From IMG/VR virus record IMGVR_UViG_3300005326_000717, positions 1 to 46,962 of that record: a stretch of 46,962 nt of DNA. One strand, written 5' to 3'. The notes beneath the pieces were generated by a model, which had not been told where the DNA came from, did not search any database, and saw only the letters and a list, made by a program, of their open reading frames with translations. Positions 1 to 46,962 of this stretch are shown piece after piece. This DNA is from a virus (taxonomy: Duplodnaviria; Caudoviricetes). The number at the start of each line of letters is the position of its first letter. The stretch's first letter is position 1. A program made the translations under genes and the position numbers.

Positions 1-1086
1 ATGTATACGGTGCGCGAGTATTTGGAGGATTTGGAGGGGGCAAACCGGGCGCCTCTGACGATCAAGAGCTACCGGGACACCTTCAAGTCGTACGCCCGTT
101 TTATCGGGGCGGATTTGGACGAGGTTCACAATCATATATCGGCGGACAACCTCAAAAAATATGCGCTATCGCAACGGGACAAGAGCGCGAAGGGGGCAAA
201 GATGCGGCTCAATGTCCTCCGGGCATACTTCGCGGAGAACGGCGTCGTATTCACCCCAATGCAAATGAAGATCATCTCATCCAGGCGCGTACAGGATCCC
301 GATGACAAGCCACTGGAATTCGAGCTCCTACAAAAAATGATGGACCTGAGTGACACACATGCCAAAGCCATGATCGCAGCGCTCATCAGCACCGGGGACC
401 GGGCCGGCTCGCTCTGTAAATGGGAACTCCGGGATCTCAATATTGAGATAAAAGAAGAAGGCGGTAAAATATTTCCTCAGCTCGCACCGCTTGAACGCCG
501 GGGGGATGTCGTGACGATCCGCAATGAGATATCGAAGTTCGGGCACGGCAGGGAGGCATACCTGAACGAGGAGGCTATGGAGTTCATGAACCTCTGGTTG
601 CGGGAACGGGCTGATTATATCAATCTCGCAGACGCCCGGGTTGTCGGGCTTGTCCGGTCCGGGGGTGCAAAGGCCCGGCCTGTTGATGATCAGCGGGTAT
701 TTGCCTGCGCTTATCACTCGTTTCAGAAGATCTGGCAACGCCTGTATGAAAAGACCGATGGGGAGAAAGGGAGGTATGGGGGGAACCGGTGCACCCCGCA
801 CTCCTGCCGGAAATATTTCCGCACGAACCTTGTAAAAACATTGGGTCTCGATCTCGTTGAAATGATCATGGGGCACACGGGGTATCTCACCAACTCATAC
901 GTGCGATTGAATCCCGAGCACGTCCGTTCGGCCTATCACGAAGGAGAGGACGCCCTCTATATCACCCGCAGGGACCGCCGCATGAGTGAGAACGCCCTCG
1001 AAATAGAGAAGATGAAGCGCGTGAAACTGGAAGAGGACGTGGAATTCCTAAAGCGGGCGATGGCAACAAAGCAGGACCGGGTATAA
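1..1086 (+). CDS. int: Tyrosine recombinase/integrase
   Basis: N-terminal APLTIKSY core-binding motif; catalytic R (STGDR), HxxR (HSCR), GH and Y (MGHTGYLTNSY). Confidence 0.92.
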   Translation: MYTVREYLEDLEGANRAPLTIKSYRDTFKSYARFIGADLDEVHNHISADNLKKYALSQRDKSAKGAKMRLNVLRAYFAENGVVFTPMQMKIISSRRVQDPDDKPLEFELLQKMMDLSDTHAKAMIAALISTGDRAGSLCKWELRDLNIEIKEEGGKIFPQLAPLERRGDVVTIRNEISKFGHGREAYLNEEAMEFMNLWLRERADYINLADARVVGLVRSGGAKARPVDDQRVFACAYHSFQKIWQRLYEKTDGEKGRYGGNRCTPHSCRKYFRTNLVKTLGLDLVEMIMGHTGYLTNSYVRLNPEHVRSAYHEGEDALYITRRDRRMSENALEIEKMKRVKLEEDVEFLKRAMATKQDRV

Positions 1087-1129
1087 AACACAATGATTAT
1101 GGGGCCGGAATATGATCAAAGGTACAACA

Positions 1130-1510
1130 ATGGCTGAAGACACAACAAACGCGGCTCCGGACCCCTGCGAGTGTGGTAGGGCAAAAGTCCTGAAAGACGG
1201 GGTAATGACGTGCCCGTGGTGCGAGGATCAGGAAAGTGATGATAAGATCGCCGATACGAAGGGGAACCGGGTGATTCGAGCGAAGATTAAAACCAAACGG
1301 GATCAGGTGGATGATATCAGCCAGACCGGGCCGGGGCTATTAATCGTTTTGGGGATCATCATAGGAATAATCTTTTTCGGGGTCGGGGGGATCTTTATTG
1401 CCCTAGTCATCATTGGCATCGGGTATTGGTGGAGTACGACCCGGACAAACGAAGAGAAAAAGTTGAGGAATGAGATCCGGGAACTTGAAGCGGAACTGGA
1501 ATACTCGTGA
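1130..1510 (+). CDS. Membrane protein with N-terminal Zn ribbon
   Basis: CECG...CPWC motif, hydrophobic hairpin, C-terminal coiled coil; start chosen at second Met. Confidence 0.65.
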   Translation: MAEDTTNAAPDPCECGRAKVLKDGVMTCPWCEDQESDDKIADTKGNRVIRAKIKTKRDQVDDISQTGPGLLIVLGIIIGIIFFGVGGIFIALVIIGIGYWWSTTRTNEEKKLRNEIRELEAELEYS

Positions 1511-1839
1511 TCGATAAGTACCCGATCCCCGAACTCCCCGATGCCGAATACGAGCGGATGAGTCCTGACCGTCAGCACAAATACAACCAGAAGATTGGGG
1601 CAAAGGACGAATACACCCGGGCGAAGAAGGCCTACGAAACCGCGATGAGCTTGTGGGGTCCCGCCATCCTCACAGTGATCGGGATAATCGGCATCGCGGT
1701 CTTTTTCCTCGGGCTTATCCTGATCGCCGTTGCAATCATCTGGGCGTTCTTCAGGGTAGCGGCCCGGTCCCAAGCATACCAACGATACAAGGATGCCGAG
1801 GTCGATCTCAAAGCAGCGATCGCGGCAGAAAAGGAATAG
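1507..1839 (+). CDS. Two-TM membrane protein
   Basis: Long hydrophobic stretch WGPAILTVIGIIGIAVFFLGLILIAVAIIWAFF; GTGA overlap with upstream gene. Confidence 0.7.
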   Translation: MIDKYPIPELPDAEYERMSPDRQHKYNQKIGAKDEYTRAKKAYETAMSLWGPAILTVIGIIGIAVFFLGLILIAVAIIWAFFRVAARSQAYQRYKDAEVDLKAAIAAEKE

Positions 1840-1842
1840 AGA

Positions 1843-2100
1843 TCACTCTTTTTTCCGGGGCTTTCTCCGGGCAGCCTGCCGGACCAATGCGATCCCCTCT
1901 TCGGTACTGAGGATCTCTCGCAGGGCCGCCATGAGATCAAACTTCCTATGATCAAGCGCAAACCTCAAAAGCGCTGACATTGCTGCCGGGCGGCTGACGT
2001 AAATACCTTGATCTACCAGATCGTCTATCTCATCGGCGATATCCGGGGGCATACGGTACGTCATGGGTGTGATCGAGTGACGCTTCCGGCGCGTGGTCAT
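1843..2100 (-). CDS. Ribbon-helix-helix (CopG/MetJ-like) regulator
   Basis: TYRMPPDIADEIDDLVDQGIYVSRPAAM matches the RHH pattern. Confidence 0.8.
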   Translation of the reverse strand: MTTRRKRHSITPMTYRMPPDIADEIDDLVDQGIYVSRPAAMSALLRFALDHRKFDLMAALREILSTEEGIALVRQAARRKPRKKE

Positions 2101-2407
2101 TGTGTATGTCGTTATGGTCGTTAATAAAAATATTGCACGTAATCGTTTTGACAGGTCGAAAAGACTACAACGAGCAACGGGAAATAGATTCGGGGCGCAA
2201 TAAGTATAACCGCTTGGTTATATCAATGAACTAGCGGGTTCTACGTCGATAAAAATAGGAAAGTTTATGCTGAAACACTTTCACAGTGCATACACTACAC
2301 CACTATAATAATCGGCGGAAAAAAGTAGATGGGGGAAATTAACACGGATGAAGTCATGCGTGAGGCTATAAAAAGAATAATTATTGACAGTGAATTCAGA
2401 GATATGT

Positions 2408-2659
2408 TTACTTGTCAAGTGTCAGAGATAATATCATCTGACCAAGCTCTCGCAAAGCGGCTGGATCTTCTCGGAACGCCTGAAGGATCTCAGCCTTCCG
2501 TTTCTCCGGATCCATGTCAATATAATGTTTTGAGAGGGCATCGATGAGAATATCCCCTCGGTTCTCCCATTCAATATTTCGCTCTTCCACCTCTTTCTCA
2601 AGAAGCCCCAATAATTTGGGAGGGAGTCTGACCGTAACTCTCGGATCTCTTCCTACCAT
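2408..2659 (-). CDS. Ribbon-helix-helix regulator (candidate repressor)
   Basis: RVTVRLPPKLLGLLEKEVEE...NRGDILIDAL; divergent from the early operon. Confidence 0.8.
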   Translation of the reverse strand: MVGRDPRVTVRLPPKLLGLLEKEVEERNIEWENRGDILIDALSKHYIDMDPEKRKAEILQAFREDPAALRELGQMILSLTLDK

Positions 2660-2690
2660 TACCGCACACCTGATTGATTGTTAATACCCC

Positions 2691-2726
2691 TTTTACGTCG
2701 ACATATATCTATTTTACGACGTGAAA
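2691..2726. promoter_or_regulatory. Inverted repeat, candidate operator in divergent control region
   Basis: TTTTACGTCG-N16-CGACGTGAAA (1 mismatch) in AT-rich intergenic DNA. Confidence 0.5.
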
Positions 2727-2757
2727 AATGTTAATAGTTGTCAAACGTTTACAATAT

Positions 2758-2765
2758 TTTATATA
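2758..2765 (+). promoter_or_regulatory. Archaeal TATA box of early operon
   Basis: TTTATATA ending 23 nt before ATG 2788, consistent with a leaderless transcript. Confidence 0.6.
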
Positions 2766-2787
2766 CTTTGATGTTGATTATTGACAT

Positions 2788-3048
2788 ATGGCAACAAATG
2801 ACAACACTGCCAAAAGAGAAAACCGGGTGTGGTTATCATGCCCAAAGAACCTGTTGGGCGTGCAGGAAAAGCTCCTAGCGCTCTATGAGAAGGAGGATAT
2901 CTACGCCGAAGGGCTCCGGCTCCTCGGGAAAAAGCACGGGTGTCTCCCAGAGATCGCCGAAGAGGGGGGCGCTGCCGGTATCGAGATGGACATGCACCTC
3001 CGCGCACCCATTCAGACCGCAGCGAAGGACGCCGCATCGGAGTCGTGA
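2788..3048 (+). CDS. Small putative DNA-binding protein (Cro-position, possibly RHH-like)
   Basis: First gene after TATA box; strand-helix-helix pattern RVWLSCPK...IYAEGLRLL. Confidence 0.55.
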   Translation: MATNDNTAKRENRVWLSCPKNLLGVQEKLLALYEKEDIYAEGLRLLGKKHGCLPEIAEEGGAAGIEMDMHLRAPIQTAAKDAASES

Positions 3049-3052
3049 TCCC

Positions 3053-3241
3053 ATGCCCTCCGCAGCAACAGCCACAGCGCCGCTCCGCAGGACTCAGGCG
3101 GATGTCGATCGCTACGTACAAACGTATGGCCCGATGGGGATAACTCCCGAACTCATCGAGCAGATGAAACACGACGGGGAATTAGAAATCGTAGAACAAA
3201 AAGGCGGTCAAAACAATGCAATCAACAACATCAAAAATTGA
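3053..3241 (+). CDS. Hypothetical protein
   Basis: MPSAATA... start inside ORF 2885-3241; fits operon packing. Confidence 0.5.
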   Translation: MPSAATATAPLRRTQADVDRYVQTYGPMGITPELIEQMKHDGELEIVEQKGGQNNAINNIKN

Positions 3242-3611
3242 AACGAGTGGCAGTGGCGTCCCGGGCGTCCAAACCAAGGGAACAGCACCTGCCTGTGAAG
3301 AGAGTGGAACGCAGGAGAACATCAAGGTTGCGCCAATCATCGATGCCGAACAGGCGCAGAACGCAGCCCGCGCCGCATCAGATGAAGTGAGGATGATCTA
3401 CGATATGGACATCGTGGGATCAGACGGGGCGAGCATTGGGGTAGCATCCTTCAGTGGGGGTGCATGTATGACTCACCCAGTGATGCTCTCCTTACGGCAC
3501 CACCCGGTAACGATCACACGCCACCTATCGCTTGATGAAGCAATGGGAGTCCGTGATGCTCTGATCGCTGCGATTGCGGCACTGGGTAACAGCAAGGGGG
3601 CGCTGTCATGA
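3216..3611 (+). CDS. Hypothetical protein
   Basis: ORF with ATGA coupling to next gene. Confidence 0.55.
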   Translation: MQSTTSKIETSGSGVPGVQTKGTAPACEESGTQENIKVAPIIDAEQAQNAARAASDEVRMIYDMDIVGSDGASIGVASFSGGACMTHPVMLSLRHHPVTITRHLSLDEAMGVRDALIAAIAALGNSKGALS

Positions 3612-3835
3612 CCGCCGCATACGCCCGCCGTCAGACTGCCGTAAGGACCATCCCAAAGGTCACCGAAGAGCCCCTCGTCACCATCCACCTCCTCAACGAG
3701 ATCCGCACCTACTGCAACGGCTGCGGTCAGGTCGCCTCATGCGGGACCGCGAAGAGTGCAGCGGCCCTCAGCTCGTGCAAGAAGATCCAGGATGCTGAGC
3801 CGGAACTCCGGAAGAAAGCGGGGTGCCCGGCATGA
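3608..3835 (+). CDS. Small Cys-containing protein
   Basis: CNGC..C..C; ATGA overlaps on both sides. Confidence 0.55.
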   Translation: MTAAYARRQTAVRTIPKVTEEPLVTIHLLNEIRTYCNGCGQVASCGTAKSAAALSSCKKIQDAEPELRKKAGCPA

Positions 3836-4041
3836 CCGAAGAGCAGATCGTCCGGCACATCCACGAAGACAAGGACCGGAGGCCGGACAGCATCGAGATC
3901 GGCACGCCCTCAAAGGGTGGTGTCGTGAAGATCTACTTCAATGCTGATGATCCGGGCCGGGCCTGCGAGCTCGTTGACAACGCCATGATTGTCCGGAACT
4001 ATGCACAGAACGCATACCTGAAAGCGACCGGGAGCGCGTGA
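3832..4041 (+). CDS. Hypothetical protein
   Basis: Coupled ORF MTEEQIV... Confidence 0.6.
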   Translation: MTEEQIVRHIHEDKDRRPDSIEIGTPSKGGVVKIYFNADDPGRACELVDNAMIVRNYAQNAYLKATGSA

Positions 4042-4799
4042 TCACCATGCCCCCCGAATGGATCACCGGGACCCTCACCGACTTCGAGGACCACATTATC
4101 CGTATTGACGATGTGCCGCACCCGGCTTACGACTCCGCAATGAAGATCTGCCGCTCACTCCTCTCCAAGAAATCGAAGGTCGATTACAAGCTGACCGATA
4201 AGGGCGAGATCTGCGACATCCGCCCGTTCAAACCGAACGGCAGCCAGCCGAGCCAGCCAGCAGCACAGCCCTCCGCAGCAAAGCAGGACCCGCCGAAAGG
4301 TAACAGCACGTCCCCCCGGGCGCCTCCTGCCGATGCCAACAAGCCGAAGAATGTCGAAGGGCAGATAACGGCCATCGATCACGGCACTCACAAGATATCT
4401 GTCAAGGACAAAACCGGGCAGGTCCACGAGTTCGTCTGGTCCGGCAATGTCAAGATGACCAACAACAAGGGAGAGCCGCTGAAGCAATGGTGGTTCATCA
4501 AGGTGACCGGAGAGCCGGCCGGGGATCTCTGGAAACTCACCGCTCATGCATACTTCAAACGCCCGGACGACTGGCCCCTCGGCAACAAGGGTGGCAACGG
4601 TGGGGGCGGAGGCCAGCCCCGCAACGAGAAGGCGATCCTGTTCCAGTGCCTGTTCAAGGGAGCGGTAGAGATCCGGAAACAGCAGCTCGCAATGAACGCA
4701 GGGATGTCCCCGTTGGCCGATGTCCTCAAGGAATGCGTCACCGCGGCGAAAGAGGCCCTGCCGGAAGCGCTCACAGCGTCGGGGGTGACAGCCCCATGA
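4038..4799 (+). CDS. Putative OB-fold/ssDNA-binding protein
   Basis: Two beta-rich segments (WITGTLTDF..., VEGQITAIDHGTHKISVKD...) separated by a Pro/Gln linker; directly upstream of mre11. Confidence 0.4.
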   Translation: MITMPPEWITGTLTDFEDHIIRIDDVPHPAYDSAMKICRSLLSKKSKVDYKLTDKGEICDIRPFKPNGSQPSQPAAQPSAAKQDPPKGNSTSPRAPPADANKPKNVEGQITAIDHGTHKISVKDKTGQVHEFVWSGNVKMTNNKGEPLKQWWFIKVTGEPAGDLWKLTAHAYFKRPDDWPLGNKGGNGGGGGQPRNEKAILFQCLFKGAVEIRKQQLAMNAGMSPLADVLKECVTAAKEALPEALTASGVTAP

Positions 4800-5920
4800 A
4801 GATCATCCACACCGCAGACGCTCACTTCGGGAGAGCTCGGTTCAATAAGGCGACCCAAGACGGCTCCAACCTTTTTGAGATCACCTGTTATGAGAATGCC
4901 CGGCTCGGTACACAGCACATCATCGACCAGAATCCGGACGTTGTTCTCAAATGCGGGGATAAGTTCGATTCAGTCACCCCGAAGACGATATCGATCACCG
5001 CTGAACAGGAAATCCTAGAATGGTACGAGGAAGCAGAAATCGACGTTGTTGAAATCAGTGGGAATCACGACATGCCGAAAATGTCCCATGTAAGATGCCC
5101 GCTCGATATCACATCGCGGAGCAACATGATCCACTCCGCTCATGCGTACCGGTACCAACGTGTCGAGATCCAGGATACGATCTTCCACCTGATCCCAAAC
5201 ATGCTGCACGCAGCGGACTACAAGACCGCCATGAAAGAGGTCGAGATCAGCAACAGCCACAACAACGTGCTCGTCACCCACGGCCTAGCGACAACGATCC
5301 GGGATAAGCGCCTGAATGAAGCGGCGGAGTTCGAGCTGGACGAGAACATCCTCACCGATCAGTTCGATTACATTGCCCTCGGCCACTACCACGGACAGGA
5401 ACAGGTCGCCCCGAACGCATGGTATTCTGGCTCACAGGAACACCTCGCCTACGGAGAGATCGACAACATCAAAGGCGCTCTCGTAGTGGACCCGGCCCGG
5501 CACACAGTAGATCACCTCGACCTCCCGTGCATCCCCATGACGGACCTCGGCACAATCCACTCTGCCGAACTGTCAGGGGAACAGCTCGCCGATATCATCA
5601 TCCGGAAGGCCGAGAGCTTGCCCGTCAACTCAATGGCGAGGATCACCCTGGACTTCATGGACTTCCCGGTGCGCGTCGTACCGGAAGAAGCCCTCGAAGC
5701 GATCCGGGACCGGCTCCTGGATCTCAACATCCGGAACAAGTCAAAAGCCGCCGATCGCGCCGAGATCCAACAGCAGGACCTCCGGGCCATCGACTATGTC
5801 GGGGAGTTCGGCACCTTCCTGCAACAGCGCCCCCTCACCGACCAGCAGCGGGCGGCTGTGATGTTGCGGGGCACCGAGACCCTTAAAACCGTAGTGACGG
5901 AGCGGGGGGTGTCAGCATGA
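4796..5920 (+). CDS. mre11: Mre11/SbcD-family metallophosphoesterase nuclease
   Basis: HTADAH, GDKFD, GNHD, THG, ALGHYH, YSGS motifs; true start MKIIHTAD at 4796. Confidence 0.92.
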   Translation: MKIIHTADAHFGRARFNKATQDGSNLFEITCYENARLGTQHIIDQNPDVVLKCGDKFDSVTPKTISITAEQEILEWYEEAEIDVVEISGNHDMPKMSHVRCPLDITSRSNMIHSAHAYRYQRVEIQDTIFHLIPNMLHAADYKTAMKEVEISNSHNNVLVTHGLATTIRDKRLNEAAEFELDENILTDQFDYIALGHYHGQEQVAPNAWYSGSQEHLAYGEIDNIKGALVVDPARHTVDHLDLPCIPMTDLGTIHSAELSGEQLADIIIRKAESLPVNSMARITLDFMDFPVRVVPEEALEAIRDRLLDLNIRNKSKAADRAEIQQQDLRAIDYVGEFGTFLQQRPLTDQQRAAVMLRGTETLKTVVTERGVSA

Positions 5921-8337
5921 AGATCACAGAAATCCACCTCATCCGGTTCAAGCGGTTCGGGCGTGTCGATATCGTAATCCCGGACGACGCCGAGTTCATC
6001 TGTATCACCGGCCCGAACGGCTCCGGGAAATCCACATCCCTTAACTCCGTAGAGTTTGCCCTGTATGGTGTCAGTGGCGGACTCAGCGCAGATCATATCG
6101 TCAGCTCCTTCGCAGAGCCTGGGGAACGGTGCGAGGTCGGGCTCGAATTCACCCACTCGGGGCACAAGTTCAACATTCTCCGGACATTCAAAAAGGGGAA
6201 GTCCATCCAGCACGACGCCGTGATCAAGTGTGACGGCGAGGTCCGGGCCACGGGCGTCTCCGCAGTAGAGGCAGAGGTCATACGGACAATCGGCCTGACT
6301 GCCAAAGATTTCAACATGGTCGTCTACTCGAAGCAGGACGACCTCCGGGCCATCACGGACATCACGCCCGGCAAACGCGAAGAATGGTTCCGCAAAGGGT
6401 TCGATCTCGATTTCATCAAGACCGCGAGCGAGAAGATCCTCAAGGAGAGAATCAAGGCAACAGAGCAGGCCATCGCAACGCTCCAGGGCGAGCTTGCCGC
6501 ATTGAGCCGGCAGGACCCGGCCGAACTGGGGCAGACCAAGAAGGACCTCGCGGATCTCAGTGAGGCAATCTTTACCCTGAAAGCACAGGAACAGGAACAG
6601 CAGGCCGCCCGGGCAGCCTTCGCCACGCAAAAGCAGGAATACGATCTCAAGACCGTGCAGCAGAGCAAACTCGTGGATCAGCACAACGGCCTGCTCTTCG
6701 ATATTGACACCATCCGGAAACGGATCGAGACTCTTGGGGTGCAGCTGGGATCTCTCACGGTCGATACCGAAGAACTCGCCCGGCTGGAGAAAGCGGCTGA
6801 TGAGATCCCGCAGGCCCGGCTAGATGTCGAAGGGTATCGGACGAAGAAGGCCGAGGCTGAACGCATCAACACTGAGGAAAAGGCAGCATTACGGGAAGAG
6901 GCAAACATCAGGGAGCGCAGGGACCGGGTACAGGCAAATCTCGCAGATCTCGAAACCTCGGAGAAAGAGCGGGAGGACCTGTACGCGAAAGTCAGGGTCG
7001 CCCTTTGTCTGCTCGAAGATGAGGATGTCGATAACGGCGTCGCAGAGTACCAGAAACGCACAACCGAGAAGATCGCATACCTGAACGCGGAAGCGCGGAC
7101 CAACAGGGGAGTGCAGGACAAAATCCGGAAGAGCCTAGAATCGATCCGCGACATCGGGCCTGAGGGAACATGCCCTACATGCCTACAGAAACTCGGGGAG
7201 CATTTCGGAACCGTCGAGGCCGATTACCTGGCACAGCTCAATGAGGCCGTCGACGAAGAGCACGATATCGACGCGAAACTCGACACTGCTCTCCATGAAT
7301 CGCAGAAGATTCCCGACCTCAAACCCATCCTCGATCGCATCAAGCAGATATCGACCGCGCTCGGGTACCGGGAGAATCTCCAGAACGAACGCGAGGATCT
7401 CAACAAGGGAATCCTGAACGTCACTCAGAGGATCGGGGACCTCATCGAGGAGTACTGGAAAGTCAGGTATAACGAAGAGGATCACCTCGCCTGCAAAGAC
7501 AACCTCGTCAAGCTCGAAGCCGCACAGACTCAGTATACCGAACTCACCAAGCGGTCAGCAGAACCGGCCGGCATCAGGGCACAAGTCGCCGAGCTCAACA
7601 GTCAGATCACCACGAAGAACGCAACCCGTGCCGAAGTCAAAGCTGTGATCGACGCCAACCCGATCATCCTCACGGAAGGCCCCCGGCTCACCCACGAGAT
7701 CGAGAATCTCGACATCAGCCTGAAGAACATCACGCAGGACCTCGCCACCTCCATTGAGCGGGAAAAGACCCTCACGCAGAAGGTAACGGATCTCGAGATC
7801 GCAGCGGCAAGCATCGGGACCGTAGAGCAGCAGCTCGCAACGCTCAATGAAGAACTGGAAGTCCTGGCACTGACCCGGTCCGCGATCTCCGATTACGTCC
7901 TGTATATCATGCAGGTCATGAGGTCCGCGATCGAGACCGAGTCCAGCGCAATCCTCTCAGGCATCACCGAGGGCAAATACTCGCAGGTGATTGTTGACGA
8001 GGGGTTCAACATCCTGATCCGGGAAGGTGACAAGGACTATGCGCTCGACCGGTACAGCGGCGGGGAGCAGGACGTGATCGCTCTCTCCCTCCGTATGGCT
8101 CTGTCGAACATCATACCGAAGCTGCACGGAGTTCACGAAACATTCCCGTTCCTGATTGATGAGGGGCTGTCCTCTCTTGACCCGGAGCGGAAAGAGAACA
8201 CCGTCCGTGCTATGCGGCAGCAGGCCAAACGCTGCGGGCAGGTCTTCAACAACACTCACGATCAGGAAGTAGTCGGGGATTACAACCTGAGGGTTCAGGC
8301 AAACGGGCCGGTCAGCACCGTGCAGGCAGGTGCGTGA
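5917..8337 (+). CDS. rad50: Rad50/SbcC SMC-family ATPase
   Basis: Walker A GPNGSGKS, long coiled coil, CPTC zinc hook, YSGGE signature, Walker B FLIDE, D-loop SLD, THD. Confidence 0.93.
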   Translation: MKITEIHLIRFKRFGRVDIVIPDDAEFICITGPNGSGKSTSLNSVEFALYGVSGGLSADHIVSSFAEPGERCEVGLEFTHSGHKFNILRTFKKGKSIQHDAVIKCDGEVRATGVSAVEAEVIRTIGLTAKDFNMVVYSKQDDLRAITDITPGKREEWFRKGFDLDFIKTASEKILKERIKATEQAIATLQGELAALSRQDPAELGQTKKDLADLSEAIFTLKAQEQEQQAARAAFATQKQEYDLKTVQQSKLVDQHNGLLFDIDTIRKRIETLGVQLGSLTVDTEELARLEKAADEIPQARLDVEGYRTKKAEAERINTEEKAALREEANIRERRDRVQANLADLETSEKEREDLYAKVRVALCLLEDEDVDNGVAEYQKRTTEKIAYLNAEARTNRGVQDKIRKSLESIRDIGPEGTCPTCLQKLGEHFGTVEADYLAQLNEAVDEEHDIDAKLDTALHESQKIPDLKPILDRIKQISTALGYRENLQNEREDLNKGILNVTQRIGDLIEEYWKVRYNEEDHLACKDNLVKLEAAQTQYTELTKRSAEPAGIRAQVAELNSQITTKNATRAEVKAVIDANPIILTEGPRLTHEIENLDISLKNITQDLATSIEREKTLTQKVTDLEIAAASIGTVEQQLATLNEELEVLALTRSAISDYVLYIMQVMRSAIETESSAILSGITEGKYSQVIVDEGFNILIREGDKDYALDRYSGGEQDVIALSLRMALSNIIPKLHGVHETFPFLIDEGLSSLDPERKENTVRAMRQQAKRCGQVFNNTHDQEVVGDYNLRVQANGPVSTVQAGA

Positions 8338-8516
8338 TGTTCCCACAATGCGAAGAGGGCTGCCAATACCTAGTCGATGAGATGGCATGTCCCTGCGAAG
8401 ATGTCCGCCCGTTCATTGCCGACATGCGCCGGTACCTCTACCGCAACGTAGCCTGTGAGTACCGCAAGGGCTTCAAGGATTTCTCGAAGATGCCCAATGT
8501 GCCGGGGTGGGCGTGA
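8334..8516 (+). CDS. Small Cys-rich protein
   Basis: Coupled ORF with five Cys. Confidence 0.45.
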   Translation: MMFPQCEEGCQYLVDEMACPCEDVRPFIADMRRYLYRNVACEYRKGFKDFSKMPNVPGWA

Positions 8517-8842
8517 TGGCAACAGGAAAGAAATGCAATTTCCTCGTCTGTCAGAAAGTCACGATGATCGAGCAACCCCTTTTTGATGATGCGATCATCG
8601 AGGAGGCAAAGAGGGGAGATTTCTGGTTCGTCAAGGATCTGACTGTGAGACCGGCAAAGATGTGGGCGATACAGCACGGCGGTCATTCTCACTCAAGACC
8701 ATGGATCGTTCCGGGATTTATTGCGAAGACCCGGAAGGAAGCGATTGCAGCTCTCATGAAAACCCTCTCGCCCCGCATCACCTGGGAAAATATGAAAGAG
8801 CGAGGATTTTCAGTAGTTCGCGTTTCTGTCGAGGTGGCCTGA
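8516..8842 (+). CDS. Hypothetical protein
   Basis: TGATG-coupled ORF. Confidence 0.5.
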   Translation: MATGKKCNFLVCQKVTMIEQPLFDDAIIEEAKRGDFWFVKDLTVRPAKMWAIQHGGHSHSRPWIVPGFIAKTRKEAIAALMKTLSPRITWENMKERGFSVVRVSVEVA

Positions 8843-9076
8843 ATGCCCGCCCTCTGCCCAACCTGCCGGCATCCCCGCGAGGTCGGCTATGGGATCGACT
8901 GCATCAAAGGGGATCAAATCATCTTCGATAAGCATGAGGATGATCGCCCGCACTATCGCAACCGGTGCGGACAGTATCAGCGAGAGGTTGCCACCGGTCT
9001 AACACAAGGAATGATCGATGGCGTGCTTAATACCGTTCTCAGACACCAGGCGGCCTTGCCAGAGGGGGGGAACTGA
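8843..9076 (+). CDS. Small Cys-rich protein
   Basis: CPTC...C...C; abuts neighbouring genes. Confidence 0.5.
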   Translation: MPALCPTCRHPREVGYGIDCIKGDQIIFDKHEDDRPHYRNRCGQYQREVATGLTQGMIDGVLNTVLRHQAALPEGGN

Positions 9077-9077
9077 C

Positions 9078-9473
9078 ATGCTCCTCTTCAAACCCTATCA
9101 CGTTGCCCCAATCATCGATCACGATAAGACCGAGACCCGGCGATTCTGGAAAAAACCGCGAGCAAAGAGGGGATCAATTCACTTCTGCCGGCTCAGATTC
9201 GATCATAATTATTTTGGAAGGGTCGAAATCCTCGACGTTTACGAACAACCCCTCGGTGAAATGTCCGAGGAATCCGCACAAGCGGAAGGCGGGTACACCC
9301 TGGAAGAGTATGCTCGTATCTGGCAGATCATCAACAAGACCCCGCTCAATCCGCTCATGGAGGTCTTCGTTGTCGAGATGAAGTGCATCGAGGTCAACGT
9401 CAACACGGACGACCTCGTGAAATACCGGGGCATGTACCGGCAACACATGCAGGCAATCAGGAGTGCAGCATGA
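9078..9473 (+). CDS. ASCH-domain protein
   Basis: LLFKPYHVAPIIDHDKTETRR and SEESAQAEGGY are ASCH hallmarks. Confidence 0.8.
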   Translation: MLLFKPYHVAPIIDHDKTETRRFWKKPRAKRGSIHFCRLRFDHNYFGRVEILDVYEQPLGEMSEESAQAEGGYTLEEYARIWQIINKTPLNPLMEVFVVEMKCIEVNVNTDDLVKYRGMYRQHMQAIRSAA

Positions 9474-9525
9474 CCAAATCTTATAAACTCACCGACGGTT
9501 TACAGACGGCAACGGCAGGTGAACC

Positions 9526-9894
9526 ATGACACTTGACGAACGAATGATCGGCTGGATTCGGACCGGAGATCGCGGAATATCATCTGAAGTAATTTTTGAG
9601 GTTCTCGCAGATCATCCCCTTTTACCGGAGCATTGGCGCTATAGTACCCCCTCCGACTCATCGGACTTCTACCGATGTTACAAGCTCCTGCGAGCAGTAC
9701 CGGAATGGCGGGGCCGTCTCAACGAAGTTGCGGCAAAGCATCCGCACTGGCGGCTCATCGTCAAGTATTGGCAGGATCTCGAAATTGCGTTAATCAATGA
9801 TCTTGTTGATGACGGAAGATCCTGTAATCGCCTTCTCGGTGAGCTGAACAAATATCGGTACGCTCCTGAAAAATACCCCGGAGGATTTCCATGA
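9526..9894 (+). CDS. Hypothetical phage protein
   Basis: GDRGISS...PSDSSDFYRCYKLL pattern; GGTGA RBS upstream. Confidence 0.65.
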   Translation: MTLDERMIGWIRTGDRGISSEVIFEVLADHPLLPEHWRYSTPSDSSDFYRCYKLLRAVPEWRGRLNEVAAKHPHWRLIVKYWQDLEIALINDLVDDGRSCNRLLGELNKYRYAPEKYPGGFP

Positions 9895-10085
9895 GCCCCC
9901 CCCACGACCGGCCACCAAAGGGAGGTCTCCAGATCCAGTGCCCGTATTGCAGCATGATCCTCAACTCCCGGGGCGCTCCGACCCATATACGGAACCTGCA
10001 CCCGGAGCAGTATCCGGAGTTCATGTCAGGCCGCAAGCGGTACCGGGGCAATGTGGTGGGGAGCAAGCGGGAGGCGATGGTGTGA
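9891..10085 (+). CDS. C2H2 zinc-finger protein
   Basis: CPYC-X12-HIRNLH. Confidence 0.65.
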   Translation: MSPPHDRPPKGGLQIQCPYCSMILNSRGAPTHIRNLHPEQYPEFMSGRKRYRGNVVGSKREAMV

Positions 10086-10255
10086 TGGAAGAGCCAACCA
10101 ATTTTGAGAAACACATAATCTCTACAATCATCGCAATGATCGGGGCGATTATGATTAGTATCACCCTGAAGCCCGACTCATTATCATTGCTTGTCGGGCT
10201 GATCGGTATCGTGATGCTTGGTTTTGGGGGGGTCCTCGAAGGTGGGGTAAAATGA
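10085..10255 (+). CDS. Small two-TM membrane protein
   Basis: MEEPTNFEK followed by two hydrophobic helices. Confidence 0.55.
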   Translation: MEEPTNFEKHIISTIIAMIGAIMISITLKPDSLSLLVGLIGIVMLGFGGVLEGGVK

Positions 10256-11166
10256 CCGCCCCACTCGCTACCCTCTTTGAGAACAAAGAGATCCGGGCCA
10301 TCGAGCAGGACGGCGACATCATCTTCCCGCTCGCGGATCTCGCCTCGGCATGGGGAGTGCACCGGAACACCCTCCCGGACATCATCGACCGCCACCCTGA
10401 CCGGTTCGAAGGATTCCACACGACAGCAGCACATGAGACATGTGCGGGCTTACGTGCAGTCAATGAGGCCGGCCTGTACCTCCTGATAGGAGCGATCAGC
10501 ACGGACCGGCTCAAGAACCCGGCAGCAGCTGAGGCAATTCTCCGGTTCCAGCGATGGGTCCCGCAGCTGATCAAGAAATACCGGAAAGGTGAGATCAGCC
10601 AGCAGGCTCCCGCGGAAGATCCCCTCATCGTGTCCCTGAAACGCAATGCAGACATCGCGGACATCCTGATAGAACGATATGGATTCAAACCGGACGACGC
10701 TCACGATCGCGCCATGCGGGCCGTGGTAAAGGATGTTGGGGAGCCGGCTCTGGTTTACCGCGGTCTCCCTGAACTCGCGGTGGAGGCCCCCCTGGCGCTC
10801 CCGTCATCTACGGCCCCCCCCTCCCAGCTCTGCATTCAATGCTCTTTCATGGAGGCCGATCCGGACTTCGATAAATATTACTCGTTAAGGGATGTTGCCA
10901 AGTTCACACGACAGACAGAGACTCGTGCCCAGGAAATCCTCACAAAAGAGGGGTTGATGACCTGGGCAAACGGGCACTATCGCCCTACCACGCTCGCACT
11001 GAAAGACAAATTGTTTGCCAAGATCTTCATCACCAAACCGCAATGGCCGCACCGTCCCCTCTTTGAACAGACAAATACCCGGTGGTCTCCCGCAGCAATC
11101 GAACGCATAAAGGTGCATCTGAACATCGGGCAGACGAGCCTGACAGCACAAGCGCAGCCCGGGTGA
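10252..11166 (+). CDS. Bro-N antirepressor-like protein
   Basis: FENKEIRAIEQDGDIIFPLADLA, VNEAGLYLLI, FQRWV; C-terminus resembles KilAC/ANT. Confidence 0.85.
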   Translation: MTAPLATLFENKEIRAIEQDGDIIFPLADLASAWGVHRNTLPDIIDRHPDRFEGFHTTAAHETCAGLRAVNEAGLYLLIGAISTDRLKNPAAAEAILRFQRWVPQLIKKYRKGEISQQAPAEDPLIVSLKRNADIADILIERYGFKPDDAHDRAMRAVVKDVGEPALVYRGLPELAVEAPLALPSSTAPPSQLCIQCSFMEADPDFDKYYSLRDVAKFTRQTETRAQEILTKEGLMTWANGHYRPTTLALKDKLFAKIFITKPQWPHRPLFEQTNTRWSPAAIERIKVHLNIGQTSLTAQAQPG

Positions 11167-11171
11167 TCACC

Positions 11172-11369
11172 ATGGGAAAATTCAAGCGAATGATCCAGCG
11201 ATGCGGACCGGCCCGGGAACGAGCCCAGGACCTGCGAGCGGAATGTCAGGTCCATGGTGTCCGTGATATCTACGATCTGCCCGTGCCTGTGCTCTGGCAT
11301 CACCGGGCCCGGCATCTGCGCGAAGCCGTGATCTCCAGTACATCAAGGGTGGGCCTTGCTCGGAGCTGA
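11172..11369 (+). CDS. Hypothetical protein
   Basis: Fills gap between coupled genes; GGTGA RBS. Confidence 0.4.
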   Translation: MGKFKRMIQRCGPARERAQDLRAECQVHGVRDIYDLPVPVLWHHRARHLREAVISSTSRVGLARS

Positions 11370-12900
11370 CGAAATTATGGCACTCCTTCTCAAAAAAGGC
11401 CCTATGTCCCGGGCCGACATAGCCGCTGCCACCGGGTATTCACCGCGTCACCTCCAGCGGATCCTGCCCGGCATTCTCGGCATCCAAACTGTAAAACAAG
11501 GCAGGAAGATTATGTACTCAGTGTTGGTGGTGGCGGCTGCAGCGGCGGCGTCCTCCTCATCTACTACTACTATTACTCAACTGCCCGAACAGGGACTTCC
11601 AACGCTCGGACCCCGCGAAGTAGGACATGAACCTGGACAAATGTCCATCATGGACATTTCCGGGGATGTCCAACATGGACAAGTAGGACATTTCAAAGGA
11701 AAGATAAAAGCAGATGAGCCTCCGAATCGGGAACGAGTAGCCAAAAGGCATAGGGAAGGCCCCTCCGGTGTCGCCGATTGTTCCGCCTGTTCGCCCGGTG
11801 ACGATCACAAATGCCGGGCCTGCCCCCTCTCTTATGCAGAGCTTGAACGGGACACGGTCCAGTTCGTCATTGTGGATCAGGAGTTCCGGGACCGGTTGGT
11901 TGAGATCGCAACCGTGAAGCAATGGAGAAGGAAGACCGACCGGGGCCTCACCTGGATTTACCAGAAACACCTGACGCTGCAGGTGGGCGGGGATGTCGTT
12001 GTCTTCTATAGCGACGAACCGGAGGACCTCGGCCACATCGTAGAATGGGCACGGACTGCGTTCTCAGGGATCTATCAGGACATCAACAGCCTGCTCGCCC
12101 GGATCAAGCGGCCCCACGAGTTGACACGTGACGAACTCACGGTCATCGTCACCGACCCGGGCACCATAGAGGAGATGATGTTCCACCTTCGGATGAAGAT
12201 GGAAAAGACCGGTACCTACTACCTGCCGAGCCCGAACCCGGTAACCCCGGGGTTCAAGGCGTATAAGTTCCAGGGCACGCTCCGCTGTGAGTTTGACTGC
12301 AGGGACGACAAACGCCGGGTATCGGCCCTTACGATGAGGAGGAGACTGCTGGAAATTTTACCGGACATCAAGGGAGCCCCCGGTCTTTTCTCTGAGTACC
12401 TGACGGACTATTACAACCCGAACGCCCACCCAACGGTGATTGATACCGGTGTTGACAACATCCTTGAATGGGCGACGTCATTCGCAGAGCGAATCATCGA
12501 CCGGTGCATGGAGAAAAAAACCACCCCGCCCCCCTCGCCTGAAGAACAGAAACTCCGTGAACTCCGGGATGCCATCGAGGCCCTTGAAACCGGCGAACTC
12601 GGCGACATCATCCGGACCTTCCGGGACCTGCTGAACGTTGAGGAAGGCCCGACGAGAGTCTATCTGGCAGCCTGGGCGATCTGGAAAGGCCGGCACTGTA
12701 AAGGCCGGGTGAACAAAGCCGAGATCGCGAGCTTGCTGGTACGGCAGAATGACCCGCTTACCATTCCTGAGATAGCGGACGCTCTACCGGTCCTGCGGAC
12801 CGCAGGCCTGCTGCAAGAGGACCCGAGCATCGAGATATGTTTCTCGGCAGCGGGTAGGGAAATCGCCGAGATCCTGATGGCGAAGCGGGAGGGACTATGA
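11356..12900 (+). CDS. Winged-HTH protein, putative replication initiator
   Basis: N-terminal wHTH (GPMSRADIAAATGYSPRHLQRIL), low-complexity linker with DNA repeats, Cys cluster, C-terminal wHTH-like segment; start uncertain. Confidence 0.55.
   Translation: MLGADEIMALLLKKGPMSRADIAAATGYSPRHLQRILPGILGIQTVKQGRKIMYSVLVVAAAAAASSSSTTTITQLPEQGLPTLGPREVGHEPGQMSIMDISGDVQHGQVGHFKGKIKADEPPNRERVAKRHREGPSGVADCSACSPGDDHKCRACPLSYAELERDTVQFVIVDQEFRDRLVEIATVKQWRRKTDRGLTWIYQKHLTLQVGGDVVVFYSDEPEDLGHIVEWARTAFSGIYQDINSLLARIKRPHELTRDELTVIVTDPGTIEEMMFHLRMKMEKTGTYYLPSPNPVTPGFKAYKFQGTLRCEFDCRDDKRRVSALTMRRRLLEILPDIKGAPGLFSEYLTDYYNPNAHPTVIDTGVDNILEWATSFAERIIDRCMEKKTTPPPSPEEQKLRELRDAIEALETGELGDIIRTFRDLLNVEEGPTRVYLAAWAIWKGRHCKGRVNKAEIASLLVRQNDPLTIPEIADALPVLRTAGLLQEDPSIEICFSAAGREIAEILMAKREGL
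11618..11694. repeat. Iteron-like GGACA/TGTCC repeat cluster, candidate origin
   Basis: AAGTAGGACAT at 11618 and 11681; palindromes TGGACAAATGTCCA (11634-11647) and TGGACAT-N8-ATGTCCA (11651-11672). Confidence 0.6.
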
Positions 12901-12986
12901 CTCGCTGCGAAAAGGATCACCTGATCATCGGCACAGCCCTCCTCTTCTGCTGCGTGCTCGCATGGCTGGCGGGGGCATTATCATGA
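12897..12986 (+). CDS. 29-aa single-TM peptide
   Basis: MTRCEKDHLIIGTALLFCCVLAWLAGALS; ATGA overlap at both ends; not in ORF track. Confidence 0.5.
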   Translation: MTRCEKDHLIIGTALLFCCVLAWLAGALS

Positions 12987-13402
12987 TCCGGAACTTCAGC
13001 AACAAATTTCACGCCAAAAAGACCGTGCTCGAAGTTGACGGGAAAAACCACACCTTCGACAGCCAAGCCGAGGCCCGGTACTATTTGCAGCTCAAGCAGC
13101 TCCAGCGTGCCGGTGAAGTGCTCACTATTGAGTTGCAGCCCCGGTACGAACTCCAGCCCGCATACTGGAAATGCTGTGGGGCGATCCTCCTGAACACGCG
13201 AAAGGTATGCATCTGCCCTCGTTGTGGGAAGAAGGTGCCCAAAACCCCGGCTATCCCCCTCACGGCAGACTTCCGCGTCACCTACAAAGACGGGCATGTT
13301 GAAATCGTCGATGTGAAGGGAGTTGAAACGCGGGAGTTCAAGCGGGCCAAAAAAATTTTTGAATACCGGTATCCGGAGTTGTCCCTCAAGGTGGTGCCAT
13401 GA
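12983..13402 (+). CDS. DUF1064-family PD-(D/E)xK nuclease (possible resolvase)
   Basis: NKFHAKKT..DG..FDSQAEARYY, LQPRYEL, ADF..DVKG; Zn-ribbon insert. Confidence 0.85.
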   Translation: MIRNFSNKFHAKKTVLEVDGKNHTFDSQAEARYYLQLKQLQRAGEVLTIELQPRYELQPAYWKCCGAILLNTRKVCICPRCGKKVPKTPAIPLTADFRVTYKDGHVEIVDVKGVETREFKRAKKIFEYRYPELSLKVVP

Positions 13403-13584
13403 TCCGGACCTTCGCCGATTGCCAAGATCGAAGGGACGACTCGTACATGGAGGGACCGGGGGAATTCTACTGTATGATCTGGGGCGATCACTCGAAGAAC
13501 AAAGGGGGTCGGAATGTCGGTGCAACATTCAGTTGTAATTTTAATTGTGAGAATGGGAGATGCCCGAGGGGGTTTCAGCGATGA
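13399..13584 (+). CDS. Small Cys-rich protein
   Basis: Coupled ORF. Confidence 0.45.
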   Translation: MIRTFADCQDRRDDSYMEGPGEFYCMIWGDHSKNKGGRNVGATFSCNFNCENGRCPRGFQR

Positions 13585-14090
13585 TCACCCCCCTCTCGTG
13601 CACCTGCCCCGAGGCAACGCACACCGCCAACCACCGGGCCAACCTCTCGGACATCTGGCAGACCCCCGAATGGATCGGGGAATCCACCGCGTACAAAGAC
13701 CGGCACTTCCCGGTCTGTTCACGGTGCGGCATTGTCGGCCCCATCGTGCCCGGCCACAAGGAAGAGGACTACAAGGACATGGCGACCTACATCCAGAAGG
13801 TCCGTGAGGATCGGGTCGTGCCGCTCTGCCACCGGTGCAACAAGGAAGAATCGAAAGGCCGGCACCCGTGCCCGTCCTGCATCGAAAAGCACCGGGAAGA
13901 CCCCGACCACTGGATCCGGTACATCGGGCGGGATGCGGAAGTGTGCCCGGAGTGCCGATCACCGGAAGAGAAAGCAGCCAGTGAAGTGAAGGCGATCGGG
14001 TTCCACCGGTTCGTGCGAGGAGTACGGGACCGGGACAATGCCCGGAGAAGGGAGATTTACCGGGAAAGGAAGGAGGCATCCCCATCATGA
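13581..14090 (+). CDS. Zn-binding HNH-like protein
   Basis: CSRC...H...LCHRCN plus CPSC and CPEC. Confidence 0.5.
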   Translation: MITPLSCTCPEATHTANHRANLSDIWQTPEWIGESTAYKDRHFPVCSRCGIVGPIVPGHKEEDYKDMATYIQKVREDRVVPLCHRCNKEESKGRHPCPSCIEKHREDPDHWIRYIGRDAEVCPECRSPEEKAASEVKAIGFHRFVRGVRDRDNARRREIYRERKEASPS

Positions 14091-15562
14091 GCGATCCCGT
14101 AGTTGTCGATATGTTCTGCGGTGCCGGTGGTGAGAGCCAGGGGATTGACGGCTCGGCAAAGAAAGCCGGCGTCTCCATTGAGATGTTCGCCATCAACCAC
14201 TGGGAGCGGGCGATCGAGACACACCGGGCAAACTTCCCCGCAGCGGCGCACATCTGCCGGGACGTCCGTGACATCGACCCCTCCTCGCTGATGGAAGGCC
14301 GGAAGGTTGCGCTCCTGTGGGCCTCCCCGGCCTGCACGCACTTCTCCGTTGCCCGCGGGGGGAAACCCTGCGATGACCAGAGCCGGTGCACCCCGTTCAC
14401 GGTCCTGGACTGGCTCGACAAGATCACCGTGGACCGGGTCATCATCGAGAACGTGCCGGAGTTCCAATCGTGGGGCCCGTTGGATGAGGAGACGCACCGG
14501 CCCATACCGGAAGCGAAGGGAGAGACTTTCGCCGCGTTCATCGGCATGATCCGGGGCCTCGGGTATTCTGTGGACTGGAACGTCCTCAATGCTGCGGATT
14601 TCGGAGCCCCGACAACCCGGCGCCGGCTGTTCATTCAGGCAGTGAGGAACGGATCCGGGAAATCGATCATATGGCCCGAGCCGTCGCACGCGCAAGCCGG
14701 GCCGAACCAAACACTCACCGGGGATTTGCCCTCATGGGTACCAGCCCGGGACATCATCGACTGGACCCTCCCGACGCAGATCATTGACGAGAGATCAAAA
14801 CCGCTTGTGGCGAACACCATGAAGCGGATCTGTCGGGGGATTGAGAAATATTGGGGAGAGTACGCAGCCCCCTTCCTGGTGCGCTACAATGGGGGAGATG
14901 GTCGGGTCCATTCGCTCAACGAGCCGATCCCGGTCCTCGACACATCGAACCGGTACGGGCTTGTGCAACCTCTCGTGATGCATATCGGGCAGACATCCAG
15001 TAAAGGCCGGGTGCGGAGCGTCCACGAGCCTCTCGCAACAGTCGTCACGAAAGAAGAAGCGTGCCTGATCGAGCCGCTCTTTATCCCGCAGCACTCATGC
15101 GGAGAAGTGCGCCCGACATCTGGCCCGCTGTCAACCGTTGCGACGAAAGGCGCGATCGGTCTCGTTGAACCTCTCTTCATACCGTACCGGTCGACCGGAG
15201 CCGTCCGGCCCGCATCTGGCTATCCGATCCCAACGCTCGTCACTTATGGATGGGTGGGCCTTGTCGAACCGTTACTGATGAATTATTACGGGAACGGGAC
15301 GTGCGAACCAATCTCAAAACCAGTACCGGCAGTCACCACGAGAGACCGGTTTGCACTGATCACTCCTGAAAACTGCCGTATCGGATTCCGGATGCTGAAG
15401 CCCCACGAACTCGCAGCGGCACAATCGTTCCCGCGTGACTATCGCTTCACGGGCAACCGTGGCGAGATCGTCAAGCAAATCGGCAACGCCGTTTGCCCGG
15501 CAATGGCGGAGGCCCTGACCACCGGCTATATGCAGGAACTGGCTGCGGGGTGTGGAGCATGA
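14087..15562 (+). CDS. C5-cytosine DNA methyltransferase
   Basis: DMFCGAGG, catalytic SPAC, ENV, TTRRRLF, QIGNAV. Confidence 0.93.
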   Translation: MSDPVVVDMFCGAGGESQGIDGSAKKAGVSIEMFAINHWERAIETHRANFPAAAHICRDVRDIDPSSLMEGRKVALLWASPACTHFSVARGGKPCDDQSRCTPFTVLDWLDKITVDRVIIENVPEFQSWGPLDEETHRPIPEAKGETFAAFIGMIRGLGYSVDWNVLNAADFGAPTTRRRLFIQAVRNGSGKSIIWPEPSHAQAGPNQTLTGDLPSWVPARDIIDWTLPTQIIDERSKPLVANTMKRICRGIEKYWGEYAAPFLVRYNGGDGRVHSLNEPIPVLDTSNRYGLVQPLVMHIGQTSSKGRVRSVHEPLATVVTKEEACLIEPLFIPQHSCGEVRPTSGPLSTVATKGAIGLVEPLFIPYRSTGAVRPASGYPIPTLVTYGWVGLVEPLLMNYYGNGTCEPISKPVPAVTTRDRFALITPENCRIGFRMLKPHELAAAQSFPRDYRFTGNRGEIVKQIGNAVCPAMAEALTTGYMQELAAGCGA

Positions 15563-16965
15563 CCGAGCACCGCATCATACAAGGCGACGTGCTGGACGGA
15601 TTGAGGACCCTGCCGGATTGCTGCGTGCAGGAGGTTATCACCAGCCCCCCATATTATGGACTCCGTGATTATGGGGTGGACGGGCAGATCGGTCTCGAAT
15701 CAAGCCTGCAGGAATATATCGGCAAACTCGTGGAGGTGAGCCGGGAGCTTCGCCGCGTTCTCCGTGACGATGGCGCATATCTCCTGAATCTCGGGGATTG
15801 TTATGCAGGCAGCGGAAAGGGTCCGAGTAAATCGCTCAACGCCAAAAACCCGCACTCGCACATCGCAGCGGAACGGAGGAAGGGCCTCGATAAATCCGAC
15901 AGTAATCGGAGAAGTCAGAAATATAATTTACTCGGAGGGGATGTTCCCGGGGGTCTCAAAGCAAAGGACCTCATGGGGGTGCCGTGGCGAGTTGCCTTCG
16001 CGCTCCAGGATGATGGCTGGTACCTCCGCTCCGACATCATCTGGGCGAAACCGAATTGTATGCCGTCAAGCGTCAAGGACCGCCCGACCACAAGCCACGA
16101 GTATATTTTCCTGCTGACGAAAAAGCCCCGGTATTTCTGGGATGGCGAAGCGATCCGGGAACCGGTGAGCGAGAGTTACGCCAAGGACAAACGCCCTGTC
16201 GGTATTCTCAGGCAGCGGGTGAACAAAAACACGAAGTACCCGAGAACGGGACAATTCAAGCAGCAAAAGCTGAGCGGTCGTGCAGCTCGCCCTCCAGGAA
16301 CCCGGGAGAACAATCTCCATAAAGGTCCGGTTGTTCGAGCGATTTTCAGAGGGGGAGGAAAGTATACCGAAGGACAGAGTTTTGACAACTCAACCCCGGT
16401 AGATAATCAAGTCCCGGGAAATGTCCCAAATCTCTGCCTCTCCCGCAATGCCCGGTCCGTGTGGGTTATCTCACCACAGCCCCGTCCGGAGGCACATTTC
16501 GCAACATTCCCGGATGAGCTGGCACGAAGGTGCATAAAGGCCGGCACGAGTGAAAAGGGATGCTGCCCGTCATGTGGTGCCCCGTATCGCCGGATCGTTG
16601 TTGCCACCGGAGGCACGATCGGTAAGAGCTGGACCCCACATGATGACGATCTCGGAGTGGGCGCCAAGTGTGGTGCGCCTTCCGCGGGTTATCATCGGGA
16701 GTTCCTCGGGTGGGAGCCGACCTGCAAGTGTGAAGCCGGTGATCCGGTGCCCTGCACGGTTCTGGATCCCTTCATGGGTTCGGGAACTGTTGCCTGCATG
16801 GCCCGGGATCTCGGGCGAAATAGCATCGGGACCGAGATCAATGCCGAGTACATCGCTATAGCAAGGCATCGCCTTCGGGCAGATGAGCAGATCCCCGCGG
16901 GGAACCGTCATGTCGAGTATCGTTTTGAGAAAGTAGCAGTAGCCGTCGTAGAAGGAGGAAATTGA
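15559..16965 (+). CDS. N4-cytosine/N6-adenine DNA methyltransferase (beta class)
   Basis: ITSPPY, IIWAKPN, HFATFP, LDPFMGSGT; start MTEHRIIQGD. Confidence 0.92.
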   Translation: MTEHRIIQGDVLDGLRTLPDCCVQEVITSPPYYGLRDYGVDGQIGLESSLQEYIGKLVEVSRELRRVLRDDGAYLLNLGDCYAGSGKGPSKSLNAKNPHSHIAAERRKGLDKSDSNRRSQKYNLLGGDVPGGLKAKDLMGVPWRVAFALQDDGWYLRSDIIWAKPNCMPSSVKDRPTTSHEYIFLLTKKPRYFWDGEAIREPVSESYAKDKRPVGILRQRVNKNTKYPRTGQFKQQKLSGRAARPPGTRENNLHKGPVVRAIFRGGGKYTEGQSFDNSTPVDNQVPGNVPNLCLSRNARSVWVISPQPRPEAHFATFPDELARRCIKAGTSEKGCCPSCGAPYRRIVVATGGTIGKSWTPHDDDLGVGAKCGAPSAGYHREFLGWEPTCKCEAGDPVPCTVLDPFMGSGTVACMARDLGRNSIGTEINAEYIAIARHRLRADEQIPAGNRHVEYRFEKVAVAVVEGGN

Positions 16966-17477
16966 AGATGTCACTAGAAACGAAAGGAACCATCAAGTAT
17001 GACCCGGACGTGAAACCAAGCGATCCGCACTATATGATCGAGGCAAAGCAGCTGGGGATATGTATCACAGGGGGGGGCGATATAGAGCAGATGGTGGACG
17101 AGCTCACCGAACGAATCCGCCGGGAAATCTCGCAGGAGTTCGGGATTCCCCGCTGCGATGTCGTGATGGTGAAGTACTCCATGACCTGCACGTTCGATGT
17201 ATCGGCCCCGGTCAACACCACGCTGGAAGAATTCGGCATGGAGCCGGTCCTCAGCGAGGATCAGGCAGCACTCGAAAAGAAGATCCGGGACTATGCCGAA
17301 CGCACCGGGCAGGACCCGCTCGAAGTTCTGGAGAAGTTGAAAGCCGAGAAGGACAAGCAGCAACAATCCATCCTGGACAAAACCGCCGATATGGTGAATG
17401 CCGGGATACTGGACACCCCGGGCTGTACAGCCAGGGCCACAACTCACAAGGCGAAGGGCAAGGGGGCGCCTGAGTGA
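16962..17477 (+). CDS. Hypothetical protein with HicB-like N-terminus
   Basis: YMIEAKQLGICITGGGDIEQMVDEL resembles the HicB partial RNase H fold. Confidence 0.4.
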   Translation: MKMSLETKGTIKYDPDVKPSDPHYMIEAKQLGICITGGGDIEQMVDELTERIRREISQEFGIPRCDVVMVKYSMTCTFDVSAPVNTTLEEFGMEPVLSEDQAALEKKIRDYAERTGQDPLEVLEKLKAEKDKQQQSILDKTADMVNAGILDTPGCTARATTHKAKGKGAPE

Positions 17478-18220
17478 ACAAGACCGGGACGCGAGAATGG
17501 ATGCCGAACAGCCGGAACCGCTGCGATGGCTGCGAGGGTGATTGCCGGTACTGCTATGCGAAATTTAAAGCAGTCCGGTATAAACGCCGGACCGAAGAGA
17601 ACTGGCACGAGATGAGGCCGTTAAAAGTTCGGCAATCCACCAAAAAAGCCGAGGGCGGGATCATGTTCCCGACAACGCACGACCTTCACTATAAACACCG
17701 TCATTGCTGGTTCCCGTTCCTGAAAGAAATGCTGGAGAATGGCAACGATGTTCTGATCGTCACCAAGCCGGAGTATGCAGCGGTCTCGTATATCTGCGAA
17801 AATCTGGAGCAGTACAAGAATCAGATGGAGTTCCGGTTCACCATCGGCACGAACGACGATAAGGTGGCGGCGTATTGGGAACCCGGCGCACCCTCTCCAA
17901 GCGACCGGCTCATGGCAATCGCGCATGTGTGCACGTTGGGATTCCGGACCTCTATCTCAATGGAACCGTTACTGATCGAGCAGCCGAAAGAGATGATCGA
18001 CAATCTCTTCATGGGGTGGATTACCGGGGACATCTGGATTGGTGCCATGAATCATTACGACCTTAACCCGGCAATTCCCGAAGAAGCCCGGCAGATCAAG
18101 ATCCAGGGCCGGGAGAACATGCGGCGCGTCTATGAATCCCTGAAAGATAACCCGCAAATCCGCTGGAAAGATTCGGTGCAGAAACTCCTCGGGATATCCT
18201 CAATGGGGGTGCCATTGTGA
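17474..18220 (+). CDS. Radical-SAM protein (SplB/COG1533-like or DUF5131-like)
   Basis: CxxxCxxC (CEGDCRYC) plus YA; IVTK, EPGAPSP..RL, SMEPLL. Confidence 0.8.
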   Translation: MNKTGTREWMPNSRNRCDGCEGDCRYCYAKFKAVRYKRRTEENWHEMRPLKVRQSTKKAEGGIMFPTTHDLHYKHRHCWFPFLKEMLENGNDVLIVTKPEYAAVSYICENLEQYKNQMEFRFTIGTNDDKVAAYWEPGAPSPSDRLMAIAHVCTLGFRTSISMEPLLIEQPKEMIDNLFMGWITGDIWIGAMNHYDLNPAIPEEARQIKIQGRENMRRVYESLKDNPQIRWKDSVQKLLGISSMGVPL

Positions 18221-18711
18221 CCCACAAGATCGTCACCATAGACGTCAGGGGGAAAAAACATTTCCCGTATCTGGAAGAGCATGTCAACTTCCAGAACTCT
18301 ATGGGGCAAATCCAGACACTCCTTCAGAAGTATAATTGCGACCAGATCGCAACCGCACAAAAACAAGTTACGGATACCAAACATGGTGCCTTCAACGTAT
18401 ACTCGTTGGCGTTCCTCGTCCGTGGGGAGAGATTCCTCATTGAATTCCCCGTAATTTTTGTCAGGAATTCCGCCGGCACCAAACTCCGCATGGACATATC
18501 CGGGAGGGTCATCTTCTATAAACTGAAAGCCCTTCTGATCGATGTCGAGTTCGGATATCTTGATTTTGTCGAGGCAATGCTCCCCTTCAGAATCGTCACT
18601 CTTCCGAACGGCCAGCAGATCCCCCTTGCCGATTATGTAATGCAACACGGTCCGGAACTTTCCGCAGGGACGGCGGATCTTCTTGCCCTACCCGGAGGCG
18701 ATCGCAGATGA
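18217..18711 (+). CDS. Hypothetical protein
   Basis: Coupled ORF. Confidence 0.6.
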   Translation: MTHKIVTIDVRGKKHFPYLEEHVNFQNSMGQIQTLLQKYNCDQIATAQKQVTDTKHGAFNVYSLAFLVRGERFLIEFPVIFVRNSAGTKLRMDISGRVIFYKLKALLIDVEFGYLDFVEAMLPFRIVTLPNGQQIPLADYVMQHGPELSAGTADLLALPGGDRR

Positions 18712-18926
18712 CCGCCCACACCGAACCCATCCTCTGCATCGTCTGCTCCGCCCCGCTCCCCCACAACATCACGCGGGCCGAAGCCCTCGCCAAAGGTGCT
18801 GCAACCGTGATCGGGAAACGGACATACTACCACTGTGCAGGAGGCCGGCACAGTCCCGAGGAGATCCAGATGAGTATCGCAGCGGTGCCGAAGTTCAGCA
18901 CGGCGGGAAAGGCAGGTGCACCATGA
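18708..18926 (+). CDS. Small Zn-binding protein
   Basis: CIVC...HC...H. Confidence 0.5.
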   Translation: MTAHTEPILCIVCSAPLPHNITRAEALAKGAATVIGKRTYYHCAGGRHSPEEIQMSIAAVPKFSTAGKAGAP

Positions 18927-19180
18927 GGTTGTTCGAATTCACCGCAGAATTTACGCTATGGATTGGCCGAAGAGATACCGTCATGCCAACGGGAGAATTC
19001 CGTGGTGCCGGCACCACGGACAGAGATGATGAAGATCCCGCCAACGCAATCGCTCAGGCCATGTTTAGAGAGTTTTACCCGAAGAAAGACGGAAATGTCG
19101 CAGTCGTAATTTGGGTTCACATACTCGGGGGATTCGCTCCAAGCCCCTTACCGTGGGAAAGAGTCTGGAGATTACCATGA
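18923..19180 (+). CDS. Hypothetical protein
   Basis: MRLFEF start, ATGA coupling. Confidence 0.45.
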   Translation: MRLFEFTAEFTLWIGRRDTVMPTGEFRGAGTTDRDDEDPANAIAQAMFREFYPKKDGNVAVVIWVHILGGFAPSPLPWERVWRLP

Positions 19181-19572
19181 CCCTCACCCTCAGCGATCTC
19201 TCCGAATGGCGCCGGGCCGAAATGGACACCCCCGCCATGATCATCCCCCCACCTCAAGCCGAAATCAAAAGCCTGCTCGATCAGCTCCTCAAGGATGCCG
19301 GCCCCGACCCTCTCGCATTGGGAGAAGACTGTGAACTCTTTGCAGCCAAGGATCTGCTCGCTGACATCTTCCGGATCCGCCGCAACAAACTAGCGCGGGC
19401 CTGCGAACTCAACCCGGACAACGCAAGCCTGCCGGAACTTCGGAGCCTCCTACCCTTTGAAAACGAAACATGGTTCTATCTCACGGAGGGGTACCGCAGG
19501 CTGGACTACGCGATCAGCGATGTCGTGAAGCGGGGAGAGTGGAGCGGGAAGTGGAGGCCTGACAAGAAATGA
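19177..19572 (+). CDS. GINS A-domain-like protein
   Basis: LSDLSEWRRAE, IFRIRRNKLARA, LLPFENETWFYL resemble archaeal Gins51 helical-domain motifs (IxxxRxxKI, LtxeE). Confidence 0.55.
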   Translation: MTLTLSDLSEWRRAEMDTPAMIIPPPQAEIKSLLDQLLKDAGPDPLALGEDCELFAAKDLLADIFRIRRNKLARACELNPDNASLPELRSLLPFENETWFYLTEGYRRLDYAISDVVKRGEWSGKWRPDKK

Positions 19573-19868
19573 GCTTCGATGAGTTCAAGCTCTGCAAAGG
19601 TTGTCCCGTTAAGGGATCGCGTTACTTCGATCCTGACGGATATTGGTGCTGCAAACACCCGGGCGCATGGAAACATGCACAAGATCTCGATGATAGTGCC
19701 CGAACGAAATACACTCCTGACACGCCATCGGGGCACGAATCAGGCGATACAATCCCGTTCGTGTGCATGAAGACCTGCCCGGCCGGTCACTGGAGACGCA
19801 CGATCGAAGGCGGGCAAATACCGAAGACGCAAACTGAACTGGTGGTCGATTCGGAGTATGCCGCATGA
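19569..19868 (+). CDS. Cys-rich hypothetical protein
   Basis: CKGC..CC..C..C. Confidence 0.5.
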   Translation: MSFDEFKLCKGCPVKGSRYFDPDGYWCCKHPGAWKHAQDLDDSARTKYTPDTPSGHESGDTIPFVCMKTCPAGHWRRTIEGGQIPKTQTELVVDSEYAA

Positions 19869-20185
19869 CCGCCGAATCCCGCACCCTCTTCGACTTCGGC
19901 CCGGCCCCCGCAACTACTAATCCAGAACTAAATAGTGTCAAATTAGTAGATGCCCCGACGGAAGAAAAACAATCGCCGCCTACCGCAAAGAAAGATCCCA
20001 ACAGGATCCTCATCGTCCCGCTCAGCGCATCTCGGCCCGTAATTCACAACTTCGCCCTGGTGCGGGAAATGATCACAGAAGCATTCGCCAACAATAAAAA
20101 AGTCGTCCTCTATCTCACGGGAAACGCCAAGGCAGACGAAGGAAAACCGGCCACGGAATGGCAGTTATGGAGAGTGGTATCATGA
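19865..20185 (+). CDS. Hypothetical protein
   Basis: Coupled ORF. Confidence 0.55.
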   Translation: MTAESRTLFDFGPAPATTNPELNSVKLVDAPTEEKQSPPTAKKDPNRILIVPLSASRPVIHNFALVREMITEAFANNKKVVLYLTGNAKADEGKPATEWQLWRVVS

Positions 20186-20478
20186 CAGAAGGAACCAACG
20201 AACCGACACGCAGCACGGAGGAATCGCAACCCGATTACCGGAAGAAATGGGTGGTCCCGAAACGGAAACGCGGAGGGATCGAGAAAATCCACCTCATGAA
20301 CACCAACGATGAGGCTTTCTGCGGGCGACACATCAACCCGGATCCAAAAAAGATCCTCGACTTCGATGACTACTGCCCGCTCGATCATCAGGATAAGGTC
20401 TGCCCAAAATGTCTGGAGTGGTGGAACAGCATCCGCCCCGGGAAGTACGGCAAGAAAAAATCTCTGGCAAAATCCTGA
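20182..20478 (+). CDS. Small Zn-binding protein, last early gene
   Basis: H..FCG...CPKC. Confidence 0.55.
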   Translation: MTEGTNEPTRSTEESQPDYRKKWVVPKRKRGGIEKIHLMNTNDEAFCGRHINPDPKKILDFDDYCPLDHQDKVCPKCLEWWNSIRPGKYGKKKSLAKS

Positions 20479-20487
20479 TCGGAGTGA

Positions 20488-20560
20488 TCCACATGAAGCC
20501 ACCAAACGCCATATAAGGCCACATGAAGCCACAAAGAGCCGCATAAGGCCGTATAAACCC
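20488..20560. repeat. 10-bp-period degenerate tandem repeat
   Basis: ACATGAAGCC/ACCAAACGCC/ATATAAGGCC/ACATGAAGCC/ACAAAGAGCC/GCATAAGGCC/GTATAAACCC. Confidence 0.85.
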
Positions 20561-20643
20561 TCTTTTATCCCACTCCCCCGTGCACTCTTCTGTGTTATGC
20601 CCCGGCACCTTGTCCGGGGAAAATGTAGGAAGTGTACACGTAA

Positions 20644-21153
20644 ATGACAGGCACAAGCGAAAGCGACACGATCAACATCAAGGTCGTGCCGATTGAAGTG
20701 ACGGACGACAAGTCCCAAGTCAGCCTTTCCGGGATGTTCTTCAACCAGAACGAGATCCGGGAAGAGGACGAACCAGTACAGGCGCTCACCATCGCAAAGG
20801 ACACCCTCGACCGGTCGAGCGGGTTCATTGTCGGGAGATTCAAGTACAAGATCGACGCCAGGTCAAAGATCATCTGGCAGGTCGCCATTGATGGCCGGCA
20901 GCTGGACGGGTATGGTACCGGCGTCCCGTACGGCGCAAGTGAAGGAATCTATGACACCCCCCTGTTCAGGTATCCCGGCAGTGCACGGGCCAACAAAGAC
21001 GGGCTTCACAAGGTCCATGTCGAGTACGGCCTGATCACCGGCATCGCGGAAAACGCCCTCGGGTTACTCGACGGGGGAAGGGTTCGGTCAATCGGCTCGG
21101 CTGACTTCACGATCAATCTGCTGCCCCACACGGCCCCTTTATCTTCGGGGTGA
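20644..21153 (+). CDS. Hypothetical beta-rich protein
   Basis: First ORF after the intergenic repeat. Confidence 0.6.
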   Translation: MTGTSESDTINIKVVPIEVTDDKSQVSLSGMFFNQNEIREEDEPVQALTIAKDTLDRSSGFIVGRFKYKIDARSKIIWQVAIDGRQLDGYGTGVPYGASEGIYDTPLFRYPGSARANKDGLHKVHVEYGLITGIAENALGLLDGGRVRSIGSADFTINLLPHTAPLSSG

Positions 21154-21689
21154 CGCAGCCCCATGTCGAATCGCAGCGAAAAGAGAGCACAGGCCCGGCC
21201 GAAGAAAGGGTACAATCCAGCGAACCCTCCGAGCAAGTCGCATCCGTTTTGGGGGTGACGGCCGTGACCGAATCCCCCGGCCCGTATCCGCCCGGCACCC
21301 CTCTCGGCATCAGCGGGCACCCTCTCGGCCCGCTCAAACCCACGGACCGGAACGGCCACGAGTACAACAGCTACGACACCGCGGGCGAACATGCCGAGAT
21401 CCTCACGATCCCGGACTGGTTCCCGATCGCATCCTTGCGCGGCAAAGTCCTCTGGGACGGCATCTTCAGCTGTTACTATGACATCCATCTCGGCATCAAT
21501 GCCTTCCTTGCAGGCTGGCGCACGAAACAGAACGAGGACGTCCCGAAATGCCCGCCCTTGTGGGCTCCAAAAGAGCATTACTGGGGTATTGCAGATATCG
21601 CGTATGACATCAAGCGTGGCAGCCAGGGCGCCATTATCGGCGGCGCAATCATGATCCTCACGCTGCTGAAAACATACGGTGTAATCTGA
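21150..21689 (+). CDS. Hypothetical protein with C-terminal TM helix
   Basis: Ends GAIIGGAIMILTLLKTYGVI; start uncertain. Confidence 0.55.
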   Translation: MTQPHVESQRKESTGPAEERVQSSEPSEQVASVLGVTAVTESPGPYPPGTPLGISGHPLGPLKPTDRNGHEYNSYDTAGEHAEILTIPDWFPIASLRGKVLWDGIFSCYYDIHLGINAFLAGWRTKQNEDVPKCPPLWAPKEHYWGIADIAYDIKRGSQGAIIGGAIMILTLLKTYGVI

Positions 21690-21699
21690 TGAACACCAC

Positions 21700-21799
21700 G
21701 GGACCCGAGCTTATGTTTTCTGGGATGACTCCCCGGCACGGCATAAGCCTCACGGATGGAAAACGTAGAGCGGCGGTTCACAGTTCCGCCCGGGTCCCA
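21700..21799 (+). ncRNA. tRNA-like cloverleaf with expanded D-arm
   Basis: Acceptor GGGACCCG/CGGGTCCC+A; arm GCTTATG...CATAAGC; arm CTCACG...CGTAGAG; T-like arm GGCGG-TTCACAGTT-CCGCC. Confidence 0.55.
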
Positions 21800-21803
21800 T
21801 CTC

Positions 21804-22029
21804 CCTTCATGCAGAAGGCTCGTTTGACCGCGTTCCGGCTGCGTGTGGGGATCAATCCAACAATGAATTTCCCCTCAAATTCCGCTCGTCACGTACTACC
21901 CGGAGGCTCACAGGCGCCCTCCGGACGAGCGTCACCCTGTCGCCGGGTGCACCGGCCCGATAAGACAAGCCACACACACCAGGTAAGGATTTCATCATCT
22001 CGTAGAGATTGGCCCGGTTGACAGGGACA
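21804..22029 (+). ncRNA. Hairpin-rich putative structured RNA
   Basis: CCTTC/GAAGG; TTTGA..GGGGA/TCCCC.TCAAA; CGCTCGT..CCGGAGG/CCTCCGG.ACGAGCG; CCCTGTC.CCGGG/CCCGG..GACAGGG; ATCTC/GAGAT. Confidence 0.45.
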
Positions 22030-22043
22030 TCAGAAAAACAGCA

Positions 22044-22121
22044 GCAATCCTCGACTAATGGTCGGTCCTAGCGCCCAGAAGTGGGAAGACGCAGATCCGG
22101 GTTCGAATCCCGGCGGTTGCC
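22044..22121 (+). tRNA. Atypical tRNA or tRNA-like element, anticodon not assignable
   Basis: Canonical T-arm CCGGG-TTCGAAT-CCCGG, D-arm GACT-AATGGTC-GGTC, acceptor GCAATC/GGTTGC; anticodon arm non-canonical (GCG..CCCA-GAAG-TGGG..CGC). Confidence 0.65.
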
Positions 22122-22125
22122 TTCA

Positions 22126-22299
22126 ATGACATGCACAAACGATCCCTATCGCCACTATGATGACGGCACATGCACGGCAGCCACCTCATCATCAGCAGCA
22201 CTTGAAGATCGCTGGCCGTCATTCCCGATCGTTGAACAGATGCCGAAAATCACCGAGCGGCAGATCTTCAAAACCATGCGTATGCGGGGCATCCGATGA
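22126..22299 (+). CDS. Hypothetical protein
   Basis: MTCTNDP... ATGA-coupled to next gene. Confidence 0.4.
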   Translation: MTCTNDPYRHYDDGTCTAATSSSAALEDRWPSFPIVEQMPKITERQIFKTMRMRGIR

Positions 22300-22676
22300 C
22301 CGAAACCCCCCGCAAGATCCTCTATATCTCCGGTCCCTTCAGCTCCGCTCCTGCAGGGTACGATCCCCTCCACGCCACCGAGCACAACATCAACGAAGCC
22401 TCGCGGTACGCCCTCATGGCAGCCCGCCGGGGATGGGTGCCGTTCTGCCCGCACAAAAACACTGCAGGATTCCAGCACACCGATATCCCATACGAGTTCT
22501 GGATAGAGGCCTGCCTGGAGTTCGTCCGAAGATCCGACGCCATCCTTATGATCCCCGGGTGGGAAAGCAGCCCCGGCGCAAAGCGGGAATGCGCCCTTGC
22601 CACGCTCATAGGAAAGCCGGTCTATTACTTCATGGGTGATGGGATACCCGGGCCTGAAACGGGGGTATCAAATTGA
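22296..22676 (+). CDS. DUF4406/nucleoside deoxyribosyltransferase-like protein
   Basis: LYISGPFS, PFCPH, DAILMIPGWESSPGAKRE. Confidence 0.85.
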   Translation: MTETPRKILYISGPFSSAPAGYDPLHATEHNINEASRYALMAARRGWVPFCPHKNTAGFQHTDIPYEFWIEACLEFVRRSDAILMIPGWESSPGAKRECALATLIGKPVYYFMGDGIPGPETGVSN

Positions 22677-23926
22677 AGAAACAAGAGCTGCGAAACGTCC
22701 CGCTCCGTAATCTGATACCGTACCGGAAGAAAGTGCACGACACCACGAAAGCCGTGCCAGACATCATCTCATCTCTTGAGAAATTCGGATACGTCAAGAT
22801 CTCGATCGTTGTCGATGAAAATATGGAGATCATCTGCGGCCAGGGCGTGCTGAAAGCCATGGAAAAACTCGGCTGGCCATCAGTCCCTGAAGTCACTCAG
22901 GTTACTGGAATGCCCGACACCCTGAAACGGGAATACCGGCTTGCAGATAACCAGGCCGCCGCGAGATCCCAATGGAATATCGAAGCCCTGCTGCAGGAAA
23001 TTGAAGAGATCAAAATCGACGACAAAGACTTCCAGATCGGAGATATCGGATACCTCCAGAAAGAACTCGATCAGATGCAGCACGACATTGAAGCCGAGAA
23101 AAATCTCCAGGATGATGACTTCGACCCGGAAAGCATCAGGCCGACTGACATCAAATACGGCGACATCTTCGAACTCGGCCCGCACCGCCTCATGTGCGGA
23201 GACTCAACAAAGCCCGAGGACCTGCAGCGGCTCATGGATGGCGCCCTGGCGGATCTGGAATTCACCGATCCCCCGTATAATGTCGCGTACGTCGGCAAGA
23301 CAAAAGCCGCTCTCACCATCAAAAACGACTGCATGAGCAAGACCGATTTTTACCAGTTCCTTTTGAAAGCATATCGGGCCATGCATGCCACATTGAGGCC
23401 CGGCGCCCCGATTTACGTTTGCCACTCGGACTCCGAAACCCTCGCATTTCGGCAGGCCTTCATGGAAGCCGGCTTCGAGCTCAAACAGTGCATCATCTGG
23501 GTCAAGGACCAGTTCGTTCTCGGCCGGCAAGATTACCAGTGGCGGCATGAACCCATCCTGGAAGGCATCAAGATCGACAGTGTCAAAGAGCACGATCCGG
23601 TCCTGTACGGATGGAAAGGGGGCGCCGCTCATCGATGGTTCGGGGGCCGTTGCCAGGATACGATCTGGGAGATCCCGAAACCGAAACGGAACGCCGAACA
23701 TCCGACCATGAAACCCATCCCGCTGGTGGGCCGGGCGATCCTGAACTCCACCATTGAGGGAAACATCGTCCAGGATGCCTTCGGAGGTCTCGGCGCCACG
23801 CTGATGGCATGCGAGCAGACCGGCCGGGTCTGCCGGATCAATGAGCTGGATCCGCACTACTGCCAGGGCATCATCGACCGTTGGGAAAAGTGGACCGGGA
23901 AGACCGCGGTGAAGGTGAAAGCGTGA
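22673..23926 (+). CDS. ParB-N domain fused to N6-adenine DNA methyltransferase
   Basis: ParB-like IVVDEN..IICG...YRLADN; FTDPPY, HPTMKP, DAFGG.G. Confidence 0.9.
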   Translation: MKKQELRNVPLRNLIPYRKKVHDTTKAVPDIISSLEKFGYVKISIVVDENMEIICGQGVLKAMEKLGWPSVPEVTQVTGMPDTLKREYRLADNQAAARSQWNIEALLQEIEEIKIDDKDFQIGDIGYLQKELDQMQHDIEAEKNLQDDDFDPESIRPTDIKYGDIFELGPHRLMCGDSTKPEDLQRLMDGALADLEFTDPPYNVAYVGKTKAALTIKNDCMSKTDFYQFLLKAYRAMHATLRPGAPIYVCHSDSETLAFRQAFMEAGFELKQCIIWVKDQFVLGRQDYQWRHEPILEGIKIDSVKEHDPVLYGWKGGAAHRWFGGRCQDTIWEIPKPKRNAEHPTMKPIPLVGRAILNSTIEGNIVQDAFGGLGATLMACEQTGRVCRINELDPHYCQGIIDRWEKWTGKTAVKVKA

Positions 23927-24120
23927 TGCAGGTTCTCATCAGTGATGACAGGGGGCAACTCAACCGGGTAAAATGCCCTCGTCCCTATTTCCCCCCGGTC
24001 CCGCTCGATGTCTGCCGGAAGTGCCCGTGGTTTGTCAGCATCCAGATCCCTCCCAATGACCCGGCATACGTTGTCTGTCGTCTTGAAGGAGAATGGCGCA
24101 ATGCGGAGCTGGTGCCCTGA
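23926..24120 (+). CDS. Small Cys-rich protein
   Basis: CP..CRKC..C; TGATG coupling. Confidence 0.5.
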   Translation: MQVLISDDRGQLNRVKCPRPYFPPVPLDVCRKCPWFVSIQIPPNDPAYVVCRLEGEWRNAELVP

Positions 24121-24842
24121 TGGCAGCCGCGAAGAAGAAGGCCCCGCTTCCGGAGAGTAATGACAACTGGAAGATAGTCGATCCGAAGGATGCAAAGAAA
24201 GAGATCAAAAAGGCCCTCTCAAAAAAGAAATCCGGGAAAAAACGCCCGGTGATTTCACGAAAAGGAGCGCAGAGAAAGCCCGGAACCGGAAAGAGTGCGG
24301 CAAAGAATAATAAAAAGGTCGAGATAAAAAAGGAACCACAACCGCCGAAAAAACCCGGACGCTCGACGAAATACGACCCGGATACTCATCCCCTCATGGC
24401 ATGGGTCCTCGCGGTCCTTGGGAAGACCAATAAAGAGATCGCGAAGGAACTTAGCATTTCCACGGGCACTCTCTTCGCATGGGGCAAAGAGCACCCAGAC
24501 TTTCTAAGTACCGTAAAAGGGGGGAAAGAACTCGCCAACGCCCGGGTGGTCAAAGCTCTATACACGCGGGCAATCGGCACCCGTTATCCTGAGACAAAAA
24601 TCATCCAGAATCCCGACGGCACCACTCGCAAGGAGGTTACGATGAAGGAGATCCCGCCGGATGTAACTGCGATCATTCGTTGGCTTACGAACCGGGATCC
24701 CAAGAACTGGAGAGATCTCAAGAGTGTGGCCCTTGGCGGGGATCCCGGCGCACCCCCGGTCCAGATCACAAATATGTCTGACGAGGACCTCCTGAAGAAA
24801 GTCGCAGAGATCGCAGCCAGACAAAAGAGCGGAGGCCCGTGA
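24120..24842 (+). CDS. terS: Terminase small subunit
   Basis: GRSTKY, HTH (TNKEIAKELSISTGTLFAW), PPDVTAIIRWLTNRDP; upstream of terL. Confidence 0.85.
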   Translation: MAAAKKKAPLPESNDNWKIVDPKDAKKEIKKALSKKKSGKKRPVISRKGAQRKPGTGKSAAKNNKKVEIKKEPQPPKKPGRSTKYDPDTHPLMAWVLAVLGKTNKEIAKELSISTGTLFAWGKEHPDFLSTVKGGKELANARVVKALYTRAIGTRYPETKIIQNPDGTTRKEVTMKEIPPDVTAIIRWLTNRDPKNWRDLKSVALGGDPGAPPVQITNMSDEDLLKKVAEIAARQKSGGP

Positions 24843-26273
24843 GTGTCTGAAGCCTGCCTGTCTCCCGAGGATCGCGCAGCCTGTGAAGAGATTCTGCTGA
24901 GGGTGGCCCGGACAGACTTCTCGCAGTATTGCGAGCTCACATACCGGGGATTGTGGCAGCCGAACCGATACACTGATCTGATCTGTGAAAAGCTCGAGAA
25001 GGTGGAACGGGGCGAGATCAGGAAAATCATCCTCACACTTCCCCCGCAGCATGGTAAGAGTATGTGCGTGACCGAGACGTTCCCCTCCTGGTTCATTGGG
25101 AAGGACCCGACACGCAACGTGATCGAGGTCTCATATTCGGATGAGTATGCCCGGAAGTTCGGAGGATCGAATCTCAAGAAGGTCAAGGACTTCGGCAATC
25201 GTCTGTTTGGCATCGAAGTGGACCCGCGGAGGGGATCGGACACCTACTGGCAGGTCAATGGATACCGAGGCGGCATGATCAGCGCAGGGGTCCTTGGAGG
25301 TATCACGGGGGCGGGCGCGGACCTGCTGCTCCTAGACGACCCGATCAAGAACTTTGAGGAGGCCAACTCGGTGGTATACCGCGAGAAGATCTGGAACGAA
25401 TGGCAGTCCACGTTCAGGACCCGGGTCCATGCCGATGGCGTGATCATTGTCATCCTAACCCGGTGGCATGAAGACGACCTGATCGGGAGGATCCTGGAAT
25501 CACCCGAAGCGGACGAATGGCTGGTTATCCGGCTGCCGGCAGAGGCGGAAGAGAACGACCTGATCGGCCGTGAGGTGGGAGATCCACTCTGGCCTGAGGA
25601 GGGGTACGGTAAACAGTGGATGGCCGATCAGAAAGTGGCAGTCGGGCCATATGTCTGGACCGCGTTATACCAGGGCCGCCCCACTCCAGCAAGCGGGGAG
25701 ATCATCAGGCGGGAATGGTGGAAGTTCTACGACGAGTTACCCGCGAAGTACGACGAAATCACCCAGGATTGGGACCTTGCCCTGAAAGGAGGCCCCAACT
25801 CATCACGGGTCTGCGGACAGGTCTGGATGGATTCTGGCGCCAACAGTTACCTTGTCGATATGGTCTGCGATATCATGGACTTCCCGGCAACGCTCGACGC
25901 CATGAGGACCCTGTCAGGCAAACACCCGGAGGCTGGCTCGAAGTATGTCGAGGACAAGGCAAACGGTCCCGCTGCGATCGCTATTCTGAAGAACGAGATC
26001 CCCGGGCTTATCGAGGTGCCCCCGCACGGAGACAAGGTTACGAGGGCCAAAGCTGTGACCGGCTTCATCAAGGCGGGGAACGTGTTTTTGCCGAGCCCAA
26101 AGGCATTCCCGGAGAAAGCCGCATGGGTCCACGACTTTATCCAGGAGTGCAGTTCGTTCCCCCGGGGACGGTATAACGACAAGGTGGATGTTATGAGTCA
26201 GAAGTTGAGCAGGCGATTGATGAAACGACTGAAAAAAGACCGCTATTTCCATTCAGCAGGAGGAAGACGATGA
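24843..26273 (+). CDS. terL: Terminase large subunit
   Basis: PPQHGKS Walker A, LLLLDDPIK Walker B, TRWHEDDL, WDLA, EDKANG, FPRGRYNDKVD nuclease. Confidence 0.95.
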   Translation: MSEACLSPEDRAACEEILLRVARTDFSQYCELTYRGLWQPNRYTDLICEKLEKVERGEIRKIILTLPPQHGKSMCVTETFPSWFIGKDPTRNVIEVSYSDEYARKFGGSNLKKVKDFGNRLFGIEVDPRRGSDTYWQVNGYRGGMISAGVLGGITGAGADLLLLDDPIKNFEEANSVVYREKIWNEWQSTFRTRVHADGVIIVILTRWHEDDLIGRILESPEADEWLVIRLPAEAEENDLIGREVGDPLWPEEGYGKQWMADQKVAVGPYVWTALYQGRPTPASGEIIRREWWKFYDELPAKYDEITQDWDLALKGGPNSSRVCGQVWMDSGANSYLVDMVCDIMDFPATLDAMRTLSGKHPEAGSKYVEDKANGPAAIAILKNEIPGLIEVPPHGDKVTRAKAVTGFIKAGNVFLPSPKAFPEKAAWVHDFIQECSSFPRGRYNDKVDVMSQKLSRRLMKRLKKDRYFHSAGGRR

Positions 26274-27562
26274 TCATTAAACCAAACTTATGGCAACGTG
26301 TAAAGGCATTCGGAAAATCAGCAGCCCCGCAGGTTGCGAGGAAGACCATAATCTCCGGGGGTCCGCCCAAGTATTTCTCCCCCGAGATTCGAAATAACGA
26401 AAACCTCAGGAAATGGCGGGATATCTACGAGCAAGGTGGCATCATCAGCGAGGCCATCGACGCCTATCCGCTGGCCATCTGGTCCAAGGGGTACCGGCTT
26501 GAAGGGGGAGAGGCCGAGAAGACACTCGTCCAGGACCGCCTCGACACGTTTGATCTCGTGACTCAAGCAAAGATGCTCATTACCGAAGCACTGGTCTGCG
26601 GTGACGGGTTCGCGGAGAACGTGCAGAACGTAAAGGGCGATGCGTTCGCCTGCCTTGAAGTGAAACCCGCCGAGATGATCCAGCTTGATCAGGATATCAT
26701 GGGGACCGTGACAGGGTACAAGTTCGTACCGGACACCACACTCACCGGCAAGACAGTCCCGCTGGCCTTGGAAGACATCACCCGCCTCACACTCATCAGG
26801 TCGCCGAGGAATCCCTACGGCACGTCTCTCATTAAGAGAGCGATCGATGAGATCACCCGCGATACCAAGACTGCAGAAGGATCCGCCGGGGCGATCGAAC
26901 GACATGGTTTCCCTAAATGGCTGATCAACGCCACCGCACCCGGGACCCCGGATCGTCCCGCGGAATCGCTCGATGAAGAGACTGCCAAGAAGATCGAGCA
27001 TGAGTTCGAGGAACTGAAATACAAGTCGGAGTTTATCGCAGACGGCGATATCAAAGCAACCGCGATGGATACCGGGGGCGTGCAGAACATCCAGCAGTAC
27101 AACGATGTCATGCTCCAGCGTCTCTGTGCTGCCATTGGCGTCCCGCGTGAGATCCTGCAACTCACCGAAGGCGGTCTCGGAACAGGAGGCCCATCAGTCC
27201 GGATGGATGTCTGGTATGATAAGATCGAGGCCATGCAACAGCAGGTCGCCCGGTGCCTGAACCTGAACGTCATCGACCGGATCACCGGCAGGTCCGGCAG
27301 CGTGAAGATCGTCTTCAACAACCCTCGCCCCAAGAACTTCATCGCCGAGGCAACCGCGATCGCCGCCCTCCGACAGGGTATGGACCCCGACGCCGTCTGT
27401 CCGGCAGACTATGCCAGGGAAAGGCTTGGGATCCCGAAGGATGAAAGCGCGATTGATAAGGTGGTCCCGGAGCCGCAGGAAAAGAAGAAGACTCCTGAAG
27501 AACTCCGCGACTGGTTACTGGCCCAGATAAAGAAGGAGCCGAATGCCGCCACAGCAGAGTAA
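26270..27562 (+). CDS. Portal protein
   Basis: 430 aa after terL; ALVCGDGF, NPYGTS, AAIGVP..L. Confidence 0.85.
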   Translation: MIIKPNLWQRVKAFGKSAAPQVARKTIISGGPPKYFSPEIRNNENLRKWRDIYEQGGIISEAIDAYPLAIWSKGYRLEGGEAEKTLVQDRLDTFDLVTQAKMLITEALVCGDGFAENVQNVKGDAFACLEVKPAEMIQLDQDIMGTVTGYKFVPDTTLTGKTVPLALEDITRLTLIRSPRNPYGTSLIKRAIDEITRDTKTAEGSAGAIERHGFPKWLINATAPGTPDRPAESLDEETAKKIEHEFEELKYKSEFIADGDIKATAMDTGGVQNIQQYNDVMLQRLCAAIGVPREILQLTEGGLGTGGPSVRMDVWYDKIEAMQQQVARCLNLNVIDRITGRSGSVKIVFNNPRPKNFIAEATAIAALRQGMDPDAVCPADYARERLGIPKDESAIDKVVPEPQEKKKTPEELRDWLLAQIKKEPNAATAE

Positions 27563-28328
27563 CAAAGTCAAGGCGAAGGCGACACTGGCGAAGATCCACG
27601 AGAGAAACATCTCCGCATTTTTTCGCACCCAAGGAGCCATGGTACTCAGGGCCATCTCTCGCCGTTCGTTATCGGCAGCCCGCTCTTTTGAATCTCCGTC
27701 ATTATGGAGCATCAGCCCGGAAGAATGGGACCTTATCTGGCAGAACATCACCAACCAGACCACTCCCGACCTCTCGAAAATCATCGCGGCGGCGGAAGCG
27801 GACGGCCTTCATGCTGGATCGGAACAACTCAGGAAAGCGATCGGGCTTTTCAACGAGAAATCTACGTTTAATCTCGCCAACCCCCGGGCAGTCGCATGGT
27901 TCCAGGAGAACGGGGGCAGCGTTGAATACATCAAAGGGATCCAGAAAACCACCGGAGGTCAGATCCGGTCTATCGTCACCAATGCACTCAACACCGGGCA
28001 AGCCTATACTGTGACCGCCAAAGAAATTCAGGGCGCTTTCGATGGAATGACACGCGATCGGGCACAACGCATCGCGGTCTTCGAGACGGGGCAGGCATAC
28101 GAGGCCGGCAATCGCCTGTTTGCAGAGTCCCTGGTGGATGATGGCGTAAAGATGCAGGAGCGCTGGGTAACCTCGCACGATGAGAAGGTCCGCCCGGAGC
28201 ATGCTGCGAACGAAGCCGAGGGGTGGGTCGAACTCGGGCACGTATACTCATCAGGAGATACCGATTGCCCGACCGATCCCGGGTGCAGGTGCTATAAGGA
28301 ATATCGGCAGGCTCCGGAGGGGGACTGA
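27543..28328 (+). CDS. MuF/gp7-like minor head protein
   Basis: RAQRIAVFETGQAY, WVTSHDEKVRPEH, PGCRC. Confidence 0.88.
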   Translation: MPPQQSNKVKAKATLAKIHERNISAFFRTQGAMVLRAISRRSLSAARSFESPSLWSISPEEWDLIWQNITNQTTPDLSKIIAAAEADGLHAGSEQLRKAIGLFNEKSTFNLANPRAVAWFQENGGSVEYIKGIQKTTGGQIRSIVTNALNTGQAYTVTAKEIQGAFDGMTRDRAQRIAVFETGQAYEAGNRLFAESLVDDGVKMQERWVTSHDEKVRPEHAANEAEGWVELGHVYSSGDTDCPTDPGCRCYKEYRQAPEGD

Positions 28329-28468
28329 TGGTTGTGCCACTCATCCCCGGCCATGAAATCATCAGTATGCTGATCGTCTGCGTAAGTGCCGGGGTCATCA
28401 TCGATTTTATAATCATTTGTGCGATCATCCGGCTCTTCCAGTGGCACCATAACAAGGTGGGGTTCTGA
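28328..28468 (+). CDS. 46-aa membrane peptide
   Basis: MVVPLIPGHEIISMLIVCVSAGVIIDFIIICAIIRLF...; TGATG overlaps; not in ORF track. Confidence 0.5.
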   Translation: MVVPLIPGHEIISMLIVCVSAGVIIDFIIICAIIRLFQWHHNKVGF

Positions 28469-29007
28469 TGTTCGGCAGAAATCGGTTGTGTGCCGGTATT
28501 GACTCCGAACGCCAGCTCTTATCCGTCAGCTCGTCAGCGTTCCGTATCCACGGCCCGATGAAGGCCCTATTCTATAAACTGCTCGGGCTGGTCAACCCGG
28601 CGCCCCGAGAATGGCTGGATCAACTGACGGGGAATAACGCGGTGATCCGGGATATCTACATGGAGTACCTGCAGCACGACAAAGAGGCCGGTCGCGTGCG
28701 GATACTGGAACGAGTAATCCCGTTTGCATTGTGCCTTACGGATGAGGAGCAAGGCGATACGGCCTACAATGAAGTGTTCCAGTATTTCCTTTACCGCATC
28801 TGCCAGGAGTATCGGGCCGGTCGGTTCCAGTTCAACCCGATGCACATTAACCCGCACTGTTGGTATCAAGACGGACGAGGCCGGGAACTATCAACCGTCG
28901 AGGAGAACTTAAGAGCAATTCAGGAGATGAGGTCAAACCGAGAAAGCAATCCGGGCAAAATCTCCCGGGACATTTCCGAAACGGAGCAAGGATTGAGGTC
29001 AGATTAA
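28468..29007 (+). CDS. Hypothetical protein
   Basis: Coupled ORF. Confidence 0.55.
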   Translation: MFGRNRLCAGIDSERQLLSVSSSAFRIHGPMKALFYKLLGLVNPAPREWLDQLTGNNAVIRDIYMEYLQHDKEAGRVRILERVIPFALCLTDEEQGDTAYNEVFQYFLYRICQEYRAGRFQFNPMHINPHCWYQDGRGRELSTVEENLRAIQEMRSNRESNPGKISRDISETEQGLRSD

Positions 29008-29008
29008 G

Positions 29009-29164
29009 ATGTCAGGACATTTCGAGAAAGGGGTATGGGTCGAGGACCCGCCGCGAGGGTGCGGACTTGGAATAACAGGGGAGAGAATCGAACGCGGACA
29101 GCTGGTCTGTATGGATGCTGACGGACAGGTCCGGCCAGGAATGTCTCGCAAGGAGATGGCGTGA
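29009..29164 (+). CDS. 51-aa protein with GHFEKGVWVEDP motif
   Basis: MSGHFEKGVWVEDPPRG...; not in ORF track; motif shared with 29358-29750. Confidence 0.55.
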   Translation: MSGHFEKGVWVEDPPRGCGLGITGERIERGQLVCMDADGQVRPGMSRKEMA

Positions 29165-29361
29165 TGGCGGAAAAGAGCGTCGTGTTGTGGCTGGTGACTT
29201 GCCCGGTCTGCGGGCTCCGCATCTTCGAGGGACACATTCCAAAAGGAGATCCCGTGATCGCACGGTGCGGCAATTGTAAGTCGCTCATCGAGATATCGTC
29301 ATACCCGCACGCAGTTCCGCGTGTGCTCTCTGAATGGGAAGAGGAAGTGAAGATACTATGA
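29161..29361 (+). CDS. Zn-ribbon protein (Com-like)
   Basis: CPVC...RCGNC. Confidence 0.6.
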   Translation: MMAEKSVVLWLVTCPVCGLRIFEGHIPKGDPVIARCGNCKSLIEISSYPHAVPRVLSEWEEEVKIL

Positions 29362-29750
29362 CCTCAATCGCTCATACCGGGGGGGAAACGATCCTCGACG
29401 AATTCCCGGGGCACTTCGACCAGGGTAGATGGGTGAAGGACCCGGTAAAATACGGTCGTAATTTCGTGCATCGTATTGATGGCAAAGAGATCATCGACGA
29501 CAGACACAAACGGTTCGTTCTCTCCGGATATGCCCACCGATTCAATAACCCGGAGAACGATCTCATGGGAATCACTCTCGGGACCACTGACGATCTCGAA
29601 GAGGCAAATGCCCTCTACGAACTCGGGTATAAAATCCGGGAATTCGGATACGATTTCTGGGTTTATATCGAATTCGAAGACCGCCAGATGATGCTCGGAT
29701 GGAAATTACCGTGCGGTGCAAAGACTCGTGAAGGGGCCGTGCCGTTATGA
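29358..29750 (+). CDS. Hypothetical protein with GHFDQGRWVKDP motif
   Basis: Coupled ORF. Confidence 0.55.
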   Translation: MTSIAHTGGETILDEFPGHFDQGRWVKDPVKYGRNFVHRIDGKEIIDDRHKRFVLSGYAHRFNNPENDLMGITLGTTDDLEEANALYELGYKIREFGYDFWVYIEFEDRQMMLGWKLPCGAKTREGAVPL

Positions 29751-30160
29751 CCTCCGGCATGCCTTTCCACGAGGACGAGATCACATTCGTCGAAGAAAAC
29801 ATGAAGGAATACCCCTCAATCCTTGCCCGGTCCCTGGGCCTCTATTATCCGCAGCACAATGGCGGCTCCCGCTGCACCAAGTCGGTCTCGCGGCTCATGA
29901 ACAAGATCCGGACTGGCCGGGCCCCGAACAGCCTAGACACCTTGGAAGATGAAGTTATCGAGCCGAACACCCGCATGCAGGATCTCCCGCCCGTGGCCAA
30001 GATACCTGCGGAGCCCGTTGCAGCGATTCCTGCAGAGAAAGTCGCAGAGATCGGGACAAAGACTGCGGAACCGCCCGTGGCGAAGCCAGAGCCCGCTGTT
30101 GCAGTAACCAAAACCCCACAAACCCGTGTGCATGGGGCCGGGAATAAGAAAAGGCGATAA
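29747..30160 (+). CDS. HTH/Myb-like protein with Pro/Ala-rich tail
   Basis: FHEDEITFV...ILARSLG...RCTKSV; IPAE repeats. Confidence 0.5.
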   Translation: MTSGMPFHEDEITFVEENMKEYPSILARSLGLYYPQHNGGSRCTKSVSRLMNKIRTGRAPNSLDTLEDEVIEPNTRMQDLPPVAKIPAEPVAAIPAEKVAEIGTKTAEPPVAKPEPAVAVTKTPQTRVHGAGNKKRR

Positions 30161-30202
30161 TCCCCGTTTCATTGATATACCAGACATATCGAATATATTT
30201 TT

Positions 30203-30352
30203 ATGACAGCCAAGGTACGGGGAGTCGAAAAAGAAGTCTGGTTAATCATAAGGGAGAACGAGATCACGGACTGCATTCTCACGAGCGAAGAGGCGATCAA
30301 TTTCCTTGCCGGCCCGGGCGATGAGGTAGTTCCATATACGATAAAAATTTAA
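30203..30352 (+). CDS. 49-aa hypothetical protein
   Basis: MTAKVRGVEKEVWLII...; follows AT-rich segment. Confidence 0.4.
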   Translation: MTAKVRGVEKEVWLIIRENEITDCILTSEEAINFLAGPGDEVVPYTIKI

Positions 30353-30360
30353 GGTAGTTT

Positions 30361-30516
30361 ATGAAGGATAATGAAGAAAAACCGTCTACTATGCGAGCAT
30401 ACCCGGGTACAAAGACGAGGTATAATGAGGAACGCCATGGTCGGGAAACCGATGACGCACTTCTCAACCGGCTCCTGGATGAGCTGCACGAGCTCAGGAA
30501 AAAACAAGAAAAATAA
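30361..30516 (+). CDS. Small RHH/antitoxin-like DNA-binding protein
   Basis: STMRAYPGTKTRYNEERHGRETDDALLNRLLD resembles archaeal VapB-type RHH proteins; not in ORF track. Confidence 0.55.
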   Translation: MKDNEEKPSTMRAYPGTKTRYNEERHGRETDDALLNRLLDELHELRKKQEK

Positions 30517-30521
30517 TTCTT

Positions 30522-30860
30522 TTATGCAGTCCTGTATTTCAGGAGCGCCCTCGCCAATATCGCATCCCCGTCAGCCTCAATGATAGAAACCATCACGCTC
30601 TTTCCGTATTCTATCTGGAACGGCAACAATTCGGTTGCCATAACAATGAAGGACCGGTGCTGTGAGAATTCGAGTGGAACACGAAACCGGTAAGGGACAT
30701 CCCCCTCGCTCTGGATCTGCAGCAGGATCTTCGAAGAGTCCTGCGGGATATCCCCGGTTCCGTCCACGCGCAGGGATTGGTCGTGATACGTCACGGCCGC
30801 GGGATCTGGCGTCTTCCGGTATGCAATTCTCTCGTATGTCGCAGCAATCTGGAATGTCAT
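30522..30860 (-). CDS. Hypothetical protein
   Basis: Minus-strand ORF with AT-rich upstream region. Confidence 0.5.
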   Translation of the reverse strand: MTFQIAATYERIAYRKTPDPAAVTYHDQSLRVDGTGDIPQDSSKILLQIQSEGDVPYRFRVPLEFSQHRSFIVMATELLPFQIEYGKSVMVSIIEADGDAILARALLKYRTA

Positions 30861-30986
30861 TATTTCAAACTCCTTGATTGCGCAGTTCTAAGGGTTTGGG
30901 GAATTAATATTCTGCTATAAAATAAAATGCCGCTCTTTTGCAGATTTACATAAAATCCCATATCCCTGTTGCGACCCAATAGTACT

Positions 30987-32378
30987 ATGCCATCCTTAGT
31001 TGTGGCACGCCTCCACCCGCTGACCGGCGGTGATGAGGGGAAAGTGCACCGTAACAAGTACGGACAAGGCATTTCGCCCGTGTATGATCGCACCGGGCAG
31101 GTATCAGAAATTCGCTTTTCCGAGTTATCCTCACCCGAAGACGTCCGGCGTTGGCTGGATTCCCACAGGTACACAGGATACGAACTCAGCACTCCGCAAT
31201 CAGAAGATCAGCCGGCAGAACAGCACCGCCATTACCTCGCGCTCGAATTCGTCCCGGAGGGATCGAATCTTGTCGAGATGGACGGGGGCCTGCTGGTAAA
31301 AGGCGTGAAACTACTTGCAGCAGGGACCTGGACGGACTCCGTTCAAAAGACCCCATGTCGGTACACTCCACTGAAACTCAAAACCTACTCGACCAACTGG
31401 GCCGATCCCACGTATTGGAGCCGGCATGGTGGGGGCACACCCCGTAATGCCACGGATGTTATCGGAGAGGTCCGAAACCCACGGTTCGAAGGCGATGCCG
31501 TAGTTGGGGATCTCTGGTATGACGGAATCACCGACAACAGCCAGAACTGCATCAGGATCGTCAAGGCGGCCGCAGCAGGCAAGCGGAAAGCACCCTATGT
31601 GTCTGTCGAGATGATGACCCGTGACAAATGGCTCCCGGCGGAGAAGATCTACGAAGCAGAGGAGATCCTTTTTGACGGACTGGCCATGGTCAACCGTGGC
31701 GCTTGTGCAGTATGCACCATCAATGCCCGGGCCCAGGAAGAGGCAGCACCCGCATCTGCTGCAGCAAAGGAGGAGAATGTGAACAAGGAACAGCAAGCCC
31801 CGGACGGATCGCTGGAAGCCCAGCGTGAAGACCTACAGACCGCACTGAACGACAAGTTCGGCATCGCTGAGTCGGATGGGCGCAAGTGGGGAGCGTGGAT
31901 TACAGCCACGTACCCGGATCGCGTCGTGTTCCAGTCGTCCAAGGATGACGTCCTGTACGAAGTCCCGTACTCAGTGTCACCGTCCAGGGAGATCCTGTTC
32001 GGAACGCCCTACGAAGTCGAGATCATCTATCGGAAAGTACAACCCGACAATCCAACACCGGAGAACACCATGGAATCGAAAGACTACGAAGCCAAGATCA
32101 ACGATCTCACCAAGGAGCTTGAGGGTCTGAAGGCAGAAAACGCATCGCTCAAGACCCCGCCTCAGGCAGCCGCACCCGCAGAACCCGACAGCAAGGCGCT
32201 CGAAGAGGCTACTGCCCAGATGAAGGCGCTTGAAGCCCGCGTCAAGGAACTGGAGAACAAACCGAACCCCAAGATCCCCGGCGCCACTGCGACACCCGCA
32301 GATGGAGAGACCAAGGAGCTTGAGGCCCCGGCGACCCGTGTCGTTGTATCCCGCACCGGGGAAGTTCACGGAGCGTGA
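30987..32378 (+). CDS. Prohead protease/scaffold fusion
   Basis: LLAAGTW, H, IGEV, VSVEM, GLAMVNRGAC; C-terminal coiled-coil scaffold; precedes capsid genes. Confidence 0.75.
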   Translation: MPSLVVARLHPLTGGDEGKVHRNKYGQGISPVYDRTGQVSEIRFSELSSPEDVRRWLDSHRYTGYELSTPQSEDQPAEQHRHYLALEFVPEGSNLVEMDGGLLVKGVKLLAAGTWTDSVQKTPCRYTPLKLKTYSTNWADPTYWSRHGGGTPRNATDVIGEVRNPRFEGDAVVGDLWYDGITDNSQNCIRIVKAAAAGKRKAPYVSVEMMTRDKWLPAEKIYEAEEILFDGLAMVNRGACAVCTINARAQEEAAPASAAAKEENVNKEQQAPDGSLEAQREDLQTALNDKFGIAESDGRKWGAWITATYPDRVVFQSSKDDVLYEVPYSVSPSREILFGTPYEVEIIYRKVQPDNPTPENTMESKDYEAKINDLTKELEGLKAENASLKTPPQAAAPAEPDSKALEEATAQMKALEARVKELENKPNPKIPGATATPADGETKELEAPATRVVVSRTGEVHGA

Positions 32379-32383
32379 AGTAA

Positions 32384-32845
32384 ATGTCAGATATCTCAGC
32401 ATTCCCAACAATCCGCAAGGTACTGCATTATGGCAACCCCGGCCCCGGCGGGTTCGTCGCAGGAGCAACCATCAAGGCCGGCATGGTCCTGGCAATCCAC
32501 GGGACTGGCGAGGACTATATTGCATGGCCCGCGATTGACGGCACCACAGCAGCCGTTATCGGTGTCGCCCTGCATGATGCATCAGCAGGAGATCCCATTG
32601 CGATCGCACCCCCGGGCAGCATCGTTACGGTTGCCACTGGCACGGACGATGCAATCGACGCAGGCCACTGGGTTGTTGTTGATGACAACTCGGCTGGAGG
32701 CATGGTCATCGAGATGGACCCGGCAATCGGTTCGCACAGCGCGACCGTTGTAGATTTCTTCGTCGGATATACCGTGAAGAACTCAGCGAGCAACCAGGTG
32801 GATATCATGATCTGGCCCGGCCCCATGATGACCGCGAGCGCCTGA
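32384..32845 (+). CDS. Head decoration/cement protein
   Basis: AGATIKAGMVL, VIGVALHDASAGD; located between protease and MCP. Confidence 0.75.
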   Translation: MSDISAFPTIRKVLHYGNPGPGGFVAGATIKAGMVLAIHGTGEDYIAWPAIDGTTAAVIGVALHDASAGDPIAIAPPGSIVTVATGTDDAIDAGHWVVVDDNSAGGMVIEMDPAIGSHSATVVDFFVGYTVKNSASNQVDIMIWPGPMMTASA

Positions 32846-32856
32846 GGTGACTGAAG

Positions 32857-33840
32857 ATGACAAAAAGACTTGAAACCTACCTCGAACTGGCCCTCGGAGC
32901 CGCAGATGCACCGCACATGACCAAACACATTGTCGAGACCCGGATCCCCAAGAATCTTGGGCACTATCACGAAGGAAAACTCGTGAGCGTCAGGGAACTC
33001 CTGCTCAGCACCCAGATCGAAGGCACGTCTCTGATCCAGACTGAGATGTACGCCACGGTCATGGAAGGCGCCGAGCCGCAGAAGTGTATGCGGGATGTTC
33101 TCCCGATCCTCAAGGCCACTGGCAGCACCCTCCGCGTCCCGAAGGGCGAGACTGGCACCTACGCCAAGCTCATCGCAGAAGGCGGAGAGATCCCGATCGA
33201 GACCCAGGATTATGGGTATACCGACTTCAACATCAAAAAGTTCGGTGCCCGGCCCCTCATCACCCAGGAAATGATCGACCGGTCCCAGTACGATGTGATC
33301 GCACTCGAGACCCGCAAGGCCGGCCAGCGTGTTGAGAACAGCCTCAACCAGCAGTCACTGTCGGTGGTTCTCCAGAACTCCGGCAACGAAGTCGACACCA
33401 CGCACTCAGGCACTGCGGTGGATGAGAAGGCAGCAGTCGCCCAGGCCATCGCCAAGAACAACGAGGATGGATTCATCAGCGACGTGCTCCTGATGACACC
33501 CGGGTTTGCAGGAGAGATCCTCTCGACCATCACATCTGGGTACACGGTGCAGTCAGGAGAGATCATGCTGACCGGCAAGATCCCAATGCTGCTCGGCCTT
33601 AAGCCGTTCGTCTGTGGCGTCACTGATGTCAGTACGACCTATGTCTGGGAGAACGACACTGATGGCGACATCGGAGCCATGGTCCTCGACTCCAAGAACG
33701 CAGGCGCAATCGCCATGGAGAAGGATCTCTATGTCGACCAGCTCAAGGACCCCGTGAGGGACATCCTGAACTGCGTCGTCAAGGCCCGGTTCGGCTACAA
33801 CTACTTCAACGCCAACGCCGCCTGCAGGATCGTGCGGTAA
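32857..33840 (+). CDS. Major capsid protein (HK97 fold)
   Basis: AEGGEIP, KKFGARPLITQEMIDRS, LLGL, ARFG; gene position. Confidence 0.9.
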   Translation: MTKRLETYLELALGAADAPHMTKHIVETRIPKNLGHYHEGKLVSVRELLLSTQIEGTSLIQTEMYATVMEGAEPQKCMRDVLPILKATGSTLRVPKGETGTYAKLIAEGGEIPIETQDYGYTDFNIKKFGARPLITQEMIDRSQYDVIALETRKAGQRVENSLNQQSLSVVLQNSGNEVDTTHSGTAVDEKAAVAQAIAKNNEDGFISDVLLMTPGFAGEILSTITSGYTVQSGEIMLTGKIPMLLGLKPFVCGVTDVSTTYVWENDTDGDIGAMVLDSKNAGAIAMEKDLYVDQLKDPVRDILNCVVKARFGYNYFNANAACRIVR

Positions 33841-33842
33841 GC

Positions 33843-33863
33843 TGAGGGAGGGAAACCCCCTCA
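33843..33863 (+). terminator. GNRA hairpin after capsid gene (attenuator or stabiliser)
   Basis: TGAGGG(A)GG-GAAA-CCCCCTCA overlapping the next start. Confidence 0.45.
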
Positions 33864-34111
33864 TGCTTTCCAGCAGGACAAGTGGGAAAATCCTCTCAGG
33901 ACGATACGCTCACGAGCGTGAGCTCTGCGCCCAGAACAAGGATCTCTATTCTGCCGCTGATCAGGCTTACCTTGGCATCTCGGGCCAGTCGGTCGGGATG
34001 GGGGACAGGCAGCGCATCGAGGATCAGTTCAAACCCCTCAATTCCCCGGTGGACCCGGAGACCGGTAAGAAGGAGATCGACATTCGCAAAGGTAACCCGG
34101 TGATCTCATGA
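33863..34111 (+). CDS. Hypothetical virion protein
   Basis: Located between MCP and adaptor. Confidence 0.55.
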   Translation: MLSSRTSGKILSGRYAHERELCAQNKDLYSAADQAYLGISGQSVGMGDRQRIEDQFKPLNSPVDPETGKKEIDIRKGNPVIS

Positions 34112-34488
34112 CGTATTGCACGAACGCGGACGTCTACCTTGAAACAGGGACTGCACTTGGCACGATCACATCGACCGATGTCGACAACATGATCGTAAAG
34201 TCCGACAAGGAAATTGTCGCGAAGTTGCGGAAGGCCGGTATCACGAGTTTACCCGCAACGGACGACGATCTCCAGACCGCATCAGTACAATTGACTATTG
34301 CCAAGATCAAGCGGAGGCAGTCTCAGGAACTCAGCAGACCCGGATCTCTTAATCTGGGAGACATCTCCTTCAGTGCACAGCCGGAAACCGAGGCCGTTGC
34401 TTGCGATGTGAAAGCCCAGGACGCGATCAACTCGTACATAACGACAGTTCGAAGAACAACCGGAATTAGGATCAGGAGGACCTGCTGA
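34108..34488 (+). CDS. Head-tail adaptor
   Basis: MTYCTNADV start, helical body, SLNLGDISFS; gene position. Confidence 0.75.
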   Translation: MTYCTNADVYLETGTALGTITSTDVDNMIVKSDKEIVAKLRKAGITSLPATDDDLQTASVQLTIAKIKRRQSQELSRPGSLNLGDISFSAQPETEAVACDVKAQDAINSYITTVRRTTGIRIRRTC

Positions 34489-35033
34489 TGCCATATCCAT
34501 CTGTTTTCCTCATCCACAGCGCAACCCTGCACCACAACAACGGCAACAAGCAGGCCCTCACGTACGCGGCCCCCACAGGCACCGCACAAGCAGCGCAGAC
34601 CGTGACCGGCACCACTTCGCACGCAACAGCCGTGATCGATACGGTAGCCTCGCCAATGGTCGTGAAGACGCTCGTTGGCACGTTCACGCCCGGGGAAACC
34701 ATCAGCACGCCCTCATGGTCTGCCACGCTCGTATCGCAGGATGAGTACTTCGACAGCAACGGGCTCACGGTGCCGGACGTATCGAGCGCCACGGTTGCCT
34801 GCAGGTTCTCTCCGCAGGGAACGCAGATCAAGGGCAGCCCGCTTCAGGTGACGACCGTTGATATGGTCGTTCTCCCGGGCACGACAGTTGTTGCAATGGG
34901 GGATACCCTCACGGCAACGGACACCGGGTTCTCCGGCACGTTCACCATCACCAAAGCCCCGAAGCCAACCTATGAGGCGGCACAGAAGATCGTCTCCCAC
35001 TGGACCTGCGAGATCGCAAAGGCGGGTGCGTGA
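34488..35033 (+). CDS. Head closure protein with inserted beta domain
   Basis: LIHSATL...VACRF...GD...SHWTCEI; gene position. Confidence 0.65.
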   Translation: MPYPSVFLIHSATLHHNNGNKQALTYAAPTGTAQAAQTVTGTTSHATAVIDTVASPMVVKTLVGTFTPGETISTPSWSATLVSQDEYFDSNGLTVPDVSSATVACRFSPQGTQIKGSPLQVTTVDMVVLPGTTVVAMGDTLTATDTGFSGTFTITKAPKPTYEAAQKIVSHWTCEIAKAGA

Positions 35034-35410
35034 CCATGGCGCCAAGTGACCCGACCACGCAGGCACTCATCACCATGAGCAAGGAGATCGGAGGTCTCAC
35101 TCAGGCAGTCAAGGACCAGGGCCGGGAGATCGGCCAGCTCCGCGAGATGGTTGAGAAAGATCAGAAGAAGCGCGACACTTCGTGCGGGACCTGCAAGACG
35201 GAAATCATCACCCGGCTGGACGAACACGAGGACCGGCTCGACACTATCGAGAAGAAACACGAGGGTGAAGTAGCTGTCACCTCATGGTTCGATTCGACCG
35301 TGGGGAGGACCGCTGCGATCCTAGGGGTTGCTGTTGCCTGCATTGGTGTTGTAACCGCACTGGTGACGTTCTTCGCGTGGGTGATTCCGATCATTCAGAA
35401 GGTGGTGTGA
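35030..35410 (+). CDS. Coiled-coil protein with C-terminal TM (XhlA/holin-like)
   Basis: RLDEHEDRLDTIEK followed by a long hydrophobic helix. Confidence 0.5.
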   Translation: MTMAPSDPTTQALITMSKEIGGLTQAVKDQGREIGQLREMVEKDQKKRDTSCGTCKTEIITRLDEHEDRLDTIEKKHEGEVAVTSWFDSTVGRTAAILGVAVACIGVVTALVTFFAWVIPIIQKVV

Positions 35411-35413
35411 GGG

Positions 35414-35863
35414 ATGGCCGGTTTCTCCTTCGACATCTCGGATCTTACAAGGCTCATCGAGGATACGGACAAAATCACCGCGTTCGTCTCAAAAGCCGAA
35501 GGTCCGGTCGTTGAGCTCACTGGAAACGAGTACAAGAACGACATGCAGGAAGTCATTCAGTATAAGACGGGCACCCTCAGGCGCTCCATCCATGTTGAGA
35601 TGACCCGGGAAGCCGGCCATACTGTTGCGCTTGTAGGTACAGATGCGCCGCAAGCCAAGCGCCTCGAATTCGGGTTCAACGATGTGGATTCACTTGGGAG
35701 AGTCTACCATCAGCCACCTCAGCCCCGGTGGCGTCCAACATTCGATCAGAATTTTCCGAAGTATGAGCGGATGATGCAGGGTGTGTTTGTCCGTGATGAG
35801 TGGGAATCTGATGTTGCCACTTTCCAAGGGGTCAGACCAGATCTATCATCGAGGGCGGTATAA
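35414..35863 (+). CDS. HK97 gp10-like tail completion protein
   Basis: KTGTLRRSI, VGTDAPQAKRLEFG, QPRWRP. Confidence 0.8.
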   Translation: MAGFSFDISDLTRLIEDTDKITAFVSKAEGPVVELTGNEYKNDMQEVIQYKTGTLRRSIHVEMTREAGHTVALVGTDAPQAKRLEFGFNDVDSLGRVYHQPPQPRWRPTFDQNFPKYERMMQGVFVRDEWESDVATFQGVRPDLSSRAV

Positions 35864-36270
35864 TGGCCGATCCTGCGCTCGCTCTGCAAACCCGGATCAA
35901 AGGTATCACAGAGATCACGGCGATTGTGAACCAGCGGATATACCGCACCGGCTCAGTGCCTACGAATCCCCAGATGCCATATCTTATCGTTAACGCCCCG
36001 ATTTCAGACAACGAAGAGGGCAGCACCAACACCACGAATAATAGCGTCGCCAGGATTCAGGTCGATGCATTCGCCAGCACCGATCCGGCAGTGGAGGCCA
36101 TCTCCCAGCTCCTGAAGAAGAAAGTGCCCTGCAATGACGTGATCCTGCCAGCAGGCACAGACTTCATCAGGGTTGAACGTATCGCAAACGCCGGGGCACT
36201 CCCGGACCAGAACACTGCAACCCCGGTTTTCATGCGTTACCGGGATTTCAGGATTAAGTACGCTGACTAA
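35863..36270 (+). CDS. Tail terminator (DUF3168-like)
   Basis: VNQRIY..P..PYL, RIQVDAF, YRDFRI. Confidence 0.75.
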   Translation: MADPALALQTRIKGITEITAIVNQRIYRTGSVPTNPQMPYLIVNAPISDNEEGSTNTTNNSVARIQVDAFASTDPAVEAISQLLKKKVPCNDVILPAGTDFIRVERIANAGALPDQNTATPVFMRYRDFRIKYAD

Positions 36271-36290
36271 AACGGAGGAATCGAACGACT

Positions 36291-37031
36291 ATGACCGAAA
36301 TGGTAAAATCAAGCATGGGATATCGCGTTTTACACGCGAACAAACTCATCCCGGAAGTGGTGAAATGCACCGAGCCGGATGAGACGACCGCAAAGACGGA
36401 CACCACCAGCCAGGATAACCTGCATGGCATCAAAAGCCGTGATGCAGGATGGATCGATGTCGGGGATATGTCCCTGACGATCAAGGACACCGGCGGCTCC
36501 CTGTATGCCGATCTCAAGGCATTGCAGCGGGCGAGGACCAAGGAACTCTGGGAGCTGGCGTTTGCCCCGGTCGGATGTGGCCGTGCGATCCAGGGACTTG
36601 CATTCATCTCGAAGTGCAAACACGGACATGCCGACGATGGCGGAGCACAGACCATCGAACTGACGATCACCCCGACAAGTTACTTCGCGGAACTCTCAAC
36701 CGGTGCGGCCGGTCTGACCACGCCGTTCCTGTCTGTTGCCGATGAAGACAGCCACGCCATCGCACTGTTGCAGACTCCCGCCGGGACCACCTACGATTAC
36801 GAGTGCACTGCATTCACCGGCAGCGCAAGCGTCCTGATCACCCCCACCGCAGCGGTTGGCAGCATCTACGTGATCGGCGTGCTCGTTACCAGCGGGGCGG
36901 CATCCGCCGCGATCCCCATCAGCCAGACTCAGGGCGATGTGACCATGATCGGCGTCGCAGTCTGCGAGGTCAACAAGGCATCAAAGACCTACCTGCTCCG
37001 CGTGAAGATGGGTAACGCAGCATATGCGTGA
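36291..37031 (+). CDS. Major tail tube protein with C-terminal cadherin/Ig-like domain
   Basis: DTTS..GWIDVGDMSLTI tube motif; C-terminal TYDY..SVLITPTA...KTYLL. Confidence 0.8.
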   Translation: MTEMVKSSMGYRVLHANKLIPEVVKCTEPDETTAKTDTTSQDNLHGIKSRDAGWIDVGDMSLTIKDTGGSLYADLKALQRARTKELWELAFAPVGCGRAIQGLAFISKCKHGHADDGGAQTIELTITPTSYFAELSTGAAGLTTPFLSVADEDSHAIALLQTPAGTTYDYECTAFTGSASVLITPTAAVGSIYVIGVLVTSGAASAAIPISQTQGDVTMIGVAVCEVNKASKTYLLRVKMGNAAYA

Positions 37032-37043
37032 GCGTGATTCATT

Positions 37044-37490
37044 TTGGCGGAGCGATCGGTGCCTATCGAGATAGGAGGTGAAAAATATCACCTCCGTTTC
37101 GAGCGGAAAGATGGGAGAATGATCGAGCGGGAACACAACACCACCATCCTGATGCTTTTACAGCCCGGCAGATTCGGATGGGATGCCGCTGCGATCTTCC
37201 TGCTCAAAGGGCTGAAGAGGGAGAACGAGAAGGGCGAATTCGTCTATGCACTCCCTCAGAATGCAGAGGGTGATGAAAAGGCATTCGAGATGGTGCAGAC
37301 ATTCACCGGAAAGTTCCGGGGAATCAACACCGGCATTGCGCTCCTGTATGGTGCAATCAACGGTGCTCTGATCGCATCCGGCTGGTATCTTTCCCCCGAG
37401 GAACAGACAGCTCGGGCTGATGATAAAGCAACCTGTGTGGTCGACCCCTCAAAAAACTCAGCGACGCCCTCGACTCCGATAATGCCATAG
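37044..37490 (+). CDS. Tail assembly chaperone (gpG-like)
   Basis: IEIGGEKYHLRF; located between tail tube and tape measure. Confidence 0.8.
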   Translation: MAERSVPIEIGGEKYHLRFERKDGRMIEREHNTTILMLLQPGRFGWDAAAIFLLKGLKRENEKGEFVYALPQNAEGDEKAFEMVQTFTGKFRGINTGIALLYGAINGALIASGWYLSPEEQTARADDKATCVVDPSKNSATPSTPIMP

Positions 37491-37783
37491 CGTACGGAAT
37501 CTGTGGGCTGACACCCGGGCAACTCGACCGGATGACCCCCGGAGAATTCAGGGAATTTGCAGAGAGGAAGATCAAGTGGTATGAACAAAACCAAAAATCT
37601 CAACGCAATGACCAGGACGCCCTCAATGGATTCCTATGCCTGCTCATCCAGCGCTCTCTCGGGAATAAAGAGGCCAAACTGGAGGACTTCATGATTTTCA
37701 CGAAGCAGGATCCACCAAAGCAGCAGACAGAAGCGGAATGGAATAGTGCGCTTAGCTCGTGGATCGGGACCGGAGGCAGGTGA
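37451..37783 (+). CDS. -1 frameshift extension of tail chaperone (gpGT-like)
   Basis: Slippery A_AAA_AAC at 37451-37457; -1 frame reads KKLSDALD...GLTPGQLDRMTPGEF. Confidence 0.85.
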   Translation, partial: KKLSDALDSDNAIAYGICGLTPGQLDRMTPGEFREFAERKIKWYEQNQKSQRNDQDALNGFLCLLIQRSLGNKEAKLEDFMIFTKQDPPKQQTEAEWNSALSSWIGTGGR

Positions 37784-39852
37784 TGGCGGAGGAAGTTGTC
37801 AAAACCTATTGGGCGAAGTTCGGCCTCGATGCCACCAATTTCCTCAATGGTATTACAGCAGCGCAAAAGGAGTTCCTTACATTTACCGCCGGGGTAGCGG
37901 CATCAGTGGCGGTATTCACCCTCGCATTCAATGAGTATTCTCGGCTTGTTCAGAAATACGGTCAGATGGCTAACGACTTGCAGGATCTCTCTTATGCGAC
38001 CGGTATCTCGACGGAAGAAATCCAGCGGTTTCATTACGCCGCCAAACTTTCAGGTGATGACATCGGCATGGTTGACGCCATGCTCTCAAAGCTCACCCTC
38101 TCAATGGGGCAGTTTACCGATAAAACATCTCCTGCTGCAAAAGCGTTCCAGCAGTTAGGCGTTGATCCCGCCGGGAAGAGCACTTCGCAGGTATTTGAGG
38201 AGATCGCTGCCGCAATGAGCGATATTCCCAATGCCGGTACCCGGGCGTCTATTGGTGTTGATATTTTAGGCAGGAGTTATCGTGATTCTCTGCCGTACAT
38301 GAAGGATTACGTCGAGAACTCGGAAAAGATCAAAAAGGCCGTCACGTTCTCTCCGGAAGAACAGCAGGCGATGGCCGATTACAAACAGGGTCTCGACGAT
38401 CTCGGCAATTCGTGGGAAGTGTTTTGGGGAAAGGCGCTTTTTGGCAAGCCGGAGGCAACAAAAGAGAAAGTCGACTCGATTCTCCAGTATTATCAAACGC
38501 TCGGATATGGAGAGGAAGAAATCAAGAAAGCCTTGGTCTCAAATTATGGATTAAGTGCCCTGCAAAAACTCGGGTATTATACCGAGTCTGCAGAGTCTGC
38601 GAAATCTTCAAGGATCGACTTTAAGGACCAGTTTGCCAACCTCGACGAGACCGGCGTTAAATTGGCACAACTAAACGCGGACCTCGCGGACTACAACGAC
38701 GCGATGGAGGCTGCCAGGCAGTCGGGCGATCAAGAAGCCTTCGAGAAGGCGGCAGCCGGGGCCCGGATAACTCAGCTGGCGATTGATGAGCTCGGTAAAG
38801 CCGGGAAATTAACTCAGACTGAGATATCAAAAATCAAAAACAGCCTCGACGATCTCACCAAGTACTCCATCCCGGAGCAGCGGGAGGAGGTCAAAAAACT
38901 CGAAAAGGCTTACAAGGAGATCGGGGATAAAAGTTCTCAAGCCGCAAAGGATGCGAAGCGGGAATGGGAGCACGCACAGAACACCCTTAACGGCTATCTG
39001 ATCCAGCAGCAGGAGGCCTCAGAAAAGCTGACAAAAGCCGGCGTCTCTACATCGGCATCGGGCGGCTCCACTTACAACGAACTCTTCAAAGCCTCGATAA
39101 ATACCGGCGGCGTCGGTCCCGACACAGCCGGGTACTCTGACCTCGCCAACATGTCAGAGGCGGAGCTTCAGGAGATCGCAAAAGGCGGGCTCGGCAAATC
39201 AAAGGGGTTTGCGGAGAAGGCACAGGCATATCTTGACCGGATGGGATCGACCGGCTCCGGCACGGCCTCCACCGCCTCGAAAACCACCACAACCCCCGGC
39301 AGCACCGACCAAACAAAAACCGTAGAAACCGAGTACGACAAACAGACAACGGCCCTTGCAACCCTCACCGACAAAACCACAAAAGAGTATCAGAAGCAGA
39401 GCGACGCCTTCAAAAAACACATGGACGGTATCCAGGCGCTCCGGGAGAAGCAATACCCGATCTTGGAAGTATTAGACCTCACTCATTTCGCCACGTTTGA
39501 AGAGACGGCGAGAGTGGGGCAGCAAGCGGTCCTCAACAATATGGCGAAACTCGTCAACTTCGCCGGTCAAAACCCGATCATCCAGAACTCCATAATAATG
39601 TCGGCCAAGGGCCCCGACTGGACCCCTCCGACATTCACTCCGATCACCGCACCAACCCTCGCCAGCGCGGATTTCACGCAGGTAGGGGCGGCTGTGCAGG
39701 CGATTGTGGCGAAGGGGCTTGGTGATGGCACAAGCGGCACGGCAGCGGCAAAGGCGGCGGTTACGAAAGTTACGGTCGTTATCGAGGATAAGACGAGCGG
39801 CGGCGTCCGGGCAGAGCTCGCCTCAGCCAATGGTGTCGGAGGTGGCAATTGA
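37783..39852 (+). CDS. Tape measure protein
   Basis: 689 aa, helical and Ala-rich; LSYATGISTEEIQRFHYAA; follows chaperone. Confidence 0.88.
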   Translation: MAEEVVKTYWAKFGLDATNFLNGITAAQKEFLTFTAGVAASVAVFTLAFNEYSRLVQKYGQMANDLQDLSYATGISTEEIQRFHYAAKLSGDDIGMVDAMLSKLTLSMGQFTDKTSPAAKAFQQLGVDPAGKSTSQVFEEIAAAMSDIPNAGTRASIGVDILGRSYRDSLPYMKDYVENSEKIKKAVTFSPEEQQAMADYKQGLDDLGNSWEVFWGKALFGKPEATKEKVDSILQYYQTLGYGEEEIKKALVSNYGLSALQKLGYYTESAESAKSSRIDFKDQFANLDETGVKLAQLNADLADYNDAMEAARQSGDQEAFEKAAAGARITQLAIDELGKAGKLTQTEISKIKNSLDDLTKYSIPEQREEVKKLEKAYKEIGDKSSQAAKDAKREWEHAQNTLNGYLIQQQEASEKLTKAGVSTSASGGSTYNELFKASINTGGVGPDTAGYSDLANMSEAELQEIAKGGLGKSKGFAEKAQAYLDRMGSTGSGTASTASKTTTTPGSTDQTKTVETEYDKQTTALATLTDKTTKEYQKQSDAFKKHMDGIQALREKQYPILEVLDLTHFATFEETARVGQQAVLNNMAKLVNFAGQNPIIQNSIIMSAKGPDWTPPTFTPITAPTLASADFTQVGAAVQAIVAKGLGDGTSGTAAAKAAVTKVTVVIEDKTSGGVRAELASANGVGGGN

Positions 39853-40736
39853 AGGTCGTATGGTATAGCGCAGCCGGTACGTCCATCGAGCTCTCCAAGG
39901 ACTCTGAGACTTACAAACTGCTCGTAGGGATGCGGGGATTCCATGAGAACCCGGAACCATCTCACCAGGTAACGCAAGCACCGTTCCAGAATGGGGCTGA
40001 CCGGTCCCTGACGCTCTACGAGCCCCGGGAAGTCTCATTACCGGTAATGGTGCGGGGACCGACCTATCAGTCATTGGAGCAGAACGGGCAGTATCTGGCC
40101 CTCGCCCTCAATGCCCTTCTCGGGCCGGGCACGCTGATCTACACACGGGAAGATGGAAAAGAGTTCTTCCTTACATGCATCGCCAGCGGCAAGTGCCCGG
40201 GAGATCCATCTGATGAAACACCGACGAGCTACAAGACCACGATCACGCTCATCGCTCACGATCCGTTCTGGTATTCGTACCCGATCATCCCCACGTATTT
40301 CGGGTCGGGCGCTCCGCTCCAGTTCCCCTTCGGATTCCCTTTCAAATTTCCCTCAACAACTCCTGAAGATACCATAACGAATGAGGGGAATGTTGCGGGA
40401 CCGGTCACAATCCAGATCACCGGCGCAATTGTCAACCCGACGATCTCACGGACGTACTCGGATAAGTACGGCACGAAAACCACCGAATCGGTCTCGTTTA
40501 CCCTGACAATGATCGCGGGAGAGGTTCTTACGATTACGACCGGCCCGGGCAATCCCCGGATAACTCTGTTGCACGATGACGGGAACTATGACACCAACCC
40601 GTTCCAGTATCTCGTTGCCGATCCAAAATTCTGGCAGCTCCAGCCGGGCGACAACGAGATTGTACTTACCAACGTCTCGATGGGTGTCGATACGCAGATG
40701 ATCATCTGGCACGCAAGCCGATTCACGGCGGTGTGA
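39849..40736 (+). CDS. Distal tail (Dit-like) protein
   Basis: PFQNG..YEPREV, AHDPFWY, NEGNV..P.I.ITG...NP, LQPGDNEI. Confidence 0.82.
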   Translation: MKVVWYSAAGTSIELSKDSETYKLLVGMRGFHENPEPSHQVTQAPFQNGADRSLTLYEPREVSLPVMVRGPTYQSLEQNGQYLALALNALLGPGTLIYTREDGKEFFLTCIASGKCPGDPSDETPTSYKTTITLIAHDPFWYSYPIIPTYFGSGAPLQFPFGFPFKFPSTTPEDTITNEGNVAGPVTIQITGAIVNPTISRTYSDKYGTKTTESVSFTLTMIAGEVLTITTGPGNPRITLLHDDGNYDTNPFQYLVADPKFWQLQPGDNEIVLTNVSMGVDTQMIIWHASRFTAV

Positions 40737-42205
40737 TGATGCCCGGAGAACCCATCTTACCTTATCAGAGCGGCGTTCTTGGAGAGGGAGTTCTCGGGTT
40801 CCTACAACTCGGGGAACCATACACTCCGATCAGCGAACTCACATTACCGTACGATCTCGGGGCCCGAATTTGGGTGGAGATTTACACCCCGGCCTTTCTC
40901 ATGGCCGGCATTGTTGGCGATTACGAATCCCTGACATGGACTGACAACTGGTACGATTTCGATACCTGGGAACTGTCGATCGATTCCAACAAGATCAACG
41001 TCGGGGCGTTCGTGGCGAAGGGACTGATCCGGTTCGTTGCGGATGGCCGCGAACATATCGGCTGGATCGAGGGCATAAAACGGGTGCTGAAACCCCGGGG
41101 AGCGGAAACCCACACCGTATCTGGCAGGGGCATCGAAGCAGTTTTCACACGGAGAATCTGTATAAAAGATATTTCAACCGGTGACGGTTACAACGCCCTC
41201 GGAGATACAGCGATCACCGGGATCACGTTCGTCTTTGCAGCCAGCACTACGGTGACAGCCTCGGCCTCGTGCCTTTCCCAAGTATCAGTAGGTTACTATC
41301 TCTACAACAGCACGAACGACGCGGCGACGTATGCCAAAAAGATCACGGCGATCTCCACGGACGGGCTGACGATCACGCTCGAAAGTGCATACTCAGGTAC
41401 CGCCGGATCAGGCAAGGCCGGGTCACTCATCGGGCAGCCTGGAGAGACGGCCCTGCGGACCTGCGTATATGATGAGTGCATCAACCCATCCAGTTCAACG
41501 AGGATCATATCTGGTCTTTCACTGGCAGCCGACTCCAAGCGGGGATCGGTGGTCGCCCGGACACTCAGGATTGATCGACTCTCTGATGTGATGTACGGGA
41601 TCGGGAAGGAGACGGCCCTATCGTTCAAACTCACTCATCCGAGCGCAGGCATGAATTTTGTCTTCACGGTGCTGCAAGGTACCGATGTTTCCAGCACAGT
41701 GACCCTCTCCACAGATCGCGGCAACGTACAAGAGATCGAGTACTTCGAGAATCTTCTCGAGTACAAGAACCTCGTTTATGTCAATGGTACCGGTGACGGT
41801 GCGGCCAGGATTGTCCGGCAAGTGTTTACTGGCGTTACGGAGCCGAGTGGATGGGACCGGTATGAAACATCTTTCGACGCCTCAGACTGCACCACGGATG
41901 CAGCTCTCGACAGCAAAGGGGCGGAAGTCCTGGCAGATCTGGCAGAGGCGATCACGCTGGATGTCCAGTACCTGCAGACCAGCAACCCCACGTACATCCT
42001 GGGCACCCATTTCAAGCTCGGCTACACTATCACGGTCGATTACGTGACGGCGGGGATCAAAGTGGTCAGCCGGGTCACATCCATCGAGACGAACTGGGTA
42101 CGGCAAGGCAAGACGATCAAGTTGACGATCGGGAAGAAAAAACCCGATTTTGTGGACATTTACAAGTATGACAAGAAAGCGAATGGAGCGCAAAAACGGA
42201 GGTAA
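40733..42205 (+). CDS. Baseplate hub (ReqiPepy6 Gp37-like)
   Basis: DYESLTW, VSGR, NLVYVNGTGDGAAR, RYETSFDA, FKLG. Confidence 0.78.
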   Translation: MMMPGEPILPYQSGVLGEGVLGFLQLGEPYTPISELTLPYDLGARIWVEIYTPAFLMAGIVGDYESLTWTDNWYDFDTWELSIDSNKINVGAFVAKGLIRFVADGREHIGWIEGIKRVLKPRGAETHTVSGRGIEAVFTRRICIKDISTGDGYNALGDTAITGITFVFAASTTVTASASCLSQVSVGYYLYNSTNDAATYAKKITAISTDGLTITLESAYSGTAGSGKAGSLIGQPGETALRTCVYDECINPSSSTRIISGLSLAADSKRGSVVARTLRIDRLSDVMYGIGKETALSFKLTHPSAGMNFVFTVLQGTDVSSTVTLSTDRGNVQEIEYFENLLEYKNLVYVNGTGDGAARIVRQVFTGVTEPSGWDRYETSFDASDCTTDAALDSKGAEVLADLAEAITLDVQYLQTSNPTYILGTHFKLGYTITVDYVTAGIKVVSRVTSIETNWVRQGKTIKLTIGKKKPDFVDIYKYDKKANGAQKRR

Positions 42206-42207
42206 TC

Positions 42208-43038
42208 ATGGCACTGAATTTTAACTTTCTGAACACGGGAAACATGGACTGGAACGAACCGAACTGGCACAAGGTTGCCCTGCTGTTACAAGGGCAGGAC
42301 GGGGCTCTTGAGAATTATCTTTCGGAATTTGCCGTAATCCAAAATACCCCGCCAGCGATGAACGTCATTGTTGGAACCGGTATGGGGTGGGCCAACGGGA
42401 TCGAGTTCGACACCACGGCACCAACAACGGTCACGGTGGATGATGCCGATGCAACGTACACTCGCATGGATTACGTCGTTTTTGCCATCGATTGGGTCGC
42501 AAAGACCGTCACGCTGACAACCCATAAGGGCACGGCAGCAGCCTCCCCGGTTGCACCCACGCTCACGCAGGACTCATCACTCTACGAGTACCCGCTCGCC
42601 CTTCTGACCATACCGGCGGGTGTGGCCGGGGCAGCGATAACGACCGCGATGATCACCGATGTCCGCACGTTCCTGAATGGCTTGGAAATCCCCTGTATCA
42701 TCGATGGTGGGGGGAAGGTCATTGCCACCGGGACAAAGGCCCGTATCAAGGCCCCGTGTGACTGCACGATAGCCGCATGGGAAGCTACGGCATCTCCCTC
42801 AGGTTCGATCGGATTTGACATCAAGACGTGCACCTATGCCAATTTCCCGACAACCGTCTCGATCACCGCGAGCGCCAAGCCGGTTATAACATCAGCACAA
42901 AAGGCCACGTCTTCAACTCTGACCGGGTGGACAACCTCAATAAAACGCGGAGACTGGATCGAGTTTGTCGTGGACTCCTGCACCTCGACCACGCTCGCCA
43001 CGCTCTCGCTCCATTGCGTGAGGAGCACGCCACCATGA
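42208..43038 (+). CDS. Baseplate/minor tail protein
   Basis: MNVIVGTG, RMDYV, P.LTQ..YEYPLA, ITDVR; extra C-terminal beta domain. Confidence 0.7.
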   Translation: MALNFNFLNTGNMDWNEPNWHKVALLLQGQDGALENYLSEFAVIQNTPPAMNVIVGTGMGWANGIEFDTTAPTTVTVDDADATYTRMDYVVFAIDWVAKTVTLTTHKGTAAASPVAPTLTQDSSLYEYPLALLTIPAGVAGAAITTAMITDVRTFLNGLEIPCIIDGGGKVIATGTKARIKAPCDCTIAAWEATASPSGSIGFDIKTCTYANFPTTVSITASAKPVITSAQKATSSTLTGWTTSIKRGDWIEFVVDSCTSTTLATLSLHCVRSTPP

Positions 43039-43832
43039 CGCTGGTGACACTGACCTACACAACCTCTCAAACGATCACCATACCCTCTCACGTCAAACGG
43101 CTTGCGAGCATTATGCTTAAAGGGGGAGGTGGGGGGGGACAACACGGGAGGAACGATCCTCCGGTCCACGGGACTGGGGGGACTGAGGGCGCAATAACGA
43201 CGCTATCTGATATTGATGTGACGCCGGGGGGACAGTATGAGGTTGTTATTGGCACCAAAGGATTGGGGGGGACTCCCGAGCCTGGGTCTAACCCAACAGC
43301 AGGTGGAGAGACGGCGGCATTTGGACAGACCGCGCTCGGCGGCAACCCCGGTGCTTTTGGGAGCAGTCCGACCGCCGGCGCGGGTGTAAACGGGGGCGCG
43401 GCAGGAACATCATACTCTACGGACGGACAGGACGCTACTGGATACGGTTGCGGGGGCGGGGGAGGATATGGGGGCATCTCCCCTCTAGGGGCCGGGGGGG
43501 ACGGGTCAAACGGCGTGGTAATAATAACGTATTATGAACCTGCAATATCATTTTCCGGCACTCCGACGGAAGACACGGCGCCGGCATCTGTTGCCTTCAC
43601 CGCATCGGCGACCGAAAGCCCGACATTATGGGCATGGTCATTCGGGGATGGTGGATCGTCAGCGGTACAAAACCCCTCACATACGTACGACATTCCCGGA
43701 AAATTCACCGTCGCGTTGACCGTCACAAATGCCTACTGTACCGTGACTGAGACAAAAACCGAATACATCTCGATGTACTGGGAACCCTCAGCGCAGGCGT
43801 TTTTCCTGATGGCAGATCCGCGGGGGGTGTGA
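43035..43832 (+). CDS. Gly-rich tail adhesin with PKD domain
   Basis: GGGGGG repeats, GSNGVVIITY; PKD motif WAWSFGDG..QNPSHTY..PG.FTVALTVTN. Confidence 0.8.
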   Translation: MTLVTLTYTTSQTITIPSHVKRLASIMLKGGGGGGQHGRNDPPVHGTGGTEGAITTLSDIDVTPGGQYEVVIGTKGLGGTPEPGSNPTAGGETAAFGQTALGGNPGAFGSSPTAGAGVNGGAAGTSYSTDGQDATGYGCGGGGGYGGISPLGAGGDGSNGVVIITYYEPAISFSGTPTEDTAPASVAFTASATESPTLWAWSFGDGGSSAVQNPSHTYDIPGKFTVALTVTNAYCTVTETKTEYISMYWEPSAQAFFLMADPRGV

Positions 43833-44926
43833 TTATGGCGTGGTATGACACGATTTTTGTAATCATCAATCTGGACACCAAGCAACCAACCCCATCTCAG
43901 TGGTATGCGGCACTTCGGGCTTATATCGATAAGATCGAATTGATGTGCCTGGATCTGGTTGACGTATCGGCAACTCATCGCGGCCTTTGCCCAAAACTCG
44001 ACGGCAACCCCAATCATTTCCTGCGTTCTGATGGCGAGCAGGCTGCTCCGCCGGGTTCCGGGGGTGTCGGGGGTGCGACCGGCTCGGCAGATGGCGAGAT
44101 CATCGTTGCTGACGGCACCGGAGGAGATACAATCAAAGGATCCGGGATCCTCATTTCTCAATCAGTCGAGAACAACAATACTACTGTGCCAACCGGTGCG
44201 GCCGTCCAGGACGCCCTGGATGCGTTGCCTGTTGCGGGGGATGTCGTTGGACCGGCATCCTCAACAGATAACGCACTCGCACGGTTCGACGGCCCCGGAG
44301 GGAAAACGCTTCAGAACTCCCTCATGACCGTTGATGACAACGGCACGGCCAACATCCCGGCCGCCCAGAAATACAAAGTCGGCGGGGCGGATGTTTTCAA
44401 CACCCCGAAGCGCACCATAATTCTTCACGGTTCCGGGGGAAAAGCCAGCACCACAGATGGTAACGACTCGTTTTCAACGGTCGAAACCTCAACCAATAAA
44501 ATTCTTGTCAACGGCTCGAAATTCATTGCCTCCACCTCAGACAAATACCATCAATGGGAAACCCCAATGCCCGACAACTGGGATCTCGGGACCATCAAGG
44601 CCGTCCCGTGGATTTACACCGATTCGACCGATGCCAGCGACCATACAATAATATTCGGGCTGCAATGCGTCGCCATCCGGAACGGGGATAACGCCGATAC
44701 TGCATGGGGGACCGCACAGGAATCCACGATAACGGTGGCATCAAGCATCGCGGGGAAAGAGGTTGCCGGTGCAGAGACCACGGCAATTACGCCGGGCGGC
44801 ACTGCTGCCAAAGGGTGCAAACTGCGATTCAGGACGTATCGGAAAGGTGCGGACACTCACACCGGGGATGTAATCCTGACGCAATGGGCCCTAGAAATCG
44901 GCACGAACAACTTCTCGGATGAGTGA
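43829..44926 (+). CDS. Tail fibre protein
   Basis: HRGLCPKL..FLRSDG, GDVVGPASSTDNALARFDG; beta-rich C-terminus. Confidence 0.72.
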   Translation: MIMAWYDTIFVIINLDTKQPTPSQWYAALRAYIDKIELMCLDLVDVSATHRGLCPKLDGNPNHFLRSDGEQAAPPGSGGVGGATGSADGEIIVADGTGGDTIKGSGILISQSVENNNTTVPTGAAVQDALDALPVAGDVVGPASSTDNALARFDGPGGKTLQNSLMTVDDNGTANIPAAQKYKVGGADVFNTPKRTIILHGSGGKASTTDGNDSFSTVETSTNKILVNGSKFIASTSDKYHQWETPMPDNWDLGTIKAVPWIYTDSTDASDHTIIFGLQCVAIRNGDNADTAWGTAQESTITVASSIAGKEVAGAETTAITPGGTAAKGCKLRFRTYRKGADTHTGDVILTQWALEIGTNNFSDE

Positions 44927-44930
44927 TTAA

Positions 44931-45758
44931 ATGGCTGTTGTATGGAGCGACCCCGTAATAGACGGAAATACCACGCGGTATGATGGGGTTGATGGGCTGT
45001 ATCTCCTCTATAAATGGATTTGGAGGGCTACAGATGGGACAACTACTTGGACCCCCCAAGGAGGTTCCGCCGAAGTCGAATATTTAGTAATCGCTGGGGG
45101 GGGTGGCGGCGGAGCGTCTGGAACAAATATCGGTGCTGGCGGGGGAGGGGGTGCCGGAGATTATTTTTATGGCACGGGGCTTGTCGTGTCTGGCCCCCAG
45201 ACAATCACTATCGGTAGTGGGGGTCCCGGGGGGTCTGGGAGCCAAACTGCAGGGAGCGATGGAAATGACAGTATCTTTGGGTCTAAAACTGCCAAGGGGG
45301 GCGGTGGTGGTGGAGGGACAACCGGAAGGAATGGAGGTTCTGGGGGTGGGGGTGCAGGGAAATATACTGGTGGAAATTCAGGAGGAACTGCCGTATATAA
45401 CGGAATTGGACATAACGGAGGGACCTCTTCTGGATATGATGGCGCCGGCGGGGGGGGTGCAAATTCTGCCGGGGGTGTAGCGATAACCGCAGGGCTTGGC
45501 AATGAAAATACAATATCGGGGGCTTCGGTAACTTATTCTACGGGGGGTAGCGGAGGGATAAATGGAACCGCCGGAAATGGATCTAGCGGAACGGCAAATA
45601 CGGGCAATGGGGGGAACGGAGGGAACCAGAACGCCGGGACGTATTCAGGTGGAACTGGGGGAAGCGGGGTCATCATCATCAGATACCTCACACCCTCTAC
45701 CGACAATTTATCAGGTGTGGGTATGGGAAGCGCGAACATAATGGCCTGCGGGTGCTGA
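44931..45758 (+). CDS. Gly-rich tail fibre/receptor-binding protein
   Basis: VEYLVIAGGGGGG, ANTGNGGNG, GGSGVIIIRY. Confidence 0.78.
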   Translation: MAVVWSDPVIDGNTTRYDGVDGLYLLYKWIWRATDGTTTWTPQGGSAEVEYLVIAGGGGGGASGTNIGAGGGGGAGDYFYGTGLVVSGPQTITIGSGGPGGSGSQTAGSDGNDSIFGSKTAKGGGGGGGTTGRNGGSGGGGAGKYTGGNSGGTAVYNGIGHNGGTSSGYDGAGGGGANSAGGVAITAGLGNENTISGASVTYSTGGSGGINGTAGNGSSGTANTGNGGNGGNQNAGTYSGGTGGSGVIIIRYLTPSTDNLSGVGMGSANIMACGC

Positions 45759-46261
45759 AAACGATAGAAACCACTTTTGAAACAGAACTGAATCGTATCG
45801 TCTACGCGAAGGTTGCCTCCGGGGAATACCCGGACCCGATCGCTCAGGTATCGGATGCAGAACAGCGAGCGGAACTCATCGGTCTCAAGGCCGGCACGAT
45901 TGCCCGTCCTGCAACGAAACCGGGATATCTCAACCGTCTCGCACAACTGGAAGCGCAGATAAAGGGTATCGCCGCACAAAACAAGCAGATTAACGTAGAC
46001 AATGCAGCCGCAAGAAAGGCAGTAGATGACAAGTTCTCTGCCGATATTGCAGAGGCGAAACTCGATGAAGAGAACCTGATGGCCGCGATCCGGGCGTACC
46101 GGAACTACCTCCTCGCACAAACTGACTGGACGCAGAACAGTGACAATAAACTCACCGGTACACTAAAACAGGCATGGAAAGATCACCGGCAGGCCCTGCG
46201 GGATCTCCCGGAGAATGTCGTGGATCCCCTAAACCCGGTATGGCCCACACCACCGGCATAA
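45752..46261 (+). CDS. Tail fibre assembly chaperone
   Basis: RNYLLAQTDWTQ...W..HRQALRDLP...WPTPP. Confidence 0.85.
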   Translation: MLKTIETTFETELNRIVYAKVASGEYPDPIAQVSDAEQRAELIGLKAGTIARPATKPGYLNRLAQLEAQIKGIAAQNKQINVDNAAARKAVDDKFSADIAEAKLDEENLMAAIRAYRNYLLAQTDWTQNSDNKLTGTLKQAWKDHRQALRDLPENVVDPLNPVWPTPPA

Positions 46262-46276
46262 ATCACATTAATAAAA

Positions 46277-46355
46277 AATACACCGATAGATACGAACACA
46301 TATAAAAATACCCCCTTTTACAACACGTAAATATACCGATAGTTACGTTTATATA
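46277..46355 (+). promoter_or_regulatory. Direct repeats plus TATA box upstream of xis-like gene
   Basis: AATACACCGATAGATACG (46277) and AATATACCGATAGTTACG (46330), then TTTATATA (46348-46355). Confidence 0.6.
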
Positions 46356-46389
46356 CACACAATGATGATATGATTTTAAGGTGTAGTTT

Positions 46390-46575
46390 ATGCAGGAAGC
46401 AATGCCACTCGATACATACTACACCGTTGATGAGGTTGCCGATAAGCTGAAGGTATCCCCCAGGACAGTGTTGGAACTGAAACGAGCGGGAAAAATCAAG
46501 GCGGTCAAAATAGGGCGCGAGTTGCGCTTCTCTGAGACCTCCCTGAAATCATACCTCGGAGAACCGGCACCTTAA
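46390..46575 (+). CDS. xis: Excisionase-family HTH (HTH_17) protein
   Basis: YYTVDEVADKLKVSPRTV...GKIKAVKIGRELRF. Confidence 0.85.
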   Translation: MQEAMPLDTYYTVDEVADKLKVSPRTVLELKRAGKIKAVKIGRELRFSETSLKSYLGEPAP

Positions 46576-46590
46576 CGAAGGTGTTTATCC

Positions 46591-46962
46591 GTGAACAAAA
46601 GAATCTGGCTCATCGCCGCAATCCTCCTGATCGCAGTGATCGCGGTTATCATTGTATCGCCTGTCTCGGCAGCGACCGAGATCAACGTACCGGCCATCGT
46701 CCCACAGAGTGAGTACCTGACCGCGGCCCAGATCCGGGCCGGTGAAGGTAATGGGATCGGGATCTCGATGGACTTCATCGGGGAAAACGAGCGGATAAAA
46801 TATTTCTCCGGCTCGATCTACTTCAACAAAAAATTCGCCCTGAAATACTCTCACGAGGAGCAGGAACGGTGCTGGCTGAAAGAGTACGTATGCTCGATCC
46901 CGGAACTCGCACCGGAATGCGTGGCACGGTACAATGCCATCAGGTTACCGGCCCCCGCATAA
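46591..46962 (+). CDS. Secreted or membrane-anchored protein
   Basis: Signal peptide MNKRIWLIAAILLIAVIAVIIVSPVSA. Confidence 0.65.
   Translation: MNKRIWLIAAILLIAVIAVIIVSPVSAATEINVPAIVPQSEYLTAAQIRAGEGNGIGISMDFIGENERIKYFSGSIYFNKKFALKYSHEEQERCWLKEYVCSIPELAPECVARYNAIRLPAPA

Follow-up and report, generated by a model that had tools for sequence, protein, structure and literature searches.

A tRNA-like array ahead of the packaging genes of a provirus, likely of methane-making archaea, as a candidate site of transcript punctuation

Why would a virus whose genes overlap their neighbors keep a structured, seemingly noncoding stretch just upstream of its packaging genes? The question is raised by a 47-kb provirus record (IMG/VR IMGVR_UViG_3300005326_000717), all 46,962 nucleotides of which were analyzed and are called the window here. 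Pfam and PHROG matches place an integrase gene at the left end of the window (positions 1 to 1086) and identify siphovirus-type morphogenesis genes. The original prediction described the stretch as two noncanonical tRNA-like elements around a hairpin-rich region, which might excise one viral RNA of ~240 nt. We found that five helix-closed units, M1 to M5, make up the cassette as an array, in place of one 240-nt RNA between brackets.

The host of the window virus is likely a member of the Methanoregula family, because a capsid relative was found within a Methanoregula MAG and because homologs of the gene preceding the cassette (the companion gene) occur in 6 of 228 genomes of this family, the same 6 being the only ones among 401 genomes of the class. 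The cassette-bearing virus family as a whole likely infects methane-making archaea. Two other capsid relatives (L127 and L129) lie in MAGs labeled bacterial and are possibly mis-binned archaeal virus contigs. The window also holds three DNA methyltransferase genes (C5, N6/N4, and ParB-fused; 14087-16965 and 22673-23926) and a Mre11/Rad50-like pair (4487-8337). A noncoding gap at 20478-20643, with a 14-nt motif present twice, AT-rich stretches, and a hairpin, is a candidate late promoter region, and an AT-rich gap preceding the head genes (30880-30968) suggests a second promoter for the capsid genes, which have strong Shine-Dalgarno (SD) signals.

The cassette is flanked by genes on the plus strand. 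The companion gene (21150..21689, start possibly later) encodes a protein of unassigned function with a hydrophobic C-terminus; it has no match in Pfam, PHROG, or Atlas and serves as a marker of the cassette in relatives. Downstream, a 57-codon ORF (22126..22299, plus strand) starts 4 nt past M5 and would be the first cistron of the predicted leaderless mRNA; its homolog (L107/L110) covers the last 20 residues only. Overlapping plus-strand genes for a DUF4406-type protein, a ParB-MTase, a small ORF, terS, terL, and portal follow (22296..27562; Pfam/PHROG), confirming that the cassette lies just upstream of the packaging genes. A 110-codon plus-strand ORF (21689..22021), whose ATG overlaps the upstream stop, does traverse M1 to M4 of the stretch first described as lacking a credible ORF. 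It has no homolog, no Pfam or PHROG match, and no conserved peptide among relatives, and it was rejected as a protein-coding gene for lack of homologs or a conserved frame; it may possibly serve ribosome read-through.

Folding of the plus strand resolved the individual units. M1 (21700..21799) is the predicted cloverleaf, with an 8-bp acceptor-like helix (21700-21707/21791-21798), an unpaired A at 21799, a long arm (21709-21748), a second arm (21749-21770), and a T-like arm (21772-21790) with a 9-nt loop. Its fold gave z scores of -3.7 and -4.1, and 0 of 200 shuffles were equally stable. The region of ~21802 to 22026 is structured, as had been proposed, and consists of three separate units. 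M2 (21802..21851; z, -3.2) is a bulged hairpin with a conserved C-rich/G-rich closing helix. M3 (21883..21932; z, -2.9) is a minimal tRNA mimic, in which a 7-bp acceptor-like helix is stacked on a T-arm-like hairpin; it rests on single-sequence folds, because no consensus structure emerged for it from MAFFT plus RNAalifold and an alignment of M2 to M3 gave 4 pairs only. M4 (21935..22027; z, -1.9), a candidate released small RNA, has a 7-bp closing helix and a second helix around a G-poor, weakly folded interior. M5 (22044..22121) is a degenerate tRNA with 6 of 7 acceptor pairs, a canonical T arm (22097-22113), and a bulged hairpin with a 4-nt loop in place of the anticodon arm; an RNase Z cut is predicted after 22121. 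The second tRNA-shaped unit is therefore present on the strength of its T arm and of full tRNAs at the same position in relatives, its folding by itself not being significant (z, -0.9).

The near-continuous folding first described calls for a correction: the 441 nt folded as one piece were not unusually stable (z, -1.6; 8 of 100 shuffles equally stable). Within a long precursor, the closing helices of M2, M3, and M4 formed with a probability of 0.84 to 1.0. The acceptor of M5 was marginal in context (pair probability, 0.03 to 0.57, and ~0 in the longest fold); across relatives, an acceptor pair probability above 0.5 was obtained in 20 of 27 cassettes, much as in 22 of 30 host tRNAs. One run, guessed to be RNA, contained three depth-2 contigs, one spanning 22033-22182, which show neither ends nor strand.

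Neither M1 nor M5 qualifies as a tRNA gene. M5 scored 21.4 bits (E, 0.23) against the Rfam tRNA model RF00005, which has a cutoff of 29 bits; M1 did not match this model, and ARAGORN called no tRNA anywhere in the window. A 7-nt anticodon loop on a 5-bp stem is absent from both, the third arm of M1 having a 9-nt loop and M5 a 4-nt loop, in agreement with the original prediction. What both units have is an acceptor helix stacked on a T arm with an unpaired discriminator (6 of 7 pairs in M5). No Rfam family reached its cutoff in the window, where M5 gave a weak match to RF01684 (16.8 bits; cutoff, 42.5), and no family except tRNA was matched in the window and relatives together.

To place the array among its relatives, 27 distinct cassettes were located through homologs of the companion gene and with DNA patterns and two covariance models, and were delineated by eye. 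They come from related viruses and from Methanoregula-family genomes; the loci are related and not independent. Duplicates were left out, as were L113 (deletion), L215 (contig ends), L214 (which has the companion gene without a cassette), and L098, L099, L108, and L044 (single or unclear folds). Three of the latter hold single small tRNA-like folds after the companion gene with no close downstream start (L098:3464-3540, L099:3390-3480, and L108:1865-1925), and in L099 the next gene is convergent. Two covariance-model matches (L212 and L213, a host tRNA) were false. Among loci found by protein alone, 11 of 14 distinct viral ones had a multiunit cassette after the companion gene, and a cassette was present in 9 of 10 companion-gene loci from the 6 genomes of the Methanoregula family. 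One complete host chromosome (G362:C1) carries three related proviruses, near 105 kb, 796 kb, and 2077 kb, each with a cassette; G141 carries one.

Overall sequence has strongly diverged among these relatives, and the closing helices have been retained. In the M1 acceptor, 84 of 84 cells were paired, with two-sided change at 3 of 7 pairs; in the M4 closing helix, 104 of 105 cells were paired, with two-sided change at 3 of 7 pairs (11 cells). Homologs thus show the compensatory change expected of conserved structure, at levels that exceed 500 shuffles and slid controls on most measures and that are inflated by kinship and hand-picked ends. The terminal helices contain 23 G-U versus 1 A-C, which indicates an RNA of the plus strand. 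Acceptor and T-arm geometry is retained, and the D and anticodon arms vary freely.

The units are gained and lost singly. L105 and L106 lack M2 and M3, the order differs in L103, M1 stands alone in four loci (L047, L050, L218, and L219), and an identical copy of M3 lies beside other neighbors in runs X6 and X7. These findings argue against the excision of one ~240-nt RNA, since its supposed middle comprises three units that are lost or swapped independently, among them a third mimic (M3), and since M1 is the sole unit in four loci. Of the 27 cassettes, 21 retain M4, which shows short motifs in a set order and a closed stem. The M4 model found three matches, all training loci, in 50 viral records, most of them picked for their capsid similarity, and no new copy in 1.1 Mb around capsid relatives; the array is therefore either restricted to part of the virus group or too diverged to be found this way. 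A loose T-arm pattern gave 88 viral matches, mostly chance or ordinary tRNAs, and a metagenome pattern gave 4, including one copy of the window, one true tRNA, and one truncated by deletion.

Six of 27 cassettes have a complete tRNA gene as their last unit, at the M5 position (one each for Ile, Gln, Met, and Thr and two whose anticodon arms are odd). Last units range from such genes through D-arm-less forms to acceptor-plus-T-arm minima of 34 to 47 nt. An origin of the units in viral tRNA genes is probable, given that some relatives retain a full tRNA at the end of the cassette. An anticodon loop is missing from M1 in every cassette, and yet M1 is able to stand alone. Among the tRNAs themselves, an initiator-type tRNA-Met (L040:1780-1855) has an anticodon stem that has been replaced, with C at position 33, and tRNAs in L013 and L261 have lengthened anticodon arms.

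The most conserved feature of the cassette is a start codon 3 to 5 nt after the last unit, and our firmest new result is that the next ATG lies within 5 nt of whichever unit is last. Measured from the 3' end (discriminator) of that unit, the distance is 5 nt or less in 23 of 27 cassettes and 3 to 5 nt in 22 of them. This holds whether the last unit is M5, M3 (L103), or M1 (L047, L218, and L219), it precedes 15 of 17 unrelated ORF families, and of 9 loci that came to light once the rule had been noticed, 8 followed it; in L264, the gap reads 15. The same short gap occurs after 3 of 44 host tRNAs, 4 of 25 tRNAs in other viral loci, and 0 of 57 internal units and at 5% of window positions. Short gaps are partly expected, because these viral genomes are very compact. 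Several of the short downstream ORFs have no homolog among the loci compared; the gene after the cassette in L104 was found coupled to an upstream ORF in L107, and at least some of these ORFs are therefore real genes that moved into the slot.

Genes with a short gap pair weakly with the 3' end of host 16S rRNA (median, -3.5 kcal/mol) and mostly have no SD signal, compared with a median of -7.4 kcal/mol for 19 gap-separated genes of the window. Three of the four long-gap exceptions carry a clear SD (-8.4 to -8.5 kcal/mol). Fair SD-like pairing within the acceptor strand was found for three short-gap genes, those of the window (-6.2), L217 (-9.8), and L117 (-12.8). In uncut RNA, the start region costs 12.3 kcal/mol to open versus 10.2 kcal/mol for other genes of the window, which is not clearly higher and does not separate the classes, and occlusion of the start was accordingly rejected as added support.

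We consider it on balance probable, judging from sequence comparisons, that the array is punctuation of the t-element type, where the late transcript would be cleaved by host RNase P and RNase Z to yield a leaderless packaging-gene mRNA. The cassette would be transcribed as part of the late operon, and the two enzymes would cleave at the borders of the units, both 5' and 3', reading the retained acceptor/T-arm geometry. The upstream mRNA would be ended by RNase P ahead of M1; M2 and M4 would be freed as small RNAs by cleavage around M1, M3, and M5; and an RNase Z cut after 22121 would leave a 4-nt leader before the ATG at 22126. Leaderless is used for a leader of 5 nt or fewer (PMC7531240), and the packaging-gene mRNA would then be translated as such from its processed 5'-monophosphate end. 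The translation step is the weakest link of the punctuation reading, because archaeal leaderless mRNAs are described as 5'-triphosphorylated (PMC7531240).

The enzymes that such cutting would need are encoded by the carrier genomes. All 5 of the 5 examined have an RNase P RNA and a match to RNase Z, the latter exceeding the cutoff in 3. One RNase Z match (G362:C1:873607-874489) falls into two adjacent pieces in different frames, a frameshift or sequencing error. Endonucleolytic trimming after the discriminator is the usual 3' route for tRNA genes without an encoded CCA, and it is the expected route here, since the host tRNA genes examined do not encode CCA. In Haloferax, t-elements excise cargo RNA in vivo, and a t-element cut by tRNase Z makes the 5' end of 5S rRNA (PMC4326828); plant mitochondrial t-elements direct cutting of this kind (PMC1920247). 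The idea that the tRNA-like elements are processing signals thus fits both the covarying acceptor/T-arm geometry and the enzymes of the host family.

The main rival to the punctuation reading is a decaying viral tRNA cluster, whose members are relics or tRNA suppliers that are cut as a side effect, the short gap being compaction. The full tRNAs among the last units and the overlapping viral genes would both follow from it, and altered anticodon loops have been described in phage tRNAs (PMC10264068). Compensatory change has nevertheless preserved the helices even as anticodon arms disappeared, a sign of selection and not drift, and M1 stands alone without ever having an anticodon loop. Compaction would also have to account for cassette gaps that peak at 3 to 5 nt, when only 4 of 25 other viral tRNAs have a short gap. 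We therefore regard decay with compaction as unlikely.

A second alternative is that the released RNAs are the main product and act in trans, as decoys for host proteins that bind or cut tRNA or as sponges, including sponges for SD sequences. The retention of M4 with its ordered motifs and closed stem speaks for such a role, as do two further features of the cassettes. By our own test, a K-turn-like internal loop lies beside the M4 closing helix in 6 of 18 (L013, L076, L100, L112, L114, and L117; the window lacks it), followed in the same six by a small GNRA-tetraloop hairpin. Host anti-SD 7-mers number 32 versus 4.0 ± 2.5 in shuffles, an eightfold excess, with 13 sites, mostly unpaired, in 10 of 24 cassettes and sites in all three later loci. 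Exact copies of 7 to 10 nt of the host 16S 3' end occur in L105 (2465-2480 region), L106, L107, L111, L117, L216, L047, L218, L261 (2404-2413), L263, and L264. Only 7 of 21 M4 interiors beat shuffles for SD pairing, however, and that of the window, in a wobble version, does not (P = 0.07). The virus's own structural genes carry strong SD signals. Four loci manage without M2 to M5, and the units have no anticodon loop with which to bait anticodon nucleases, so that the decoy role first suggested for them is weakened. As the main function, this is distinctly improbable; as a second layer on punctuation, it may be compatible. A mimic of 16S helix 45 plus tail formed by M2 and its linker was rejected (rank 21 of 238 windows; no profile match). 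A combined scheme, in which cutting of the array would make the packaging mRNA leaderless and release anti-SD-bearing small RNAs that damp SD-led host translation, is a speculation to which we give little credence.

We consider it very doubtful that the cassette is one large uncut RNA acting on the nascent late transcript by antitermination or protection. It does lie near the start of a long same-strand gene run, and ornate GOLLD and ROOL RNAs are described near prophage tRNAs (PMC5737381). In 14 of 14 loci that have the ATG overlapping the upstream stop, this ATG opens a frame of 56 to 117 codons through the cassette. Such a stop-coupled frame could, as an idea, hold ribosomes on the cassette RNA and so limit premature termination. 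The open frame is only weakly unusual, with no locus alone reaching P < 0.05 and another frame longer in 5 of 14; moreover, no pairing between units appeared in any fold or alignment, and relatives have lost or exchanged units one at a time. A promoter within the last unit, making a primary leaderless transcript of the known archaeal kind (PMC7531240) with no cut needed, would equally give a start codon at a fixed short distance and is scarcely credible, as by our reading of the sequence the position 25 to 30 nt upstream is a G+C-rich T stem or flank that differs between the M1, M3, and M5 types.

Other classes of RNA and DNA element were compared with the array, and most were set aside. An attP remnant, the explanation given for a tRNA-like gene of halovirus HF2 (PMC8707807), was rejected, as the integrase gene lies at 1-1086 and the cassette at 21.7 kb, and the proviral unit in G362 matches its best own-host tRNA at 45 of 76 positions. 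M5 was rejected as an intron-containing archaeal pre-tRNA, since by sequence reading the helix it contains is 4 bp long, with a loop and a single 4-nt bulge, and modeled removal leaves no U33 and a 2-nt variable region. Among self-cleaving ribozymes (hammerhead, HDV-like, twister, pistol, and hatchet), no Rfam match was obtained in the window up to an E value of 10 or in relatives at cutoff, and our own HDV-like descriptor, which had no positive control, matched 0 of 27 cassettes. Guide RNAs are marked by C/D boxes at a size of 50 to 60 nt or by an apical K-turn with a pocket and an ACA tail. M4 was rejected as a box C/D or H/ACA guide on its size (93 to 170 nt), its basal K-turn-like loop (6 of 18), and its lack of an Rfam match. 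Membership in GOLLD or ROOL was rejected, as neither Rfam model matched the window or relatives.

In the literature searched, we found no description of an array of this kind in a virus of archaea. Candidates resembling tRNAs are mentioned in general terms in a catalogue of candidate RNAs from viruses (PMC10690425), and a cassette unit may already be among its 10,006 candidates. M1 to M4 represent an unannotated RNA family missed by standard tRNA and Rfam scans. If the punctuation reading is true, viruses have one reason to keep tRNA genes or their relics beside late genes that is unrelated to decoding, and initiation by archaeal ribosomes at a leaderless end that is cut and monophosphorylated becomes testable. 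The units would also offer naturally occurring minimal substrates of RNase P/Z, of use for the multiplex expression of RNAs in methanogens.

Several known systems resemble parts of this arrangement. GOLLD and ROOL are likewise noncoding structures beside tRNAs in prophages (PMC5737381); unlike them, the cassette has no Rfam match and no long-range architecture, and its units are independent. Phage tRNA clusters also place tRNA-type genes beside late genes, and 6 of 27 cassettes hold a full tRNA gene, whereas 21 of 27 do not and M1 to M4 have no anticodon loop. The mascRNA and menRNA are minimal tRNA mimics that serve the processing of a cargo RNA, as the units may, but are eukaryotic, with no sequence kinship shown. 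The tRNA-miRNA RNAs of gammaherpesviruses are further minimal tRNA mimics, from a eukaryotic system, that act as processing handles for cargo RNA. Punctuation by tRNAs that makes leaderless mRNA is already known from mitochondria, where a polycistronic transcript is cut at tRNA-shaped sites to give leaderless mRNAs with monophosphorylated ends (PMC7531240). The mitochondrial system uses working tRNAs in an organelle, whereas the units of the cassette are mostly not tRNAs and a single site was found in the viral genome. The closest likeness is to t-elements, known from the 5S rRNA leader of Haloferax volcanii and from plant mitochondrial mRNA ends. These noncanonical tRNA-like folds retain an acceptor and a T arm, and through them RNase Z or RNase P is guided to make the end of a neighboring RNA (PMC4326828, PMC1920247). 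The cassette has this shape and abuts the end of another RNA in the same way, and it appears to work like a t-element array, a membership assigned by shape and position with cleavage predicted. For Arabidopsis, the 5' ends listed lie mostly 66 to 459 nt upstream, with one at +2 (PMC1920247). Unlike t-elements, the cassette is viral, forms arrays of up to five or more units, and ends 3 to 5 nt before a start codon.
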